From: a virus
Taxonomy: Duplodnaviria; Caudoviricetes
Direction: 5' to 3' (one strand)
IMG/VR virus record: IMGVR_UViG_3300032007_001727
Length of the DNA stretch: 64,000 bases
Made by a program: the position numbers and the translations under genes
Part shown: piece after piece, positions 1-64,000 of the stretch
How the letters are laid out: every line of letters begins with the position of its first letter
Position numbering within the stretch: the stretch's first letter is position 1
Notes under the pieces: generated by a model
Seen by the model: the letters and a program-made list of their open reading frames with translations, nothing else
Database searches by the model: none
Told to the model about the DNA's origin: nothing

Positions 1-684
1 GAAATCATTATCCTCGTAACCATTGTCAGTAACTTGCCTCTCATCATTGTTTAATTGGTCCAAAGCCTTTTCATACTCATCCCAATAGTTATCCTCTTTT
101 TCGGAATCCTTTTCAAGGTTCCTTGCAAACTCCTTGTATTTCTTACTATTAGGTTGAGAAGTGAACACGTTCTTCTTCCATTGTTGGTCCGCCCTAACCG
201 GAACCGGCCCGTGAACGTTCTTTGTTGACATTTTAGGTGCCGGACCACCGACGTTCCTTACCCTTTCAAGCGGTGTTTCAAAGTCATCGAACTTGACGTT
301 GTCGTAGAAATCTAGCATGGTCTTGTCACCGGTTCTGTTATATTCACCATAGGAAGACGGCGGAGTAGTATTGAACTTTTTATTCTTCATCGGTCTCCAA
401 GACTTCACTCTGTCAAGGCGGAAGAATTTCCAGTTGGGAGCACCCCTCCTAGAGTTTCCGTTAAGTTGGAATGCTCTGAGAACCGGGTTGCCCTTCTTGG
501 TCGTACCGACGGCAAAGGGCTGAATTATTCTGTTTCCCTTTGAATTTCCGCCGTTGTCTTCCTTACCGTCATCGTATTTTATATTGACGTGGTACTTGTC
601 ATGGATACCGTCTAATACACTGTCCAAGTCAACCGCTTCGGTCAGAAGTCCGTTTATTATGTTATTAAGCGTTAGGCTAATCAT
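1..684 (-). CDS. WYL-domain protein (partial, runs off the left edge)
   Basis: Not in the ORF track. Manual translation from the ATG at 684 is open to the edge: MISLTLNNIINGLLTEAVD...RIIQPFAVGTTKKGNPVLRAFQ...WKFFRLDRVKSW, a WYL-like signature. ATGA overlap with the stop of the 681..1799 gene. Confidence 0.7.
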   Translation of the reverse strand, partial: MISLTLNNIINGLLTEAVDLDSVLDGIHDKYHVNIKYDDGKEDNGGNSKGNRIIQPFAVGTTKKGNPVLRAFQLNGNSRRGAPNWKFFRLDRVKSWRPMKNKKFNTTPPSSYGEYNRTGDKTMLDFYDNVKFDDFETPLERVRNVGGPAPKMSTKNVHGPVPVRADQQWKKNVFTSQPNSKKYKEFARNLEKDSEKEDNYWDEYEKALDQLNNDERQVTDNGYEDNDF

Positions 685-1799
685 TTTTCAACAATGTAAT
701 GAATTAAGTTTAGTTCGTTCTTGAAGGTTACTCCCTCCTCGTTTATTTCCTTGTAGTCCGTGAAATATATTAATCGGACATTGTTTTCAGCACACAATCT
801 TGCTTTTCTCTCGTCCCTTTCTTTCTGTCTCTCAAAGTTTTCATTGAGCACTTCCTCTCTGTTGTCACCGTTGAAACTGCAAGGTTCATAGTGTTGTTCG
901 CCTTGGCACTCAATTGCAACGTTATATTCCGGAAGATAGAAATCCAAGTGTTGGAGTCCGAGCCAAGGTGCTCTGAATGACTGTTTGAATTCAATCTCGT
1001 TTTTGTTGAGCAAGTTTGCAATTTGTTCCTCAAGGTGGCTTTGGTTACATTTTGGACATCCGTGACCATTTAAATGGTCATTTGGTCTTATCTTAAAAAT
1101 GCCATGCTTCATACACATAACATCCACTTTAGTTTTGGAATTAATATATTTTACATTATCGTATGAGTATTTGTCTTTGTGTATAGCAGAGGCTTTTTTA
1201 ATAAATTTTTCAACATTATCCCATCTATCATTTTTGGAACACTCTAAACAACCGTACCCTTTTAGATGACTATTTGGTGTTTGTTCAAATTCACCATGTA
1301 TCGGACAAGTAATTTTTATTTTTGTTTTACTATCTATATAATCAACATTGGAGTAGTCGTATTTGTCACCGTGGATTTCAACCGCCTTTTTAATAAAAGA
1401 CTCTGTTGTTAAGTGTTCCCTTTTACCGCATTTAGGACACCCACAGCCACTCAAATGCGATGTTGGTGTTTGTTCAAATTCACCATGTATCGGGCAAATT
1501 ATTTTACATAGAGTTCTGCTATTGATATAATTTGTATAAGTATATTTATCATTATGTATAATTGAGGCTTTGTTAACAAATTCGCCAAAATTACTCCTTA
1601 ATTTTTCATATGAACATTCTTTACAACCAATACCATTTAATAAATGTTTTGGTGTTTGAAAAAAGTCACCATGTTTTTTACAGTGTACTTTAACTTTAGT
1701 CGTTTTATTTATATACTCTATATCAGAGAAATCAAATTCCCCATTATATATAGTATCTAACTCTTTAATAACTTCCTCTTTTGATAAATGTTTACCCAT
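681..1799 (-). CDS. Free-standing endonuclease: 4 Zn-ribbon repeats (CxxHG...GCxxC) plus C-terminal PD-(D/E)XK/Vsr-like domain
   Basis: Repeats HGDKYDYS...CPIHGEFEQTP..HL.G.GCPKC; C-terminal LDFYLPEYNVAIECQGEQH. Confidence 0.8.
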   Translation of the reverse strand: MGKHLSKEEVIKELDTIYNGEFDFSDIEYINKTTKVKVHCKKHGDFFQTPKHLLNGIGCKECSYEKLRSNFGEFVNKASIIHNDKYTYTNYINSRTLCKIICPIHGEFEQTPTSHLSGCGCPKCGKREHLTTESFIKKAVEIHGDKYDYSNVDYIDSKTKIKITCPIHGEFEQTPNSHLKGYGCLECSKNDRWDNVEKFIKKASAIHKDKYSYDNVKYINSKTKVDVMCMKHGIFKIRPNDHLNGHGCPKCNQSHLEEQIANLLNKNEIEFKQSFRAPWLGLQHLDFYLPEYNVAIECQGEQHYEPCSFNGDNREEVLNENFERQKERDERKARLCAENNVRLIYFTDYKEINEEGVTFKNELNLIHYIVEK

Positions 1800-1927
1800 C
1801 TTTTTTCGTTTCTTTTGCTTCGTTTCTTATTTGCTTTGCGGAATTTGTGCGGAAGACCGAAACGATAAAGTCTTGTCGATGGGTAGCAACTTCCATCTAT
1901 CCGCAGTTATCCGCACCAATTTTATTC

Positions 1928-2356
1928 TTATCCACAGTTTGCAACCGGACTGCCAATCTGCTGGCCGACGAAGTATTGTCCGTCATTGATGTTTGCGGTG
2001 GTGTCAACCAAGGTTGGACCATAAGGATTCTCCTTGTTATACATTGAGGTAGCCAAAGCCCTTTCTCTGCCGCTGATACCGTTTCGGCCCTTTATATCAT
2101 AGCAACCGCCACCATTTTCTGTATCGAAGTTGCTGTAGTTAATTAAGCCGGTTGGCTTTGTACAGTCCGGAAGATAGTGTGAGTGTCCTCCGTGGTTTGT
2201 GCCCTTTCCCTTTGAGTCGCCATCGCTTATAGCGTTCTTATGGGTTGCACCATATTGGTTTTCAATGTTATAGTCACTGCGAGTTATCTCTTCATGCCTC
2301 TCATCCATTCCTCTTTTTTCAAGACATGTCTGACCATTTGTAATTGTATTTGCCAT
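1928..2356 (-). CDS. Hypothetical (probable virion) protein
   Basis: 142-aa ORF; TATTTAT motif upstream at ~2391-2398. Confidence 0.6.
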   Translation of the reverse strand: MANTITNGQTCLEKRGMDERHEEITRSDYNIENQYGATHKNAISDGDSKGKGTNHGGHSHYLPDCTKPTGLINYSNFDTENGGGCYDIKGRNGISGRERALATSMYNKENPYGPTLVDTTANINDGQYFVGQQIGSPVANCG

Positions 2357-2406
2357 ACTCTCTATAAATTTTAAACATTTTATTTTAATAATAAATAGTT
2401 ATTGGA

Positions 2407-2778
2407 CTATTTTTTCAATCTTTCTTTTGGTTTGCGTGTGGACGTTACCTTTTCAACCTTTTTTAGTGGCTTGTCATCCACGTTTGTGTTGATGGTCACA
2501 TCAAATCTGACCGGACTTGCATCCTTGTATGAAGCAATCGGAAATTCACTTTGAATGAGGTATTCTGAGTCAACCAACACCTTCGTGTACTGTCCGCACT
2601 TGTCCCATCTGTTGTTTAGGAGTTGCATGTCCCGTATCTGTTTACCGAATCGCTCCAAGGGGGTCTGAAGTCCCTCTATCTGCCTCATACCTTGCCTTGT
2701 GTCGTTCTTAAGGCCGTCAATGACGGCACTTGCAGCATCCTTTGCTTTTAGGACGGTATTATTTAATGTGTTTGCCAT
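2407..2778 (-). CDS. Hypothetical protein
   Basis: 123-aa ORF in a co-oriented, overlapping gene run. Confidence 0.6.
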   Translation of the reverse strand: MANTLNNTVLKAKDAASAVIDGLKNDTRQGMRQIEGLQTPLERFGKQIRDMQLLNNRWDKCGQYTKVLVDSEYLIQSEFPIASYKDASPVRFDVTINTNVDDKPLKKVEKVTSTRKPKERLKK

Positions 2779-4210
2779 TTCTAATCAACTGTCTTTCATT
2801 AATGTAAATTTTTCTCTTCTTCTTGTTTTTGTCTTCCGAAATTCTTGTAAGTGAGGTTGAACCTCCTTGTATGAATATTGATGAAAGGTTACCCCTTTGG
2901 TGTGTGACATCCAACGCTTTATTGACAATAACCAACACCTTTTCAGCGGGCAAGTCTTCCTTATATTCTGAAATTATTTTCTCCAAAGGTTTTAGGCCAT
3001 AGTCTGAAAGGGCATCACTTCCGTCCGGCATTATTGTCCAATTATAAAATCCTATTAAATTTAGGAAAAACCATTGAGTGGTCAACCAAAATATCTTTTT
3101 CGAATCTTCGTCAAATTCTATCTTGCTGTACCTTGATTTTTGATTGAATTGTGCTATGTGCTTCCTAATATCACCATAGTTTTTGCTAAAGTTGGTGAAC
3201 TCTTTCCTTTTTTGGTCATTGTTCCAAATATCATCCGCCTCTTCTTGGCTTACCCAAGGGAAATATTCTTGTCCGCTATTGTCAACCGATTCGTTTAACG
3301 ACCCAAAGTCATTGTTGCAGAGTTTTATTACATCTTCTAAGAATATCTCTATGGTGACTTCATCGTTTTCGGGGTCAAAGGCAGTGTATCTTTTGCCCTT
3401 GTAATAGTTGGCTAGAAAATGCTCAAACTCTTTTGACGGAAAAAGGTCAGTATGGCCGTAGATTTCAGTGTTTGCTTTTAGAATGGCCGTGTTCTTCATT
3501 ATAATTCCCATCCATTGATATACATACTTTTTAGGAAAATTGGTAAGTTTTCCGAATCTAGTGAACTCAGAGAGGGCCTTCTTGTACATGTCCGGGTTTA
3601 TCAACACTCCCCAAGATTGTTTTCCGTTCTTATTTGATAAGAATGAATTGAACACGTAGTTTACATCATAGTCTTCCAAATAGTCGAAGTAAGGGTGTTC
3701 GTCACTAAACGCCTCATTGATTATCCTGCCTTCAGATGTCATGTTAAACGTTATTTTCCCGTTTGGCACGCTGATTTCCTTAGCATTTATTTCAACGTCC
3801 GGAGAAATATTTGCAGTCGGCTTAGGAGGCTGTACGGCATCCACCTTTTTAACTCCCCTTGCTTGTTGAATACCTTTTCTATACAAGTTTGCTGCAAGTT
3901 CTCCGCCGTTTAACTCATATTCTATACTGTTTTTGGGCAGTTTATTCATTCTGTGAAGCCTAACCTTGGCATCCTCTACGCTCACGTAGTCTTGCCTTGT
4001 CCCGTTACCGTTTAGGTGTGAGTTCTTGCCCTTTTTGTTATATTCTCTGTCACTCCCTAGAGACTTGAGTATTTTTGAACCCGGGTAGTTCTTGTCCAAG
4101 TACGATTTGTACACGGACTTCATTGCCTTGAATATCTTCTTGGTATTCTTCGGTATCGGGATTTTCTTTTTGGTTACCTTCTTTGAGTCTTCGCTTAGGA
4201 ATAATGCCAT
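2759..4210 (-). CDS. Hypothetical protein with LxE-type tags (FLSED, IINEA, C-terminal KIYINERQL)
   Basis: 483-aa ORF. Confidence 0.65.
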   Translation of the reverse strand: MALFLSEDSKKVTKKKIPIPKNTKKIFKAMKSVYKSYLDKNYPGSKILKSLGSDREYNKKGKNSHLNGNGTRQDYVSVEDAKVRLHRMNKLPKNSIEYELNGGELAANLYRKGIQQARGVKKVDAVQPPKPTANISPDVEINAKEISVPNGKITFNMTSEGRIINEAFSDEHPYFDYLEDYDVNYVFNSFLSNKNGKQSWGVLINPDMYKKALSEFTRFGKLTNFPKKYVYQWMGIIMKNTAILKANTEIYGHTDLFPSKEFEHFLANYYKGKRYTAFDPENDEVTIEIFLEDVIKLCNNDFGSLNESVDNSGQEYFPWVSQEEADDIWNNDQKRKEFTNFSKNYGDIRKHIAQFNQKSRYSKIEFDEDSKKIFWLTTQWFFLNLIGFYNWTIMPDGSDALSDYGLKPLEKIISEYKEDLPAEKVLVIVNKALDVTHQRGNLSSIFIQGGSTSLTRISEDKNKKKRKIYINERQLIRNGKHIK

Positions 4211-4238
4211 AACTTGTCTGTTTCTTAATTTTTTTTAA

Positions 4239-4481
4239 TTAGTACCTGCCATAGCCAAACGGCAACTGTTCACCCATTGGGCCTTGTAAATCCCTAGTAG
4301 TTGTGGGATTTGATGGTTCTATATCACCATTTTTACCATCTGTTGTCGGTTGGGTTGTGACTTCACTTCCTTTCAATTCCGGATAGTTGTTTTCACCATA
4401 AGTACCGCTTTCAATACTACTTTTAACACTACCTTCAAAAATCCTTCCGAATTGGGATTCATTCAATTTAATTATTTTCAT
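4239..4481 (-). CDS. Small protein with N-terminal KIIKLNESQF tag
   Basis: 80-aa ORF; minus-strand GATATTTAT at 4502-4510. Confidence 0.6.
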   Translation of the reverse strand: MKIIKLNESQFGRIFEGSVKSSIESGTYGENNYPELKGSEVTTQPTTDGKNGDIEPSNPTTTRDLQGPMGEQLPFGYGRY

Positions 4482-4501
4482 ACTTATTTGTATTTTTTAT
4501 A

Positions 4502-4529
4502 ATAAATATCACGGTTGCTTGATATTTAT
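4502..4529. promoter_or_regulatory. Back-to-back pair of GATATTTAT putative late promoters
   Basis: ATAAATATC (4502-4510) and GATATTTAT (4521-4529) lie between divergent genes; the motif recurs upstream of many genes in the window. Confidence 0.6.
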
Positions 4530-4553
4530 AAGGAAAAAGTTAGGTAATTTATA

Positions 4554-6533
4554 ATGGCTAATCTGAAAGTAAATAACCATCATATATTTAGGTTGAGGAT
4601 TAATGAGGATGAATATTGGGATTTCTTCATTAACCGTGATTTGTATTCCAATAACATTATATGGAACGGTGACAAAATGTATGATGAATGTCTCATATCT
4701 AGAGTTAACCTAGGCGAATGCCCCGGAGAGGATATACTGTATAGTGATGCCAAGTATTCTTGGGAGAATGCCTTGTCAATAGGCTATACACTGTATAATA
4801 TCACATATCTTGGTGTCGACAACGGGTTGTTTACCTTCAGAAAGGACAGAATCACAAACGGTGACTTCGTAAGAATATTCCAAGAGAACAAACTTAGGTT
4901 GGATGGAGGCGATAATAGGCTTATACTCCACAGAGTGAGCGGAAATACGCTGCAATATGACTACCCGCTGCATTGTTTGGGTGACAAGGTTGCATTTAAC
5001 GGAGGATTCTATCAAGGATTCTTCAAGACTGAGTGTGACAAATACCAAGTATTGCCGTCAAAGTTTAACGACGGAGAAACTTATAACCTTGAATTCCTCA
5101 TCAACAAGTGTGAATTGGAAAAGGAGTCTGATAGGACTCTTAACGACAAGTATCCGGAAAACAAGGGTATATTCTTCTATATAGGCACTAGGGCTGAGAA
5201 CAAATGGATATATCAGTATGACAAGGATGATATTGATGGTTTGGAGGAATGCTATGAATTGGGCGTGGATGATTTCGTCGAAAACGGTGAAATTGACAAG
5301 AAGGACTACATCATAGGCAATTTCTATGACGTTGACATTGATTTCGAGGAAGACCCTCCATTGGATATAGATAATTATACCAACTTTAACTATTACAGTG
5401 ACGAATTGTATGAAATAGACAAGTGTGATTGGCTAGACATGTCAGATTACCTTGAGATAAGCCCGACCATCATCCCAAAGACAATAGATGAGAATGAAAG
5501 CCATATAACACTGACTTGGTGCTGTAATCAAACCGATGACAAGGACTATATATTGACACCGTATTTCGTAGGGTGTTCTTGTCCAATCAGATATAAGAGA
5601 AAATATGTACCAAAGGAAGGATACGATGATGATTTTCTAAGTTGTTTGACAGTGTTCGGAGAAGATGACTACATAGGTGACTTCGGAGGATTGGGTGACT
5701 TGGAGGAATGTCTTTCATATGTTGAAAGGGAATTGGACATCACCGACTTCGAATATTATACGGACAACGGATTTAACTTGTCAGAGGCAAATTGGTACTA
5801 TTTCTATACGGACAACAAGTTTCTTATGTTCGATAGGACAAAAGACGGAAAAACCGTACAGAATTGGGAGGAAGGCACAACGTTCATGTATTGTGGAAGG
5901 AGAAAGCACTTCAACGGAAACTTGTTTATCTTGATGAACCGCACAAAGACCGGCTATACCGTTTCAAACATCGATTCCGTAATCAACGAGAACGCAAACT
6001 ACTACAACCCGTACAATGACTTATATAATAATGCATTTGCATTAAGAATCACCGATGACGGGGAAATAGGCTACAGACTCCTTACGGTTGACTGTAGTAT
6101 CAGCGGAAGAGACAAGACCGCACTCATAGAGGGATATTCGTCAAAGGGTATCATAAAGGAGTGTGAATGGTCAACCGTAAATGTTAGGATGGATTTCTTC
6201 GGCGGAAATAAGATGAGGCTTATGTTCTACGTAAACGGAAAATTGGTATATATATCTAGGGAACTCCCTAGATTGGAACTTAAAGCCCTAGATGACTTGT
6301 ATGAGAAACAAGAGGGTGTACCATATAATATATCGATAGGTGGAGGAACACAAGGATTGGCGGAGACAATACAGTATAACTACATGTTAAACCCCACAAG
6401 GGTCTATCCGTTGGAAAAGCACTTTGCTGGTTCGTTCATAGGATATATGAAGGATTTCAAGATTTATAACTGTTCAATGGAGAAGATGATAATTGAAAAC
6501 AATTATAAGTGGAATCAGAAAATAATTGCTTAA
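4554..6533 (+). CDS. Virion structural protein with probable C-terminal LamG/concanavalin-A-like domain
   Basis: 659 aa; C-terminal MRLMFYVNGKLV...IGGG...FIGYMKDFKIYN pattern. Confidence 0.5.
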   Translation: MANLKVNNHHIFRLRINEDEYWDFFINRDLYSNNIIWNGDKMYDECLISRVNLGECPGEDILYSDAKYSWENALSIGYTLYNITYLGVDNGLFTFRKDRITNGDFVRIFQENKLRLDGGDNRLILHRVSGNTLQYDYPLHCLGDKVAFNGGFYQGFFKTECDKYQVLPSKFNDGETYNLEFLINKCELEKESDRTLNDKYPENKGIFFYIGTRAENKWIYQYDKDDIDGLEECYELGVDDFVENGEIDKKDYIIGNFYDVDIDFEEDPPLDIDNYTNFNYYSDELYEIDKCDWLDMSDYLEISPTIIPKTIDENESHITLTWCCNQTDDKDYILTPYFVGCSCPIRYKRKYVPKEGYDDDFLSCLTVFGEDDYIGDFGGLGDLEECLSYVERELDITDFEYYTDNGFNLSEANWYYFYTDNKFLMFDRTKDGKTVQNWEEGTTFMYCGRRKHFNGNLFILMNRTKTGYTVSNIDSVINENANYYNPYNDLYNNAFALRITDDGEIGYRLLTVDCSISGRDKTALIEGYSSKGIIKECEWSTVNVRMDFFGGNKMRLMFYVNGKLVYISRELPRLELKALDDLYEKQEGVPYNISIGGGTQGLAETIQYNYMLNPTRVYPLEKHFAGSFIGYMKDFKIYNCSMEKMIIENNYKWNQKIIA

Positions 6534-6549
6534 AACGAGAAGAAACAAG

Positions 6550-6807
6550 ATGCCAAGCAAAAGTAAAGCACAACGGAGATTCTTCGGTATGGTTGCTGCC
6601 TATAAGAAGGGCAAGATGAAGAATGCAAGCAAGAAGATTAAAAAAGCGGCAGAAAGTATGTCAATGTCCGCTGTAAAGCATTTTGCAAAAACAAAGCATA
6701 AGGGACTTCCGGAGAAAGTGGAAGAACAAGCCGTTGTCAGATTAACAGAGTCAGACTTACATAGGATAGTAAGGGAAGCCGTTGAACAAGTACTTAAAGT
6801 AAAATAA
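6550..6807 (+). CDS. DUF3008-like small basic phage protein with C-terminal RLTESDLHRIVREAV tag
   Basis: MPSKSKAQRRFFGMVAAYKKG...HFAKTKHKGLPEKV. Confidence 0.6.
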   Translation: MPSKSKAQRRFFGMVAAYKKGKMKNASKKIKKAAESMSMSAVKHFAKTKHKGLPEKVEEQAVVRLTESDLHRIVREAVEQVLKVK

Positions 6808-6835
6808 AAATCATATTGGACCGTGCGAGATAGTT

Positions 6836-7573
6836 ATGAGTAAAAATTTAGATAAACTTCAGCATAAGAGAAGCAATGTTGTTGAGAGCGGGGCACCGAA
6901 GAAACCGACACCCGCACAATTGGAAGTTGGCGAAATTGCAATGAACTATGCCAAGGATGAGGAGACAATGTTCATTAAGAACGACAATAATGAAATTGTA
7001 TCATTTTCTTGCGACAAGTTAATTAACTCAGAATTGGGTGACATAGAAAGATATTGGAAAAACGTTGAGGACAGTGCGATTACCTATAATAATGTAATCG
7101 ACATGCTTAACTATAACATACAATATGTTAAGGAAAACTTTCAAAGGAAACCAGTGGTACTGTATCAAACAGACGGCACTAGTGGACTTCTCGGTGTCAA
7201 TGACTCTACATTAAACCTAAACACTTGGCAGTTGGAGAATTTTGATTTTTCACCATACAAGTATGCCATAGCATATTTCAAGCAAGCGGACCGGGACTTC
7301 TCCACCACTCAAGCCAACTATGTTACACCAGCCTTGATGGTATTCATACCGCTTGATGCCGCATCGAAGTCCAGATATTATGATGCCTACATAGGTGGTA
7401 CAAACACGACCAACCCCAATGACAGAAACGTGCATTTCTGCGTACTTGCGGCAATTGACGGAACCAAGACAAAGTTCAAGGTGGTATCAGAACACTCAAT
7501 ATACGGAACCGCCTTGGGAGGAAGAAATGACAATGGTAGGTATTGTTATAAGATTGAAGGTCATTTTGACTAA
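6836..7573 (+). CDS. Tail-fibre-related protein (T4 gp37-like N-terminal domain)
   Basis: LQHKRS...KPTPAQLEVGEIAMNY...FIKND resembles gp37 IQFKRS...LAEGELAIN...FTKDD; paralogous N-terminus in 32978..33850. Confidence 0.5.
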   Translation: MSKNLDKLQHKRSNVVESGAPKKPTPAQLEVGEIAMNYAKDEETMFIKNDNNEIVSFSCDKLINSELGDIERYWKNVEDSAITYNNVIDMLNYNIQYVKENFQRKPVVLYQTDGTSGLLGVNDSTLNLNTWQLENFDFSPYKYAIAYFKQADRDFSTTQANYVTPALMVFIPLDAASKSRYYDAYIGGTNTTNPNDRNVHFCVLAAIDGTKTKFKVVSEHSIYGTALGGRNDNGRYCYKIEGHFD

Positions 7574-7603
7574 AAAACGATATTTTTCATGATAACTTTC
7601 TAT

Positions 7604-7631
7604 AAAATGCAGTCAGAAATGGCTGCATTTT
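7604..7631. terminator. Bidirectional hairpin terminator, identical to 16578-16605
   Basis: AAAATGCAGTC-AGAAAT-GGCTGCATTTT between convergent genes. Confidence 0.7.
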
Positions 7632-7639
7632 TTGTTTTT

Positions 7640-8125
7640 TTAATATTGAATATAGTTATTGATGAAGAAATCATCTATAACACCCAACTTAAGCGCAGCC
7701 TTATATGCCGTTTGGTTTTTCTTTGAAAACTCTGTTTTTGTATTATATTTCAATGCCTCCTTCTCGATTCTCTTATACGTCCACCAACCGTTCTTGTGTC
7801 TTTTCTTTTTCTTTTCAATCCAATCCATTTCATCCATATAGCCGTATTTATATGCGGATAGGAAAGCCGTTAGATTCTTTTCCTTGAATTCTTCATTGGA
7901 TGAATATTTTCTTGCCTCATTCATTATGTTCTCCTTTATCTTCCAATACCCCTTTGGGTGTTTTCCGTTGTTGTTGGACAGCCATTCCATTTCATCCAAC
8001 CATTTGTGTTTTCTTGCGGAATCATATGCGTTTCCACTTTTCTTCTTGAACTCAGTCTTTGTTGCATATTTTTTAGATTCCTCAAACACATTTTCCTTAT
8101 TCTTCCAATAATTTCTAGGTTTCAT
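7640..8125 (-). CDS. Repeat-only protein (3 x ~50-aa KENxxEExKKY...AY..A...GWLDEM units)
   Basis: Same repeat as the adjacent GIY-YIG gene; no nuclease domain. Confidence 0.65.
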   Translation of the reverse strand: MKPRNYWKNKENVFEESKKYATKTEFKKKSGNAYDSARKHKWLDEMEWLSNNNGKHPKGYWKIKENIMNEARKYSSNEEFKEKNLTAFLSAYKYGYMDEMDWIEKKKKRHKNGWWTYKRIEKEALKYNTKTEFSKKNQTAYKAALKLGVIDDFFINNYIQY

Positions 8126-9374
8126 CAACAATTTTGTTTTTATTTAGCCAAGTCATTTCATCAATCCATTTGTGTTTGTGCGCGGCATAATACGCACCCT
8201 TGCCTTTAATTTTAAATTCACTTCTTGAAGAATACTTCTTGGATTCGTTTATTACATTTTCTTTCACATCCCAATATCGTTTTGGCTTTTGGGTGTCAAA
8301 CCAATCCATTTCATTTATGAAATTATATCTTAGTGCGGCTTCATAAACACTTTTGTTATCTCTCATCAATTCTGCTTTTGATGCATATTTTCTAGCCTCA
8401 CTCATTATATATTCTTTATTTTTTAACGAACCCCTAGTAGTAACTTTGTTTTTATTTAGCCAAGTCATTTCATCCAGCCAACCATATTTAATGGCTGCGC
8501 CATACGCACTTTGGTTTCCTTTTTGAAATTCAATCTTAGATTTGTATTTCTTTGCCTCTTCAATTACATTGTCCTTGTTTTTCCAATACCCATATGGTAA
8601 TTTTGGTTTATTATCGAACCAAGTACAATCTTCAAAATATCCATACCTATAACCGGCCATATAAGCCGATAGGTTGTTCCTCTCAAGTTCTTTTTTTGAT
8701 TTATACTTTTTTGCCTCTTCCATAAAGTTTTCCTTATTTCTCCAATAACCGTTTGGATGGGTTCTGTTCGTTGGGAACCAAGTCATTTCATCCAACCACC
8801 CTTTTTCCTTTGATTTATGGAATGCATGACTTGCATTTTTCTGAAACTCACTTCTTGTCTTATATTTCTTACCCTCTTCAAAGCATTTTTTCTTACTCCA
8901 TTTTCCTTTACACATTAATCCAAGACTACCACACGGTTGTTTATTAATCATGTTAAATCCTAGTTCTCTGTAGTGTTTTTCCCAATATTTTTCCTTATTT
9001 ACCCCCTCTAATATTGTTAGTCCATTTTCAACTATCTCCATTGGTGGTATTTCTACACTATTTTCTTTTGCAAATTTGAATACAGAATCACATTCTCTTG
9101 TCCGGTGCTGTCTGTCCCTAGTTTCCGGATAAATTGTCCTACCCACATAAACGGCATTTAAATCCTTGAAATTATAGAGATACACGGTATCTATTTTATC
9201 TTTATAAACATTTCTTTTGTTTAGCCAAGTCATTTCATCCAACCAACCATTATTCTTGGCAACCGCGTATGCCCCATGCGACTTTTTGTAGAATTCAGTC
9301 CTTGAAGAATATTTCTTAGATTCTTCTATTGTATTCTCCTTTTCTTCCCAAAATAAGGTTTTTTTATATTTCAT
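8115..9374 (-). CDS. GIY-YIG homing endonuclease-like protein with 6 helical repeats
   Basis: VYLY...VYVGRT...RDRQH...EKYW...MINK GIY-YIG pattern flanked by 50-aa repeats; likely start ATG at 9374. Confidence 0.7.
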   Translation of the reverse strand: MKYKKTLFWEEKENTIEESKKYSSRTEFYKKSHGAYAVAKNNGWLDEMTWLNKRNVYKDKIDTVYLYNFKDLNAVYVGRTIYPETRDRQHRTRECDSVFKFAKENSVEIPPMEIVENGLTILEGVNKEKYWEKHYRELGFNMINKQPCGSLGLMCKGKWSKKKCFEEGKKYKTRSEFQKNASHAFHKSKEKGWLDEMTWFPTNRTHPNGYWRNKENFMEEAKKYKSKKELERNNLSAYMAGYRYGYFEDCTWFDNKPKLPYGYWKNKDNVIEEAKKYKSKIEFQKGNQSAYGAAIKYGWLDEMTWLNKNKVTTRGSLKNKEYIMSEARKYASKAELMRDNKSVYEAALRYNFINEMDWFDTQKPKRYWDVKENVINESKKYSSRSEFKIKGKGAYYAAHKHKWIDEMTWLNKNKIVDET

Positions 9375-9482
9375 CAACAATTTTATATTATTTATAATTA
9401 TTTCTATACTTAAATATAAGTATAATTGAATAAAATTCAATATTTATTATTAAAATAATAAATAAAATATTTGAATCAAATT

Positions 9483-11825
9483 ATGTCTAAAGGTTTATAT
9501 TACTACAAACTTGTGAGTGAATATCCTGATGATATCACCAAGAACTGTAAGTTAACTATTAATGAGATTGATTCTAACTTCAAATCTCTTAAAGATGAAG
9601 ATATTAAGAGTGCGGAGTTTGATAGGGACACTAAGTCGTTGATTCTTACCAAGAATGACGGTGAGAGACTTATTGTTGTCTTAAATGACATTGCCTATAA
9701 TCTTAATGTTGACACAGAGTGCGGTGAAAGCGGAATCACTCTTAGCATAGCCTACGATGGTGAGTACGGCGAAAAGGAATTTAAGATTACCAATATTGTT
9801 ACGGCTGACAAACTTATGGACCTCATCGGTGAAAACATCATGACAAGGGTTATCACCGACGGAACTTTAAAGGGTGACGGTACAATGGCGCATCCTCTTG
9901 GTATCAACGGTACCGAGAAGACCGGCATGTATGCTCCGGTCAAGGCAAAGATTGACTTGACTAGCGGCGGCAAGTTACCTTCTGTTGCAAAGTTGGGTAC
10001 TAGGTATGTAACCGTGGAATATGTTAATGACTACGGTTATCTGTATAACGGTAACGGCTTAAGGAAAATCCAACACAATCTCGCAGAGGAAGGAAAGGGT
10101 TGGCGTGTTCCTAGCAAGGCAGATTGGGACGCTTTATTGGATTCAATCGAACCTTGCAGAGAATTTAGGAACCACACTAGCGCAAAGTGTCACGTTGAGT
10201 TGGGTAAGTTGGCCGGAAAGTATCTCAAGTCTGAGTGCGGATGGTTAGGTCAAGAAGAGTGCACTTGTGCACCGACGGCACCTACGACGGGTTGCTCGTT
10301 CCCCGATACGACGGATTGTGGAACAACTGATGACTACATCAATGACCCTACATCCGAATATCCAACGGACAAGCCAATATCACCTAGTGGCGTTGACAAG
10401 TTCGGCATGACCGTCCTTCCAAGCGGTATGGTCGGTTTGGATGCCTATGGAAGACCACAAGCAGATGCCTTCAAGTCTCAGTCCTTCTTTTGGACCACAA
10501 CCCATGTTCACGGAGACGTTGACCAAGACAAGTATATTAAGGTCTTCTCCTTCAAGAAGAGCGGTGTGGTACAAGAGGCACAATGTCCGGAACCATTCTA
10601 TAGTGTAAGGTTGGTAAAGGATTATGACGGTTGCAACTATTTCGACACCGAGTATGTTGACGGAGTACCTTATAAGACGATATTGTTCCCGGAGACTAGG
10701 CAGATTTGGCTTGCTAGCAACTATGCCAAGAAGGAAGGCTTCATAATGGCAGACGGTTCTAGTGAGGATGCTGAGGTTGCAGAGGTTAATAACGGCGAGG
10801 TAATGGGCAACAGAAAGGCTCTGTTCTTGAATGAATGGAACGGTCACTATTGGGAAAAGAAGCAGATGAACGAAGGTGACACCGTAGTTGTCCAAGACCC
10901 TTGTGGCGAAACGGAGACTAGGGAGATTACCTATTGTTGGAAGACAAAATTCAATACCACCGAAAGCGGTGACACGGATTTCCCGGTTGATGACACGGAA
11001 CCACTTAACGATACGGAGTGTGAGACAATCACGATTGAGCGTGAGGCACAGCACAACGTGGAATATAGGGTTTATACCGAGGACGGGTGTAACCAAGACT
11101 TGTACAACACCGATGACTTGGTAATCGAGAGGATATTGAGGCTCATCCTTCCTATTATCATAAAGGAAAAGGAGGAGAGAATATCCGCAGATACCGAGAT
11201 ATGGGAGGCAATCGAGCAAGAGATACACGACAGAGAGAGTGCCGATGAAGAGTTGAGGGAAGCAATCGAGGCTGAAGCAGAGGCTAGGGAAAATGCCGAC
11301 AATGAGTTGAGGGACGAAATCAATGCCGAGGCAGAGACTAGGGCAGCAGAAGACAATAGGCTAGAGAGAATGATTGAAGATGTGTCCGGTGCTACCGAAG
11401 ACTTATGGGAGGCTTTGAACCATGAAATCGATAGGGCAATCAGTGCAGAAACGGCATTAGGTGTTCAGATTGACCGTGAGACTGAAAGGGCAATAATGGC
11501 CGAGACTGCTCTCGACGAGAAGATTGACGCAGAGACCGCTAGGGCAACAAACGCCGAGGAGGCACTTGATGACAAGATTGATGACGAGATTGAGCGAGCA
11601 AAAGAAAGAGAAGATGAAATCGACCTCAAGGTTGACGAAGAAATTGTTAGGGCAACCGAAAGAGAAGATGAAATCGAAGGCAAGTTAATCGACCCGTCAA
11701 AGAACCCATACACTTTAACCGCAGTTTCAGAAAGGGACGGCTTCAACCTAGTTCTTGAATCTAGGGATGGTAATGAGGAAAATTACATCAAGATTAAGTT
11801 TGATGGTAATTTTGGTGTAATTTAA
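9483..11825 (+). CDS. Fibre-like protein with FISUMP (Fib_succ_major) domain and C-terminal coiled coil
   Basis: YGYLYNG, GWRVPSKADWDAL, KYLKSECGW, FGMTVLPSG, FFWTTT, YSVRLVKD; ExxRAxxxExxL heptads. Confidence 0.65.
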   Translation: MSKGLYYYKLVSEYPDDITKNCKLTINEIDSNFKSLKDEDIKSAEFDRDTKSLILTKNDGERLIVVLNDIAYNLNVDTECGESGITLSIAYDGEYGEKEFKITNIVTADKLMDLIGENIMTRVITDGTLKGDGTMAHPLGINGTEKTGMYAPVKAKIDLTSGGKLPSVAKLGTRYVTVEYVNDYGYLYNGNGLRKIQHNLAEEGKGWRVPSKADWDALLDSIEPCREFRNHTSAKCHVELGKLAGKYLKSECGWLGQEECTCAPTAPTTGCSFPDTTDCGTTDDYINDPTSEYPTDKPISPSGVDKFGMTVLPSGMVGLDAYGRPQADAFKSQSFFWTTTHVHGDVDQDKYIKVFSFKKSGVVQEAQCPEPFYSVRLVKDYDGCNYFDTEYVDGVPYKTILFPETRQIWLASNYAKKEGFIMADGSSEDAEVAEVNNGEVMGNRKALFLNEWNGHYWEKKQMNEGDTVVVQDPCGETETREITYCWKTKFNTTESGDTDFPVDDTEPLNDTECETITIEREAQHNVEYRVYTEDGCNQDLYNTDDLVIERILRLILPIIIKEKEERISADTEIWEAIEQEIHDRESADEELREAIEAEAEARENADNELRDEINAEAETRAAEDNRLERMIEDVSGATEDLWEALNHEIDRAISAETALGVQIDRETERAIMAETALDEKIDAETARATNAEEALDDKIDDEIERAKEREDEIDLKVDEEIVRATEREDEIEGKLIDPSKNPYTLTAVSERDGFNLVLESRDGNEENYIKIKFDGNFGVI

Positions 11826-11856
11826 TAATTTTTTGAAATTAATATATTGATATACA

Positions 11857-14800
11857 ATGGATAATAGATTACAAATTAGACACCACGGTATCGGAAGTGG
11901 CTACACTTCCGTAGATGGTGTATTTGAGACTAGACAAGAGGCTATCGAGTACATTTACAGTCAGATTAGATTCGCTGACAGTGGTTTAGCCTTTGAGGAC
12001 AAGTCCTTCGGATTTTCATTGTATGGTGAACCAACCGTGCTTAGGTATAAGAATGAGGAAGACGAGACCGACCCACACGTAATACTTGCAATTGGTTCCT
12101 ATACGAATGAGGGTTCTCAGTACAATGATAACCGCTTCTGTATTATCGACATTGACAAGACAGAGTCGGAGATAGCAGAACTTTGGGATGAGATTGAGAG
12201 GATAACTAGCGGCTTGACTATTTTCACAAAGGACAGCAATACCTTGAAACTCTACACCGAGAGGACAGAGAGTGGTACGACATTGAGCGGTGATGTACAA
12301 CTTGCATCATCCGTATATTTCGATGACTACCGTAGAAACAACATAATCCTTAACACAGAGAACGGACTGTTTACATTCGTTGACATGAGTTATGACGATG
12401 AGAACGAGAAGATGACCTTCGTCGTTAACGGCACCGTCAAGGAGTGGAACATCAACAACAACTATTTGGTTAGGGGTTATTACAGCAAGAGAGACGAGTC
12501 GCTGCACCTTATTAATAAGGATGAGAGTGAAATCGTTGTATCTCTTGAGAATCTTATAGACGAATGGGGTGTTGAAGGTGAAGCATCCACCACACCTATT
12601 GTTCTCACTAGGGAAGAGGTTGGCTACGGCGATAATTCCTCGCACAACCATGTTGAGCCTTGGCAAGACGTTCTTAAGGCTGACATAAGGTTGGCAGACC
12701 GTAAATACAACATCCTAAAGAAGACAAGTGACGGAAGATACCTCTATGTTGACGGACTTGCAAAGAACATTACGTTCTTCAAGAACGGTGAGGAAATCAA
12801 CGTTCAAGACGCATTGAGCGAGGTTGACAAGGGTATATCTACCGATAGCACGAATATCATATACGAGAAGGCTGACGGTTATTATGCAACCGCGAAGTTG
12901 GATTATGTAAGTCGTGAAAACAAACTCGTATTCACATCTTCGAACTATACCGGCGGAACCTCCGTAAATGAGATTCAACTCAATTCTGTAGAGGTATTCA
13001 AGAAGGTTTACTACGACCCTGTGACCGAAAGTCTTATCATATTATATGTTGACGGTAACGGCGAACTTCAAGAGGTTGTAATTCCAATCGGCGAAATGAT
13101 GACTGATTGGGAATGGGACATTCAGAACGAGGGTCACAACGTGAAACTCCACAAGCAGAGGGTTGTTGCCGGTAATGACAAGGTTTCTGCCGACGTTGCA
13201 CTCTATAGCGCAGATGACAACATATTGGTGGATAGAAACCATGAGTTATATGTCAAGGGTGATGCAACCAACATTAAGTACGGCACTGAGTCTACCGTTG
13301 ATGACGAGTTGGACAAACTCAACGACTTTGCTGTTACCACTAGTGCAAAGGTGAATGAGTTAAGCGGCAAGGTCGATACTGTAACAACCGCGTTGGAGAA
13401 TGAGGTTTCACGCGCAACTTCTGCTGAGACTAGGATTGAGTCTAGGATTAGCGATGAAATCTCTAGGTCTACCTCAAAGGATGTTGAACATGACCGCGCA
13501 ATCGAGACCATTCAGCAGACCATAGGAAACGGATTCAGCACGGACGGTCACGAAACCGTTACATACAAGTTCAACGAACTTTCCGCCAATACGAATTCAC
13601 TGTCGGCAAAGACTGACATGTTGGCTTCAAACTTGGCATTGGTTTCGGCGAATACCGAGGCAGAGGTAGTTAGGGCAACGGCTGAAGAGCAGAGAATCGA
13701 GAAGAAATTCGACGATGAGTTGGGTGACGGCTTCAATATCCGCAATACCGTAAGGGACGAGTTTGACAGAGAAAGAGGCGATAGGATTGCCGAAGACATC
13801 AGACTTCAGACCGAGATTGAGGAAATTAGTGCTAGCACTAGCGGAAAACTAATCGACATTAATGCAACCGACAGTTCAATCGGTATTGACAAGACCGATG
13901 CCACTAAGCCTAGCATTAAAGTTAATCTCAGTACTGAGATAGAGGACAACAAGCCGAATATAATTAAAGTAAACAGTGACGGCTTGTATGCCGGTGTTGA
14001 CCTCGATTACTACTTTGAATCCGGTACTAGCAAGAATGTGCTCGTATTCAAGACAACCAACCAAACAAAGGTGTTTGACTTGAAGACCAATTCTGTTGTT
14101 GACAAGATTTACTATGATGCCACAAGGGAAGCCATCATCATAGAATATACCGTCAACGGACACAGAATGCCGGATGTTGTAATACCGGTTGGCGACTTAA
14201 TAGATGAATGGAGGCCTTCTGAAAGCACTGACGGTGCCATCAGACTCACAAAGACGAGGGAAAGCGGTGCAACCCAAGATGTCCTCTATGCCGAATCGAT
14301 TATATCGAACCATAGTGACAACATCTTGGTTAATGACCACGGTGCATTATATGTATCCGGTTCTCAGATAGAGCAGAACAAGACTGATATCAACGCACTC
14401 AAGGGTAGGATGACAACAGCCGAGAACAATATCTCGAATGAAGTCACCACAAGACAGTCTGAAATCTCTAGGATTGAAAACTTGGTTCACGCAGAGGAAG
14501 ACCGCGCAACAACCGCCGAGAACGCCATAGCAAACGACCTCAACGTTGAGGAGATTGCAAGGGCCAACGGCGATACCGCACTTTCTCAGTTGATAGAGCA
14601 AGAGGCAACTAACCGTGAAAACGCAGACACGCAGTTGCAGACCAACATCAATTCAGAGGCAACCACTAGGGCAAACGAGGACTCTAGGATTGAGGCAAAA
14701 CTCGACCAAGAGATTTCCCGTTCAACCGCAAAGGATACGGAGCATGACAGCAAGATTGCCGAAGAGGTTCAGAGGGCAAGGGATGCAGAGCATACCATCA

Positions 14801-16545
14801 GAGAGGCTTTGACGCAAGAGGGTGCTGACAGAAGAGAAGGTGATTCTAACTTGCAGAGTCAGTTGAACTCTAATGTTGAGAGAATCGACGGTGAATTGGA
14901 TTCCTTGGACATCAAGATTGCCAACGAGAAGGAGGCAAGAATGACAGAGGATGAGAAGATTTGGGCCAAGATTAGGCCGGTTGAATACTTCAACACGACA
15001 ACAATACACGTTGACAGAGTGAGAAACAGCGGAGAGACACCGGATGAAATCAGAAACAGTGTCATTGTTGCCAACGCATCCAATAATATCATCAAGGTTG
15101 ATAACGCTCGTGGAGGCATTTACTCGACAGTGTCGTTGGGCTATGACGGTCCGGCAAACATATTGAGTGTATATGACGGTATCGGAGAGGACAAGAGACT
15201 GCTGAATTCCGTTCAGTTAGGTCCGGGTTCCATCATCAAGGACATTTCGTATAACTATGCCGAGAAAACTCTTGTCGTGACCTATCAGAGAGCAGGCGAG
15301 ACCGGTGATACTACAATGAACTTCCCGGTGGCAGACTTGTTCAATGAATGGGATGTCGAAAACAAGAGCGAGGGTAGTGCACTTGAACTCCATAAGGTAA
15401 GTCAGACCACCGAGACCGGTACGGTTGACAAACTTTGGGGCCGAGTTCTCTTATCCGGCTCAATCCTTCCGGACGGAACCATTGACTATGGTGACAATAT
15501 CATCCGGATAGTCAACAACGGACTCTATGCAAGCGGTTCCGCCATTACAGAGGCCATGGAAGAGGCTGTTTGTACTAGGAATGAACTTAGGGTGATTGAG
15601 ACCGCAGTACTTGGCAATGACTTGAGCGAGGGTTATATCTGCGGAAGCGGATACACTTATCCAAAGTACGAAAGCGCTTGTTTCATCAATGCCGCAAATT
15701 CCATGTATGAGGCAGACCAAATACTCGATAGGTACTTGTGTTCCGCACATACTAGGATAGATGAGGTTGAGCAAGACTTGGATTGTTTGGACAAGGATTT
15801 GAAGATTACCCAACAGAATGTCCTTGGCATCACCATTCCGGAGTGTGGCTTGAACGGTGACGGCACACCATTCAGATACAAGGCACACGTTAATGCTTGT
15901 ATCATAAGCGCTGCAACTAGCATGGATGAGGCCGACCTTCTCCTTAACGATGCCCTCTGTGAGGTTTCCGGAGAATTCTCTTGCTTCCGTGAAGAGGCAA
16001 AGAAGGTCGAAGAGGTCTTGGGTGTAGTAGGTAACTGTGATACTCCTATACCATATCCAAGGACTGAGGGATGTCTTCTTTCGAGCGCAAGGACGTTTGC
16101 AGAAGCCGACAGAATCATGGAATCTGCAATCTGTGACATCAAGAGCATGTTGGTTGGAAGTGAATCTCCAACCATATCACTTAAGATTGTCGAAGAGGGT
16201 CTTAACAAGTACCTCGAAGCATCCGCAAGGCTTTCGCACGGTAACGAAGTCGGCAAGTGGCAGACAGACCAAGAACTCACAATCACCGACTATACCGGTG
16301 CTGAGATTGAACCTAATCAGCATGAGTTCACGGACACCAATGTCTTGAGGGTAGTTGACTTGACATCACAAGACATGAGACCGGATTCAAACTTCAACGG
16401 CTTATATCTGAGCAATGTGTGGGATTGCGGCCAATACACACTAAACGGCAGCGGAACACCATATGAGAAATATAAGACAGATGAAAGTGCTACGGCTCAG
16501 AATTTCTTTGACCGGAAATTCAGAAACGGTGTAAGATACCAATAG
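11857..16545 (+). CDS. Large tail-fibre-like structural protein (1562 aa)
   Basis: Repeated YYD...IIIxY...VIPxxDLIDEW modules and ExxRAxxAE coiled coils; the final G of its TAG stop is the first base of the inserted element. Confidence 0.6.
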   Translation: MDNRLQIRHHGIGSGYTSVDGVFETRQEAIEYIYSQIRFADSGLAFEDKSFGFSLYGEPTVLRYKNEEDETDPHVILAIGSYTNEGSQYNDNRFCIIDIDKTESEIAELWDEIERITSGLTIFTKDSNTLKLYTERTESGTTLSGDVQLASSVYFDDYRRNNIILNTENGLFTFVDMSYDDENEKMTFVVNGTVKEWNINNNYLVRGYYSKRDESLHLINKDESEIVVSLENLIDEWGVEGEASTTPIVLTREEVGYGDNSSHNHVEPWQDVLKADIRLADRKYNILKKTSDGRYLYVDGLAKNITFFKNGEEINVQDALSEVDKGISTDSTNIIYEKADGYYATAKLDYVSRENKLVFTSSNYTGGTSVNEIQLNSVEVFKKVYYDPVTESLIILYVDGNGELQEVVIPIGEMMTDWEWDIQNEGHNVKLHKQRVVAGNDKVSADVALYSADDNILVDRNHELYVKGDATNIKYGTESTVDDELDKLNDFAVTTSAKVNELSGKVDTVTTALENEVSRATSAETRIESRISDEISRSTSKDVEHDRAIETIQQTIGNGFSTDGHETVTYKFNELSANTNSLSAKTDMLASNLALVSANTEAEVVRATAEEQRIEKKFDDELGDGFNIRNTVRDEFDRERGDRIAEDIRLQTEIEEISASTSGKLIDINATDSSIGIDKTDATKPSIKVNLSTEIEDNKPNIIKVNSDGLYAGVDLDYYFESGTSKNVLVFKTTNQTKVFDLKTNSVVDKIYYDATREAIIIEYTVNGHRMPDVVIPVGDLIDEWRPSESTDGAIRLTKTRESGATQDVLYAESIISNHSDNILVNDHGALYVSGSQIEQNKTDINALKGRMTTAENNISNEVTTRQSEISRIENLVHAEEDRATTAENAIANDLNVEEIARANGDTALSQLIEQEATNRENADTQLQTNINSEATTRANEDSRIEAKLDQEISRSTAKDTEHDSKIAEEVQRARDAEHTIREALTQEGADRREGDSNLQSQLNSNVERIDGELDSLDIKIANEKEARMTEDEKIWAKIRPVEYFNTTTIHVDRVRNSGETPDEIRNSVIVANASNNIIKVDNARGGIYSTVSLGYDGPANILSVYDGIGEDKRLLNSVQLGPGSIIKDISYNYAEKTLVVTYQRAGETGDTTMNFPVADLFNEWDVENKSEGSALELHKVSQTTETGTVDKLWGRVLLSGSILPDGTIDYGDNIIRIVNNGLYASGSAITEAMEEAVCTRNELRVIETAVLGNDLSEGYICGSGYTYPKYESACFINAANSMYEADQILDRYLCSAHTRIDEVEQDLDCLDKDLKITQQNVLGITIPECGLNGDGTPFRYKAHVNACIISAATSMDEADLLLNDALCEVSGEFSCFREEAKKVEEVLGVVGNCDTPIPYPRTEGCLLSSARTFAEADRIMESAICDIKSMLVGSESPTISLKIVEEGLNKYLEASARLSHGNEVGKWQTDQELTITDYTGAEIEPNQHEFTDTNVLRVVDLTSQDMRPDSNFNGLYLSNVWDCGQYTLNGSGTPYEKYKTDESATAQNFFDRKFRNGVRYQ

Positions 16546-16658
16546 GCAATAATATAGCAGTTGGCACAACAAATATTAAAATGCAGTCAGAAATGGCTGC
16601 ATTTTCTGTTTATTATGATATTTATTGTAAAAATAATGAAATAAACACATATTATAAT

Positions 16659-17009
16659 ATGAATAAGAAATTAATTAGATTAACAGAAAGTGACCTTCAC
16701 AGAATCGTGAAAGAGTCGGTTAGTAGGCTATTAAAGGAGTCAATAGACAAGACTTATATCACATATGATGGGATAAATTTGTCACTTTCTATGAATGGTG
16801 AGGATATGTATATTGAATATAATGAAAATAACAAATGGATTCTTGCTGGATATCATGCTAACGAAAAATTGTGGGTTGTTCAAGAAAATCTTGACCCCGA
16901 AATGGTTGGTGATGGTGAAGATGACATAATATATATTGCTGAGACTAAAAGTATGCCGGAAGCATTAAGCAAATTATCACAATATATTAAATATACAACA
17001 AACCGATAA
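16659..17009 (+). CDS. Passenger protein with N-terminal MNKKLIRLTESDLHRIVKESV tag
   Basis: ATG at 16659 follows GATATTTAT (16617-16625); 116 aa. Confidence 0.7.
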   Translation: MNKKLIRLTESDLHRIVKESVSRLLKESIDKTYITYDGINLSLSMNGEDMYIEYNENNKWILAGYHANEKLWVVQENLDPEMVGDGEDDIIYIAETKSMPEALSKLSQYIKYTTNR

Positions 17010-17024
17010 ATGGATATTAAGCAG

Positions 17025-17126
17025 TCATTTCTTAACAAGTCCGATGGACTTGTCGAACGTATCCTCAAAGCGTTCCAATTGGAACGCTTTTCTTGTATTC
17101 CAACGGTACACAGCCTCGTCAATGTA
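17025..17126 (-). pseudogene. IS1595-family DDE transposase C-terminal relic
   Basis: Translates to YIDEAVYRWNTRKAFQLERFEDTFDKSIGLVKK*, matching the IS1595 C-terminal Y(L/I)DEx(x)(F/Y)R(F/Y/W)NxR motif; no start codon, in-frame stop just upstream. Confidence 0.7.
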
Positions 17127-17206
17127 CTAGTGAAAAAAAAGTTTCATTAAAAACAGTACTTTTTAATCCAATGTGATATTTATTAGTAAAGAAACTGATA
17201 AATACT

Positions 17207-18334
17207 ATGTTAAAAGCCTACAAATATAAGATAAAACCAAACCAACAGCAAGAGGAACTTTTGTCAAAGTTCTTCGGTTGTGTGCGCTATATCTATAATT
17301 GGGGCTTAAATGCAAAAACAAGTGCTTACAAGGAAAATGGTAAGGCAATCAACTATCTGCAACTTGCAAAGGAATTAACATCATTAAAGCAACAACAAGA
17401 CCATGAATGGCTCAATGAATGTACAACAGAGGCATTGCAACAGTCGCTCAGAAGTCTTGACAATGCTTTCACAGCATTTTTCCGAAAGAAAGCAAAGTAC
17501 CCAAGATTCAAGTCAAAGAAACGCACAAAGAACTCTGTGAAGTTCATAAAATCAGTACATTTTGACTTTGAGAATTGGAAGGTTAAACTGCCAAAGTTGG
17601 GATGGATTAAGTTGTGCAAGAACAAGACATTTAACCAAAGCATTTGCAAACAAGGCACTTGTACCGTATCAAGAGACCATTGCGGAACATATTGGTGCGT
17701 AATAACGGTTGATGATTTGCAGCCAAAACCAACGAAAGCCAAGTTGGTTAAGGATAATGCAATTGGAATCGACCTTGGCATCAAGGACTACGCAATACTA
17801 TCAGATGGAACAAAGTTCGCCAACCCAAAGCATCTTGAACAAGCGCAGAGGAATCTTGCTCACTTGCAGAGGGTATTTGCAAGAAAGGGCAAGGATTCCA
17901 AGAATCACGAAAGCATGAGAGTAAAGGTTGCAAAGTGCTACAGAAGCATCACCAATCGAAGGAATGACTTTTTGCATAAGTTATCAACTTATCTTGTAAG
18001 AAACTACGATGTAATTTGCCTTGAAGATTTGAATGTAAAGGGGATGGAACAGAACCATCACCTTGCAAGGGCAATCCAAGATGCGGCTTGGGGTGAGTTT
18101 GTTAGACAACTTGAGTACAAGTCTGAATGGTATGGTAAAAACATACTATTTATAGGTAGGTTTGAGCCAAGCAGCAAGTTATGTCACAAGTGCGGTTACA
18201 TCAACCAAGAGTTGAAACTATCAGATAGAGAGTGGATATGCCCACAATGTGGTGAACATCTTGACAGAGACGTTAACGCTGCGATGAACATCAAGGAGAT
18301 TGCTTTTGATAAGCAGAACCTTGTCGGAGTTTAA
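17207..18334 (+). CDS. tnpB: RNA-guided endonuclease TnpB
   Basis: HTH-OrfB N-terminus (AYKYKIKPN...FGCVRYIYNWGL), RuvC GIDLG / ICLEDL / DRDVNAA, Zn finger CHKCG...CPQCG. Confidence 0.92.
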   Translation: MLKAYKYKIKPNQQQEELLSKFFGCVRYIYNWGLNAKTSAYKENGKAINYLQLAKELTSLKQQQDHEWLNECTTEALQQSLRSLDNAFTAFFRKKAKYPRFKSKKRTKNSVKFIKSVHFDFENWKVKLPKLGWIKLCKNKTFNQSICKQGTCTVSRDHCGTYWCVITVDDLQPKPTKAKLVKDNAIGIDLGIKDYAILSDGTKFANPKHLEQAQRNLAHLQRVFARKGKDSKNHESMRVKVAKCYRSITNRRNDFLHKLSTYLVRNYDVICLEDLNVKGMEQNHHLARAIQDAAWGEFVRQLEYKSEWYGKNILFIGRFEPSSKLCHKCGYINQELKLSDREWICPQCGEHLDRDVNAAMNIKEIAFDKQNLVGV

Positions 18335-18344
18335 AGAGAAATAA

Positions 18345-18476
18345 AAGCCCATTGGCAAGTGGGTATAGAGGCTGTAGAGGGAAGAGGTTACGAACCCAAT
18401 GAAGCAGCAAGATAGATGGAGTGTTAGGTGTTTGTGCCAACTTCTATATCATTGCCTACCAATAACTCTTAAATAT
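18345..18476 (+). ncRNA. Putative omega-RNA of TnpB-1 (scaffold ~18345-18456, guide from 18457)
   Basis: Hairpin CCCATT-GGCA-AGTGGG whose GGCAA can pair with the terminal TTGCC; GCTGTAGAG...TGAAGCAGC resembles the usual TnpB scaffold core. Confidence 0.6.
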
Positions 18477-18477
18477 G

Positions 18478-18511
18478 AAAAAGGTGACCATTTAATTTGG
18501 TCACCTTTTTT
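18478..18511. terminator. Bidirectional terminator (AAAGGTGAC family)
   Basis: AAAAAGGTGACCA...TGGTCACCTTTTTT. Confidence 0.75.
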
Positions 18512-19864
18512 TCAATATTTTGCAAACGTTCCTTCTTTTGAAGGTCTATTAACTTGTTGTCCCCTGCCTAGATTATATTTGGCTTTCATTTTCCCAAATG
18601 TTATTGGTATAATGTATTCAATTCCTAGGTTTTTTGCTTGCAAGCAAATATCAGAGAGTGTTGCTCCACCACTGATATTATCGTCAAAAATAACAAATAC
18701 CGTTCCTTTAATTTTTTCCATTTCTTGCTCAACAATTTCAGCATTGTCTGAAAACATATTCTTGAGACCCATTCTAGTATCATTACTAAGACTCTTGATT
18801 TGGAAATCCTCGACTTGAATTGCGTGAATAGGTATTTTAGTAACCCCGCTTCCACGGAAGTACGGCTTGACAATCCTCCAAATGTCTTCAGTTTTTCTAG
18901 CCTCAACTTGTGATTTGCTTCCCTTTAGCGTATTATATACTTTTGTCTTATGTATTCCTTTCAGACAATTATTCAAGTCCGTGAGTCTGTCATAGAGGTT
19001 TTTGTAAAACCTAGCCAATGCCTCACCAAATTTATCACCATAGTTCATCCTATTTACAGTATAGCATCTGTTTAACTGTGTGAAAGCCTTGTTATAGGCA
19101 TCAATATATGGTTTTGCGCTCTCTATCTTTGAGAAACGGTCAACAGTGTTGTCAACATATTTTTCGTGTGATATGTTATCGTCACTGTTGTAAAACATCT
19201 TGCCAGAATAATATTCTTTGTTTTTGTCAATAAAGTCTTTGTCTTTCTGAAGGTTTGTCATGTCTTTCTTGAACATGTCCTTATTGATGGCAATCACCTT
19301 CAACCCATTTACAGTTGTGTATTTTGCCATCTGCTTTGCAACCATGTCGTTAAAGTTACTGCTGCTAGGTACCGGCATTATTGACACACCGTTGAACTTT
19401 ACATCACCGAAATTACTCATTACATCAATGATGACTTTGTTTACCTTTGCATAGAATTGGTTGAAAAACTCTCTATATTCATCATCTTCCATGAAGAGTT
19501 CATAAGTTTCTTTCTTACCGTCACCGTCAAGGTCCAAGTCCATCTTTGCAAACTTGTTCTTGAAATAATGCATAATTTCAGTACCCCGGATACTTGTTAT
19601 ATTGTAGGATGTAATACCCCCTTTTAGTGGAACCTCGTAAGTATCAGAGTTATTTTGGTCCATTTTACTTGTATTGACTAATTCTTGCGCATTCAAAGAA
19701 CCTATGTTTCTAATGGTATCCGTTGATTTCCTTTTGTTATACGAAAGTTTAACCTTGTTCTTTCCTCTTTTTTCACTAGCAAACACATCTTCCTTGAGAC
19801 TCGTAATCTGTGATTCTTTCAAGTAAACCTTTTTGTTGTTGCCATTGTTAATATATAGTATCAT
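18512..19864 (-). CDS. Type I phosphoribosyltransferase-domain protein with N-terminal KKVYLKESQI tag
   Basis: IMPVPSSS and PRPP-binding loop VFVIFDDNISGGATLSDI. Confidence 0.65.
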   Translation of the reverse strand: MILYINNGNNKKVYLKESQITSLKEDVFASEKRGKNKVKLSYNKRKSTDTIRNIGSLNAQELVNTSKMDQNNSDTYEVPLKGGITSYNITSIRGTEIMHYFKNKFAKMDLDLDGDGKKETYELFMEDDEYREFFNQFYAKVNKVIIDVMSNFGDVKFNGVSIMPVPSSSNFNDMVAKQMAKYTTVNGLKVIAINKDMFKKDMTNLQKDKDFIDKNKEYYSGKMFYNSDDNISHEKYVDNTVDRFSKIESAKPYIDAYNKAFTQLNRCYTVNRMNYGDKFGEALARFYKNLYDRLTDLNNCLKGIHKTKVYNTLKGSKSQVEARKTEDIWRIVKPYFRGSGVTKIPIHAIQVEDFQIKSLSNDTRMGLKNMFSDNAEIVEQEMEKIKGTVFVIFDDNISGGATLSDICLQAKNLGIEYIIPITFGKMKAKYNLGRGQQVNRPSKEGTFAKY

Positions 19865-19873
19865 TGCCTAAAT

Positions 19874-20251
19874 TTAAAATTTAAGTTCTTTTATGGAATC
19901 CATGATGGCCATCCTTATTTTATTCTCATCCAATTCAAAATCATAGTCCTTATTATCTTTTTCACCGTTGAACATATAATAGTTTTCTTGTGGTGTGTAT
20001 TTTGTCTTTTTAAGTTTCGGTAAACTTTTCCTCATCTTAATATCTTCTTCACATCGTTTCAGTTTTTCAATATTTTGTGTTAAGGCGGTATAAACCGTTT
20101 TCTTGTATCCTCTCACGCCACCGAACGTATGTTTCTTATATCCTAGCCGCTTGGCTACGGTGTTAATCGCTTCCGGGCTAAATTCCAATCCCATGTCGGT
20201 TCTGAATTTAACCACCATATCTTGTGCCGTTAAAATATCATATTTTGCCAT
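19874..20251 (-). CDS. Hypothetical protein
   Basis: 125-aa ORF; minus-strand AATATTTAT at 20271-20279. Confidence 0.6.
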   Translation of the reverse strand: MAKYDILTAQDMVVKFRTDMGLEFSPEAINTVAKRLGYKKHTFGGVRGYKKTVYTALTQNIEKLKRCEEDIKMRKSLPKLKKTKYTPQENYYMFNGEKDNKDYDFELDENKIRMAIMDSIKELKF

Positions 20252-20313
20252 AGTATTTATATCTTTTTCAATAAATATTGATAATTTAACTTGTTTTTAA
20301 CATTTTTTTTATA

Positions 20314-20321
20314 TATTTTTG
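20314..20321 (+). promoter_or_regulatory. Bacteroidota sigma-A-type -7 element (TAnnTTTG) upstream of the DNA polymerase
   Basis: TATTTTTG; the same consensus occurs at 44505-44512 (+), 50297-50304 (-) and 56680-56687 (-), each before a non-structural gene. Confidence 0.5.
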
Positions 20322-20364
20322 CAAAAATAATTAAAATACAACTCAAATTCTTCTATTATAATAT

Positions 20365-22815
20365 ATGAAAAAAATAACGTCAGAGGTAGTGAATACGTTC
20401 TTGAACGGCCATGACCCGATGGAACATATTATATCAATAGAGTGCGGCTACGACGAGGATAAGGTAAATATCATCTATGTTAACGACAACGGTGAGAAGC
20501 GCATCAGACAAGATGACTTCAAACCGTTTATTTGGCTTAAGCACAGTGCCGCAATCAGAATGTTTAACGGTGATAGGGCCAAACTCAGAATGGCCCTAAG
20601 GCACTATGGCATATCTATCAGAAGTCTGATAACCTCCAATGAAGGTGAAGAACCCAATGAAAGACTCTTGAACGGGTACAAATACTTGTTCTACGCCACT
20701 AGGCGAATGAGTTACATGGAATTTCAGAGGTTTTTCTCCGAGGCGGGGGTACCCCTCAGTGAAAGGAACAAGAAGGACGCACCAAAGCAGCAGAACAAGG
20801 AGTTTATGATGGTCACGCCGGTTGAACAGTACATGATTCAGACCGGTCATCGACTTTTCAAGGGATACGACTCATACGACTCGCTTGTCCGTTTCATATT
20901 CGACTTGGAGACCCAAGGACTTAATCCTAGAATCCATAGGATAGAGCAGATTGGTATTCATACGAACAAGGGTTTCGACAAGATAATATCCATAGAGGGA
21001 AACTCAAAGGAAGAGTTGGACAAAGCAGAGTTGGAGGGAATAAAGGAATTTTTAAGAATATTGTCAGAAATAAAACCGGACACGGTTGTCGGCCATAACT
21101 CAGAGAATTTCGACTTTGACTTCCTAATTGTCCGGTGTGAAGAACTTGGCGTGGATTTCTCAGAACTCTCACTGTATTATTTCAGACACCCCATTTATAA
21201 GAAAAAGAAGGAGGCGGTATTGAAATTGGGAGGTGAGGTCGAGTATTATTTCCCCACAATCATATGGGGACACAACGTCTTGGACTCCCTTCATTCTGCA
21301 AGAAGGGCACAAGCCATTGACTCAAACATGAAGTCATCGAACTTGAAATACATTACGAAATATCTGAACCTAAAGAAACCGAACCGTGTATATGTCCCGG
21401 GTGATAAAATCACCTCCACTTGGGCCGTCCGAGGAAAAGAATATGCATTTAACGATGAAGACGGTGATTGGTACAAGGTAACGGACACCAAGCCGTTGAA
21501 GGACGGGTATGAGTTGGTGAGCGGAAGATACATAGTTGAAAGGTACTTGTTGGATGACCTTTGGGAGACCGACAAGGTGGAAGAACGCCTTAACGAGTCA
21601 AACTTTCTTGTCGGCAAGATGCTTCCGACAACATTCTCAAGGGCTTGCACCATGGGAACCGCAGGAATTTGGAAACTCATAATGCTTGCTTGGTGCTATG
21701 AGAACAACTTGGCAATACCGGCATCCGCTCCGAACAGAAGGTTTGTCGGTGGGTTATCCCGTCTATTGAAGACCGGCTACGTTGACCGCATAGTCAAGTT
21801 GGACTACAACTCACTCTATCCTTCCGTAATCTTGACTTGGAATATCTCCACCCCCATTGACGTAATGAACGTCATGCTGTCTTTCTTGGAATATATCTTG
21901 ACACAACGCGAGAAATACAAGGAACTTAAGGCAGAGGCCGGAGAAAAGGCAGACGAACTCAATGACATTCTCTCAAATACCGTAAGCGAGGAAGAGATTA
22001 TAAGACTAAAGGAAGAGATTTCCCATTGGAAAGCAGAAAAAAGCGGCAATGATAAAAAACAATTACCCCTCAAGATACTAGCGAATTCATTTTTCGGAGG
22101 CTACGGTTCTCCTAGTGTTTTCCCGTTCGGGGACATAGTTGCGGCAGAGAAGACAACTTGTGTCAGCAGAATGGCCTTAAGGCTGATGATTTCACACTTC
22201 AAGTCCATAGGGTATGAGCCTATAGTGGGTGACTCATTCACAAGTGACACACCTCTCTTCGTAAAATATGACAGCACGGACGAAATAGACATAAAGCCGA
22301 TTTCGGAACTGTTCGAGAGGACGGAGACAGACGCTCTAGGAAGGGAGTACGACACCTCTAGAAAGGATTATTCCGTACTTTGCAGAAGCGGTTGGGTTCA
22401 CCCCAACTATCTATACCGCCATAAGACAGACAAGCCCTTGTACACGGTTTCAGAGGGTGACATGGAGATAACGGTCACGGAGGACCACAGCCTCTTCAAT
22501 GGCGAAGGTAAGGAGATAAAGCCAAGCGAGGTATGCAATGACACCATACTAGAGTATTACACCAAGGAAATCAAGTGTGCGGGCATAAAGTACGAGTGGA
22601 TGACCGAAGAAAGGGCAAGACTCTTCGGGAAAATGGTCAACGTGGGCGTGGCCGACCGTGTTGGAATGGCACTCCTCAACACCTCAGACATGGCGTGTGT
22701 TGAAGCCTTCTTGGACGAAGTAGAGAATCTAGACCGCCCAATCTCAAAGACTTGCCAAGCGGGCATACTGTATCTAAAAAACAAGGTAAAACATGGGAAA
22801 AAAGATAACGTTTAA
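20365..22815 (+). CDS. polB: DNA polymerase family B, N-terminal part, fused to split intein IntN
   Basis: ExoI FDLETQG, ExoII GHNSENFDF, ExoIII YLLDD, motif A LDYNSLYPS, motif B KILANSFFG; extein ends at ...EPIVGD, then intein S-FTSDTP. Confidence 0.92.
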   Translation: MKKITSEVVNTFLNGHDPMEHIISIECGYDEDKVNIIYVNDNGEKRIRQDDFKPFIWLKHSAAIRMFNGDRAKLRMALRHYGISIRSLITSNEGEEPNERLLNGYKYLFYATRRMSYMEFQRFFSEAGVPLSERNKKDAPKQQNKEFMMVTPVEQYMIQTGHRLFKGYDSYDSLVRFIFDLETQGLNPRIHRIEQIGIHTNKGFDKIISIEGNSKEELDKAELEGIKEFLRILSEIKPDTVVGHNSENFDFDFLIVRCEELGVDFSELSLYYFRHPIYKKKKEAVLKLGGEVEYYFPTIIWGHNVLDSLHSARRAQAIDSNMKSSNLKYITKYLNLKKPNRVYVPGDKITSTWAVRGKEYAFNDEDGDWYKVTDTKPLKDGYELVSGRYIVERYLLDDLWETDKVEERLNESNFLVGKMLPTTFSRACTMGTAGIWKLIMLAWCYENNLAIPASAPNRRFVGGLSRLLKTGYVDRIVKLDYNSLYPSVILTWNISTPIDVMNVMLSFLEYILTQREKYKELKAEAGEKADELNDILSNTVSEEEIIRLKEEISHWKAEKSGNDKKQLPLKILANSFFGGYGSPSVFPFGDIVAAEKTTCVSRMALRLMISHFKSIGYEPIVGDSFTSDTPLFVKYDSTDEIDIKPISELFERTETDALGREYDTSRKDYSVLCRSGWVHPNYLYRHKTDKPLYTVSEGDMEITVTEDHSLFNGEGKEIKPSEVCNDTILEYYTKEIKCAGIKYEWMTEERARLFGKMVNVGVADRVGMALLNTSDMACVEAFLDEVENLDRPISKTCQAGILYLKNKVKHGKKDNV
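22234..22812 (+). other. Split intein N-fragment (193 aa, Ser1)
   Basis: Block A SFTSDTPLFVK, block B TVTEDHSLF, inserted within the motif C GD|TD. Confidence 0.85.
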
Positions 22816-24424
22816 TGAATTTGTGGATAGGTCAAATGAAATACATAATTCAAAATACGCCTACCATGAAGACTCATATACCAATACACGTAATAAGACT
22901 AGGATAACTTGTCCAATTCACGGTGATTTCTATCAAACACCTAAGAATCATATGAATGGACAAGGTTGTCCTCAATGTGGAAAGGAAGTTGCTAGGATAT
23001 ATCATAAACATAATTATGAACCATTTATTAGGGCTGCAAAAGAAAGGTTTGGTGATGATTTTTCGTTCCCAAACATAGAAAGACAATATGTTAATAATAA
23101 AACTTATATTACGGTTAGATGCAATAAATGTGGATACGAATTCTCTAGACGGCCCAATGACTTGTTAAGTGATAAGTTTAATGAGTGTAAGAATTGCAAA
23201 CACATAGAAAAATTGGAAAATAGGAATAAATTAAAAATAAAGAAAACAAATAAAAGACATTCAGTAGGGAAAGAAGAATATATTAAGCGCTTCAGAGAAA
23301 AGTTCGGGGACAGCATTACTCCGTTTATGGACGAATACAAAAACACCCAAAGCGAAATACATTTCAAGTGCAACCAATGTGGGTACATCTTTAAGAGAAG
23401 ACCGCATAATTGCTTAGATAGTGACGGGTGTCCAAAATGTAAAAGAGTCAATAACCAAAAATATACCAATGACATTTTCATAGAGAAAGCAAGGGAAATT
23501 CATGGTGATAAATATGACTATTCAAAGGTAAATTATGTTAATAGTGATACTAAAGTGTGTGTAATTTGTCACGAAAAGGATAAATTTGGTGATGAACACG
23601 GTGAATTTTATGTTACACCGCATTCACATATTGGTAGTATGAGAAGTGGGTGTCCAAAATGCAGTGGAAAATTCAGAAAAGATACGGAATATTTCATAAA
23701 GGAGGCGAAATTGGTACATGGTGACAAGTATATATACGATGAGACCGAATATGTTTCTGCATTGAAAAATATTAAGGTTATATGTCCAACGCATGGTCCG
23801 TTTTCAATCAAACCGAATGACCATTTAAACGGTAAGGGCTGCAAGAAATGCGGGTATGAGACGGTCAGTGACAAATTAAGTATTAGTTTTGATGAGTTTA
23901 TCGAGCGGGCCACAGTAATACATAATAATAAATATGATTATTCGAAGGTAGACCTTAAAAATAGAGGCGAAAATGGCCGAATTTGCATTATTTGTCCCAT
24001 TCATGGTGAATTTTGGCAGTCATTGGGAGGTCATTTACGTGGTAATGGGTGTCCAAAATGCAAACAATCGCATTTGGAGAATGAAATTATGCGTTTCTTG
24101 GATGAAAAATCCATCAAATATGAGCCGCAGAAGCGATTTAGGTGGCTTGGAGGGCGTAAGAGTGTTGATTTTTTCCTACCGGACTATAATATTGCCATAG
24201 AATGCCAAGGAATTCAGCATTTTGAGGACACTTTCTTCGGTAAGGCTGAAGAAAAGATGAAAAATGACCTTTTAAAGAGAGAAATTTGTGAAAAAAATGG
24301 TATAAAAGTCTTGTACTACAGCAACTTAGGGATTGAGTACCCATACAGCGTCTTTGAAGACAAGGATTTGCTGCTGCAAGAGGTTTTTAAGTCTGATTTG
24401 ATTAAAATTTGTGAAGATGGATAA
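22793..24424 (+). CDS. Free-standing endonuclease (6 Zn-ribbon repeats plus PD-(D/E)XK/Vsr-like domain) between the intein halves
   Basis: VDFFLPDYNIAIECQGIQH; overlaps both polymerase half-genes. Confidence 0.85.
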   Translation: MGKKITFNEFVDRSNEIHNSKYAYHEDSYTNTRNKTRITCPIHGDFYQTPKNHMNGQGCPQCGKEVARIYHKHNYEPFIRAAKERFGDDFSFPNIERQYVNNKTYITVRCNKCGYEFSRRPNDLLSDKFNECKNCKHIEKLENRNKLKIKKTNKRHSVGKEEYIKRFREKFGDSITPFMDEYKNTQSEIHFKCNQCGYIFKRRPHNCLDSDGCPKCKRVNNQKYTNDIFIEKAREIHGDKYDYSKVNYVNSDTKVCVICHEKDKFGDEHGEFYVTPHSHIGSMRSGCPKCSGKFRKDTEYFIKEAKLVHGDKYIYDETEYVSALKNIKVICPTHGPFSIKPNDHLNGKGCKKCGYETVSDKLSISFDEFIERATVIHNNKYDYSKVDLKNRGENGRICIICPIHGEFWQSLGGHLRGNGCPKCKQSHLENEIMRFLDEKSIKYEPQKRFRWLGGRKSVDFFLPDYNIAIECQGIQHFEDTFFGKAEEKMKNDLLKREICEKNGIKVLYYSNLGIEYPYSVFEDKDLLLQEVFKSDLIKICEDG

Positions 24425-25979
24425 GATTACTGCTAGAAATGTTGGGGCAACGGACGATTATGTGTATGACATTAGTCTTGATGGCTCCGTTGTTAATGCC
24501 CTTGGGTTGAACATCGCCTCAAACACTGACGGTTTTAACTTTCAGATGCCAAAGGATGAGGATTTCCGCTACACGGACGAGCATCCGTACGTTAGCACCG
24601 GAGAAGGGCGAAATTCTGTGAAAGGAAAGGCTTACACGAAGGTTGATGCCGACGTTGCCGAGTTCGAGGACTTGTTCCTCAACAAGTCTTATAACGGTGG
24701 CGTGAACAAAATGGGTTTGGGAATAGATGAGTATTGTGACGCTTGCATTCAATTCGCTCGAAAGAACTATGCGGATTTAATGGCGGGCACCGGAAAAACT
24801 AAAAAGGTGGGTAATACGATTAAATCTAGGAAGATGAGTGGTTATCTTGAAAAGTTTATTGATAGTGGCATTGACTTGTTGTTAAGGGGTAACGGGTATG
24901 AGTTCTTGTTGAACTATTATGACTACATTGAGAAGATATATAACTATCAGATTCCGATTAAGGATATTGCCTCAAAGGGAAACATCAAGAAAAGCATCAA
25001 GGATTACATGGATGACTGTAAGACACTTACCAAGGCAGGGTCCAAGAAGGCAAGGCAAGCGTGGTATGAGTTGGTTATAAAGGAAGGTATAAACGTGAAC
25101 GTAAGCGACACCATATATTATATAAATACCGGTACAAGGAAGGGTCACCCCGACGTTAAGCGCGTTACGCACTACTTCTATTTCTTGGACGGGGAGAAGA
25201 AGGAAATCACAAAGGAAGTGGAGAAGTTGTATAAGACTTATTATAAGGAGTGTGGAGAACACGGGGTCGTGGCAAGGAAGAACCGGTTGGACGTTGCTAG
25301 GGAGAATTTCGGCGAAGGTGCGTTTGACGAGGATGAAATCATCTTAATGTGCAAATTGGTGCCCAACGAGATTCTTGACAAGGAGGAAGACGTGCTTTGC
25401 AGCGAGTATGAGGGCCTAGAGTATAACGTTGAGAGATACATTGATATGTTCAACAAGCGCATAACCCCGCTTTTGGTGTGTTTTCATCCGGATATCCGTG
25501 GAAAGATACTCATAACCAACCCAAAGGACAAGTTATTCTTCACTGAGGAAGAGGCTAGGTTGGTATGTGGTTATCCAAATAAGGAGGGCGACCAAGATAC
25601 GTATGAGGCACTGATGACACCGGAAAGAAAAGAGGTTGAATATTGGGTCTCAATAAATGAAGAGCCTCCGTTTGTGAAGGAGTGCGGGATTGATTGGGAT
25701 TCCATCGTTTCAGAGTATCACAAGACGGTTGAGGATGAAAACAACGAATTGTTCAAGAACGAGAATGAGAAATATTTGGAGGCGTTGTCAAAGATAACCG
25801 ATGATGAAATTGAAGAATTCGAGAACGACGGAAAGATACCGCAAGAGATTTCATCGCTTGTGACGCTTGGGTCTGACATGAGGTTCCGGTTCAAGAAAAT
25901 TCCGGAGAAGACACCGTCAACCGGCGGGTTTATCTTCGATGACCTCACGAAGAATCTTGTTGAACAATTTGAAGAATAA
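24417..25979 (+). CDS. polB: Split intein IntC (36 aa) fused to DNA polymerase family B, C-terminal part
   Basis: MDKITA...YVYDISLDG...GLNIASN|TDGFNF; continues with RKNYA and IKSRKM polB thumb motifs; splice junction at 24524/24525. Confidence 0.88.
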   Translation: MDKITARNVGATDDYVYDISLDGSVVNALGLNIASNTDGFNFQMPKDEDFRYTDEHPYVSTGEGRNSVKGKAYTKVDADVAEFEDLFLNKSYNGGVNKMGLGIDEYCDACIQFARKNYADLMAGTGKTKKVGNTIKSRKMSGYLEKFIDSGIDLLLRGNGYEFLLNYYDYIEKIYNYQIPIKDIASKGNIKKSIKDYMDDCKTLTKAGSKKARQAWYELVIKEGINVNVSDTIYYINTGTRKGHPDVKRVTHYFYFLDGEKKEITKEVEKLYKTYYKECGEHGVVARKNRLDVARENFGEGAFDEDEIILMCKLVPNEILDKEEDVLCSEYEGLEYNVERYIDMFNKRITPLLVCFHPDIRGKILITNPKDKLFFTEEEARLVCGYPNKEGDQDTYEALMTPERKEVEYWVSINEEPPFVKECGIDWDSIVSEYHKTVEDENNELFKNENEKYLEALSKITDDEIEEFENDGKIPQEISSLVTLGSDMRFRFKKIPEKTPSTGGFIFDDLTKNLVEQFEE

Positions 25980-25988
25980 GGAAAAAAG

Positions 25989-26023
25989 AAAGGTGACTAT
26001 TTAAATTGATAGTCACCTTTTTT
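25989..26023. terminator. Bidirectional terminator (AAAGGTGAC family)
   Basis: AAAGGTGACTAT...ATAGTCACCTTTTTT between convergent genes. Confidence 0.75.
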
Positions 26024-26034
26024 ATTGTTAAGTA

Positions 26035-27588
26035 TTATTGTTCAACCTTTGTCCAATTATACTTACCCAAGTAATAATCACCCGTTCCCATCCAAACATC
26101 ATAGCCGCTGCTACCGGTTGGAACTGTCAGAGTACCACCGGCCTTAATATTATAAAAAGTAAAATTTTGTATTGTTGGTGCAGTTACCGCAAGTGAGGTT
26201 ATTGCCGATAAACTAGAACAACTATTGAAAGCATTCTGACCAATGCTTGTAACACCACTTGGAATGTTTATACTTGATAAACTAGAACACATATAGAAAG
26301 CATAGGTACCCATACTTGTAACACCACTTGGTATTGTTATACTTGATAAACTAGTACAACTTTGGAAAGCGCTATTACCAATGCTTGTAACACTGTCCGG
26401 AATTGTTACGCTTGTTAAACTATGACAACTAGAGAAAGCATTAGCACCAATGGTTGTAATATCATTTGGTATAACAGTTGTCTTACAACCACCAACTAAA
26501 GTGTTTGTGTTTGTTTCAATAATTGCATTGCAATTGTTTCTTGAGTCATAGGTCGTGTTTGCAGCATCAACTGTTATGCTTGTTAAATTATAACAACCAC
26601 TGAGAATACCATTACCAATACTTGTAACACCACTTGGTATTGTTATACTTGATAAACTAGAACAACTATTGAAAGCACTACCACCAATGCTTGTAACACT
26701 GTCCGGAATTGTTACGCTTGTTAAGCCGGAACAACCATTGAAAGCGTTGGTACCAATACTTGTAACACTATCCGGAATTGTTACACTTGTTAAACCGGAA
26801 CATTGATAAAATGCATAATTACCAATACTTGTGATGTTATCTCCAATTATATATTCTTTCACTTGGGTACCAAAATAAGTTTTAATACTTGCAGAATACG
26901 AATAATTCTTTGAAACAATAGAATTACTATTGATTGTAACACTTGTTAAATGATAGCAATCAAAGAAAACATTGTCACCAATGTATGTGACACCACTTCC
27001 AATGGTAAAATCTGTCATACCATCACATGCGCGAAAAGCATATTGGCTAATACCGGTAACGCTGTCCGGAATTGTCATACTTGTTAAAGCCCAACATTGA
27101 TAGAAAGCATAATTACTAACGTTTGTAACACCACTACCAAGCGTACAAGTTTTCATCTGACTACATTCACTAAAAACATAACTACCAATTCTTGTAACAC
27201 TGTCCGGGATTACTAACTCCCTTATAGCGCATCCGAGGAAAGCGTAATCACCAATCCTTGTAACGCCGTCCGGAATTGTTACACTTGTTAAACTAGTACA
27301 GGCGCTGAAAGCCCTATTGCCAATGCTTGTACAAAGTGTACCGATTTCAGCACCGACACAAGTTGATTTGTATGAACTTGTCATTGCACTTGTAAGTTCT
27401 CCACTGCCCTCAATATCAACAACTTCACCGTTCTTAAGTGTTAACTTACAGAAGAATGGGGGGGGGGGAGCAGGGTTATAATACACATCACCCTCAGCAA
27501 CGCAAAGTGATACATTTGGCTTTGGATAGTCCGTGGCAACATACGCTGTATAATCAGCATGTGTTGCAAATTCTTTAACGTACTTCAT
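26035..27588 (-). CDS. BspA-type leucine-rich-repeat (LRR_5) protein; poly-C tract in frame
   Basis: Many 23-aa LTSVTIPDSVTSIGxxAFxxC repeats; C11 tract (G11 at 27458-27468 on +) encodes PPPP. Confidence 0.88.
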   Translation of the reverse strand: MKYVKEFATHADYTAYVATDYPKPNVSLCVAEGDVYYNPAPPPPFFCKLTLKNGEVVDIEGSGELTSAMTSSYKSTCVGAEIGTLCTSIGNRAFSACTSLTSVTIPDGVTRIGDYAFLGCAIRELVIPDSVTRIGSYVFSECSQMKTCTLGSGVTNVSNYAFYQCWALTSMTIPDSVTGISQYAFRACDGMTDFTIGSGVTYIGDNVFFDCYHLTSVTINSNSIVSKNYSYSASIKTYFGTQVKEYIIGDNITSIGNYAFYQCSGLTSVTIPDSVTSIGTNAFNGCSGLTSVTIPDSVTSIGGSAFNSCSSLSSITIPSGVTSIGNGILSGCYNLTSITVDAANTTYDSRNNCNAIIETNTNTLVGGCKTTVIPNDITTIGANAFSSCHSLTSVTIPDSVTSIGNSAFQSCTSLSSITIPSGVTSMGTYAFYMCSSLSSINIPSGVTSIGQNAFNSCSSLSAITSLAVTAPTIQNFTFYNIKAGGTLTVPTGSSGYDVWMGTGDYYLGKYNWTKVEQ

Positions 27589-27800
27589 AATTAATTAATA
27601 AAGATTTAAATTAAGTTATTTATTTCTCTTTATAAATACAGTTTACTTGTTTAAAATCTCGCATAAAAAAAAATAAATTTTATTTTTGTGTAGTTTTGCT
27701 CCGTATAAAATATTTATTGGTAATTATGGTGGAAAAATATAAACATATTAGACCATTGCTTCCTAAGAAAATTAAGTAATTACTAATTTAAAATAAAATT

Positions 27801-29831
27801 ATGGGACAAAGAATAAGACACCTAGAATATTATGGTTATGCCGACCAAAATGAGTACATTGGTTTTCCAAATGTTGATTTGAGTGACATTCGTGAGGTCA
27901 ACAAGGAACAAGACAAGGAAATCAGTGAGATTTCCGGTGCCACTAAGGATAAGGCTGATGTTGAAATGGTTGAACAACTCAGTGGCAAGGTCGAGACATT
28001 TGCTGACAGACAAGACGAAATCAATAAGTGGCTTGCAAAGGGCATCAAGAAGAATAAGCATAGGATAGAACTCTTGGAGGCTAGGGATACCGAAATAGTC
28101 GACAAGATTAATGAGGTTGCTGATAAGTTTGACCCGATATATGACGAGTTGGGCACACTATCCAATAACATTGACACAACCAATTCTAGACTTGATGAAC
28201 ACATTTCCTCAGAATCCGATTTTGAAGAAACTACCAATGAGAGGCTTGAGGCCCTTGAGAATCAGCACGAGGATAACATAACTAGAGAAGAGGCATATGC
28301 CACTTTCGCAAAGAAAGAGGATGTCTATACCAAGGATGAGGTAGATGACCTCATAGAAGGTATCGATGACAAGTATGCAACCAAGGATTGGGTCCTTGGG
28401 AGAGGATATATAACCGAGGAGGATGCAAATGCAAAGTATGCTAGCAAGGCTAGGCTTAACGCACTTGAAGACCGTGTAGGTGACATTCAGACAACGTTAT
28501 ATAATCAATATAACGCACTAAATGCCGACTTGTCGGAATTCAAGACCGTTACCAACTCTAGGATTGGCTCCTTGAACGAAAAGGTTAATACCTTGGAGAC
28601 AAAGTATGACAGAGAAATTGCCAACCTCCAAGAGGAAGATGCTGAATTAAGGGAAGATATTCAAGAGAACACGAATGCGATATATAACATCAACAACGTG
28701 GCACTCCCCAACAAGGCTGACAAGTCAGACTTGACGGTACTTTCATCTAGGGTTGACACACTCTCTACAAACTTGGCAAACAAGGTTGACAAGTCCGACT
28801 ATGAGAGGGACAAGGCTAGGTTCGGTGCTCAGTTGGATGCCTTGGACAACAGAAAGGCCGACAAGACCGCATTGAACGCATTGAGCGGTGCCATCGGTGA
28901 TGTTGCAGATGACCTTGCACAAGAGATTATCGACCGTCAGAACGGCGATATTGCCTTGGGTGAGAGAATCGACGGCGTGAACGAGGAAATCCGTGAGATT
29001 GAGATTGGTGACAGAGAAAGGGACATCAAGATATCCGGACTTGAGCGTGACTTGGCAAAGGAGATAAACGACCGCATCGAGGCAGATAACGCCATAATCG
29101 GAAGTCCTAGCGACAGAGAAGAGGATGCCACCATATACGGTGCAAAGAAATATGCCGACAAGGTGGCAAATAACGCACTCACACAAGCAAAGGCTTATAC
29201 GGACGTAAAGGACAGTGCCGTTAGGGACTATGTGGATGAGACTAGGGCCGAACTTGAGAGAGACATTACGGCAAAGGCTGACAAGGCTTATGTGAATGCG
29301 ATAAGAAATGAAATCGATGCCTCAGTTGATAGCAAGATAGCGGCAGAGAAGAGTAGGGCTGAAACTGCCGAGGCCGCACTTGAAGGCTCAGTGCTGCAAG
29401 AGACCATGAGGGCAACCGAGAGGGAGAGGATTATCTCTACCGCACTGACACATACTTCAAATATCGTAAAGGCACTTACTGATTGGGACGGTGATGACAG
29501 AGAAGACTATACCGACGAGGGTAATGGTATTATCGATGTAATGCACCGTGAGATACACGATATCGAGGAGACAATCAGTGCAATAACGCAAATCGGTGAA
29601 GGTATCAAGACTAGCAACAAGCATGAGGTCGGATTCGGTACCTATAACCAAACACATACCGGTATTGCAGATGCCGACAAGACTATGTTCTCAATAGGTA
29701 TCGGTACCTCCGAATTGGATAGGAAAAACGGCATAGAGATACGCAAGAACGGTGATATATACATGTGGGTTGAGGGTGAATACATAAGGATAAATAACTT
29801 TATCGGAATGTTGGTACACGAGACGTATTAA
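27801..29831 (+). CDS. Coiled-coil fibre protein with C-terminal trimeric-adhesin-like motif
   Basis: Heptad repeats; C-terminal GTYN...MFSIGIGTSELDRKNGIEIRKNGDIY. Confidence 0.55.
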   Translation: MGQRIRHLEYYGYADQNEYIGFPNVDLSDIREVNKEQDKEISEISGATKDKADVEMVEQLSGKVETFADRQDEINKWLAKGIKKNKHRIELLEARDTEIVDKINEVADKFDPIYDELGTLSNNIDTTNSRLDEHISSESDFEETTNERLEALENQHEDNITREEAYATFAKKEDVYTKDEVDDLIEGIDDKYATKDWVLGRGYITEEDANAKYASKARLNALEDRVGDIQTTLYNQYNALNADLSEFKTVTNSRIGSLNEKVNTLETKYDREIANLQEEDAELREDIQENTNAIYNINNVALPNKADKSDLTVLSSRVDTLSTNLANKVDKSDYERDKARFGAQLDALDNRKADKTALNALSGAIGDVADDLAQEIIDRQNGDIALGERIDGVNEEIREIEIGDRERDIKISGLERDLAKEINDRIEADNAIIGSPSDREEDATIYGAKKYADKVANNALTQAKAYTDVKDSAVRDYVDETRAELERDITAKADKAYVNAIRNEIDASVDSKIAAEKSRAETAEAALEGSVLQETMRATERERIISTALTHTSNIVKALTDWDGDDREDYTDEGNGIIDVMHREIHDIEETISAITQIGEGIKTSNKHEVGFGTYNQTHTGIADADKTMFSIGIGTSELDRKNGIEIRKNGDIYMWVEGEYIRINNFIGMLVHETY

Positions 29832-29881
29832 TCAAGTTAAAATAAAAAAATTAAATAAAAACTCAAAAATATTGCAATATT

Positions 29882-32167
29882 ATGGGAAAGTACAGAATGA
29901 TTGAACCTTGGGGTTACCAAGAGGAAAATGACTATGTGAGCAAGAAATCTCAGATTGACCAAGAACTAGACAAGAACCGCAAGAATGACGAGAAGGAGTT
30001 TGCTAGTATCGATGAGTTGAGTGAAGGTTCACTTGCTGATGCAAAGTATGATAAGGAATCAGAGTCTCTTATTTTCTATAACAAGGACGGTGAGGCAAAG
30101 GCCACGGTTCCAATGACAGACATCATACCTTCAGACTTGGTTAAGAGTGTGGAGTATGACGAGGATGCAAAGAAGATTATCATCACTTTTGACAATGATG
30201 ACACGATTGAGATTCCGGTTGAGGATTTGGCAAACGTGGTTGAGGCCGGTGACGGTCTTAAGTCAGAGAGCGTTGGTGGTTCTGACGTATTCAGCGTATT
30301 TGCTGATGAGAACGGTGAGAAGAGTTATGTTGACAATGAGCCTTATATTGAGGTTTCTTCCAACGGTGTGAATGTCAAGGGTATTAACTTGGCGGTTTCA
30401 ACCGAGAAGGACCGGGCTGAGGCCGTTGAACAAGAGTTGGATGCCAAGATAGACACTGAAAAGAATGACAGAGAGGGTGCAGATGCCCAACTTTCAGAGG
30501 CAATCGAGGCCGTTGATGCAAAGGTTGATGCAATTGACCTTGCTCCTTATGCTACCATGCAATGGGTCGAGGACAAGCATTATCTCACGGAGCACCAAGA
30601 TATCTCCAACCTTGCAACCAAGGATGAAGTTGCTGCCGTTGATGCAAAGGTGGATGCCATTGATTTAACTCCTTATGCTACCAAGACAGAGGTCGAGGCA
30701 GTTGATGCAAAGGTAGATGCTGTTGACGCAAAGGTTGACGCAATTGACCTCACTCCTTATGCCACCAAGACAGAGGTTGAGGCAGTTGATGCAAAGGTGG
30801 ATGCAGAGGAGACTGCTAGAAAGGAAGACGCAATCGCTTCAGTTGAATATGTTAAGGCTGATGTTAAGATGTATTTCAAGAATGCAAACGGTGTCGTTGT
30901 TTCCGAGGTCGGAGTTGACGATTTCATCAAGGATGGTATGTTGGAAGATGCTGAAATAGTTGAAGAGGGTGGCGTTAAGTACCTCAGACTTACTTTGAAT
31001 ACTGACGGTGAGAGCAAGGTTATTGATATTGCTGTTGCTGATATTTTCAATCCGGACTTGTATTATACAAAGACCGAGAGCGATGCAATGTATGGCACAA
31101 AGGCCGAGGTTGCTGCCGTGGATGCAAAGGTTGACGCAATTGACCTCACTCCTTATGCCACCAAGACAGAGGTTGAGGCAGTTGACGCAAAGGTGGATGC
31201 TATCGATTTAACTCCTTATGCCAAGGAGGCTGATGTTGAGGCTAGTTTGGCATTAAAGGCTGACAAGACCGAGATTCCAACCGATTTCTATACTCAAGAG
31301 GAAGTTAATGTGATGATGTCCGAACTCTTGACTAGAATTGAGAACGTAGAATCAAACGTTGGTGTGGTTGTCGCTAGTTCTGCTGCCGATATTGCTGCCG
31401 CTGCCGTTGGTTCTAACTTGGTAGTTACTTCTGCCGAGGCCATTGAGGCTATGACCGCAAACAAGGAGTATTCTACGGTTACCATCGTTGGTGGTACAAT
31501 GAATGCCGACATGAAGGCAATAGCAAGCGAAAAGGTTACGGTTGACGGTTTGGGCGTTAACGGTGGAAAGGGTGCCTCGAACGGCAAGATGCAGATTTCT
31601 GCCGATACGGTGGCAATCAAGAACGTAACGATTGCAACCGGTACCACCGCATACAACGTATTCGAGTCTTCTCAGAACACGGCAAATACAAGTTATTTCA
31701 CCGAATCCTATGTTGCTGAGAACATTATGTGTGACAACACTCAGTTGAACCACAACATCTTCAATATCTATACCTTCAAGGACAACGCAACCGTTACCAT
31801 CAAGGATTCTTATTTCAACCTCGATGTTGATTCCTCGAATGCATTGAGGGTTGCAAACTATACAAATGCCGAGAACGTTACCATTGAGTTTGAGAATGTT
31901 GAATGGACCTACGAGAATAGCCCGGGTACTGATTGGGGTTGGGCAGGACTTGTTATCTATCAACCCGCCTCTTCCGATGTCGCATTGAACGGTGATATGA
32001 GCAAGATTGCAACTTGGACGTTCAAGTTCAAGAACTGCAAGTATAACGGTGAGGTTGTAGATGCAGTCAACTACGGTCAGCACAACCAAGTGTTATATGG
32101 CTATAACATCAACAAGAGTGGTGTTGTTAGTGATATTTCCGGTACCGTTAACGTTGTTTTTGAATAA
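29882..32167 (+). CDS. Fibre/spike-like protein with tandem repeats and a probable C-terminal beta-helix
   Basis: AVDAKVDAIDLTPYATKTEVE repeats; Asn/Val-rich beta-solenoid-like C-terminus. Confidence 0.55.
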   Translation: MGKYRMIEPWGYQEENDYVSKKSQIDQELDKNRKNDEKEFASIDELSEGSLADAKYDKESESLIFYNKDGEAKATVPMTDIIPSDLVKSVEYDEDAKKIIITFDNDDTIEIPVEDLANVVEAGDGLKSESVGGSDVFSVFADENGEKSYVDNEPYIEVSSNGVNVKGINLAVSTEKDRAEAVEQELDAKIDTEKNDREGADAQLSEAIEAVDAKVDAIDLAPYATMQWVEDKHYLTEHQDISNLATKDEVAAVDAKVDAIDLTPYATKTEVEAVDAKVDAVDAKVDAIDLTPYATKTEVEAVDAKVDAEETARKEDAIASVEYVKADVKMYFKNANGVVVSEVGVDDFIKDGMLEDAEIVEEGGVKYLRLTLNTDGESKVIDIAVADIFNPDLYYTKTESDAMYGTKAEVAAVDAKVDAIDLTPYATKTEVEAVDAKVDAIDLTPYAKEADVEASLALKADKTEIPTDFYTQEEVNVMMSELLTRIENVESNVGVVVASSAADIAAAAVGSNLVVTSAEAIEAMTANKEYSTVTIVGGTMNADMKAIASEKVTVDGLGVNGGKGASNGKMQISADTVAIKNVTIATGTTAYNVFESSQNTANTSYFTESYVAENIMCDNTQLNHNIFNIYTFKDNATVTIKDSYFNLDVDSSNALRVANYTNAENVTIEFENVEWTYENSPGTDWGWAGLVIYQPASSDVALNGDMSKIATWTFKFKNCKYNGEVVDAVNYGQHNQVLYGYNINKSGVVSDISGTVNVVFE
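30510..31225 (+). repeat. Intragenic ~63-bp tandem repeats in two clusters
   Basis: GATGCAAAGGTTGA(T/C)GCAATTGACCT..CTCCTTATGC.ACCAAG recurs about 5 times. Confidence 0.8.
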
Positions 32168-32190
32168 GTTATGTAAAAAAATACCATTTT

Positions 32191-32226
32191 TAAGGCTTGC
32201 AAACTCATACTTGCAAGCCTTTTTTT
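32191..32226 (+). terminator. Rho-independent terminator
   Basis: AAGGCTTGCAA...TTGCAAGCCTT followed by a T run. Confidence 0.75.
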
Positions 32227-32264
32227 AAAAGAAAAAAAATAATCTAAAAAAAAGAAAAAAAACT

Positions 32265-32900
32265 ATGATTATATTAATTGATAACGGTCACGGGTCAAAT
32301 ACGGAGAAGAACGGCAAGTTCTCCCCAAAATTGGATTCAACCGTACAAGTGGACGGAAAGTTTACAAACAACGGTAGGTTCAGAGAGTGGAAATATAACC
32401 GTGTAATAGCAAAGAAGGTGGTGCAAGAACTTAAGTCAAGCGGATATGACGCACGATTGGTTGTACCGGAGGACACGGACATATCTCTGTCTGAAAGAAT
32501 TAGGAGAATCAATACCATCTGCAATAAAAACGGTGCAAAGAACGTAATACTTGTCTCAATACACTCGAATGCTTGCGGAAACGGCTCATCTTGGATGCAA
32601 GCGAACGGATGGGAAGCCTATACCACTAAGGGTAAGACGAAGTCCGATGCATTGGCAGAATGTATCTATAACGAGGCTGAGAAGGAATTCAAGAACCGTA
32701 AAATAAGAAAGGACATGAGTGACGGTGACAAGGACAAGGAGAGTGATTTCTATATTATAAAGAAATCATATTGCCCTAGTGTATTGACTGAGAATTTTTT
32801 CTATGACAATAAGGATGACTTGAAGTATCTCACGTCTGATGAAGGCGTTGAATCCGTCGTTAGGGTACACGTAAATGGTATAAAGAAGGCGATTAAGTAA
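32265..32900 (+). CDS. N-acetylmuramoyl-L-alanine amidase (Amidase_3), probable endolysin
   Basis: ILIDNGHG, REWKYN, VSIHSNA, PSVLTENFF. Confidence 0.88.
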   Translation: MIILIDNGHGSNTEKNGKFSPKLDSTVQVDGKFTNNGRFREWKYNRVIAKKVVQELKSSGYDARLVVPEDTDISLSERIRRINTICNKNGAKNVILVSIHSNACGNGSSWMQANGWEAYTTKGKTKSDALAECIYNEAEKEFKNRKIRKDMSDGDKDKESDFYIIKKSYCPSVLTENFFYDNKDDLKYLTSDEGVESVVRVHVNGIKKAIK

Positions 32901-32977
32901 AAAAAAAAATCGTGACGATTTGAATTTTAATCATTTTCACGATATTTATTATTAAATATTTTGAAAGAAGAATTAAG

Positions 32978-33850
32978 ATGAGTAAGAACATAGAGCACAT
33001 ACAGCATGTAAAGAGTGCAACTGTAGAGAACGGGAATCCGAAGTTACCTTCCGCTAGTCAGTTATTGGAAGGTGAGTTAGGCGTTAACTATGCAAACGGG
33101 TACGAGGTAATCGCACTTAAGAATTCCGACAATAAAGTGGTTAAGTTTTCTTCTGATGACTATTATTCCAAACAGAAACTTGGCAGTGGCTTTACGGGTG
33201 AGAACAGTGCGGTTACAGTAACCGACGTTATTGCCGAAAATGAAGAGATAACGTCAGCGGCACTTAATGACTTAAACGATGCAATAACCGAGCACACGGA
33301 AGATACCGGTGTGCACGTCACTCAGTCTGAAAAGTCAACTTGGAACAACAAGGCTGACGTGAACCACGGACATGTATCGAATGCCGTAAGTGCCATGACC
33401 GGCTACATAGTCGGTACTTCGAGTGGCAGCATTGTCACAAGTGATACACTCAACGTTGCAATCGGAAAGTTGGAGAAGCGGGCAAATGACGTTTCAACGA
33501 CGATTGGCAGCGGATTCACCAATGAAAGTATCACAAAAGTTACTGAGGACAACGAATACGCGATTGCGTCTTCGATTAATGACTTGAATACCGCCATTTC
33601 AACCCATTCGGTAAATGCAACGGCACACGTTTCAGCGACTGACCGTACAAATTGGAACGGAAAGGCAAGCGCAACACACGGTCATTCGTCAAACTCAATA
33701 AGCGCAATGACAAACTATTCCGTTGCCCAAACTAGTGCATATATTAATATTTCAGACACACTTAATGTTGCGATTGGAAAATTGGAGAAGAGAATCAACG
33801 ATTTGACTGCACAATTAGCAGACTTGGAACAAAGAGTGAATAACATGTAA
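32978..33850 (+). CDS. Tail-fibre-related protein (gp37-like N-terminus, internal duplication)
   Basis: IQHVKS...LPSASQLLEGELGVNY; two copies of NE..(S/A)..NDL...HV...WNxKA..HGH...DTLNVAIGKLEKR. Confidence 0.55.
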   Translation: MSKNIEHIQHVKSATVENGNPKLPSASQLLEGELGVNYANGYEVIALKNSDNKVVKFSSDDYYSKQKLGSGFTGENSAVTVTDVIAENEEITSAALNDLNDAITEHTEDTGVHVTQSEKSTWNNKADVNHGHVSNAVSAMTGYIVGTSSGSIVTSDTLNVAIGKLEKRANDVSTTIGSGFTNESITKVTEDNEYAIASSINDLNTAISTHSVNATAHVSATDRTNWNGKASATHGHSSNSISAMTNYSVAQTSAYINISDTLNVAIGKLEKRINDLTAQLADLEQRVNNM

Positions 33851-33869
33851 ATGAAATAAAAAAAAAACT

Positions 33870-34115
33870 ATGAACAAAATCTTTAAATGGTTGGGTGACT
33901 CCAACAGATGGAAGCATCTTGTGGGCGGAATTCTAATCGGAATGGGTTCAAATAGCCTTTATTGCGCGGCATATGCCGGAATAGGTGTCGCTTCAGCACT
34001 CGAACTTAAGGATAAGTTATGGGGCGGCAAGATTGATGTTATAGATTGGGCAATGACAGTTATAGGCGTTGCACTTGGCTATACCTCAAGAGTCGAATTA
34101 TTGCTTTTGCTTTAA
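33870..34115 (+). CDS. Small membrane protein (possible holin-like)
   Basis: 81 aa with 2-3 hydrophobic segments, near the amidase gene. Confidence 0.45.
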   Translation: MNKIFKWLGDSNRWKHLVGGILIGMGSNSLYCAAYAGIGVASALELKDKLWGGKIDVIDWAMTVIGVALGYTSRVELLLLL

Positions 34116-34225
34116 TTCAAAAAAATATTTATCATCATAAAGTTGTTTTTGACACTTTGCTGATATTTATTTTTAAAGTAATCAAATAAAAAACTAATAA
34201 TTAAAAATAAAATATTTTATAAATT

Positions 34226-35713
34226 ATGGCAAGAAATTTATATTCATTGCAACTTTTGCGTAATACTAACATTTACGCAGACAAGGCAACCGCCATTGCG
34301 GCTCTTAGTGGCGTTAGCACACAAGACGGTGTAATCGTATTGGCGCGTTACTATGGTGATACGGCACATACCCAAGTTAAGACCATGTTCGGTGTTAACT
34401 ATGTAGCCGGTGCTACTACCACCGGTGATACCGGTCACAGTTATACCTTCTATGATGCTGATTCCGAGGAAATCAAGCGCTTGAAGGTTGCTTCAGATGA
34501 CCAAACTTTGGATGTCGTTTATGCCGAGAGTGGCACGAACCTTTCTGTCAACATTGATGAATCGACAATCGTTAAGGATGCTAACGACGGCACGTTGAAG
34601 GCTGACTTGGAAGTGGTAAAACTTACGGCCACAGAGGTTGCTGCTTTAAGCGATACCAACGTTAAGGATGCCTATAAGATGATTGCTCACACCGATACCG
34701 CTAGAACTGCAATCGGTGAAGTTATCAAGATTTATAAGGACAGCGCCCTTCAAGATGTTTATCTTGGTCACGTGGATGATACGATTAATGCAACAACCGG
34801 TGAAATCACTTCGGGTACCGGTGACACGGCTCTATGTTTCGTCTATCTGTTGGCTGACGGCACCTATGATTTAACTGCGGTTAATGTTGAGGAGTTCCTT
34901 GAGGAGTCTGAGTTCAAGGATGGTTTACAAGTTGTTAACCATGAGGTATCTGTCAAGAAGGATGCTACGTCCGGAAAGGTTAAGACCGGTGACACGGCAT
35001 CTGATGAGGTTGACGTATTAACCGTTTCAAGCGGTGGTGTCAAGGTTGCCAATATCCAAGAGGCCATTGACTATGCCCTCACAAAGGCCGTAGGTGAGAT
35101 TACCTCTTCCAACGCTAGCATTAGCGCAACTACTGCTGCAACGGCTGATGGTACCATCCAATATGACCTTGTTACCGATGCCAACAAGATTAAGATGAGC
35201 GGCTTTACCGCCGACACAACCGGTCTGACCGCCATCACTGAGGCTAGCACCGTAACCGAGGCTGTTAAGGCTATCGAGACCGCAATGATTTCCAACGAGT
35301 TGGTAGTTAGTGCTGCCCTCAATGACCTCGACACGACCAAGATTGACGTAATCGAGGTTAACCACGTTGCAAGCAAGACAAGTGCTGCAACAGATGTTGT
35401 TGCTTCCGTTGAAATCGGTGGTTCTGACATTAAGTTAAGTGGCTATACCGTGCCTGCTTCACCTTCGGCAGTTACTTCTGCGGATACCGTTAACGAAGCA
35501 ATTGGTAAGTTGGAGGCACAGATTGCAGTGGCAGGTCTTGAGCAAGTAGAATCCGGTAACGGTATCAGCGTTAGTACTGTTGTGAATAGAAGGCAGACCA
35601 TCAGTGCTGTTGCTACTCCGGATGCTTCTACAGTAAGTGGTGTTGCAAATCCAATCAGCGTTACCACCAATGGTATTGAATTTGCCGGTGTTCTTGACTG
35701 CGGCACATATTAA
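34226..35713 (+). CDS. Fibre-like structural protein
   Basis: Shares NELVVSAALNDL and DTVNEAIGKLE motifs with 32978..33850; C-terminal DCGTY. Confidence 0.55.
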   Translation: MARNLYSLQLLRNTNIYADKATAIAALSGVSTQDGVIVLARYYGDTAHTQVKTMFGVNYVAGATTTGDTGHSYTFYDADSEEIKRLKVASDDQTLDVVYAESGTNLSVNIDESTIVKDANDGTLKADLEVVKLTATEVAALSDTNVKDAYKMIAHTDTARTAIGEVIKIYKDSALQDVYLGHVDDTINATTGEITSGTGDTALCFVYLLADGTYDLTAVNVEEFLEESEFKDGLQVVNHEVSVKKDATSGKVKTGDTASDEVDVLTVSSGGVKVANIQEAIDYALTKAVGEITSSNASISATTAATADGTIQYDLVTDANKIKMSGFTADTTGLTAITEASTVTEAVKAIETAMISNELVVSAALNDLDTTKIDVIEVNHVASKTSAATDVVASVEIGGSDIKLSGYTVPASPSAVTSADTVNEAIGKLEAQIAVAGLEQVESGNGISVSTVVNRRQTISAVATPDASTVSGVANPISVTTNGIEFAGVLDCGTY

Positions 35714-35743
35714 TTTGATGTTAGTTAATATGTAATCCATGAT

Positions 35744-35776
35744 AAAGGGGTGTCTAACAGTTAAACACCCCTTTTT
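35744..35776 (+). terminator. Rho-independent terminator
   Basis: AAAGGGGTGT...ACACCCCTTTTT. Confidence 0.75.
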
Positions 35777-35877
35777 ATTGGCAATAACATAGGAGTGGCC
35801 ATTTTGCTTATGCTAATATTTATATTAGAAAAATACGCAAATGATATGAATAAGAAACTCAATTGTAGTAACTGCAA

Positions 35878-36081
35878 ATGGAAGATAATAGCAACATTAA
35901 CTATGAACAAGTTAGAATTGACGCAGCCATTAACGTCATGAATGCCATTCTGAGCAGTTCCATAATGGTCTTCTTCTTTGAGTTTATCTTTAAGAAGCAG
36001 ATTTCCGATATTGCGGTAAATTATGCCGACAAATTGGTTGAGGAGTTAAAAAATAAGAAAACTAATAAAATAAAAAATTGA
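35878..36081 (+). CDS. Small hypothetical protein
   Basis: 67-aa ORF: YEQVRIDAAINVMNAIL...AVNYADKLVEELK. Confidence 0.55.
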   Translation: MEDNSNINYEQVRIDAAINVMNAILSSSIMVFFFEFIFKKQISDIAVNYADKLVEELKNKKTNKIKN

Positions 36082-36090
36082 AAAAATATT

Positions 36091-36675
36091 ATGGTTAATT
36101 TAAGCACAAATCCTATGAATAGGTACTATTTTGTTAAAGATAAGGTTATCTTCAAAATAGACAGCACAAACCAAGACGGTGACATATGTGGCAGTAAACA
36201 TACTGAAGAACTCCCAAAGTTGGGGTTGAAGAAGCAAGACACATCTAGTGAAACCGATACACCAACATATTATTTGGACCAATTGATACAATGTGGTGAC
36301 CTTTTTGAAGAGGGTGCCTTTAAGCATGTTAATCACGGTGATGATTCGGAAGAGGAAATATTGTTTGACGCATACTTCAAGAATGTATGTGAGGATGAGA
36401 TTAAGATGAACGCGGTTAAGAAGAACCTCACTTTTACCGATGTCAAGAAGAATCCAAGCAAACTTGGTGTTCCCCTTTGGATGTTAACGGTAGACAGTGA
36501 ACAAGTTGACCCCAAATATAAGGTTGATGATATACAAATTAACATCACTCAAGATTCATTTGATACATATAAAAGAGAAGGTTTGGTTGAGATTGCAACG
36601 GAACAAGCCAACAATTTCTTGAAGCAATACGGTTACAAGGTAAAGACCTTGGAGATTGAAGGGCTTGGTGAATAA
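36091..36675 (+). CDS. Hypothetical protein
   Basis: 194-aa ORF followed by a hairpin at 36686-36719. Confidence 0.6.
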   Translation: MVNLSTNPMNRYYFVKDKVIFKIDSTNQDGDICGSKHTEELPKLGLKKQDTSSETDTPTYYLDQLIQCGDLFEEGAFKHVNHGDDSEEEILFDAYFKNVCEDEIKMNAVKKNLTFTDVKKNPSKLGVPLWMLTVDSEQVDPKYKVDDIQINITQDSFDTYKREGLVEIATEQANNFLKQYGYKVKTLEIEGLGE

Positions 36676-36762
36676 AACAAATAATAAAGGTGACAAATAA
36701 AAATTTTGCCACCTTTTTTGTTTATTTTTTTAAAAAACATTTTATTTTTTATAAAAAATAAT

Positions 36763-37092
36763 ATGACAATAGAGAAACTTATACATATTGAAAGGGCATT
36801 ATTGGAGATTGAATCAAGATACAAGTTTGTCCTACCGTTTAACGATGTCATAAGGCTCAAAACATTGTTGGATGAAATAGATGTCATCACAGACACTTTC
36901 ATTTCCTTACAAGACGAATATGCGTTGAAATACGATGACGTTGACAAACTTAGGGAATACCATGATAGACTTATCAATGAGAACATTGACTATGATAGGT
37001 TCAACGCGGTATTGTTTATATCAAACGTCTATGCCACGATTGCGGATGATGATTTCAAGCAACTTGTAGATGAACTTGGCATATTGAAGTAA
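36763..37092 (+). CDS. Hypothetical protein
   Basis: Likely ATG at 36763 (MTIEKL...). Confidence 0.55.
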   Translation: MTIEKLIHIERALLEIESRYKFVLPFNDVIRLKTLLDEIDVITDTFISLQDEYALKYDDVDKLREYHDRLINENIDYDRFNAVLFISNVYATIADDDFKQLVDELGILK

Positions 37093-37104
37093 AATTTTGA
37101 ATTT

Positions 37105-38079
37105 ATGGCTGAAAAGAAAACATTGGAACACTTTTTAAATGAAATGAAGGAAATTCATAATGAATTGGATTTCAGTTTGGTGACGGAGTATGTAAGTAAT
37201 AATACAAAAGTAAAGGCAATATGCCATTGTAAGGATTATTTAGGTAGAGAGCACGGGGAATTTGAAATAACCCCGGCAAACCTAATAATGGGTAAGGGAT
37301 GCCCAAAATGCAAAGGCAAGGGGTTTACATCCGAAGATAGGAAAATGTTCTGTGAGAAGAAATATAATGGATTATATGATTACTCAAAGGCTGATTTCTC
37401 GACGGTTAAGAGGAAAACTACCGTAATCTGTAAGGAACACGGAGAATTTGAGATTAATTATGACCATCATTTCAATAACGGTGTCAAATGCCCATATTGT
37501 TCCTATCCTTCTAGGGATACGGAATCATTTAAGTTGGAAGCAATTAAGAAACATAATAATTTCTACAGTTATGACAAGGTAGATTATAAAGCATCCCTTA
37601 AAAAAGTGATTATAACGTGTCCGATTCATGGTGATTTTGAACAAACTCCAAATGCACACCTTAATGGTCAAGGCTGTCCCAAATGTGCTACTAGTACACT
37701 GATATTGGAGGAGACAATCAAAAGAGGTCTAGAAAGTGAAAGTATTAATTTTACACAAAACTTTAAACCATTGTGGCTGAAAAGAAAGGCTAGAGGCAAT
37801 TTGTCCTTGGATTTCTACATAGAAGACTTAAAACTTGCAATTGAGTGTCAAGGCAAGCAACATTTTGGTCTAGGCGGTTGGTCTGAGCACTTCAATTTTG
37901 ATGAACAGTTTGAGCGAGATAGGTGGAAAATGGAGCAATGTGGGGCAAATGGCATTGAGTTGGTCTATTTTGCAAGGCAAAAAGAGGCCCCGTCAGAATA
38001 TTTTGGTAAAATTTTTACTGATTTTTGTGAATTAATGGAACATATCAGATATTTATATAATAAAAAGGCATCAGCCTAA
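37105..38079 (+). CDS. Free-standing endonuclease (3 Zn-ribbon repeats plus PD-(D/E)XK domain)
   Basis: LDFYIEDLKLAIECQGKQH; directly upstream of the tail sheath gene. Confidence 0.8.
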   Translation: MAEKKTLEHFLNEMKEIHNELDFSLVTEYVSNNTKVKAICHCKDYLGREHGEFEITPANLIMGKGCPKCKGKGFTSEDRKMFCEKKYNGLYDYSKADFSTVKRKTTVICKEHGEFEINYDHHFNNGVKCPYCSYPSRDTESFKLEAIKKHNNFYSYDKVDYKASLKKVIITCPIHGDFEQTPNAHLNGQGCPKCATSTLILEETIKRGLESESINFTQNFKPLWLKRKARGNLSLDFYIEDLKLAIECQGKQHFGLGGWSEHFNFDEQFERDRWKMEQCGANGIELVYFARQKEAPSEYFGKIFTDFCELMEHIRYLYNKKASA

Positions 38080-38124
38080 ATATTTAATGAATTAAAAAAT
38101 AATTATAATAAAAAAGAGAAAATT

Positions 38125-41100
38125 ATGGCAGATAATGCAAGAGGAATACACGTGAGTCCAGGTATATATACACGTGAAATTGATATGACATATGCTGTTC
38201 GTAGTTTAGGTATCACTACTCTTGGTGCAGTAGGTGAAACGCAGAAAGGACCGGCATTTCAGCCTATGGATATCTCAAATTGGCGTGAATTCCAAGAGAC
38301 TTTCGGCGGTACTAGCACTGAAAAATTCAAGGGTAGCCAATATCCAAAATACGAATTGCCTTACATTGCTAAGTCATATCTCACAGAATCCGAACAACTC
38401 AAGGTTGTCCGTGTGCTTGGCTTGAGCGGCTATAACGCAGGACCCGCATGGCTTGTTACCGCTTCATTGAACGGAGAAAACAAGAGGGCGGTTGCAGTTA
38501 TCCGTTCTAGAGGTACCTATCACCCTTATAATGCAAATTCGAGCGGCGATACCGCTTGTACTTGTGAACCTACGAAGTACGACACCTTAAAGTACGACGT
38601 AGGTGAGGTTTCGGGTCAGATGGTATCCGGCAAGTGTCAGAAGTTGGGTTATAACATGAGTGCTTTGGACATAGAGGAGTACATTCCACTCAATAGCGAC
38701 GGCAACGAGTGCGAAGGGTACGGTATGTCCGGTGGCAATGGCAGTTGGGAAATCTCACAGACCAACAGAGGAAGATTCAAGATTGTCGGTATCACCGGCG
38801 AACACGCAAATCCGACATCGCCAACTAAGGATTCTTCGGATTATTTCGAATATCCGGTTTCATTGAACCCATACGACAAGGAATATATCTTGAACGTGTT
38901 GGGCACGAAGGCTTATGACGGTGACGCACCGGTATTTGTTGAGTCATTGTATGACGTTGCGCTTGAGCAAGCCATTGCAAACGGTGACGTTGACCGCATT
39001 GACAGTGGCTTGACACCATTCAACGCTTATTTTACGGCAGACTTCTGCCACCATGAGCCAATCTACGGCATTGTAGAGAAGCCTCAGAGTTCACTTAACA
39101 GAAAGTATGTAGGAAGAAGGTATCTTGCCTCAAAGACGGCAACCGCTGACGGCATAACTTGTGTGGCCTATGACTATTCAAGCAACACTCCGGAGACATA
39201 CTATACACTTTGGAAGTCTCAAGATGAAGAAAGGAAATCAAAGGCTGTCAACCCACCAAGCCTAATGGCAGTTCAAACCGCAGAGTTTCAAAAGATTAAC
39301 AGTGAGTCTGCCGTTGTGGACACGGTCAAGACAACCGCTGAAACCACTTGGAACGACTTGGGTGTTAAGGACGCACCAAATCCATCGGCAGAAACGGGCT
39401 ATCACTTTAAACTCGTTGGCCGTTCAACCAAGTTTGTCGACGCAGCATTCAATGCCGTGCAAGAAAGCATGCTCGTTGGACAAATCTATACCGTAAGACA
39501 ATATACCACACAAGACGGAAAGAGACACTACTACTATACTTATTACAGCAAGAAGAGTGTTGACGAGGCATTTCCTAGTAGTGCACAGACCAACGTGGAG
39601 ACGGTGAACTACTACGGAAACTTGCTTAACGGCGGTGACAAGGGCAACACAGATGCCGGTTCGACGCTTGTCCTCAACAACGCAGACGGCTTGTATTACA
39701 GAATGAATTCCGCAAAGAATGACGTTACTTACGTAGAACTCGACATGAACGACTACAAGTCGGCATACCGCTACGCTTCAACTCCTTGGATTGTCTCCAA
39801 CTTGAAGGGTGACTTCAATCACATTGAAATGACGAAGTTGTTCCGTTTCCACACCATTTCCGACGGTGATAACGCAAACAGCGAGGTTAAGGTTTCAATT
39901 GAGAACATCAGACCGGACGAGGGTGTCTTCGACGTTGTTGTAAGAAAGATTGATGACGTTGACGAATCGATTGTTCCACTTGAGAAGTTCGGAAGATGTA
40001 ACATGATTCCGGGTGACTCAAACTACATTGCCTTCAAGATTGGCTCCTTCGACGGTGTTTATGAGAGCAAGTCCAAGTTCATTACCGTTGAGGTAAATGA
40101 GACAACTGCCGCTAGAACTTCAGTTCCTGCCGGTTTCTTGGGCTATCCTATTCCTTTGTACAGCGGTACGCCAATCAGCGGTGACCCACAGACCGGTGTC
40201 ACATTCCCGACCATCATGTACAACAGATTCTTCGATGAGGACATTAAGAACCGTAAGCAGTACTTCGGACTCTCGTCTTGGGTAGGTGTTGACATTGACA
40301 ACTTTATGTTCAAGGGCACAAAGGCTTACATCAACAATCCTCATTTCTTGAGCCACGGCTTCCACCTTGACTCTAGGCTTGACGAGTCCGCAAGGGCAGT
40401 TGACAGCAACGAGTTGACCGTAACGGTTGACGGTGAGAGTGGCTACACGTTCGACTCAGTTTCAACGAACGCAAGGACGCAAGTGCTCGACCAACCACCA
40501 ATCATAGGCAAGGAGACCGAAATGTACGGTTCAATCTACGAGTACGTCAACCTTAGAAAGTTCACCGTGTTCTTCTATGGCGGCTTTGACGGTTGGGACG
40601 TATATAGGGACCAAAGAACCAATACCGACGAGTTTAAGATGTCTCAATACAGAGGCTTCATCAACCAAGGCAGCGGTGAGGGTTATTCCTTCAACAAGAT
40701 AATGGACCCGGAGGCTTTGGCATTGAACCAAAACGGTATTACCTCCGACTGGTATGCTTATCTCAGCGGCATCAGACAATTTGCAAATCCGGAAGCAACC
40801 GACATTAACGTATTCTGTACCCCGGGTATCGACTACGTAAATCAGAAGTTGCTCGTCGAGGAGGCAATTGAAATGATTGAAGAGGAGAGAGCAGACAGTA
40901 TCTACGTCATAACCACTCCGGACAAGCCAAGCGGTGCGGGTGACTACGTTGACGAAATGTACACCCCCGATGACGCAGTCTATAACTTGGAAGACACTGA
41001 GATTGACTCCAACTATTCTTGCACCTATTATCCTTGGGTCAAGTATTTCGACGTTGAGAACAATCAGTACATCTTCCTTCCTCCTACAAAGGATGCCGTA

Positions 41101-41628
41101 AGGAATTTCGCTCAGACGGACAACCAAGCATATCCTTGGTTCGCTCCGGCCGGTGTTGAACGCGGACAAGTTGATTGTGTTAGGGCAAAGTTCATCACAA
41201 AGTTGGCTGACGAGGATGTCCTCTATGACGGAAGAATCAACCCAATCAAGACCTTCGCACAAGACGGTCCCCGCATTTGGGGTCAGAAGAACCTCCAAAT
41301 CAACGAGTCGCAACTCAACCGTATCGCAGTACGTAGGCTGTTGCTCAGAATGAGAAAATTAATTGCAATCGCTTGCATTGGTCTCATCTTCGAGCCAAAC
41401 GACGCAACCGCAAGACAGTCCTTTATCTCGGCAGTTTCCCCAATATTGGAGAACATTAGAAGCAACCGTGGTATCTCCGACTATAGAATTGAGGTGAACG
41501 ACACCGTTGAGTCAAGGGAGAGAAGAGAACTTCCGGCAAAGATATACTTCAAACCATATAATGCACTTGAATATATCAGCATTGATTTTATTTTGACTCC
41601 GGAAGGGATATCATTTGATGATATTTAA
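38125..41628 (+). CDS. Tail sheath protein
   Basis: N-terminal VSPGIYTREID, GETQKGPAF; C-terminal PWFAPAGVERG, RINPI, IWGQKNL, LNRIAVRRLL. Confidence 0.92.
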   Translation: MADNARGIHVSPGIYTREIDMTYAVRSLGITTLGAVGETQKGPAFQPMDISNWREFQETFGGTSTEKFKGSQYPKYELPYIAKSYLTESEQLKVVRVLGLSGYNAGPAWLVTASLNGENKRAVAVIRSRGTYHPYNANSSGDTACTCEPTKYDTLKYDVGEVSGQMVSGKCQKLGYNMSALDIEEYIPLNSDGNECEGYGMSGGNGSWEISQTNRGRFKIVGITGEHANPTSPTKDSSDYFEYPVSLNPYDKEYILNVLGTKAYDGDAPVFVESLYDVALEQAIANGDVDRIDSGLTPFNAYFTADFCHHEPIYGIVEKPQSSLNRKYVGRRYLASKTATADGITCVAYDYSSNTPETYYTLWKSQDEERKSKAVNPPSLMAVQTAEFQKINSESAVVDTVKTTAETTWNDLGVKDAPNPSAETGYHFKLVGRSTKFVDAAFNAVQESMLVGQIYTVRQYTTQDGKRHYYYTYYSKKSVDEAFPSSAQTNVETVNYYGNLLNGGDKGNTDAGSTLVLNNADGLYYRMNSAKNDVTYVELDMNDYKSAYRYASTPWIVSNLKGDFNHIEMTKLFRFHTISDGDNANSEVKVSIENIRPDEGVFDVVVRKIDDVDESIVPLEKFGRCNMIPGDSNYIAFKIGSFDGVYESKSKFITVEVNETTAARTSVPAGFLGYPIPLYSGTPISGDPQTGVTFPTIMYNRFFDEDIKNRKQYFGLSSWVGVDIDNFMFKGTKAYINNPHFLSHGFHLDSRLDESARAVDSNELTVTVDGESGYTFDSVSTNARTQVLDQPPIIGKETEMYGSIYEYVNLRKFTVFFYGGFDGWDVYRDQRTNTDEFKMSQYRGFINQGSGEGYSFNKIMDPEALALNQNGITSDWYAYLSGIRQFANPEATDINVFCTPGIDYVNQKLLVEEAIEMIEEERADSIYVITTPDKPSGAGDYVDEMYTPDDAVYNLEDTEIDSNYSCTYYPWVKYFDVENNQYIFLPPTKDAVRNFAQTDNQAYPWFAPAGVERGQVDCVRAKFITKLADEDVLYDGRINPIKTFAQDGPRIWGQKNLQINESQLNRIAVRRLLLRMRKLIAIACIGLIFEPNDATARQSFISAVSPILENIRSNRGISDYRIEVNDTVESRERRELPAKIYFKPYNALEYISIDFILTPEGISFDDI

Positions 41629-41654
41629 AAAAAAAAAACTAAAATCTAATATTT

Positions 41655-41687
41655 AAAATTCCCAAGATTTTTCTTGGGAATTTTTTT
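41655..41687 (+). terminator. Terminator after the sheath gene
   Basis: AAAATTCCCAAGA...TCTTGGGAATTTTTTT. Confidence 0.75.
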
Positions 41688-41762
41688 GGGAACAATATAG
41701 CAGTTGACTCTAAATATCAATAGTGTATAATTATACAAAAATGAGCAGCCAATTACGGTTGC

Positions 41763-42641
41763 TCATTTTGTGTTTGGTAGAATCTTTATTTTTCCCATGC
41801 ATTTCATAAGGCTTGAGAACCATTGCGGTATTTGTATTCCGTAGTCATTCTTTATCTTCGCCTTGTCCAACACTGAATATCTAGGTCTTACGGCCTTTGT
41901 CTTGAATTCTTCGCTGTGAATCGGTATAATCTTGCACGTTGAGCCGGAAATGAACCTTATTGCACTCGCAAAGTCATACCAAGAGCAAACACCCTCGTTT
42001 GAATAGTGGTATATTCCACCATGTACACCCCTAGAGATAACGGTACAAATCGTAAACGCCAAGTCATTTGCCCACGTTGGACTCCCCACTTGGTCAAACA
42101 CCACTGAAATCTCATCCTTTTCATTGAAGAGTCTTAACATGGTCTTCATAAAGTTCTTTCCGTACTTTGAATACAGCCACGAGGTTCTTATAATCATCAC
42201 CTTTCCGTATGACTCCATCATTTTCTCCTCAACACACTCCTTTGACCTTCCGTATTCGGATAACGGCCTTGTCTCGTCAGTTTCCTTGTACGGTGTGTTT
42301 GACATTCCGTCGAACACGTAGTCCGAAGATATGTGAACAAGCCACGTGTCATTCTCCTTGCAAGCCTCAAGCAAGTTAAGGGCACCCTCAACGTTTACCT
42401 TGTGGCACATTTCAATTCCATCATCCTCACAAGCGTCAACGTTTGTGTACGCGGCACAGTTGACAACGCAGTGAAAATTACCGGATGAAACGTATTCGTA
42501 AACATCTTCAAGAGAAGTTATGTCAAGTTCCTCCCTAGAGGTGAACACAAACTCAAGATTCGTGAATTTATTGGAAACGTCCCTCATTTCCATGCCAAGT
42601 TGCCCGTTTGCACCGCAAACCAAAATTCTTTTTTTATCCAT
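41763..42641 (-). CDS. rfbD: dTDP-4-dehydrorhamnose reductase
   Basis: GANGQLG, NCAAYTNVD, HISSDYVFDG, YGRSK, DQVGSPT, RPRYSVLD. Confidence 0.92.
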   Translation of the reverse strand: MDKKRILVCGANGQLGMEMRDVSNKFTNLEFVFTSREELDITSLEDVYEYVSSGNFHCVVNCAAYTNVDACEDDGIEMCHKVNVEGALNLLEACKENDTWLVHISSDYVFDGMSNTPYKETDETRPLSEYGRSKECVEEKMMESYGKVMIIRTSWLYSKYGKNFMKTMLRLFNEKDEISVVFDQVGSPTWANDLAFTICTVISRGVHGGIYHYSNEGVCSWYDFASAIRFISGSTCKIIPIHSEEFKTKAVRPRYSVLDKAKIKNDYGIQIPQWFSSLMKCMGKIKILPNTK

Positions 42642-42644
42642 TGT

Positions 42645-43826
42645 TCAAATATTTTTTAAAAATTGAGTTAAATCTTCAAGATTGAAAAACATATTATTGT
42701 CATTATAAAGGCTTGATTCCAATGCATATTTCTTGAATTCAGCCGGAATATAGTAGATTAGTTGAATTGAGTTCTCCATACTGAGCCTATTCTTAACTGT
42801 GTCTCTGTGGATGGTTGAAGATACCATCTGTTCATCATAAATTCCACCGCTGAAGAAGTGTTGCTGACCTTGACATTCAATTGCAAGACTTAAACTTGGA
42901 ATGAATACGTCATATTTCATCTTATAGTTTGTCAAATCATTCTTAAGCCAATCAAAACTGACTTGTCTATCAAATGAAATGTTCTTTTCTTTCAGAAATA
43001 AACATAATTTTTCCTCCAATTTGCTAGTTGAACATCTTGGGCATCCGCTTTTATTATATAAATGATTAAACGGCTTCACTTTAAAGTCACCGTGAATGGG
43101 ACAAGTGATAATAACGTCGGTTTTATTGTTAATGTAATCTACTTTTGAATAATCGTACTTGTTTCCGTGTATTTTTTTAGCCTTTTCAATGAAAGTGTCT
43201 GAGTCGAGGGATAAAGTCTTGGCAACCTTGTTAAGGCCGCAAAGCGGACATCCGTTACCACTTAGATGATAACTAGCCTTTTGTTTGAACTCTCCGTGTT
43301 GCGGGCATATAATAACAAGAGGTTCGAACGGCGATTTATATTCACTCCTTGAATAGTCATACTTGTTCCCATGAACCGTTTTGGCCTTCTTGATGAAGTC
43401 ATCAGTGGTCATTACAGTGTGTGTTTTTTCAATTCCACACCTAGGGCATCCCTTACCTTGCAAGTGTACGTTAGGTTTTTGTTCAAATTCCCCGTGCTTG
43501 GGACAAATTATCTTGACCAAAGTATTAGTGTTAACATATTCAACCATTGAATAGTCATATTTGTCCCCATGTACACCATTAGCCTTCTTGATGAACGTTT
43601 CAGTTGTATCGGAACAAAGCCTTTTACCCGCTTCCGTCTTGCATTTTGGACAACCTTGTCCGCGAAGGTGGGCATTTGGTCTTTGTTTGAACTCTCCGTG
43701 TTCCGGACATATAATATCTACAAGCGTTTGACTATTCACATATTCAACCTTGGAGTAGTCATACTTGTTTTTATGTTTTTCACTTGCTTTTGCGATAAAT
43801 TCTTCTTTTGTCATCTTTTTTCCCAT
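42645..43826 (-). CDS. Free-standing endonuclease (4 Zn-ribbon repeats plus PD-(D/E)XK domain)
   Basis: YDVFIPSLSLAIECQGQQH; likely start MGKKMTKEEF at 43826. Confidence 0.8.
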   Translation of the reverse strand: MGKKMTKEEFIAKASEKHKNKYDYSKVEYVNSQTLVDIICPEHGEFKQRPNAHLRGQGCPKCKTEAGKRLCSDTTETFIKKANGVHGDKYDYSMVEYVNTNTLVKIICPKHGEFEQKPNVHLQGKGCPRCGIEKTHTVMTTDDFIKKAKTVHGNKYDYSRSEYKSPFEPLVIICPQHGEFKQKASYHLSGNGCPLCGLNKVAKTLSLDSDTFIEKAKKIHGNKYDYSKVDYINNKTDVIITCPIHGDFKVKPFNHLYNKSGCPRCSTSKLEEKLCLFLKEKNISFDRQVSFDWLKNDLTNYKMKYDVFIPSLSLAIECQGQQHFFSGGIYDEQMVSSTIHRDTVKNRLSMENSIQLIYYIPAEFKKYALESSLYNDNNMFFNLEDLTQFLKNI

Positions 43827-43918
43827 AAAAAAATGTTTATCTGCATAAAATATACAGATAAACATTTAAAAATGCAAGAAAAACTAAACAAATTTTGTAA
43901 AAAACAGACAAAAAAAGT

Positions 43919-44407
43919 TTAATAGCACAATATTGCATAGTCAAATCTGAGTGTGATTTGTATGGTGCTTAGGTCATCTTGGGAGTAATCTAAATCCCCA
44001 AAGTCCGCAGCGGTAACCATTGTATTCTTCAACACCCACTTGCTGACAACTACACCGGTTGGGTCAAGCATTTCGAGTTCAACGTCTCGCTTGTAACCGG
44101 CTGCATAACCTTGTCGGCCACTTACCGACTCAGAGTGAAGACGAACCCACTCCATGACGGCTTGTGAAGCGGAAGGACCGATGGGGTCTCTAAGCGTCAC
44201 TTGTATCTCATCCCAAGTATAACGGCCAACAACGTAAGTTTCAGTATTTAAGAACTGTATTGGCTTTGCATCTTGCTTAATAGTTGGACGGTGAGCACCT
44301 TGGCACCACCATTCTTGAATTCCTAAATCAGCAGGAAATCTTAAAAGCCATCTATTCTTTCTCAACGGCTCATAATTGAGCGGCATTTTCAATAGTAAGT
44401 CTGACAT
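43919..44407 (-). CDS. Tail tube protein (T4 gp19-like)
   Basis: YEPLRKNRWLLRF, GRYTWDEIQVTLRDPI, YKRDVELEMLDPTGVVVSKW, FGDLDYS. Confidence 0.85.
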   Translation of the reverse strand: MSDLLLKMPLNYEPLRKNRWLLRFPADLGIQEWWCQGAHRPTIKQDAKPIQFLNTETYVVGRYTWDEIQVTLRDPIGPSASQAVMEWVRLHSESVSGRQGYAAGYKRDVELEMLDPTGVVVSKWVLKNTMVTAADFGDLDYSQDDLSTIQITLRFDYAILCY

Positions 44408-44557
44408 AGTAATTTTATTTTTTTAATCTAGATTATTATTTTAAAATAAATATACAATATCACATTTTTTTAAAAAAATATTTGTTTTTTAAAAAAATTT
44501 TATATATATTTGTGTTAAGATGAAAATAAAATTACTATGTGAAAATGCCGTGATACT

Positions 44558-45469
44558 ATGAGCCGTGAAGAAATACTTAAAAGAGTCAAAACTAATGGTC
44601 AAGATAAATATGACTTATCTTTTATTGAAGATTCTAATGTAAATGAGAAAATTAAAGTTATATGTCGGGTTCACGGTGAATTTTATCCTAGATTGGACCA
44701 CTTCTTGAATGGTAGCGGATGTCCTTATTGTAGCGGAAAAATCCGTGGAACATTTGAAAAGTTTAAAGAAAGGGCCATGTTGCTTCATAATGGTAAATAT
44801 GAATATTTGGACACTAACTATATCAACGCACATACTAAAATAAGGATAAAGTGCCCCATTCATGGTGAATTTTGGCAAACCCCAACAAATCATTTGAATG
44901 GAAATGGGTGTCCAAAATGTAAGGCAGAGGAAATATCAAAGAAATTATCATCATCTTTGGATACTTTTATAAATAAGGCGAAATTAGTACATGGGGATAA
45001 GTATGATTACTCAAAAGTGGAGTATGTGAATAACCATACAAAAGTTTGCATAGTATGCCCTATTCATGGTGAATTTTGGCAAACCCCAATGTGTCATTTA
45101 AGTGGTAAGGGTTGTAAGTTTTGTAATGAGAGCCATTTGGAAAAGGAAATTCGGAACCTACTTTCTGAAAACAATATTTGCTATGAATATCAATGGCATT
45201 TACCTTGGTCAAAATATTATAGTTTGGATTTTTATCTTCCAAAATACAACGTAGGAATCGAATGTCAAGGCGGTCAACATTTTGAACCGGTTGAACATTT
45301 TGGCGGTGAAAGGGAGTTTGAAATTGTAAAGGAGAGGGATGAAAGGAAAAGGGTTCTTTGTTCTGAAAACGGCGTGAGGTTGCTGTATTATTCAAACATT
45401 GAGGGCAAAGGTTGTATAACCGACAAGTCCGTACTTATGGAAAACATTAAAAAAGGAGAACCGCGTTAA
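44558..45469 (+). CDS. Free-standing endonuclease (3 Zn-ribbon repeats plus PD-(D/E)XK domain)
   Basis: LDFYLPKYNVGIECQGGQH. Confidence 0.8.
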   Translation: MSREEILKRVKTNGQDKYDLSFIEDSNVNEKIKVICRVHGEFYPRLDHFLNGSGCPYCSGKIRGTFEKFKERAMLLHNGKYEYLDTNYINAHTKIRIKCPIHGEFWQTPTNHLNGNGCPKCKAEEISKKLSSSLDTFINKAKLVHGDKYDYSKVEYVNNHTKVCIVCPIHGEFWQTPMCHLSGKGCKFCNESHLEKEIRNLLSENNICYEYQWHLPWSKYYSLDFYLPKYNVGIECQGGQHFEPVEHFGGEREFEIVKERDERKRVLCSENGVRLLYYSNIEGKGCITDKSVLMENIKKGEPR

Positions 45470-45509
45470 ACACGGTTCCCCCTTTCAACTAAAATTAACT
45501 AAAAACAAC

Positions 45510-46640
45510 TTAAATGTTTCTCTTCTTGTTTCGTTCTATGCTTTCACCATAAGGGTAACGCATGGCATGATATCGCGCAAGGTTTCCTGCCGCCTTTTCC
45601 CTAGGTGTGTAAACAGCCTTGTCCCTTGTGTCTCTGAAATTCTTGTAGAATTCTCTTTTTCTCTCTTGGTTTGCCAAGTGTGGGATGAATTTTGCCGTTC
45701 CTTTGGTGTATTCCGGTTCTTCATAATCATCCTCATCTTCATAGTCATCATCCTCATCATCTTCTTCATAATCGTCATCCTCATCATCATCTTCGCCGTA
45801 GTTTCCGTCTATATAGTCACTGACGGTACAAGCGGTGACCACGTTATAGTCTTGCGGTGACCTAAATATTATGGTATAACCATATAATTCATCAACCGTT
45901 GCAACATTTGCATTCTCCAAGTCATTTAAAATATCTTCAAATTCTTCCGGTGACGGCTGTTGGTTTTCATAGAAACCAATCATTTCTAGGTGCGGCCAAA
46001 CACGTCCCATGAAACGACCTTCCGCAAAAAACGAATCAAAATTAGTGCCTACATCCCCAAGGGCGTAATTTATACTTTCTTTGGTATCAAAATCCGTATC
46101 TTCAATGGTTGTTTGAAGACAACGGTCAGTTAATGTCTGATTATCAATTAAACCATTCCCGTCCAAGGCATTTTCAACAACTTCTCGTGCAATATTTCTT
46201 GGTATGGAGTTACAATTATCATCAACCCACTCATCTATGTCAATGGAATCTGTGCCGTCCTCTGAAACATATAAACCTTGGTCCTCGTCGTAAGTATGAC
46301 CATACGTCTTGAAGTCTTCTAGCAAGTTTTCCACCTCTTCAATGAAATAGTACGAATTTTCTTTGTAAATATCATAGAGGCAACTTTCGACATATTCTTT
46401 TACACATTGTCCAAAAGGACTTAAATGAGTAGAGTATGCTTCTCCTATTGAAAATACCGGAGAACCGTTATACTCTATTGGCCAATACCCAAACGGGTAT
46501 CCGAAATCACAATCCCAAACTGCCTCGTATTCCTCTCCGGTTTTTTCGTTGCGGTAGTACGGATGGTCCGTTCCGGCTTGGTATTCATTATTACCTTCCA
46601 ACAGTATTTTCTGAGATTCAAGCAAGTGTATTTTTTTCAT
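45510..46640 (-). CDS. Acidic hypothetical protein with N-terminal MKKIHLLESQ tag and a D/E-rich tract
   Basis: Likely ATG at 46640; EDDDEDDDYEEDD repeats. Confidence 0.65.
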   Translation of the reverse strand: MKKIHLLESQKILLEGNNEYQAGTDHPYYRNEKTGEEYEAVWDCDFGYPFGYWPIEYNGSPVFSIGEAYSTHLSPFGQCVKEYVESCLYDIYKENSYYFIEEVENLLEDFKTYGHTYDEDQGLYVSEDGTDSIDIDEWVDDNCNSIPRNIAREVVENALDGNGLIDNQTLTDRCLQTTIEDTDFDTKESINYALGDVGTNFDSFFAEGRFMGRVWPHLEMIGFYENQQPSPEEFEDILNDLENANVATVDELYGYTIIFRSPQDYNVVTACTVSDYIDGNYGEDDDEDDDYEEDDEDDDYEDEDDYEEPEYTKGTAKFIPHLANQERKREFYKNFRDTRDKAVYTPREKAAGNLARYHAMRYPYGESIERNKKRNI

Positions 46641-46724
46641 AATAACTTCCTTTTTCTTAATAAATAGACATTTGTGTTTAATTTTGAAAAATAAAAGGTA
46701 TTTTTTATAAAACATGAAATAAGT

Positions 46725-47864
46725 ATGTCATACGGTAGGGAACAAGTGATTGAAATGTGCAGACAAGTACATGGAAATAAGTACGACTATTCAATAACAA
46801 ACGATTGCAGAAATAAATTGGACAAAATTAAGTATGTTTGTCCGATTCACGGTGTTGTCGAACAAATTTTCAATAATCACTTGCAAGGTAAAGGATGTCC
46901 AAAGTGTGCAACTGAAAGCATGAGAGAGAAAAAGACACCAACAAAAGAAGAATTTCTAAGTAAGGCTGAAAAGGTTCATAATTTAAGTGAATATGATTGG
47001 AGTGAATTTAATCTGCTAAATAGGGACAGTAAGGGAAGAGTTCAATTTTGTTGTAGAAAACATGGAAAATATTTTGATTGGCCTTCAAATTTCTTAAAAG
47101 GTCACGGTTGCCACATTTGTTACGGAAAACGAAAGAATGATGAAGAAGTCAAGGAAGAATTGCTGAGATTACATCCTAAATTGGATTTTTCAGAGGCAAA
47201 TTACTCCGAGAAGGATTCTCTAGGCAGATTGAAGGTTTTGTGCCCAAAACACGGGGAACAAAAGATAACATATTGGAACCTAAGAAACGGGCAAGGATGT
47301 TATTGGTGCGGCAGGGAGGCAACTGCCATTAAAAACACAATGACAAATGAAGAATTTATCAATAAGGCAACCAAGATATTTGGTGAGGATTATACTTATG
47401 AACGTCTTGATATGTTTAATAGGGATGAAAATGGTAAGGTTACAATAACTTGTCCCATTCATGGCGATTTTAAGGTTCTCCCGGGTAATTTTTTGAACGG
47501 TGTCGGTTGCCCCGTGTGTTCTGAAAGTAGTCTTGAAGGTGAAATTAGAAGATTTTTGAAAGAAAATGCTGTTATTTTTGAAAGACAGAAGAGATTTGAT
47601 TGGTTGGGAAGGCAAAGTTTGGATTTTTATTTGCCGGAATATAACGTAGCAATTGAGTGTCAAGGTGGGCAGCATTTCAAGTCGGTCGGAAAGTTTGGTG
47701 GCGATAAAACTTTTAAGAGAGTTGTTGAACTAGACGAGAGGAAAAGGGTTCTTTGCGGGGAAAACGGCGTTAGGTTGCTGTATTATTCAAACGAGGCAAT
47801 GGATTTTCCGTATGAGGTGTGTACGGACAAGGAAGAATTGCTGAAAGAAATAAGGGGAGAATAA
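46725..47864 (+). CDS. Free-standing endonuclease (4 Zn-ribbon repeats plus PD-(D/E)XK domain)
   Basis: LDFYLPEYNVAIECQGGQH; 3' end similar at DNA level to 44558..45469. Confidence 0.8.
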   Translation: MSYGREQVIEMCRQVHGNKYDYSITNDCRNKLDKIKYVCPIHGVVEQIFNNHLQGKGCPKCATESMREKKTPTKEEFLSKAEKVHNLSEYDWSEFNLLNRDSKGRVQFCCRKHGKYFDWPSNFLKGHGCHICYGKRKNDEEVKEELLRLHPKLDFSEANYSEKDSLGRLKVLCPKHGEQKITYWNLRNGQGCYWCGREATAIKNTMTNEEFINKATKIFGEDYTYERLDMFNRDENGKVTITCPIHGDFKVLPGNFLNGVGCPVCSESSLEGEIRRFLKENAVIFERQKRFDWLGRQSLDFYLPEYNVAIECQGGQHFKSVGKFGGDKTFKRVVELDERKRVLCGENGVRLLYYSNEAMDFPYEVCTDKEELLKEIRGE

Positions 47865-47880
47865 ATTCTCCCCGTACTTT

Positions 47881-48225
47881 TTACTTGCTACCGGTGTTGG
47901 TTAATAACTTATCACTGTCCAAGAAGACATTCTTGAAATACTTGTAAATTTCAGATGTTGGATGGTTTGCGTATTTTCTTAAGCCCTCAATGGCAGTTTC
48001 TCGTATCTTGCCAACTATTGGTTCGTGTTTGATTATTTCTTGCGCGTGTGCGGCAACTTCTGCATCAGAATCATCATGTTCCATTGAATCTTGATGATGC
48101 ATTTCCATGCCCATTTCATCCTCTATGGGCCTATCTTCATCCCCGAAGATATAATCCTCGCTGAGTTGACCCTTAATGGTCTTCAACTCTTCTAGCATGT
48201 TCTTAAAATTCTTAACTTTCTTCAT
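47881..48225 (-). CDS. Hypothetical protein
   Basis: 114-aa ORF; minus-strand AATATTTAT at 48248-48256. Confidence 0.6.
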   Translation of the reverse strand: MKKVKNFKNMLEELKTIKGQLSEDYIFGDEDRPIEDEMGMEMHHQDSMEHDDSDAEVAAHAQEIIKHEPIVGKIRETAIEGLRKYANHPTSEIYKYFKNVFLDSDKLLTNTGSK

Positions 48226-48387
48226 ATAATAAAACGTTTTACTATGTATAAATATTATTGATTTTCTTTTTGTTTCTCAAAATATGCGCTAACCAATTTT
48301 TTCTATAAATATCTTTGAATTTTGGTTTGGCCAATGATATTTATAAAGAAAATAACTTAATTAAAATCTTTAAAAAACAAATAATTT

Positions 48388-49001
48388 ATGAAGTACGTTA
48401 AAGAATTTGCAACTGCTGCCGATTATACAGCATATGTTGCCACAGACTACCCAAAGCCAAACGTAAGTTACGTCGTGGCCGATGGTGCTATGCACTACAA
48501 TTCAATTTTACCCCCCCCCCATTCTTCTGTAAACTAACACTTGAGAATGGTTCCGTTGTCGAAATTGAAGGCAGTGGGGAACTTACAAGAGCAATGATAA
48601 GCGGTTACAGTGCAACTTGTGTCAGTGCTGAAATCGGTGAACTTTGCACAAGTATTGGTCAAAGTGCTTTTATGGATTGTTTTGCTATGACAACTTGTAC
48701 CATTGGCAGTGGTGTTACAAGCATTGGTAATTCGGCTTTCGCCGGTTGTTCTAGTTTATCAAGCATAACAATACCAAATGGTGTTACAAGCATTGGTGCT
48801 AGTGCTTTCAATAGTTGCACTAGTTTAACAGCAATAACCTCGCTTGCCACAACAGCACCAACAATAACTAATTCTACTTTCAGAAATGTTAAGAGAGAAG
48901 GTACTCTCTATGTTCCAACTAGTAGTAGCGGCTATGATGTTTGGATGGGAAGTCGTGATTATTACTTAGGTAAGTATAATTGGACAAAGGTCGAACAATA
49001 A
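48388..49001 (+). pseudogene. BspA-type LRR gene, paralog of 26035..27588, frameshifted at a C10 tract (candidate phase-OFF allele)
   Basis: ATG at 48388 gives MKYVKEFATAADYTAYVATDYPKPNVS...; C10 at 48511-48520 shifts into TAA. One more C restores PPPPFFCKLTL... in frame with 48594..49001 (204 aa), ending YYLGKYNWTKVEQ like the paralog. Confidence 0.85.
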
Positions 49002-49008
49002 CAATAAT

Positions 49009-49038
49009 AAAAAAGGTGACTCAAATGAGTCACCTTTC
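49009..49038. terminator. Bidirectional terminator (AAAGGTGAC family)
   Basis: AAAAAGGTGACTCA-AA-TGAGTCACCTTTC. Confidence 0.75.
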
Positions 49039-49121
49039 TTCTTTTTTACTGTACTTACCAATACTACCACTACGTGAAACTGCATGAATAGGAATGGACA
49101 ACCATAAAGTATGTAATTGCC

Positions 49122-50261
49122 CTAAAATCCTATTTTTCCTTTCTTTGTTTCGGCACCGTTGTCTTCGACATTATAAATGTCTGCCAATGACATTGGTTCT
49201 GTTGCGCTAGGAAGGAGTGCCTTTGTCTTTTCCAATGACAGTTTCTTAAACTCATATATCATAGATAATCTTCCCTTTCTGAGGACTGCGCTGTCAATTT
49301 TGTTCTTTGGACAGTTAAATGTGCAAATGAACTTGATTCCGAATGTTTCTCCTATCATTCCGTCCGTTAGGTTCAACATGGAGTTTAGGAAGCGGTTACC
49401 TTCGTTTCTGTCCGTGAAGAGTTTTTCACAATCTTCCATGATAAACACTGCATGCTTGTTCTCTGACAAGAATTCAAATACCTTTGAATCGCTGAATGTT
49501 GAGAGTATGTTGAAATCGAAATAGATAAACTCAACATCCGGCACGTCATGGATTATTTTCTTGATAATGGATGTTTTTCCGGTGCCGGGTTCACCGTGGA
49601 GCAAGATAAGTTCCTCCGTATTTGATTTTACCAATGAAACCAACTTGTCATAGTTCAAGTCATCGTTATAGTTTGACTTGATGTCGCAGTCAAATTCCTT
49701 TATATCGAGTCTTGTGGTTCTTAGGCCGTAACTTGAGTTTGTGCAGACTGATAGGTTGTTCTGTCTTCGACTGCCGTTCGGAGTCTCAACCAAGTTGGAT
49801 ATGATGAATTTCTCTATTTCCCCTATGTTGGACGGGTCATCCACGTAAACGCTGATTCCTATAATCTTTCGTATTGCCACACCTTCGTAGTGGGCAGTTC
49901 TGAATGCTATTAGCCCGTAGTCCGTGAACACGAACCCCGATTTATTGAAGACAATGAAATGCCCCATTGACTTTAGGGTGTCTAGGAATGAGTACTCTAT
50001 TGTGATATTGGACAGACCGTCCAAGTTCATGTTATTGTATTTTTCATTATATTCTATCAGATGACCCATGAAGACCACACTTTTAAGTGTCTTTGAATAT
50101 TTTGCGTAAAATTCAAACGGTAATGTCTTGTTGTACACATTCACGACCATTGAGTCGTTTGTCGTGAATCCGTCCTCCATTTCACTTGTGTTTGCACCTC
50201 CCTTGAACGATTTCACGTATTCAATGAAATTGTTGTAATATTGATTGTAGTTTTTAAACAT
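49122..50261 (-). CDS. AAA+ ATPase
   Basis: Walker A LLHGEPGTGKT, Walker B FIMEDCE, LLNLTDG-like motif, IDSAVLRKGRL, C-terminal KIGF. Confidence 0.88.
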   Translation of the reverse strand: MFKNYNQYYNNFIEYVKSFKGGANTSEMEDGFTTNDSMVVNVYNKTLPFEFYAKYSKTLKSVVFMGHLIEYNEKYNNMNLDGLSNITIEYSFLDTLKSMGHFIVFNKSGFVFTDYGLIAFRTAHYEGVAIRKIIGISVYVDDPSNIGEIEKFIISNLVETPNGSRRQNNLSVCTNSSYGLRTTRLDIKEFDCDIKSNYNDDLNYDKLVSLVKSNTEELILLHGEPGTGKTSIIKKIIHDVPDVEFIYFDFNILSTFSDSKVFEFLSENKHAVFIMEDCEKLFTDRNEGNRFLNSMLNLTDGMIGETFGIKFICTFNCPKNKIDSAVLRKGRLSMIYEFKKLSLEKTKALLPSATEPMSLADIYNVEDNGAETKKGKIGF

Positions 50262-50382
50262 ATGTTTTGGATGTGTAAAATTGATTAATATTGGTGCAAA
50301 GATATATATTTTTTTTCAAAAAAACAAGAAAATCTATTTCATTTTTTCCTAAATGTCTTATTTTTTATAAAAAGGATAAACT

Positions 50383-51336
50383 ATGGATACAAAGAATTTG
50401 GACATTTTCATATGTACACATAAGGACTTTAAATGTCCGGTAACGAATGATGTCTATAAGGTGCTAGACATGAGAAATATTGATGCTAGCATGATGCATG
50501 AGGGCATTAAGAACAGCAGTTTCTATTCTGAGATTATAGGAATGATGTATGTCAGAAAGAATCTTGAACTTAAGAAGTATGTCGGGTTCTGTCAATATAG
50601 AAGGTATTTTTCATTTATGGATGAGATTCCGGACATGGATGAGATATGCAAGGAATATGACTGCGTCATCGCAAAGCCGATAAAGTTCAATGGATGTGTA
50701 AGAGAGCAATATGCAATATATCACAATGAAAAGGACTTGGATATTGTGGATGACATTATAAGGGAGAAGTTTAAAGACTATTATAAGGCATGGTTTCTGT
50801 ATCTTAACGGCAGTATATTCATCCCGTATAACATGTTCATTATGAAGAAAGAGGACTTTATCGACTATATCGACTTTATCGAGGGTGTGTTGAATGAATA
50901 TATCGATAGGGTAGGAAGCGATATCGAGAAGAGGATAGAGGACAATAAGGAAGACTATATCAAAGATTTCCCGCCGTCAAATTCAGCGGAATTCCAATAT
51001 AGGGTCGGCGGATATTTGGCTGAGAGGCTTACCCCGGTGTTTATGATTAACAGATTTAAGTCAATGAAGCCATACATGGTAAAAATAACACAAAAGAAAA
51101 ATGAGACTATTAGCAATGGAGAGGAAAATGAACCTAAATCAAGAGACAATTCAGAGCAGCAGCAAGAGCAGCCTAAAACAAGAAAAAGAAGCAGAAGTAA
51201 GAGTAAAGGTGAGTCAGTACAAGATGTTGAGCAACACACTGTGCGAACTGATGACGAAAAGAAAGCCACAAAACGTGGTAGGAAACCCAAGAGTGATGGA
51301 AAAACTAAGAGCGGAACTAGAGGAGACGGTGAATGA
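50383..51336 (+). CDS. DUF4422-family glycosyltransferase-like protein
   Basis: IFICTHK, YVGFCQYRRYF, YNMFIMKK, RVGGYLAERL. Confidence 0.75.
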   Translation: MDTKNLDIFICTHKDFKCPVTNDVYKVLDMRNIDASMMHEGIKNSSFYSEIIGMMYVRKNLELKKYVGFCQYRRYFSFMDEIPDMDEICKEYDCVIAKPIKFNGCVREQYAIYHNEKDLDIVDDIIREKFKDYYKAWFLYLNGSIFIPYNMFIMKKEDFIDYIDFIEGVLNEYIDRVGSDIEKRIEDNKEDYIKDFPPSNSAEFQYRVGGYLAERLTPVFMINRFKSMKPYMVKITQKKNETISNGEENEPKSRDNSEQQQEQPKTRKRSRSKSKGESVQDVEQHTVRTDDEKKATKRGRKPKSDGKTKSGTRGDGE

Positions 51337-51808
51337 GATAGAGGCGTTGAACAAGGAAATTGATGCACTTGAGATTACCAATGACTCCAAAGAGCCAAAT
51401 GAAGACACTTCTTGGAGAATTATCCATAAGTTGCTCGGTGATTCCGTGTCAATTGAATTCTCTGACTTGATTCCAAGTGAAATGATTAACTGCTTGAGTA
51501 GGCAATGTGGACCAAATGGGTTATATATGTCAATCACGGATTTTGTATGTGAGTACGGACTAACCGAGAATGAAAGCGTCAGATATTCACTCATTGAAGT
51601 CCTAAATGACATCAAGACAAATTCCGGTAAGTTTGATATAACAGTAAAAAGACTTACAACTGACGGAAAGGTTCTATGCTATACTATTTTCAAAGATTGT
51701 GAGATTACTTCAATACGTATGTCTGACATAGGTCACTCAATAGACGGATTTTCAAAAGTTGCTGTCTATGTTTCTTATGGTGATGAGGTAAATGGAACAG
51801 TTAACTAA
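51296..51808 (+). CDS. Hypothetical protein with a tail-tube-like C-terminal half (start uncertain: 51101/51116/51296)
   Basis: ITVKRLTTDGKVLCYTIFKDCEITSIRMSDIGHS aligns by eye with the tube C-terminus. Confidence 0.5.
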   Translation: MEKLRAELEETVNEIEALNKEIDALEITNDSKEPNEDTSWRIIHKLLGDSVSIEFSDLIPSEMINCLSRQCGPNGLYMSITDFVCEYGLTENESVRYSLIEVLNDIKTNSGKFDITVKRLTTDGKVLCYTIFKDCEITSIRMSDIGHSIDGFSKVAVYVSYGDEVNGTVN

Positions 51809-52283
51809 GAGAAACACGCAAGCAAGTGGAAAGAAGAAGAAAAAGACCCTGAGGCCCAAAAGAAAACACAAGCAATTATATGGAACGTCAAAGTTGGAAG
51901 AGGATTTTGCAAGTGACTTCTTGGATAAATTGGGTGTCGAGTATGAATATCAGTATGAGGCCAAGGATATTGGGCGGTTCTACGACTTCAAGGTGAAGGA
52001 CGGCCCAATAATAGAAATACAAGGCTCGTATTGGCACGGTGACGCTAGGATATATGAGGAGAAGGACTTGAATCAGATTCAGAGAAAGAACATGCGTATC
52101 GATGAGTATAAGCAGAAATGGGCACTAATGCACGGCATTCCAATATATTATATATGGGAGAAGGATATCAGAGAGAATCCTAAAATGGTAATGGATGAAC
52201 TGAAGAGAATATTATATATTGAGGATAAGAAGAAAGAAACGGCCACGAATAAAAGAAAAAGACACGTTAACAAGATTAAGTAA
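51792..52283 (+). CDS. DUF559/Vsr-like PD-(D/E)XK endonuclease without repeats
   Basis: SKLEEDF...RFYDF...IIEIQGSYWHGD...IWEKDI. Confidence 0.7.
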   Translation: MEQLTKRNTQASGKKKKKTLRPKRKHKQLYGTSKLEEDFASDFLDKLGVEYEYQYEAKDIGRFYDFKVKDGPIIEIQGSYWHGDARIYEEKDLNQIQRKNMRIDEYKQKWALMHGIPIYYIWEKDIRENPKMVMDELKRILYIEDKKKETATNKRKRHVNKIK

Positions 52284-52290
52284 GAAAAAA

Positions 52291-52914
52291 ATGGAAGCAA
52301 AACTATTTATACAATATTATACTTATGACGATGATGATAAATTCGATGCTAGCAGCGACTATTACAAGGATGGTGAATATGCCAAACTGATGAATAGCGA
52401 ATATGAGAAGAGCAAAGATGTAGTCTTTGAATCAATGTCAAGCGGCGGAAAGGTGAGCAAACCTTCGGCGGGGTCATATTGGGAACAGTATGGAATATCT
52501 GCACCAAGCCAAAATGATGATAAAAATATACGCTATTCTAGTACGAACTGCATTCTCTATAATGAAAACGGCGAGGAAGAGAGTGTTGACGGCATCATAG
52601 ACCATTATGTTGACCAAAAACCGTTTATCGAAATGGTTGAAATCGATTGTGACAGCAGTGAGGATGAATTCATATCTGAATTTTCAATGTGGCTGAAAGA
52701 ACATAAGAAAATATCGGAATTCATGGAGAAAAACCGTGTGGGTGACGATGTTGTTTGGAAATATGAGCCTAAGCGTGACTTGAAACTTAGTTTCATCAAC
52801 AAGGCAAATGAAGAGGTATATGCTGCCCTAAGTGATTGCAGGGTTATGGATATTATTGACGATAAGACACTTATTGTTTTTATTGGCAAACTAACGTTAG
52901 TGGATAAAATATAA
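52291..52914 (+). CDS. Hypothetical protein
   Basis: ATG at 52291 within the operon. Confidence 0.6.
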   Translation: MEAKLFIQYYTYDDDDKFDASSDYYKDGEYAKLMNSEYEKSKDVVFESMSSGGKVSKPSAGSYWEQYGISAPSQNDDKNIRYSSTNCILYNENGEEESVDGIIDHYVDQKPFIEMVEIDCDSSEDEFISEFSMWLKEHKKISEFMEKNRVGDDVVWKYEPKRDLKLSFINKANEEVYAALSDCRVMDIIDDKTLIVFIGKLTLVDKI

Positions 52915-52922
52915 AAATTTTT

Positions 52923-54209
52923 ATGGCAAAGAAAGTATTGACAGAAGAGCAAGAGAATGAGATAAAGATGCTCTTGGAAAATAACAAGATGTTGGAAAAG
53001 ACAAAAAAAGAGGCAGAAGAAAGGGGGAATACAAAGTCTGTGAAGCAGATAGAGAGGGCGCAGCAAGAGGTAATCGAGCACATAAACAGTATAGACCCTA
53101 TGGCATTGACATCCGCCTCAAATAAAAAGAACAATGTGCAGCAAAACTTGTTCAATGACTCCGATATGTCTATTTTCGATATTCTTGAAGAGAATAATAA
53201 AGTAAGGAATGAAGAAGCAGTAAAGGTTGACGAAGTAAAGGCTGAGGAGGATTTGATTGAGGAGATAACGCCGAGTGAGACAACAATTTCAACCGATTCG
53301 ACGTTTAATAATGTTGAACAGACGCTTCAGTATGACGTAATTCAGTTGCCTAGCAACGGACAATGCTATAAAAGTAAGGTTGATAGGGTTCCGGTCGCAT
53401 ATCTGACGGCATATGACGAAAATATTATTACGTCCCCCAATCTGTACAAGGACGGACTTGTAATCGATTATTTGCTGAAGAATAAGGTTGTTAACAGTCA
53501 GATTAAGGTAGATGACTTGGTCAGCGGCGATGCCGACGCGATTATTCTCTTCTTGAGGGCGACGAGTTATGGCCCGGAATTCCCGATTGTCGTTAATGAC
53601 CCCGATACCGGTGAGCAGATTGAGACCACGGTTGACTTGTCAACGCTTAAGCCAAGGGACTTTAAGTTGGTTGGTGATGAAAACGGGCATTTTGAGTATG
53701 TCACTCCGATTAAGAAGGATGTGATTAAGTTCAGATACCTCACTAGAAAACAAGAGAGGCAACTTAAGAAGGTGACGGAACTTGAGGGGTGCGGAACAAA
53801 GGCCATGATGCTTCAGAATGAGATTGAGACCATTAGGGCCGCAATGATGAACGACAAATACATTTCAGAGAATGACAAGAAGACATTGAGGGCTGCTATG
53901 GCGGCAATGTCCAAGTGGTCCACAAAACTAAAAGAGGTGAATAATTCTGAGTTTATCAAGGTAATGACCAATAACATGCAACTTCAAATTGTTGCCGTTA
54001 ACGGCAATTACGACAGAGAATTTATTAGGAGGTACATTAACCAAATGCCCGCAAGGGATTCGTTGATGCTGAGAAAATATATAAACGATAACAGACCCGG
54101 AATTAATTTTGACATTAAGGTTGAAAGGCCGGAGAGTCTTGGAGGTGGCTCCTTCGAAACCTTTCTTAACTGGGACGATTCTGTTTTCCTTAATATCGCC
54201 GACGTATGA
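52923..54209 (+). CDS. Baseplate hub assembly / tail chaperone protein (T4 gp26-like)
   Basis: VIQLPSNGQCY, YLTAYDENII, DLVSGDADAIILFLRATSYG, MPARDSLMLRKYI. Confidence 0.7.
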   Translation: MAKKVLTEEQENEIKMLLENNKMLEKTKKEAEERGNTKSVKQIERAQQEVIEHINSIDPMALTSASNKKNNVQQNLFNDSDMSIFDILEENNKVRNEEAVKVDEVKAEEDLIEEITPSETTISTDSTFNNVEQTLQYDVIQLPSNGQCYKSKVDRVPVAYLTAYDENIITSPNLYKDGLVIDYLLKNKVVNSQIKVDDLVSGDADAIILFLRATSYGPEFPIVVNDPDTGEQIETTVDLSTLKPRDFKLVGDENGHFEYVTPIKKDVIKFRYLTRKQERQLKKVTELEGCGTKAMMLQNEIETIRAAMMNDKYISENDKKTLRAAMAAMSKWSTKLKEVNNSEFIKVMTNNMQLQIVAVNGNYDREFIRRYINQMPARDSLMLRKYINDNRPGINFDIKVERPESLGGGSFETFLNWDDSVFLNIADV

Positions 54210-54423
54210 GAAATACCTTAAGGATGAGTTGTTCGCATGCAATCAATTTTTAAAGATACCATTCGATGTTTTGGACAAAATGCCGATAATGGACCGGAAA
54301 TACTACATCAATAAGTATATTGAGTACATGGAACAGAAAAATTCGGCAATGGAAGGCAGCGGGACCAAGACTTCAACTGATGACATAACTTCATTTACGG
54401 ACATGAGCCAAGGTTTGGCCTAA
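54109..54423 (+). CDS. gp51-like small tail-assembly protein; no ATG before its conserved-looking region (possible frameshift extension of the upstream gene)
   Basis: YLKDELF...DVLDKMPIMDRKYYI; +1 frame overlap with the upstream gene. Confidence 0.5.
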   Translation: MTLRLKGRRVLEVAPSKPFLTGTILFSLISPTYEKYLKDELFACNQFLKIPFDVLDKMPIMDRKYYINKYIEYMEQKNSAMEGSGTKTSTDDITSFTDMSQGLA

Positions 54424-54480
54424 ATTCTTTAAATATTTCATAGTTTCGATGGTGATAGATTAATTATCTGTCACCATTTT

Positions 54481-55047
54481 CTATGGGTTAGCGTTTGCCA
54501 TACTATTGTATGTTTGCCTTAGGCTGTCTAGAGTTTGGAACACCGGCCTAATGGTATTGTTGGTTATTCCGTCAATATTATACTTTCTGTTCTTTGAGTT
54601 GTATTCCCTTTCCCATGTTTGAAGCCTTTTCATACATTCCGATAGTTTTATGGACTGTATTGTGTTTGGGTCATATTTTGGCTTGAATTTGGTGCCGCTA
54701 TTGCCGCCTAACTGCCTTTGTGTCCACCTATAACCACTTCTAACATCATTGGCAAAATTTCCACCCATTGCGGATGGTATTTCCAAACCAAAGTCACGTA
54801 GGCTTATCTCATTTATATTGTTTGCCTTGACACATCTGTTAATGGCGTGGATGGTTTGTGCAACAAATATGTTGAACTCATTGAAAAACTTGTTTAAATA
54901 CTTATCCAATTTCGTGGGGTCAATTGAGGTATTCATTCTATTTATCAATGTATTCAAGTTCACACCAAATTGTTCTAGAGAACTAATGTTCTCATCCAAT
55001 ATCATCATTTTATGTATTTCTTCTCTTAATATTTCTCTGATTGTCAT
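54481..55047 (-). CDS. Hypothetical protein with N-terminal IREILREEI...LDEN tag
   Basis: 188 aa; minus-strand GATATTTAT at 55068-55076. Confidence 0.6.
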   Translation of the reverse strand: MTIREILREEIHKMMILDENISSLEQFGVNLNTLINRMNTSIDPTKLDKYLNKFFNEFNIFVAQTIHAINRCVKANNINEISLRDFGLEIPSAMGGNFANDVRSGYRWTQRQLGGNSGTKFKPKYDPNTIQSIKLSECMKRLQTWEREYNSKNRKYNIDGITNNTIRPVFQTLDSLRQTYNSMANANP

Positions 55048-55139
55048 TTTAAAAACGTATTTTCTCTATAAATATCACCTCCAATAAAAATGAGCAACCA
55101 AAAATTGATTGCTCATTTCATTTGAGGGTGTTGAGCGTT

Positions 55140-56496
55140 CATAGTTATTTTTGTACGAGGAAACCCACCAATCTTCAGTTGGTGGGAGGAATCGCACATT
55201 TTTATACCTTTTTTTTCTTATTATTAGTAATTTTTTAACTTTTGATACTATTTATATATATAAATACCTTCACTAAGGGAAACTATGGTAATAAAGACCT
55301 ACAACATAAGGATTAATGGTGAACAAGGGTTCACGGCGTTTTGGCTCACGCTTCTGCGTGAGACAAGGGACGCATATAACCTCTGTTCCGACACCATCAT
55401 CACCGAAAAGGTGAAAATAGGTCTGACAGCCATTCACAACGCTTGTTATGACAAACTGAGAAGCAGTTTCCCTTCGCTCCCTTCACAAGCCATCATACGA
55501 GTGCAGAAAGAAGTGTTGCAAGCGTTTAAGTCAAAAAAGACAAACAAGCACAAAGGCTCTGCGCCGCACAAAACTTCACTGTCTCTCACTCTCGACAAGA
55601 GGCTTTACTCGAATTTCACCGCTGAAGGTATATCACTTACAAGCGGAAAGTCAAACTGCCGTGAACGGTTCACGTTCAAACCGTACCAAAAAATCGCAGA
55701 AATGTTTGCAACGTCAGTTGCAAAAGACCCGACGATTTTCTACAAGGACGAGTCCTTGTGGCTCTCCATACCGTTCGAGGTACAAGGGATAATGGTTCAG
55801 AATGACCGCTCCATAGGTGTAGACCTCGGCATGAAGAGGTTCTTCGTTACCTCTGAAGGCAAGTACTTCCAAGACAAGGAGTACCTTATGCAAAGGAGGA
55901 AACTGCGTTACCTCAAGAGGTGCTTGCAGAGCAAGAACACCAAGGGCGCAAAGTCCCACCTAAGTCGGATTTCGAGAAAGGAGCACAACATTTCAAAGAA
56001 CGAGTGTTACAAGGCGGTCAACGCCTTGTTGCAGTCCACGGACTGCGGTTACATCGTTATGGAAGACCTATCCAAGATAAAGGTTAAGACCTCCAAGAGC
56101 AAGGACGGTTTCAAGCGCAAGAGGCACAACAATGCATTATCGCAAGTACCGTTCTATACATTCAAGTACATACTGACATACAAGGCAACGCTTGCAGGCA
56201 AGCAAGTGGTATCAGTTTCTCCGGTCAACACAAGTCAGAATGACTGCCGCAGTGGTAGCAAGAACGGCACCCGCAAGGGGTGCAGATATTACACCAACGA
56301 TGGCTTTGTCTTCGACGCTGACTGGAATGCGTCAGTTAACATTGCACTTCGTGCAGAACACCCAACCTCGACACCTCTTCCGATTGACGGAAGACTTGTT
56401 GCCTTGGTTGGCAGGGCACCGTCAACTGCCCAAACGCTCAAAACACGCTAAAGGTTTTCTGCAAGCCCACGAATCTTTAGTTCGTGGGTAGTTGAC
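55140..56496 (+). mobile_element. IS200/IS605-family (IS1341-like, tnpB-only) element; left boundary approximate
   Basis: Matching subterminal hairpins CCCACCAA-TCTTCAG-TTGGTGGG (55164-55186) and CCCACGAA-TCTTTAG-TTCGTGGG (56466-56488), ending TAGTTGAC. Confidence 0.8.
55285..56451 (+). CDS. tnpB: RNA-guided endonuclease TnpB
   Basis: RuvC GVDLG / IVMEDL / DADWNAS; Zn finger degenerate. Confidence 0.85.
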   Translation: MVIKTYNIRINGEQGFTAFWLTLLRETRDAYNLCSDTIITEKVKIGLTAIHNACYDKLRSSFPSLPSQAIIRVQKEVLQAFKSKKTNKHKGSAPHKTSLSLTLDKRLYSNFTAEGISLTSGKSNCRERFTFKPYQKIAEMFATSVAKDPTIFYKDESLWLSIPFEVQGIMVQNDRSIGVDLGMKRFFVTSEGKYFQDKEYLMQRRKLRYLKRCLQSKNTKGAKSHLSRISRKEHNISKNECYKAVNALLQSTDCGYIVMEDLSKIKVKTSKSKDGFKRKRHNNALSQVPFYTFKYILTYKATLAGKQVVSVSPVNTSQNDCRSGSKNGTRKGCRYYTNDGFVFDADWNASVNIALRAEHPTSTPLPIDGRLVALVGRAPSTAQTLKTR

Positions 56497-56500
56497 CAAA

Positions 56501-56653
56501 CTAGTGCGAACATCTTCCGATTAAGTAAAGCGTTCCCAATATTAATACAATTCCGACTATAGACCCGACTACTCTCCAAAACAGCATGTCTAAAAATTCA
56601 CCGATGGAATTAAATTCCCAAATTATTCCACCCCATTCTTTGTAAAACTTCAT
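56501..56653 (-). CDS. 50-aa membrane protein (below the ORF-track cutoff)
   Basis: MKFYKEWGGIIWEFNSIGEFLDMLFWRVVGSIVGIVLILGTLYLIGRCSH*; TAnnTTTG promoter at 56680-56687. Confidence 0.55.
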   Translation of the reverse strand: MKFYKEWGGIIWEFNSIGEFLDMLFWRVVGSIVGIVLILGTLYLIGRCSH

Positions 56654-56785
56654 ATTATTATATTTTTAATATTTTTTTGCAAAAGTACCATAAATTCATT
56701 AAATGGGCAAATTTTTTGAGTTAAATATTGTTAAACGCTTTTAAAACCAAAATTTTGATATTTATATAGGAAAATTGGTTTATAT

Positions 56786-59785
56786 ATGTGGGCATTTTTA
56801 AAAAGTATAATAAGTTTGGTTGGTGGTCTCGGTAATGGGGTGCTTCAGACGGCCTTATCCATTATGAAGGAAGGGTCGCGTGCTGCTGTACAGTTCCACG
56901 AAGAAGCCATTTCATTCAGTAGAGATTTGGGTCTTGGACTCAGACAGTCTAATGCGTATACCAAGGCATTGACTGAAGATACCGCCAAGTTAGCAAGGAC
57001 ATATGGTGTTACCGCTAATGCAATTAAGGAGGTTCAGAGGAACATTGCTGATGCCACCGGTAAGCAAATCCTATTGAACACTGCACAGAGGGAACAGTTA
57101 GTCCAAGCCAATAAACTTGTTGGTGCACAGACGGCTGTTAGGTTCGAGGAAACCATGATGAATGGTTTCGGTGCACAGATAAATACTGTTTATGGTGCCA
57201 TCGCAAAGGCATATGGTACTGCGGCAAAGAGTGGTTTGGCGGCGCAGAAATTCAGTCAGAAAATAGCCGACAACCTTTCAATGGCCAACAGACTTAATTT
57301 CAGAAACGGAATTGACGGTCTTATTAGGATGACCGCAATGTCTGAGAAATTGGGTATGAATCTGCAATCTGTCGAGACTGTTGCAAACAATTTTATGGAT
57401 TTGAGCAGTGCCATAGAAAAATCAGCAAATTTGCAGATGCTTGGTGGAACCATAGGTGTATCATTCGCCAATCCGTTGGAGGCAGCATACGAGTCGTGGT
57501 ATGACCCGGAAGCGTTGGCAAGAAGACAAGAGAATGCCTTGAGGGGCATGGCAACGTTTGATGAAGCAAAGGGTATGGCCGTGATGGGTGGCATGAACCA
57601 AAATATCCTCAAGGAATATGCCAATGCGTTGGGACTCAATGCTGAAGAGGTTATCGGAAATGCCAAGAAGATGGCTGAAGTATCATACAAGGAGAATAGG
57701 TTTGCATCAGATTTAAACTATTATTCCGGCGGTAATGAAATGAAGCGCAACCTCATATTGAACCAATCTCAAATTGGTATTAACCGTATGGGGCAGCGTG
57801 AGTTGCAAATCAACGGAAAGGGTTTGGGTGAGATAAGTGAAAAGGAATGGAGGGACATTTTCGAGTTGTCCGGAAAAGATGATACCGAACTCTTGAGAGA
57901 CCAAGCGCAGCAACTTAGGAGCATAAACGAAAGTATTAGCGGTGGTCTGACAACGACAATCGCTAGTTTTGCCAAAGGTCTTCAGTTTGATAAGAATGCC
58001 GGAGACATCATTAAAAACATAGACCGGTTAAGTGATACGACGAAAGATGTTGCTGAGAACTTGGGCATTGCCGTTGGCGACTTACTTAACAGATTCTTTG
58101 CTACCATTGAATCACATAAGGGGATTTTCATTGAAATTAAAAATGGCATAATAGCGTTGTCCAAGGCGACAACCAAAATTGGTGATGCCATTGATGAGGT
58201 AAAAAAGAATTCAGCGGCAATATTGGCAATATTAGCCTTATTTAAGTTTAGGCGTTCCATATTTGGCGGTGGCGGTGCAAGTGGTGGTAGCGCAGGAGCA
58301 GCCGGAGCAGGAGCCGCAGGAGCAGGAGCAGCCGGGGCAGGAGCAGCCGGTGCTGCCGCAGGAGCAGGAGCAAATGCTGTAAATGGTAATCGTACACCGG
58401 GACGGTGGGAGTTAACAGTAGGTCCAAATAAAGGTAAATATACTAAGACTGTCAACGGAGAATGGTTAGACAGTGGTGGCAATGTAGTAACAGACCCGAA
58501 AACACTAAACCAACTAGAAAATCAAACTAGAGCAATTAAGGCCGGTTCGGTTAAAAAAGGTGGTACAGGTGCTGCCGGGAGCACAACCGGAAGTACCGCA
58601 GCAAATACCGTCGCAAAACCATCAGTTCTAAAAAATAGTCTTAAGACCGGTGCAAAAGTTGGTGCTAAAGCGGGTGCCGTTGCTGCTGTCATAGAGACCG
58701 GATTTGCCGGATATGAGACTTGGGCCAATAATAAGGAATATAAGGATAAAAAAGAAAAGATACTCAATGATAAGGAGTTGACCCTAAATGAGAAGGCACA
58801 AAAATTATCTGAAGAGAAACTAGAAAAGCAAAAGGGTAACAGAGGCGCTTGGGGTAATGCTGCCGGTGCTACTGCCGGTGTCACTATAGGTACTGCTGTG
58901 GCAGCGGGTATTGCGGGTGCTATAAAGGGTGCTACAGCCGGTGCTACTGCCGGTTCAGTCGTACCCGGTGCCGGTAATGTTGCCGGTGGTATTGTCGGTG
59001 CTATAGGTGGGCTTGTGGTAGGTTCACTAGGGGCATGGCTCTTAGGTAATGCCGGTCGTAGTATAGGTGAGAGTATGGCAAGTGAAAATAGTGCCAAAGT
59101 CTCACAAGATGAAGTCAAGAGAATGATTGAGGAGAACAATAGGAAGCAGTTGCAGTCGGCGGAACCACATGCACACAGTGGTATTGTCGGCGGAACTTCT
59201 TATTCCGGAGACAAAGTCCTAACTAGACTAAACAGCAGGGAATTGACTTTGAGTATGGATGACCAAGTATCACTTTTCAATTTCATTAAGAATCTTCCTA
59301 CTTTGTTGAGGAAAGTGGGTGCCGGTGATAACGTTACATACTATAATGCCTATGATTCTAGCAATAGGTCATTCCATAATATACAGAGCACAAAATATCT
59401 CACGGACAGAATATTGTCAACAATGTATAATAGTCCGTCGAATGTGATTGCGTCTGCATTGGAACCAAAAAACATAATTCCGACACCGTTTGGCGGTAAT
59501 AGTTTCAGACCAATACCAAATGGAAGTACCGTAGAAAGATACAACGAGGTCAAGGAAGTGTCTGTAAAGGACATTAATCTGAACGTCAACGGTACGATTA
59601 GGCTAGATTCCGGTATCATGTCCAAGAGCATAAACATTAACGAATTATTAAGTGATACATCATTTATGTCATCTTTGAAGGAGATTATTAAGAATTCAAT
59701 AAACAATGATATGAACGGCGGAAGGTTCATGAATGATAATGCAACATTAAGAGGTGGCTTGACTACCGCGACTTATTGGGGTTAA
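56786..59785 (+). CDS. Tape-measure-like tail protein
   Basis: 999 aa, Ala/Gly-rich helical; glycine-zipper segments; lies after the chaperone-like genes and before the baseplate genes. Confidence 0.65.
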   Translation: MWAFLKSIISLVGGLGNGVLQTALSIMKEGSRAAVQFHEEAISFSRDLGLGLRQSNAYTKALTEDTAKLARTYGVTANAIKEVQRNIADATGKQILLNTAQREQLVQANKLVGAQTAVRFEETMMNGFGAQINTVYGAIAKAYGTAAKSGLAAQKFSQKIADNLSMANRLNFRNGIDGLIRMTAMSEKLGMNLQSVETVANNFMDLSSAIEKSANLQMLGGTIGVSFANPLEAAYESWYDPEALARRQENALRGMATFDEAKGMAVMGGMNQNILKEYANALGLNAEEVIGNAKKMAEVSYKENRFASDLNYYSGGNEMKRNLILNQSQIGINRMGQRELQINGKGLGEISEKEWRDIFELSGKDDTELLRDQAQQLRSINESISGGLTTTIASFAKGLQFDKNAGDIIKNIDRLSDTTKDVAENLGIAVGDLLNRFFATIESHKGIFIEIKNGIIALSKATTKIGDAIDEVKKNSAAILAILALFKFRRSIFGGGGASGGSAGAAGAGAAGAGAAGAGAAGAAAGAGANAVNGNRTPGRWELTVGPNKGKYTKTVNGEWLDSGGNVVTDPKTLNQLENQTRAIKAGSVKKGGTGAAGSTTGSTAANTVAKPSVLKNSLKTGAKVGAKAGAVAAVIETGFAGYETWANNKEYKDKKEKILNDKELTLNEKAQKLSEEKLEKQKGNRGAWGNAAGATAGVTIGTAVAAGIAGAIKGATAGATAGSVVPGAGNVAGGIVGAIGGLVVGSLGAWLLGNAGRSIGESMASENSAKVSQDEVKRMIEENNRKQLQSAEPHAHSGIVGGTSYSGDKVLTRLNSRELTLSMDDQVSLFNFIKNLPTLLRKVGAGDNVTYYNAYDSSNRSFHNIQSTKYLTDRILSTMYNSPSNVIASALEPKNIIPTPFGGNSFRPIPNGSTVERYNEVKEVSVKDINLNVNGTIRLDSGIMSKSININELLSDTSFMSSLKEIIKNSINNDMNGGRFMNDNATLRGGLTTATYWG
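58291..58372 (+). repeat. Intragenic 15-bp repeat encoding (GAAGA)n
   Basis: GCAGGAGCAGCCGGA-type tandem units. Confidence 0.75.
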
Positions 59786-59803
59786 ATAGAAAGAAGTTAA
59801 CAT

Positions 59804-62800
59804 ATGGCAAGTTTTATAAAAGAACTCGGTTCGACATTAAGGCAAAAGACGTTTGATACCCTATTAAATAGGGACTTTATAAGCAGAAGTATAGGGATGA
59901 ACAGTTCCTATGAAGTCATTATGCTTATTGTTCAAGCATTGGGGCATGAACCGGTCAGTCTTTTGGGCAAGGATTTCCTTTATATATATGACCACGTCAG
60001 AAGGAACCACAACATTGGGACGAATTCAATAAATAATGAATATAACTGCCCAAGATTCACATTTTATAAGGAAAGACCTTCCATTAGATTTGCGGATGTA
60101 TATAATGACCCGCTTAACCTCTTGGACAAGTGGATGCCGGATATTATCATAAATGATACAAGTGGTAAGAATGAACTGATATCATATGCTGAATCAGACG
60201 ATGATTTAGTAAATAACAGAGAGGTTAGGAAAGCGGGTAATGATATTGATACCGGTAATCCGGGTACAAGTTATGGTGCTGTTTCTAGTTTTGAGTATAA
60301 AATTGACAATTCTTGTGATTTACTTAAAAAAACTAATGATAACTTTAGGAATGGTAAATATAGAACCTTGATTGCAAGGTTCCATACAAATTCGCAAGAC
60401 AGTAAGGAATATTCCGAAACGCAGAGTGCAATATCAAAATATGGTATGTCACACGGAAGAAACTTATTAAAGGGTAGTACTGATTATAAATTCGGTTATG
60501 ATAATCCGTATTGCCGTGTTTGGACTTATTTTCACCAATACAACCAAATGGGAAGAGCAATCAGACCATTTGATGATGACAATGAAACCGGAAAATACGG
60601 ATATAAGGGGATTGCTAGTTTTCGTGCCGAAAAAGATGAAAAGTTCAATAACGGCCAAGAAGGATTGGGTGAGTATGGTGTCTTAAATTATCGTAGTGGA
60701 TTGGTGAATATTGCCCCAAGCAATGAAGACAAGGTTGACATTAAAAAATGTATGTTTTCCATTGAAAACCTTGCTTGGAGGAATAAGAGCACGGCATTTG
60801 ACACATATGACGAAAACGGGCTTTCAAAAGAGCAGAAGGGTCCGTTTGGCGGAAGAATTATGTGGTTTCCGCCTTATGATTTGTCCTTTAGCGAAGACGT
60901 TAGAGTTAATTGGAATTCAAATCAATTCATAGGAAGAGGTGAGAAAATATACACATATACTGACACGGAGAGGAGCGGAAACTTGTCTTTCACCATGCTG
61001 ATAGACCATCCTTCAATGATAGACTATTGGGAAAAGAGGGACAGCGGTGCAAATGATAAAAAGTCAAGCGGCACTGATGAATTCGTAATTGACCGTGACG
61101 AAGACCAATTGTTACGGTTCTTTGCCGGATGTGATGTCCTTAACGTTAAGCCACAGAGATACAGTAACCCAAAACAAGTCGTGGTTAAAAAAGAAACCGA
61201 CGTTGCAACAAATAGTACTGTCGATGAAGGGGATAATGGTGGAAAGAAAACTATTCAGTGTGTTCTCTATTATCCAAATAACTACAGTGGTATTGACGAT
61301 GTAATTAACGGCCCAGTGGACCCAATACTCTATCTTATGAACGGTGTCGGTGCACAGAAATATATTGACGTAAGTGATGAAGATAAAATACATAAGGAAA
61401 TTGATATTGAGACCACCATTAAGGCGAGACCAACAGTAAACGGCAATTCTTGTGGCGGTTATGAGGTCATGGAAAGTGAGAGCAGCGGAATTTCAATTGT
61501 TAATGCTGTTTTGGAGAAGAATTACGAAGTATTTCAATCTACATATGCCGTTAAAACCGGTAAAACTGACTTGTGCGGCCACTATTTAACATCATCAAAT
61601 GGTGCTAGTGCGGTTGAAGTTAGTTATGGCAATGATAGTTATATATTGGCAAAACAATTATATAGGAATAAAGAAGGATATGCCATTTTTAGGGACGGGA
61701 CTCATCAGATAATACCGACTTCAAAAAGTGATTTGACAAAATACTACTATAATAATTGGTATTATCGCGTAGATAAGGAATATGAAAAACAAGTATTGAC
61801 CCATGATGATAGTTATTTGGATGTAAACAGTAAAGGGTTAAATAGTAAACATGGTTATAAAAAATTAATAAATGATGCTGAAACCGCGAAGGCGTTTGGA
61901 TTTGATAAAGATACAACAACACTGATTAGTTTCGTTGACTTGTTTATAGCATTAGGGGACGAAACAGCAAAAAACTTATTAGGTGATTATTCCGAACCTA
62001 GCAATGTTGACCGAGTAAAAGCAATAATGGGTGTGGGCAGTTCATCAAAATATAAGATAACATCTATTAATTTTGAAGGTCATGCGTCATTACAAGGCTA
62101 TAATAAGACTACCGGGGAGGAAATCTATAATGAGAAATTGGCTGAAAATAGGGCAGAAACCTTAAAAAGGTGGTTAAAGACACATTTTAAGAATGATGCC
62201 GTCATAAATGGTACAGTCAAATCAAAGAAACAAGAATCAAATGGTCAAAACCATATTAATATTGGCGGAAACAGTGAATTAAGTACCAAACTATGGAGAA
62301 GTGCCTCCGTCATAATTGAATATGAAGAGATTGGTATTTCGGATGCATCTGTAATGAAGGATTCTACTGATGATTCTTATTCGATAAGCATACCAAACAA
62401 GGAGTCTAGTCCACAAGAAAGTATTGTGATGATACAAGATAACGGTTCTAACGGTGGAATACCAAACAGAACCCTAAACACCATCATCAATACAACACAG
62501 TCAGACGATAATACAATGAATGCGGAAGAGACTGACACAGAACCAATTGTAAAGAGATATGACAACGAGGGTGAATTCTTTAAGAAGTTAAGCAAGAATG
62601 ATGCATTCTTGCATCACTTAATAAAGGATAAGATTAAATATTTCGACCCGGCATTTCACTCAATATCTCCGGAAGGGTTCGGGGCTAGGCTGACATTCTT
62701 GCACCAATGTACTAGACAAGGCCCGACAGTTGGTAACTCAGACCAAGGTTCATTGACTGCGTACAACCTTTCGTTCGGAAGACCGCCGATATGTGTGCTC

Positions 62801-63118
62801 AGAATCGGTGATTTTTACTACACGAAAATTGTGATAAATCACATATCGTTACAGTATGACAGTACACAATGGGACTTGAATCCGGAAGGTATTGGCGTTA
62901 TGCCAATGTTTGCAAAAGTAACAATATCCTTCCAATTCTTGGGCGGAAGTGACTTGGCAGGACCGATATCTAGGTTGCAGAATGCAGTATCGTTCAACTA
63001 TTATGCCAATACTAGTGTATATGATAATAGGGCTGAGTTGGTAAATTATACCAATGATGGAAGCGGAAAAGAAACTAACTTTAGACCATTCGTCTATCCG
63101 AATATAAACCAAAAATAA
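59804..63118 (+). CDS. Baseplate/tail protein with an OmpA-like domain
   Basis: INFEGHAS...YNEKLAENRAETLKRWL; WFPPYDLSFSE and FGRPPICVLRIGDFY tube/baseplate-type motifs. Confidence 0.6.
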   Translation: MASFIKELGSTLRQKTFDTLLNRDFISRSIGMNSSYEVIMLIVQALGHEPVSLLGKDFLYIYDHVRRNHNIGTNSINNEYNCPRFTFYKERPSIRFADVYNDPLNLLDKWMPDIIINDTSGKNELISYAESDDDLVNNREVRKAGNDIDTGNPGTSYGAVSSFEYKIDNSCDLLKKTNDNFRNGKYRTLIARFHTNSQDSKEYSETQSAISKYGMSHGRNLLKGSTDYKFGYDNPYCRVWTYFHQYNQMGRAIRPFDDDNETGKYGYKGIASFRAEKDEKFNNGQEGLGEYGVLNYRSGLVNIAPSNEDKVDIKKCMFSIENLAWRNKSTAFDTYDENGLSKEQKGPFGGRIMWFPPYDLSFSEDVRVNWNSNQFIGRGEKIYTYTDTERSGNLSFTMLIDHPSMIDYWEKRDSGANDKKSSGTDEFVIDRDEDQLLRFFAGCDVLNVKPQRYSNPKQVVVKKETDVATNSTVDEGDNGGKKTIQCVLYYPNNYSGIDDVINGPVDPILYLMNGVGAQKYIDVSDEDKIHKEIDIETTIKARPTVNGNSCGGYEVMESESSGISIVNAVLEKNYEVFQSTYAVKTGKTDLCGHYLTSSNGASAVEVSYGNDSYILAKQLYRNKEGYAIFRDGTHQIIPTSKSDLTKYYYNNWYYRVDKEYEKQVLTHDDSYLDVNSKGLNSKHGYKKLINDAETAKAFGFDKDTTTLISFVDLFIALGDETAKNLLGDYSEPSNVDRVKAIMGVGSSSKYKITSINFEGHASLQGYNKTTGEEIYNEKLAENRAETLKRWLKTHFKNDAVINGTVKSKKQESNGQNHINIGGNSELSTKLWRSASVIIEYEEIGISDASVMKDSTDDSYSISIPNKESSPQESIVMIQDNGSNGGIPNRTLNTIINTTQSDDNTMNAEETDTEPIVKRYDNEGEFFKKLSKNDAFLHHLIKDKIKYFDPAFHSISPEGFGARLTFLHQCTRQGPTVGNSDQGSLTAYNLSFGRPPICVLRIGDFYYTKIVINHISLQYDSTQWDLNPEGIGVMPMFAKVTISFQFLGGSDLAGPISRLQNAVSFNYYANTSVYDNRAELVNYTNDGSGKETNFRPFVYPNINQK

Positions 63119-63119
63119 C

Positions 63120-63443
63120 ATGACATCATATAACAGATACAAATCTTTCATAACGAACGGCACCTTTAAAAAAGTGCCGTTCATAGAGGTTCCGGCCCAT
63201 AACACTGACATATACGTAAACTATGAAGTCGGAAGGACTAGATTGGACTTGTTATCATATCAGTATTATGGGAACCCGAATTACGGGTGGCTGATATTAC
63301 AAGCAAACCCTAGTGTCGGTTCTTTAGAGTTCAGAATACCGAACAACACTAGACTAAGAATACCATACCCATTGGAGAATTCAATTCAAGGTTACGAGGC
63401 TAATATTAAGAGATATAATAACTTATATGGTTTAAATGATTAA
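63120..63443 (+). CDS. Baseplate wedge protein (gp53/LysM-like)
   Basis: TRLDLLSYQYYGNPNYGWLILQANP...LRIPYP. Confidence 0.75.
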   Translation: MTSYNRYKSFITNGTFKKVPFIEVPAHNTDIYVNYEVGRTRLDLLSYQYYGNPNYGWLILQANPSVGSLEFRIPNNTRLRIPYPLENSIQGYEANIKRYNNLYGLND

Positions 63444-63448
63444 AAAAT

Positions 63449-64000
63449 ATGCCAAATCCACATGCAAGTGTAAACTACGTTGAACCAAATTTGACCCCGT
63501 TTAATTCAATGTCCGGAGATATGAAGTATGACAGAATTCCGGACTTGGAGGACTATTCGATATATTTGAATATAGGGGTAGAAGTTTGTAGTAGGAAAAA
63601 CATATCAAACGACAATAAAATCACCAAGGAGGTCATCATTATGGAGTATCGCGCTTCAAAGAATGATGACAAGGGTGTTGTTAACTTTATGGGCGGTACT
63701 AGGATGGAAACCCAAGATAAAGACAGCAATGGTGTCAATTATTTGACATCAAACTATGCTGATATGTATGTCGATGACTTGATAGACTATGGCACAACTG
63801 AAATGATTGGTATCAAGAGCCTAGATATAGAATACAAGAAGGCTTGTGTGCCCATAATCAATATAAAATTTACCGATGTAAGGGGGCTTTCACTGTTTCA
63901 GCCCACTGAATTGAATAGAAGCAATTCATATTTTGGTATTGGTGGGTTAAGTTCGGACAACATTGCACAGTCATTTTTCCAATGTTTCTTCATGGTACCT
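63449..64000 (+). CDS. Probable baseplate/tail protein (partial, runs off the right edge)
   Basis: MPNPHASVNYVEPN...MIGIKSLDIEY...IKFTDVRGLSLF; open to the edge. Confidence 0.6.
   Translation, partial: MPNPHASVNYVEPNLTPFNSMSGDMKYDRIPDLEDYSIYLNIGVEVCSRKNISNDNKITKEVIIMEYRASKNDDKGVVNFMGGTRMETQDKDSNGVNYLTSNYADMYVDDLIDYGTTEMIGIKSLDIEYKKACVPIINIKFTDVRGLSLFQPTELNRSNSYFGIGGLSSDNIAQSFFQCFFMVP

Follow-up and report, generated by a model that had tools for sequence, protein, structure and literature searches.

The cattle-rumen phage DNA analysed here, a stretch of 64,000 nucleotides referred to below as the window, contains a 1912-bp element (16545-18456) in which IS1595-type TIRs surround a tnpB gene (Table 1). 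The 25-nt TIRs agree at 23 of 25 positions, a repeat search extends them to 27 nt (93%), and the element is flanked by an exact 8-bp TSD. The IS1595 family consists of DDE transposons that move by cut-and-paste and produce 8-bp TSDs, and the ends of the window element have this form. At least 15 further elements with TIRs of this family also have 8-bp TSDs, and the recurrence of the TIR/TSD arrangement in many related loci speaks against chance. The TAG stop codon of the upstream gene, which encodes a tail-type protein of 1562 aa, consists of the TA of the TSD and the first G of the TIR. In the uninterrupted homologous locus L080, the gene stop is directly followed by a terminator such as the one outside the element in the window.

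Table 1. Features of the tnpB element and its flanks (window coordinates).
Feature	Position	Strand	Remarks
Left TSD copy, TACCAATA	16537-16544	.	Contains the final codons of the 1562-aa tail-type gene upstream
Left TIR, starts GGCAATAATATAG	16545-16569	+	
Terminator-like hairpin just inside left TIR	16578-16605	+	Identical 28-mer at 7604-7631
Passenger ORF, leader KLIRLTESDLHRIVKESV	16659-17009	+	116 aa from ATG at 16659; 142 aa from 16581
IS1595 transposase C-terminal relic, begins YIDEAVYRWNTRK	17028-17126	-	33 aa; stop codon 17025-17027
Conserved tnpB upstream region	17134-17206	+	Homology with all other tnpB modules begins here
tnpB, ISDra2-like	17207-18334	+	375 aa; RuvC residues and zinc-finger cysteines intact
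Predicted omegaRNA scaffold	18347-18456	+	Stem-loop 1, long stem, variable linker, right TIR
Stem-loop 1 of predicted omegaRNA	18348-18352 with 18359-18363	+	
Pseudoknot 5' strand, loop GGCAA	18354-18358	+	
Long stem of predicted omegaRNA	18371-18381 with 18395-18408	+	
Right TIR	18432-18456	-	Last 5 nt on + strand (TTGCC, 18452-18456) are the pseudoknot 3' strand
Right TSD copy (18457-18464) and flank	18457-18477	+	Predicted guide-encoding DNA
Intrinsic terminator of the interrupted locus	18477-18511	+	Outside the element

The cargo between the left TIR and tnpB consists of a passenger ORF and the remains of a transposase. The passenger ORF belongs to no Pfam or PHROG family, and its leader family is the cargo of many tnpB-less cassettes with window-type TIRs; such cargo-only cassettes are numerous and measure 349-1227 bp. 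The 33-aa relic on the minus strand has no Pfam match on its own. Of its 33 residues, 25 (76%, E 1e-15) agree with residues 286-318 of the complete IS1595 transposase encoded beside tnpB in locus L055, and its identity with the L028 transposase is 54%. About 285 upstream transposase codons are deleted, and of the zinc ribbon and DDE_Tnp_IS1595 (ISXO2-like) domain that mark the family the window retains only these 33 C-terminal residues. Homology with the other tnpB modules sets in immediately at the deletion joint that borders the relic.

Relatives of the window TnpB were encoded in 29 metagenome, 16 viral-contig and 9 genome-contig loci. In about 30 related loci the same tnpB module (56-91% amino acid identity) adjoins an IS1595-type right TIR, and homology among all copies ends exactly at the end of this TIR. 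Perfect 8-bp TSDs surround eight independent TIR-tnpB-TIR elements (the window element, L001, L002, L060, L067, L070, L073 and L092). A full IS1595 transposase lies divergently beside tnpB in L055 and L063 (DDE_Tnp_IS1595, 4e-44 and 2e-42, plus Zn_ribbon_IS1595), and transposases with both domains occur in the relatives L028, L014, L043, L055 and L063. L066 and L072 retain the transposase N-terminus only, and the window and L053, which is of the same deletion form (81.8% nucleotide identity over 1443 nt), retain the C-terminal relic only. Since L055 and L063 keep the full transposase beside tnpB, the window copy is a deletion derivative, and with 33 C-terminal residues where relatives have a full transposase it is a non-autonomous derivative and not an autonomous IS. 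No left TIR or TSD was found in the locus DNA examined for L055 and L063, and a complete autonomous element with transposase and tnpB is therefore not demonstrated end to end. TIR pairs without matching TSDs (L003, L051, L054, L056 and L065) imply that rearrangement among copies is common.

The TnpB protein matches the Pfam families OrfB_IS605, Cas12f1-like TNB and HTH_OrfB_IS605 and aligns over its full length with the TnpB of ISDra2 (E 2e-83). It has the TnpB/OMEGA architecture, with a RuvC-like D-E-D triad, a zinc finger and WED, REC and HTH parts. Residues D189, E273 and D355 align with the catalytic D191, E278 and D361 of ISDra2, and these residues and the cysteines C326, C329, C345 and C348 are invariant in nine diverged copies. 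With dN/dS values of 0.05-0.075 against other copies, at dS 0.8-3.5, tnpB is evidently under strong purifying selection. The element contains no tnpA, neither Y1 HUH nor serine, and is not assigned to IS200/IS605 or IS607. The earlier note had described the 25-bp TIRs and their TSD, the transposase relic and a catalytically intact tnpB, and had called for a search for other TIR-bounded tnpB copies and for copies beside a full-length IS1595 transposase; the features were all confirmed, and both kinds of copy exist. In the second tnpB gene of the window (55285-56451), GTCAAC lies in the 3' end of the coding region, and GTTGAC follows after about 70 nt.

The structured 3' omegaRNA with a pseudoknot beside a variable guide, as is characteristic of OMEGA systems, is present according to comparative structure. 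The loop GGCAA and the terminal 5 nt of the right TIR form base pairs, as the earlier note had noticed, and the covariation check proposed there came out in its favour. In the proposed structure 97% of cells are paired, versus 39-51% when the 3' partners are slid; none of 500 shuffles reached the observed values, and seven pairs have changed on both sides. The pseudoknot has no broken pair in 28 of 29 tabulated loci, and L095 pairs at four of five positions. The automated table covers 27 loci with 135 pseudoknot cells, of which 133 pair; the two that do not are in L070, where the script chose the wrong hairpin and the alignment shows GGCAA/TTGCC. The pseudoknots of L092 (5/5) and L095 (4/5) were read by eye outside this table. 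The middle pair occurs in five forms (C-G, G-C, U-A, A-U and U-G) and the fifth pair in three (A-U, G-C and G-U), and the pair types are scattered over the TnpB tree. In L056, where the left TIR starts with GGT, the loop matches the right TIR instead, with outer end GGC. A single-sequence fold of the scaffold was not significant (z -1.1).

G18354 and C18456 are 102 nt apart, and in the ISDra2 pseudoknot positions -5 to -3 pair with -103 to -105 (PMC10097598). The covariation between loop and TIR and this ISDra2-like geometry therefore place the end of the scaffold at the TIR, as had been suggested from the single sequence. The comparative analysis shows that the predicted scaffold follows tnpB and that the five terminal bases of the right TIR close its pseudoknot, so one stretch of DNA acts both as the transposase end and as the end of the guide scaffold.

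Beyond the TIR the copies have unrelated sequences that always equal the local flank. All eight elements have A immediately before the TSD, and T follows the TIR at 26 of 28 distinct sites; the remaining seven TSD bases vary freely among sites, and at most the first TSD base could belong to the scaffold. In ISDra2, Y52 and Q80 read TAM positions -1T and -2A, and they are conserved as Y50 and Q78 in the window TnpB; K76, F77, T123 and N124, which read positions -3 to -5, are replaced. From the eight left flanks, the bases after the TIR and the conserved contact residues we infer a TAM with the ending ..AT, whose A would close the flank and whose T would open the TSD; the T may partly reflect target preference of the transposase. 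The A|T bias and the conserved contact residues give indirect support to a putative RNA-guided, TAM-dependent DNA cleavage. The data favour a predicted guide that starts at TSD base 2 rather than base 1, and T18457 may be the last base of the scaffold and, in the empty allele, the last base of the TAM. Of the earlier proposal that the guide is TSD plus flank, the stop of the scaffold at the TIR thus holds and the first guide base would probably be shifted by one. A contig from a metatranscriptome run (18105-18477) stops 21 nt past the TIR, where DNA contigs continue. This stop is a weak hint of an RNA end, as transcript ends cannot be read from contigs and DNA may be present in the RNA library.

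We propose that the window element is a non-autonomous transposon of the IS1595 lineage with a long-resident tnpB, an omegaRNA fused to the TIR and a putative homing function, and give this account as a whole a probability of roughly 0.65. Comparison of the copies shows an ancestral order of left TIR, cargo ORF, minus-strand IS1595 transposase, plus-strand tnpB, omegaRNA and right TIR. The window copy has lost transposase codons 1 to about 285, and it must therefore be moved in trans by a related transposase. Transcription would pass the TIR into TSD and flank and produce a site-specific guide of about 16-20 nt. TAM and full target would stand together only in the element-free allele; in the occupied allele, the T at the right end follows CC, and only seven guide bases would match at the left end. 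TnpB could then cut the empty alleles of phage genomes that co-replicate or co-infect, and the element would be copied into the cut allele by recombinational repair, resulting in homing or retention. Such putative homing against empty alleles is plausible.

An active TnpB in the same architecture might have another role, such as cutting competing phage or host DNA with the flank sequence, stimulating recombination or transposition at the donor site, or serving as linked selfish cargo. The strong purifying selection on tnpB and its location in phage genomes would suit this. Moreover, DDE excision already leaves a double-strand break, so that restorative homing adds less, and it is harder to see what selective advantage a DDE element gains from TnpB than it is for IS605 (PMC13565253). 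The earlier note had also pointed to an empty allele of the site, and it was not observed: an exact-pattern scan of viral contigs gave 0 matches, and the DNA runs containing the phage had no skipping joint at the window site. However, the guide differs per site and follows the local flank, an arrangement that underlies homing or retention in every OMEGA element studied. A search of the window and of the 105 loci examined gave no further match to the window guide, and the A|T bias at the boundary of flank and TSD agrees with a TAM that adjoins the local target. We consider a role other than homing unlikely.

The window copy could also be an inert relic that lacks its own transposase, is perhaps immobile and has a tnpB and omegaRNA that are perhaps unexpressed. 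A transposase of 33 aa, TIRs with two differences in 25 positions and a low depth over the element in the RNA run, possibly with DNA carry-over, all agree with this. It is nevertheless quite improbable, as the TSD is perfect, the tnpB ORF is whole, and the pseudoknot and stem pairs and catalytic residues are present. The shared deletion form in L053 further implies that the derivative has persisted, and active trans-mobilisation in these phages is evident from tnpB-less cassettes that have the same TIRs and fresh TSDs.

The closest match of the protein is the Y1-associated ISDra2 TnpB, and the gene therefore once came from an IS605-type element, which would be compatible with an independent IS200/IS605 or IS607 tnpB element nested in an IS1595 shell with its own ends and guide. 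This is very improbable, as both a Y1 or serine transposase and a second right end are absent, the conserved RNA enters the TIR, homology stops at the TIR end in about 30 copies at 56-91% identity, the TIR terminus forms part of the pseudoknot and covaries with the loop, and the TSDs flank the whole unit. No relatives of 60-90% identity with IS605-type hairpin ends and without the TIR were found, and an independent IS605 or IS607 end nested in the shell, the arrangement that the earlier note had set against its own account, was seen in none of about 30 homologous copies. Hardly credible is a scaffold that ends before the TIR, with the TIR as guide against other transposon-end copies: the 25-nt TIR has the size of a guide, and its place if the scaffold ended near 18431, but the compensatory loop-TIR changes mark its terminus as scaffold, the 102-nt spacing matches the ISDra2 pseudoknot, and such a guide would hit the element's own ends.

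The proposed IS1595-lineage transposon with a TIR-fused omegaRNA is of a known kind. The pairing of DDE transposases with TnpB, which the earlier note thought undescribed in prokaryotes, was already reported by Altae-Tran et al. (2023, PNAS; PMC10691335), whose text describes six DDE-associated TnpB branches (DDE-1 to DDE-6) bounded by inverted terminal repeats, as well as solo TnpBs that share these ends and are mobilised in trans. TnpB in cut-and-paste transposons is thus known since 2023, and the window element is an unusually well-documented case. It shares the features of these branches: tnpB lies within DDE inverted repeats, its stop codon is 122 bp from the TIR end (within 250 bp in those branches), a DDE transposase lies in cis in L055 and L063, and the transposase-less window copy is, like the solo TnpBs, presumably mobilised in trans. 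A 2026 review names ISL2, IS630 and IS1031 as DDE partner families (PMC13565253), and the main text of PMC10691335 does not name IS1595; unlike the partners named, the window element is IS1595-type with an 8-bp TSD of variable sequence, and unlike the DDE branches as described in that text, its scaffold-TIR fusion is backed by base-pair covariation.

The window element resembles ISDra2 (IS200/IS605; PDB 8EXA/8H1J; Nakagawa et al., 2023; PMC10097598) in the full-length TnpB match with identical catalytic triad, in the conserved readers of TAM -1T and -2A and in a pseudoknot that joins a site about 100 nt upstream to the last scaffold bases. It differs in having TIRs and a TSD and neither a Y1 TnpA nor subterminal hairpin ends, in the replaced readers of TAM -3 to -5, and in a scaffold that follows the stop codon without ORF overlap. 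As in Fanzor and Fanzor2* (Yoon et al., 2023, NAR; PMC10711439), a cut-and-paste transposon captured a TnpB-type nuclease, and as in the redefined reRNA boundaries of Fanzor and IS607, the scaffold would end on TIR bases recognised by the transposase and target-site bases might be drawn into it. Fanzors are eukaryotic or from giant viruses and have short TSDs of fixed sequence as scaffold, whereas the window element resides in a phage of rumen bacteria and most of its guide seed must come from the variable 8-bp TSD, of which no more than the first base could be scaffold. Like IS1595 elements and their mobile insertion cassettes, it has TIRs starting with GG, 8-bp TSDs and many cargo-only relatives; unlike these passenger cassettes, it carries as cargo an RNA-guided nuclease whose predicted RNA is physically fused to the transposon end.

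The terminal inverted repeats (TIRs), target-site duplication (TSD), transposase relic and tnpB that the earlier note had described are all present in the window (see table). The TnpB matched all three TnpB domains of Pfam and aligned over its full length (E 2e-83) with the TnpB of ISDra2, the IS200/IS605 element for which a TnpB-omegaRNA structure has been solved; D189/E273/D355 align with the ISDra2 catalytic residues D191/E278/D361. No family match was found for the passenger ORF in Pfam or PHROG, nor for any part of the window in Rfam, and INPHARED gave only weak tnpB matches (66%) in Lak phages and no close relative of the window. On its own the 33-aa relic matched no Pfam model. Pairwise comparisons gave 76% identity (25/33, E 1e-15) with residues 286-318 of a 329-aa protein from a related locus, L055, and 54% with the corresponding part of a 339-aa protein from another, L028. 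Both proteins contain Zn_ribbon_IS1595 and DDE_Tnp_IS1595 (E 4e-44 and 9e-46), and the relic can therefore be assigned to an IS1595 transposase.

Features of the element in the window, related sequences elsewhere in the window and leader-bearing cargo genes of related loci
Feature	Coordinates	Strand	Remarks
Whole unit	16545-18456		1912 bp
TIRs			25 nt, GGCAATAATATAGCAGTTGGCACAA and partner, 23/25 identical
TSD	16537-16544 and 18457-18464		exact copies of TACCAATA
Terminator-like hairpin	16578-16605		left-hand part of unit
Passenger ORF	16659-17009		leader KLIRLTESDLHRIVKESV; between hairpin and relic
Transposase C-terminus relic	17028-17126	minus	33 aa
Palindrome AAAGCGTTCCAATTGGAACGCTTT	17067-17090		perfect 10-bp stem; within relic, downstream of passenger ORF
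tnpB	17207-18334	plus
Stretch between tnpB and right TIR end			122 nt, running into right TIR
Solo TIR-like sequence	35780-35806		GGCAATAACATAGGAGTGGCC...; no partner nearby
Solo TIR-like sequence	41688-41712		GGGAACAATATAGCAGTTGAC...; no partner nearby
Second tnpB	55285-56451		no TIR evident
Leader-bearing cargo gene	L005:4487-4882
Leader-bearing cargo gene	L009:7232-7666
Leader-bearing cargo gene	L017:656-1372
Leader-bearing cargo gene	L047:6559-7050
Leader-bearing cargo gene	L014:2974-3528

The insertion separates a tail-type gene of 1562 aa (weak PHROG minor-tail match) from its terminator: it lies directly behind the stop codon, which it turned from TAA into TAG. In L080, a related phage locus whose protein is 59% identical, the gene is uninterrupted and the terminator directly follows the stop codon. 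The 28-nt hairpin just inside the left TIR (AAAATGCAGTCAGAAATGGCTGCATTTT) occurs identically at 7604-7631, in a phage intergenic spacer with convergent genes on either side, and the same hairpin comes next after the left TIR in the related locus L003. A bidirectional terminator of phage type seems to be part of the element. The palindrome within the relic may now act as terminator of the passenger ORF, and the two solo TIR-like sequences are probably leftovers of further IS1595-type cassettes in the same phage.

Protein-guided searches for TnpB relatives gave 29 metagenome, 16 viral-contig and 9 genome-contig loci, counts that overlap as some contigs are present under two names. In copies of 56-91% amino acid identity, a conserved block stretches from about 70 nt upstream of the tnpB start codon precisely to the outer end of a right TIR of IS1595 type, past which the sequences are unrelated. 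We read tnpB as resident in this lineage of transposons and not as a guest nested within it. Eight copies (the window copy, L001, L002, L060, L067, L070, L073 and L092) have both TIRs and a perfect 8-bp duplication. The transposase gene is complete and divergent from tnpB in L055 and L063 (329 and 328 aa), reduced to the N-terminal 149 and 129 aa in L066 and L072, and reduced to the final ~33 aa in the window copy and L053. These varied states point to an ancestral order TIR-cargo-transposase(minus)-tnpB(plus)-RNA-TIR, from which several copies, the window copy among them, derive by independent deletions. The search proposed in the earlier note thus recovered TIR-bounded tnpB copies as well as full IS1595 transposases next to tnpB, but three methods did not find the left TIR of L055 and L063 in the available DNA, so that a complete autonomous composite of transposase and tnpB is something we infer. 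Among copies, dN/dS of tnpB is 0.05-0.075 at dS 0.8-3.5; TnpB is under strong purifying selection.

Two of the genome-contig loci, L081 and L083, have a TIR-type end. In L082 (4101-4400; contig of a Bacteroidales MAG), a tnpB of 57% identity with truncated RNA region and TIR-like end is directly followed by an ORF whose start resembles the RuvC-I motif known from Cas9/IscB-type proteins (..LGLHLGTSAIGWAIV..). The TIR-tnpB-TIR element of L002 (2116 bp, TSD TAATATAA; the same element as L068 and L091) also encodes a GIY-YIG homing-endonuclease-like protein (3180-3932; PHROG 7168, 4e-11), which places two different homing-type nucleases inside one DDE shell. Further TIR-tnpB-TIR units lack matching TSDs (L003/L052, L051, L054, L056 and L065), and the two flanks of L003 are approximately reverse complements of one another; this suggests inversions or exchanges among copies within one phage genome. 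The second tnpB of the window is distant (24% identity across the RuvC part). GTCAAC at the 3' end of its coding sequence is followed ~70 nt on by GTTGAC (region 56421-56496), a pair that would suit a short omegaRNA pseudoknot of the canonical kind, in line with the earlier note.

An IMG/VR search with the TIR revealed a large family of 349 to 3087 bp with the same ends and 8-bp duplications. The majority of its members have no transposase and contain one small gene that shares the N-terminal leader of the window passenger. L028 and L014 combine a complete transposase with cargo of this type, and L043 has the transposase alone, without cargo. The leader, I/K-R/K-L-T-E-S-D-L-H-x-I-V/I-K-E-S-V, is joined to unrelated C-terminal parts; the leader-bearing genes have neither a Pfam nor a PHROG family, and the leader may serve as a tag for targeting or packaging. 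In L015 (1783-3775) a TIR pair without matching TSD surrounds a leucine-rich-repeat gene of BspA type (578 aa; Pfam LRR_5, 1e-105).

For 21 non-identical copies RNAalifold predicted two features that show compensatory changes, a stem-loop right behind the tnpB stop and a long stem with interruptions; the single-sequence minimum free energy of the RNA was not significant. The earlier note had proposed that the loop GGCAA (18354-18358 in the window) pairs with TTGCC, the five terminal TIR bases (18452-18456). When this pairing was added to the RNAalifold structure, 97% of cells held standard pairs, compared with 39-51% when the 3' partners were slid by 1 to 3 columns, and none of 500 shuffles reached the observed covariation. 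Loop and TIR terminus change together locus by locus, as the note's covariation check anticipated. GGCAA/TTGCC is present at 15 loci including the window copy, GGGAA/TTCCC at L001, L002, L060, L073, L092, L096, L102 and L081, GGTAA/TTACC at L069, GGTAG/TTACC at L093, GGAAA/TTTCC at L074 and GGAAG/CTTCC at L094, and L071, a near-identical sister of L069, has GGTAA/TTGCC with a wobble. The loop pairing is also intact in L083, four of the five positions pair in L095, and L075/L103 (59% identity) has the loop AGAGGT without a clear TIR. The hairpins of L070, L092 and L095 were read by eye and those of the other loci by an automatic hairpin finder. On the TnpB tree, read without the placement of L083, the pairing types are mixed, a pattern that implies repeated, independent switching or exchange of modules.

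Alternatively, the loop could be a duplicated transposase site. Two cases favour pairing of the RNA with the right end: in L056 the left TIR starts with GGT and the loop matches the right TIR, whose outer end is GGC, and the sole difference between L069 and L071 is U-A versus U-G. The geometry of the window pseudoknot, with 102 nt from G18354 to C18456, also agrees with the solved ISDra2 omegaRNA, in which positions -5..-3 pair with -103..-105 and non-canonical pairs at -6 and -2 lie beside them (PMC10097598). Our confidence in the structural interpretation as a whole is high (probability about 0.9).

The start of the guide can be approached through the insertion sites. The base 5' of the left TSD is A in all eight TSD-verified elements, and of 28 distinct insertion sites 26 have T directly after the right TIR. 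At the symmetric position, the last TSD base, A occurs in only 5/8, so the A|T bias is not simply a palindromic preference of the transposase. Cassettes without tnpB can be oriented either way, which makes them unsuitable as a clean control for this T-first bias. In the structure of ISDra2, each base of the target-adjacent motif (TAM) is read by particular residues. The clade has invariant Y50 and Q78 in place of Y52 (which reads -1T together with S56, here A54) and Q80 (-2A), and it has T74 for K76 (-3G), E75 and K115 for F77 and T123 (-4T), and S116 for N124 (-5T). Since the -1T and -2A readers are kept and those for -3 to -5 replaced, the predicted TAM ends in AT with altered upstream bases. 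In the simplest reading T18457 would be the final scaffold base, so that the pseudoknot would occupy -6..-2 like that of ISDra2; the guide would start at 18458, and the TAM of the empty allele would be ...GA|T. The occupied allele would then be immune, as its right end has CC before the T and at its left end only seven guide bases would match before the TIR starts. Thus, the flank-derived guide of the earlier note (TACCAATAACTC...) is retained and its start is moved by one base; both this start and the AT-ending TAM are predictions from small numbers.

The window stretch is present in runs from cattle gut metagenomes, whose data were compared with it as assembled contigs. One metatranscriptome run has a 373-nt contig over 18105-18477 without mismatch that ends 21 nt beyond the TIR, and DNA contigs of another sample run on past 18477; this is at best a weak hint. 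The empty allele that the earlier note suggested looking for did not appear: the assembled contigs of DNA runs containing the phage have no joint 16544-18457, and the exact pattern of the empty junction had 0 matches among viral contigs. Neither the window nor the fetched loci contain a further match to the predicted guide. A homing function is plausible, with the odds about even.

More tentatively, these elements could be read together as a single-base coupling of nuclease and DDE transposase. The TAM (..A|T) would span the boundary between flank and TSD, the first TSD base would be the last scaffold base, and the other seven TSD bases would form the guide seed. Only insertions beside ..A|T would be competent for homing, and those insertions would survive. 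IS1595-TnpB would then be an RNA-guided gene drive between co-replicating jumbo-phage genomes and would parallel, in prokaryotes, the step that gave rise to Fanzors. The elements illustrate how a cut-and-paste DDE transposon can take over the nuclease of the scarless, single-strand IS605 system: the terminal bases of the guide-RNA scaffold become identical to the transposase's own end, a step that is thought to lie on the path to the eukaryotic Fanzors. If homing holds, they would be gene drives within rumen jumbo-phage populations, with leader-tagged small proteins and a GIY-YIG nuclease as further cargo. The clade also offers compact 375-aa TnpBs near ISDra2 with a short, AT-ending predicted TAM and a natural series of pseudoknot variants.

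The earlier note regarded the pairing of DDE transposases with TnpB as undescribed in prokaryotes. This is contradicted by Altae-Tran et al. (2023; PMC10691335), who describe inverted terminal repeats for six branches of DDE-associated TnpB, with tnpB ending <=250 bp from the transposon end, and solo TnpBs that are presumably mobilised in trans; the principle is therefore already known. A 2026 review (PMC13565253) names ISL2, IS630 and IS1031 as partner families and terms the association rare in prokaryotes, and for IS607 and eukaryotic TIR/TSD transposons it was found that target-site bases can enter the scaffold (Yoon et al., 2023; PMC10711439). Searches of article full texts returned no paper describing a TnpB-IS1595 pairing. 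What the present elements add to these systems is an IS1595 partner whose long, variable TSD must act as guide seed, copies with the transposase in cis, a scaffold tied to the transposon terminus through base-pair covariation, and a structure-based TAM prediction that agrees with the insertion-site bias.

Follow-up and report, generated by a model that had tools for sequence, protein, structure and literature searches.

Introduction

What do two long C runs, lying at the same joint of two paralogous genes, do in the genome of a large phage? The question is raised by a 64-kb window (the whole stretch of DNA analysed here, 64,000 nucleotides) from an uncultured rumen phage of ~366 kb, a lytic-type myovirus. 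Two LRR genes in this window, here gene A and gene B, each carry a poly-C tract just behind a common N-terminal module; in one the tract leaves the gene open and in the other it leads to an early stop. A preliminary description of this DNA read the arrangement as a stochastic toggle between two LRR proteins, with slippage at the level of transcription or translation as an alternative. Here we weigh these readings, along with those of decay and of artefact, against the anatomy of the two genes, the composition of the window, and the states of the corresponding proteins in close and distant relatives. As set out below, we consider it likely that these genes belong to a multigene LRR family under DNA-level phase variation by slipped-strand mispairing, with gene A ON and gene B OFF in this genome.

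The phage and the surroundings of the LRR genes

Among the genes of the window are those for a long tail-sheath protein, a baseplate-hub-like protein, a family-B DNA polymerase and several HNH homing endonucleases; tRNA genes were sought in the window and none was found. The tail sheath shares only ~30% identity with its counterparts in T4-like and other large myoviruses, and both it and the baseplate-hub gene sit elsewhere in the window than the LRR cassettes. A blastn search of both cassettes against 50,697 phage records gave a single weak LRR match to A and none to B, and neither the exact tract pattern nor a degenerate pattern of the gene start matched anything in IMG/VR.

Some further features of the neighborhood were seen in passing. 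Three paralogous HNH/homing endonuclease genes (phrog_559/681) are present in the window, at 22793-24424, at 42645-43865 on the minus strand, and at 46725-47864, one of which immediately precedes the gene B cassette. In the region 20365-25979, the family-B DNA polymerase ORF (816 aa) covers only the first 175 of the 453 positions of the polymerase-domain profile, and is followed by the endonuclease ORF at 22793-24424 and then by a 522-aa ORF without a family match; the polymerase gene may thus have been split by a mobile endonuclease. The 676-aa neighbor of gene A (27801-29831) likewise has no family match and appears by eye to be highly charged and repetitive, possibly fiber-like.

Two cassettes with a homopolymer at a shared joint

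Genes A and B are isolated cassettes, each antisense to its neighbors, and their elements follow in the same order: an upstream block common to the two genes comes first, then a 38-residue head; the C run next encodes a proline linker, beyond which lie a TpLRR body, a C-cap that the two also share, and a terminator (Table 1). The pattern of the upstream block is matched just twice in the 64-kb window, before A and before B, as against 0.04 matches expected. The shared N-terminal module noted in the preliminary description is real, for the two proteins are 77% identical over their first 44 residues (and 70% over the C-terminal 125). On the LRR_5 profile (PF13306), for which the curated cut-off is 27.7 bits, gene A scores 409 bits (E 2e-124) and the body of gene B 73 bits (E 2e-20), both exceeding that threshold.

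Table 1. Coordinates of the elements of the two LRR cassettes within the 64-kb window.
Feature	Positions	Strand	Description and basis
Gene A, ON copy	26035..27588	-	517-aa BspA/TpLRR-type protein; ORF, LRR_5, AF2 model, Foldseek
C11 tract of gene A (G11 on + strand)	27458..27468	-	Codons 41-44 (PPPP), in frame
Upstream block (promoter/5' leader) of gene A	27609..27638	-	TATTTATAAAGA...TTAATT, continues to ATG
Terminator-like hairpin 3' of gene A	25989..26020	-	AAAGGTGACT...AGTCACCTTT, then T run; stem homologous to that of gene B
Gene B, OFF copy	48388..48537	+	49-codon stub: head module, LPPP, HSSVN, stop
C10 tract of gene B	48511..48520	+	Codons 42-45; C11 or C8 would restore the frame
Gene B LRR body and C-cap	48522..49001	+	-1 frame, 159 aa, stop-free
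Upstream block of gene B, conserved	48338..48367	+	Alignment with gene A block; pattern search
Terminator-like hairpin 3' of gene B	49012..49037	+	Stem homologous to that of gene A

The central claim of the preliminary description, namely that the tracts occupy matching positions and leave one gene in frame and the other with a stop, was confirmed by reading both stretches. The length of the tract sets the frame. With C11 the codons of the run in gene A are APPPPFFCKLTL, the wider in-frame reading being ...YYNPAPPPPFFCKLTL..., and translation continues to 517 residues. With C10 the 0 frame of gene B reads ...HYNSILPPPHSSVN, so as to give LPPPHSSVN and a TAA at 48535-48537; the stub is 49 codons long and is followed by an open LRR frame. 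That this downstream frame is free of lesions, as had been claimed, also holds: 48522-49001 is open throughout and is the stretch that gives the E-value of 2e-20 with LRR_5.

These observations bear on two competing accounts. The first takes the tract as a mutational hot spot with no switching function, such that gene B would be a recently killed paralogue and the truncated relatives described below would reflect the erosion of a redundant family. Gene B is indeed the shortest member of the family, with a single LRR_5 stretch, and the family is large and hence probably redundant. However, the frameshift is its only lesion: nothing is amiss in the upstream block, the start codon, the 159-codon body, the cap or the terminator, and over ~160 codons no second lesion has accumulated, which speaks against decay.

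The second account places the event in the RNA: by polymerase slippage, or by a -1 ribosomal shift on C CCC CCC, a C10 allele would yield both a stub and a full protein, and gene B would not truly be OFF. Transcriptional slippage is known to occur at long homopolymers, and, as read from the sequence, LPPPPFFCKLTL is exactly what a -1 shift on the run would produce. Against this, the RNA downstream of the run folds no better than shuffled sequences (z -0.12 and +0.17 over 80 nt), and the only hairpin begins inside the run, leaving no spacer. Of the features that mark programmed -1 frameshifting, no stimulatory structure 5-9 nt past the run was found, nor is an out-of-frame state fixed among the orthologues of gene A, as described below.

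Purity and rarity of the tracts

In a census of homopolymers, no stretch of six or more G or C turned up in the window apart from the tracts of A and B, which upholds the earlier remark that no other long G/C homopolymers are present; the description of the window as AT-rich holds only moderately, its G+C content being 40%. Under a first-order Markov model, 0.027 G/C runs of at least 10 are expected and two are observed, whereas ~10 runs of 6-9 are expected and none is observed. By comparison, runs of 6-8 are frequent for A and for T, with 52 of each. Since about ten G/C runs of six or more would be expected and none is seen other than the two tracts, short G/C runs are avoided, and beyond the LRR genes the genome seems to shun slippery runs of G or C. 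Among the A runs, the longest (A9-A12), at 27665-27673, 32899-32909, 33858-33867 and 41627-41638, lie at gene ends or in intergenic regions and none is within a coding region.

The codons of the tracts are likewise at odds with the habits of the genome. CCC is the rarest of its proline codons, at 38 of 439 (8.7%) across the 31 long ORFs of the window, and the tracts occupy homologous codons of two paralogues in which 35% of the codons for conserved residues differ. Their purity has thus been kept in both A and B against codon and composition bias. A hot spot in a decaying gene would not readily account for tracts that remain pure in two paralogues of this divergence, nor for the lack of runs of 6-9, ~10 of which were expected, in a genome that otherwise avoids them.

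The proline run as a linker

To place the run in the protein, we examined an AF2 model of residues 1-200 of gene A, built from a 33-row alignment with a mean pLDDT of 95.6. In it, residues 1-38 form a small strand-helix-strand-strand module, residues 39-46 are coil, and the solenoid then begins; the proline run is this coil, which joins the head module to the first LRR strand. As the coil at residues 39-46 coincides with the proline run, the C run is predicted to encode a linker. Foldseek matched the solenoid to 6mlx (TpLRR, TM 0.64), 4h09, PcpA (4cp6) and LRR surface proteins of gut bacteria. The head module had no family match in profile searches, and a search of the ESM Atlas with it returned just short, non-significant structural look-alikes. 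The LRR products are probably binding modules, either on the virion surface or acting within the host.

ON and OFF states in closely related genomes

Protein searches recovered the proteins of the window on contigs of 366,743 and 366,366 bases, and these close relatives allow the states of the family to be followed beyond the two copies in hand. If gene A lost one C, its predicted product would be a 48-residue stub ending APPPHSSVS. This very stub is recorded letter for letter (P0158), and the one JGI contig on which it lies has 53,754 bases. The neighbor of gene A (27801-29831) has as its cluster representative P0163, which is identical to the window's version at 674 of 676 residues and comes from one JGI contig, again of 53,754 bases; P0158 and P0163 are presumably adjacent, each having one JGI contig of that size. 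Gene A is ON in the window and in P0001, on the 366,366-base contig, and OFF in P0158. Based on these protein look-ups, from which the tract length in the DNA is deduced, strains with 99.7% identity in the neighboring gene differ by one C in the tract of gene A.

This pair of states weighs on the alternatives. The preliminary description had taken a lack of length variation among homologues as part of an outcome that would speak against a switch; instead, P0158 has the sequence predicted for gene A one C shorter, and other stubs of the clade also end after the proline run. The difference between ON and OFF in strains 99.7% identical next door is hard to reconcile with slow erosion, and the occurrence of gene A both in frame (the window and P0001) and out of frame (P0158) in near-identical strains speaks against recoding from a fixed frame.

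Further members of the family show a comparable pattern. The 366,743-base contig encodes paralogues that share the head module and are ON; they have 3, 3, 5 and 6 prolines (P0002, P0067, P0032 and P0157, respectively), a range to be expected if, as proposed, in-frame steps of three are tolerated. Alongside these, stubs of 45-51 residues end just past the proline run: P0155 (gene B), P0156, P0160, P0161 and P0167-P0172, so that, besides P0158, at least 10 such stubs of the clade end just after it. The tails of the stubs, PPPH.. in some and PPPLLL/PPPIL.. in others, represent two or more wrong frames, and hence one programmed shift could not restore every stub. From the protein records we infer that poly-C also lies behind the proline runs outside the window. 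Protein evidence points to at least 12 such LRR genes in the genome; thus, while the on/off anatomy in the original proposal of a toggle between two LRR genes stands, the extent of the family was understated there.

The recoding alternative, which the preliminary description had put beside its toggle, is thereby weakened as a purely RNA-level process: there is no downstream stimulator, and gene A occurs in and out of frame. We regard it as quite improbable, even as RNA slippage may add leakiness on top of DNA switching.

A last alternative is that the OFF state of gene B is an artefact of assembly or sequencing, its true tract being a miscalled C11. Homopolymers of 10-11 are error-prone on several platforms. 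Nevertheless, the exact 49-aa stub of gene B (P0155) is found on two different contigs, as is the 135-aa downstream ORF; the coding regions of the window have no split genes, and the A9-A12 runs are at gene ends or intergenic; and many paralogues are broken in the same way and only at this joint. Hence, we consider such an error very improbable.

No ON allele of gene B turned up among the protein records searched, B being OFF in every record found, and this is a point in favor of decay. Weighed with its intact cassette, the purity of the tracts, the avoidance of other G/C runs and the two states of gene A, we nonetheless think decay unlikely. No protein record matched the stubs predicted for C9, C12 and C13 alleles of A or for a C12 allele of B, and a product running from M69 to the end of gene A was likewise absent from the records.

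Two observations on gene A itself may be added here. In P0001 it encodes 369 aa, identical to the window's version except for the clean loss of residues 314-461; this 148-residue deletion lies between two copies of the repeat ...AFNSCSSLS and reflects either repeat-mediated recombination altering the number of LRRs or an assembly collapse. Separately, the 517-aa product is missing from a collection of 15 billion proteins, where its neighbors are present on the 366,743-base contig, and is found letter for letter in the ESM Atlas.

Distant homologues and the origin of the tract

More distant relatives were collected with a metagenome scan using a profile of the head plus the joint, which returned 52 loci, the contigs of 366,743, 366,366 and 53,754 bp not being among them; the relatives come from rumen-type metagenomes. 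At 50 distinct homologous junctions there are 0-3 prolines before CKLTL, encoded by mixed codons and without a long C run: of 103 proline codons, 51 are CCA, 36 CCT, 13 CCG and 3 CCC, and the longest C run is of 5. Junctions with mixed proline codons include loci on other contigs of 387-412 kb. Given mixed codons and the lack of a C run in these distant homologues, the tract is particular to this phage clade. Judging from the junction sequences, the proline-containing linker is old in the family and the homopolymer is a derived feature of the clade. Mixed proline codons in homologues had been named at the outset, together with a lack of length variation, as a result that would count against a switch. 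Mixed codons do hold for the 50 distant junctions, but they speak to the origin of the tract and not against its instability, nor do they show it to be an error.

Several of the distant loci have their own peculiarities. On a rumen contig of 120 kb, a related LRR gene (L047:2480-2530) is out of frame at the same joint; its lesion is a base missing in CCATTTTT(C)TGC, which is not a C run, and it may be a pseudogene or an error. At three further loci (L043:2450-2540, L046:3200-3280 and L052:170-250), the C-cap (...YYLGKYNWT..) runs directly into the next (F/G)FCKLTL start with no head module between them. LRR units that are fused or in tandem are also present among the relatives. A G8 run in L010 was entertained as a related tract and rejected, as it lies in an unrelated stretch without a sizeable ORF.

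Proposed mechanism

Taken together, the sequences present the features of a simple-sequence-repeat contingency locus: a pure intragenic repeat, switching of the frame, a difference between strains, and retention against bias. We advance the following as the likely mechanism. The run of C10-C11 would act as the contingency locus, encoding the proline linker between the 38-residue head and the TpLRR body. Slipped-strand mispairing during replication of the phage DNA would add or remove a C. A gain or loss of three would change only the number of prolines in the linker, which would be tolerated, as the 3 to 6 prolines among paralogues suggest. Any other change in length would end translation within ~9 codons, silencing the gene in a heritable but reversible fashion. 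With the other paralogues behaving in the same way, progeny would carry different sets of LRR proteins. That switching is frequent and reversible, and that it confers any benefit, we infer from this anatomy.

Comparison with known phase-variable systems

Phase variation at repeats has precedents in phages as well as in bacteria. Fletchervirus phages of Campylobacter have hypermutable polyG tracts with phase-variable expression (Sorensen 2021, cited in PMC10579305, PMC10877375 and PMC12823448). As far as these citing papers describe them, they resemble the present case in being lytic-type myoviruses with a G/C homopolymer inside phage genes and progeny of diverse phenotypes. The present case differs from what is so described in that the tract lies at one conserved linker of a dispersed BspA/TpLRR family, in a rumen phage of ~366 kb, and is known from sequence. 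The coliphages T2 and T4 have contingency loci, simple repeats at which the frame shifts reversibly (Gomez, Barrick, Waters 2025, bioRxiv 10.1101/2025.10.21.683753). As proposed for the present phage, frameshifts at repeats within phage genes are there a form of bet-hedging, the switched genes of T2/T4 being non-essential accessory ones. However, the T2/T4 repeats are short (6+ bases), number 100-plus per genome, occur in all gene classes, and are reported to be under-represented in tail-fiber and other infection genes (bioRxiv 10.1101/2025.10.21.683753), whereas the runs here are long (10-11), confined to one gene family, and set in a window from which G/C runs are otherwise absent.

Among bacteria, Candidatus Mycoplasma girerdii has a family of BspA-like surface proteins switched by SSRs (Costello et al. 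2017, PMC5476646). The likeness is close: both are BspA-like LRR multigene families with copies turned ON or OFF by repeat-length frameshifts, and many of the girerdii reference copies are OFF. That system is bacterial, relies mostly on dinucleotide repeats and is documented by metagenomic read counts; the one described here is viral, uses poly-C and is known from consensus sequence and proteins.

In its combinatorial logic, the family is akin to Neisseria opa, where ~12 dispersed paralogues are each switched independently by a repeat in the 5' coding region, giving rise to combinatorial repertoires. The opa repeat is a CTCTT pentamer in the signal-peptide region of a bacterial outer-membrane adhesin, and opa is not homologous to the phage LRR genes. 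Phase variation itself is already known; what would be new here is the gating by poly-C of a dispersed LRR family in a megaphage.

Implications

More tentatively, and with a good deal less confidence than we place in the switch itself, one may envisage a possible wider system. Here, ~12 independently switching LRR binding proteins would share a head that docks at a common site on the virion, such that the particles of each burst would differ in their sets of adhesins and thereby gain a wider host range or binding to particles or mucus in the rumen. Recombination among LRR repeats, of which the 148-residue deletion might be an instance, would provide a second layer, and the whole would be a viral counterpart of contingency families like opa.

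Homopolymer phase variation has been proven experimentally in only a few cultured phages. If the DNA-level switch proposed here is true, a whole family of binding proteins would be gated in an uncultured rumen megaphage. For annotation, it would mean that LRR genes found split at G/C runs in phage metagenome assemblies are to be read as switch states rather than as pseudogenes or errors. For the biology of these viruses, it would mean that giant phages may hedge their bets combinatorially without recourse to diversity-generating retroelements or invertases.
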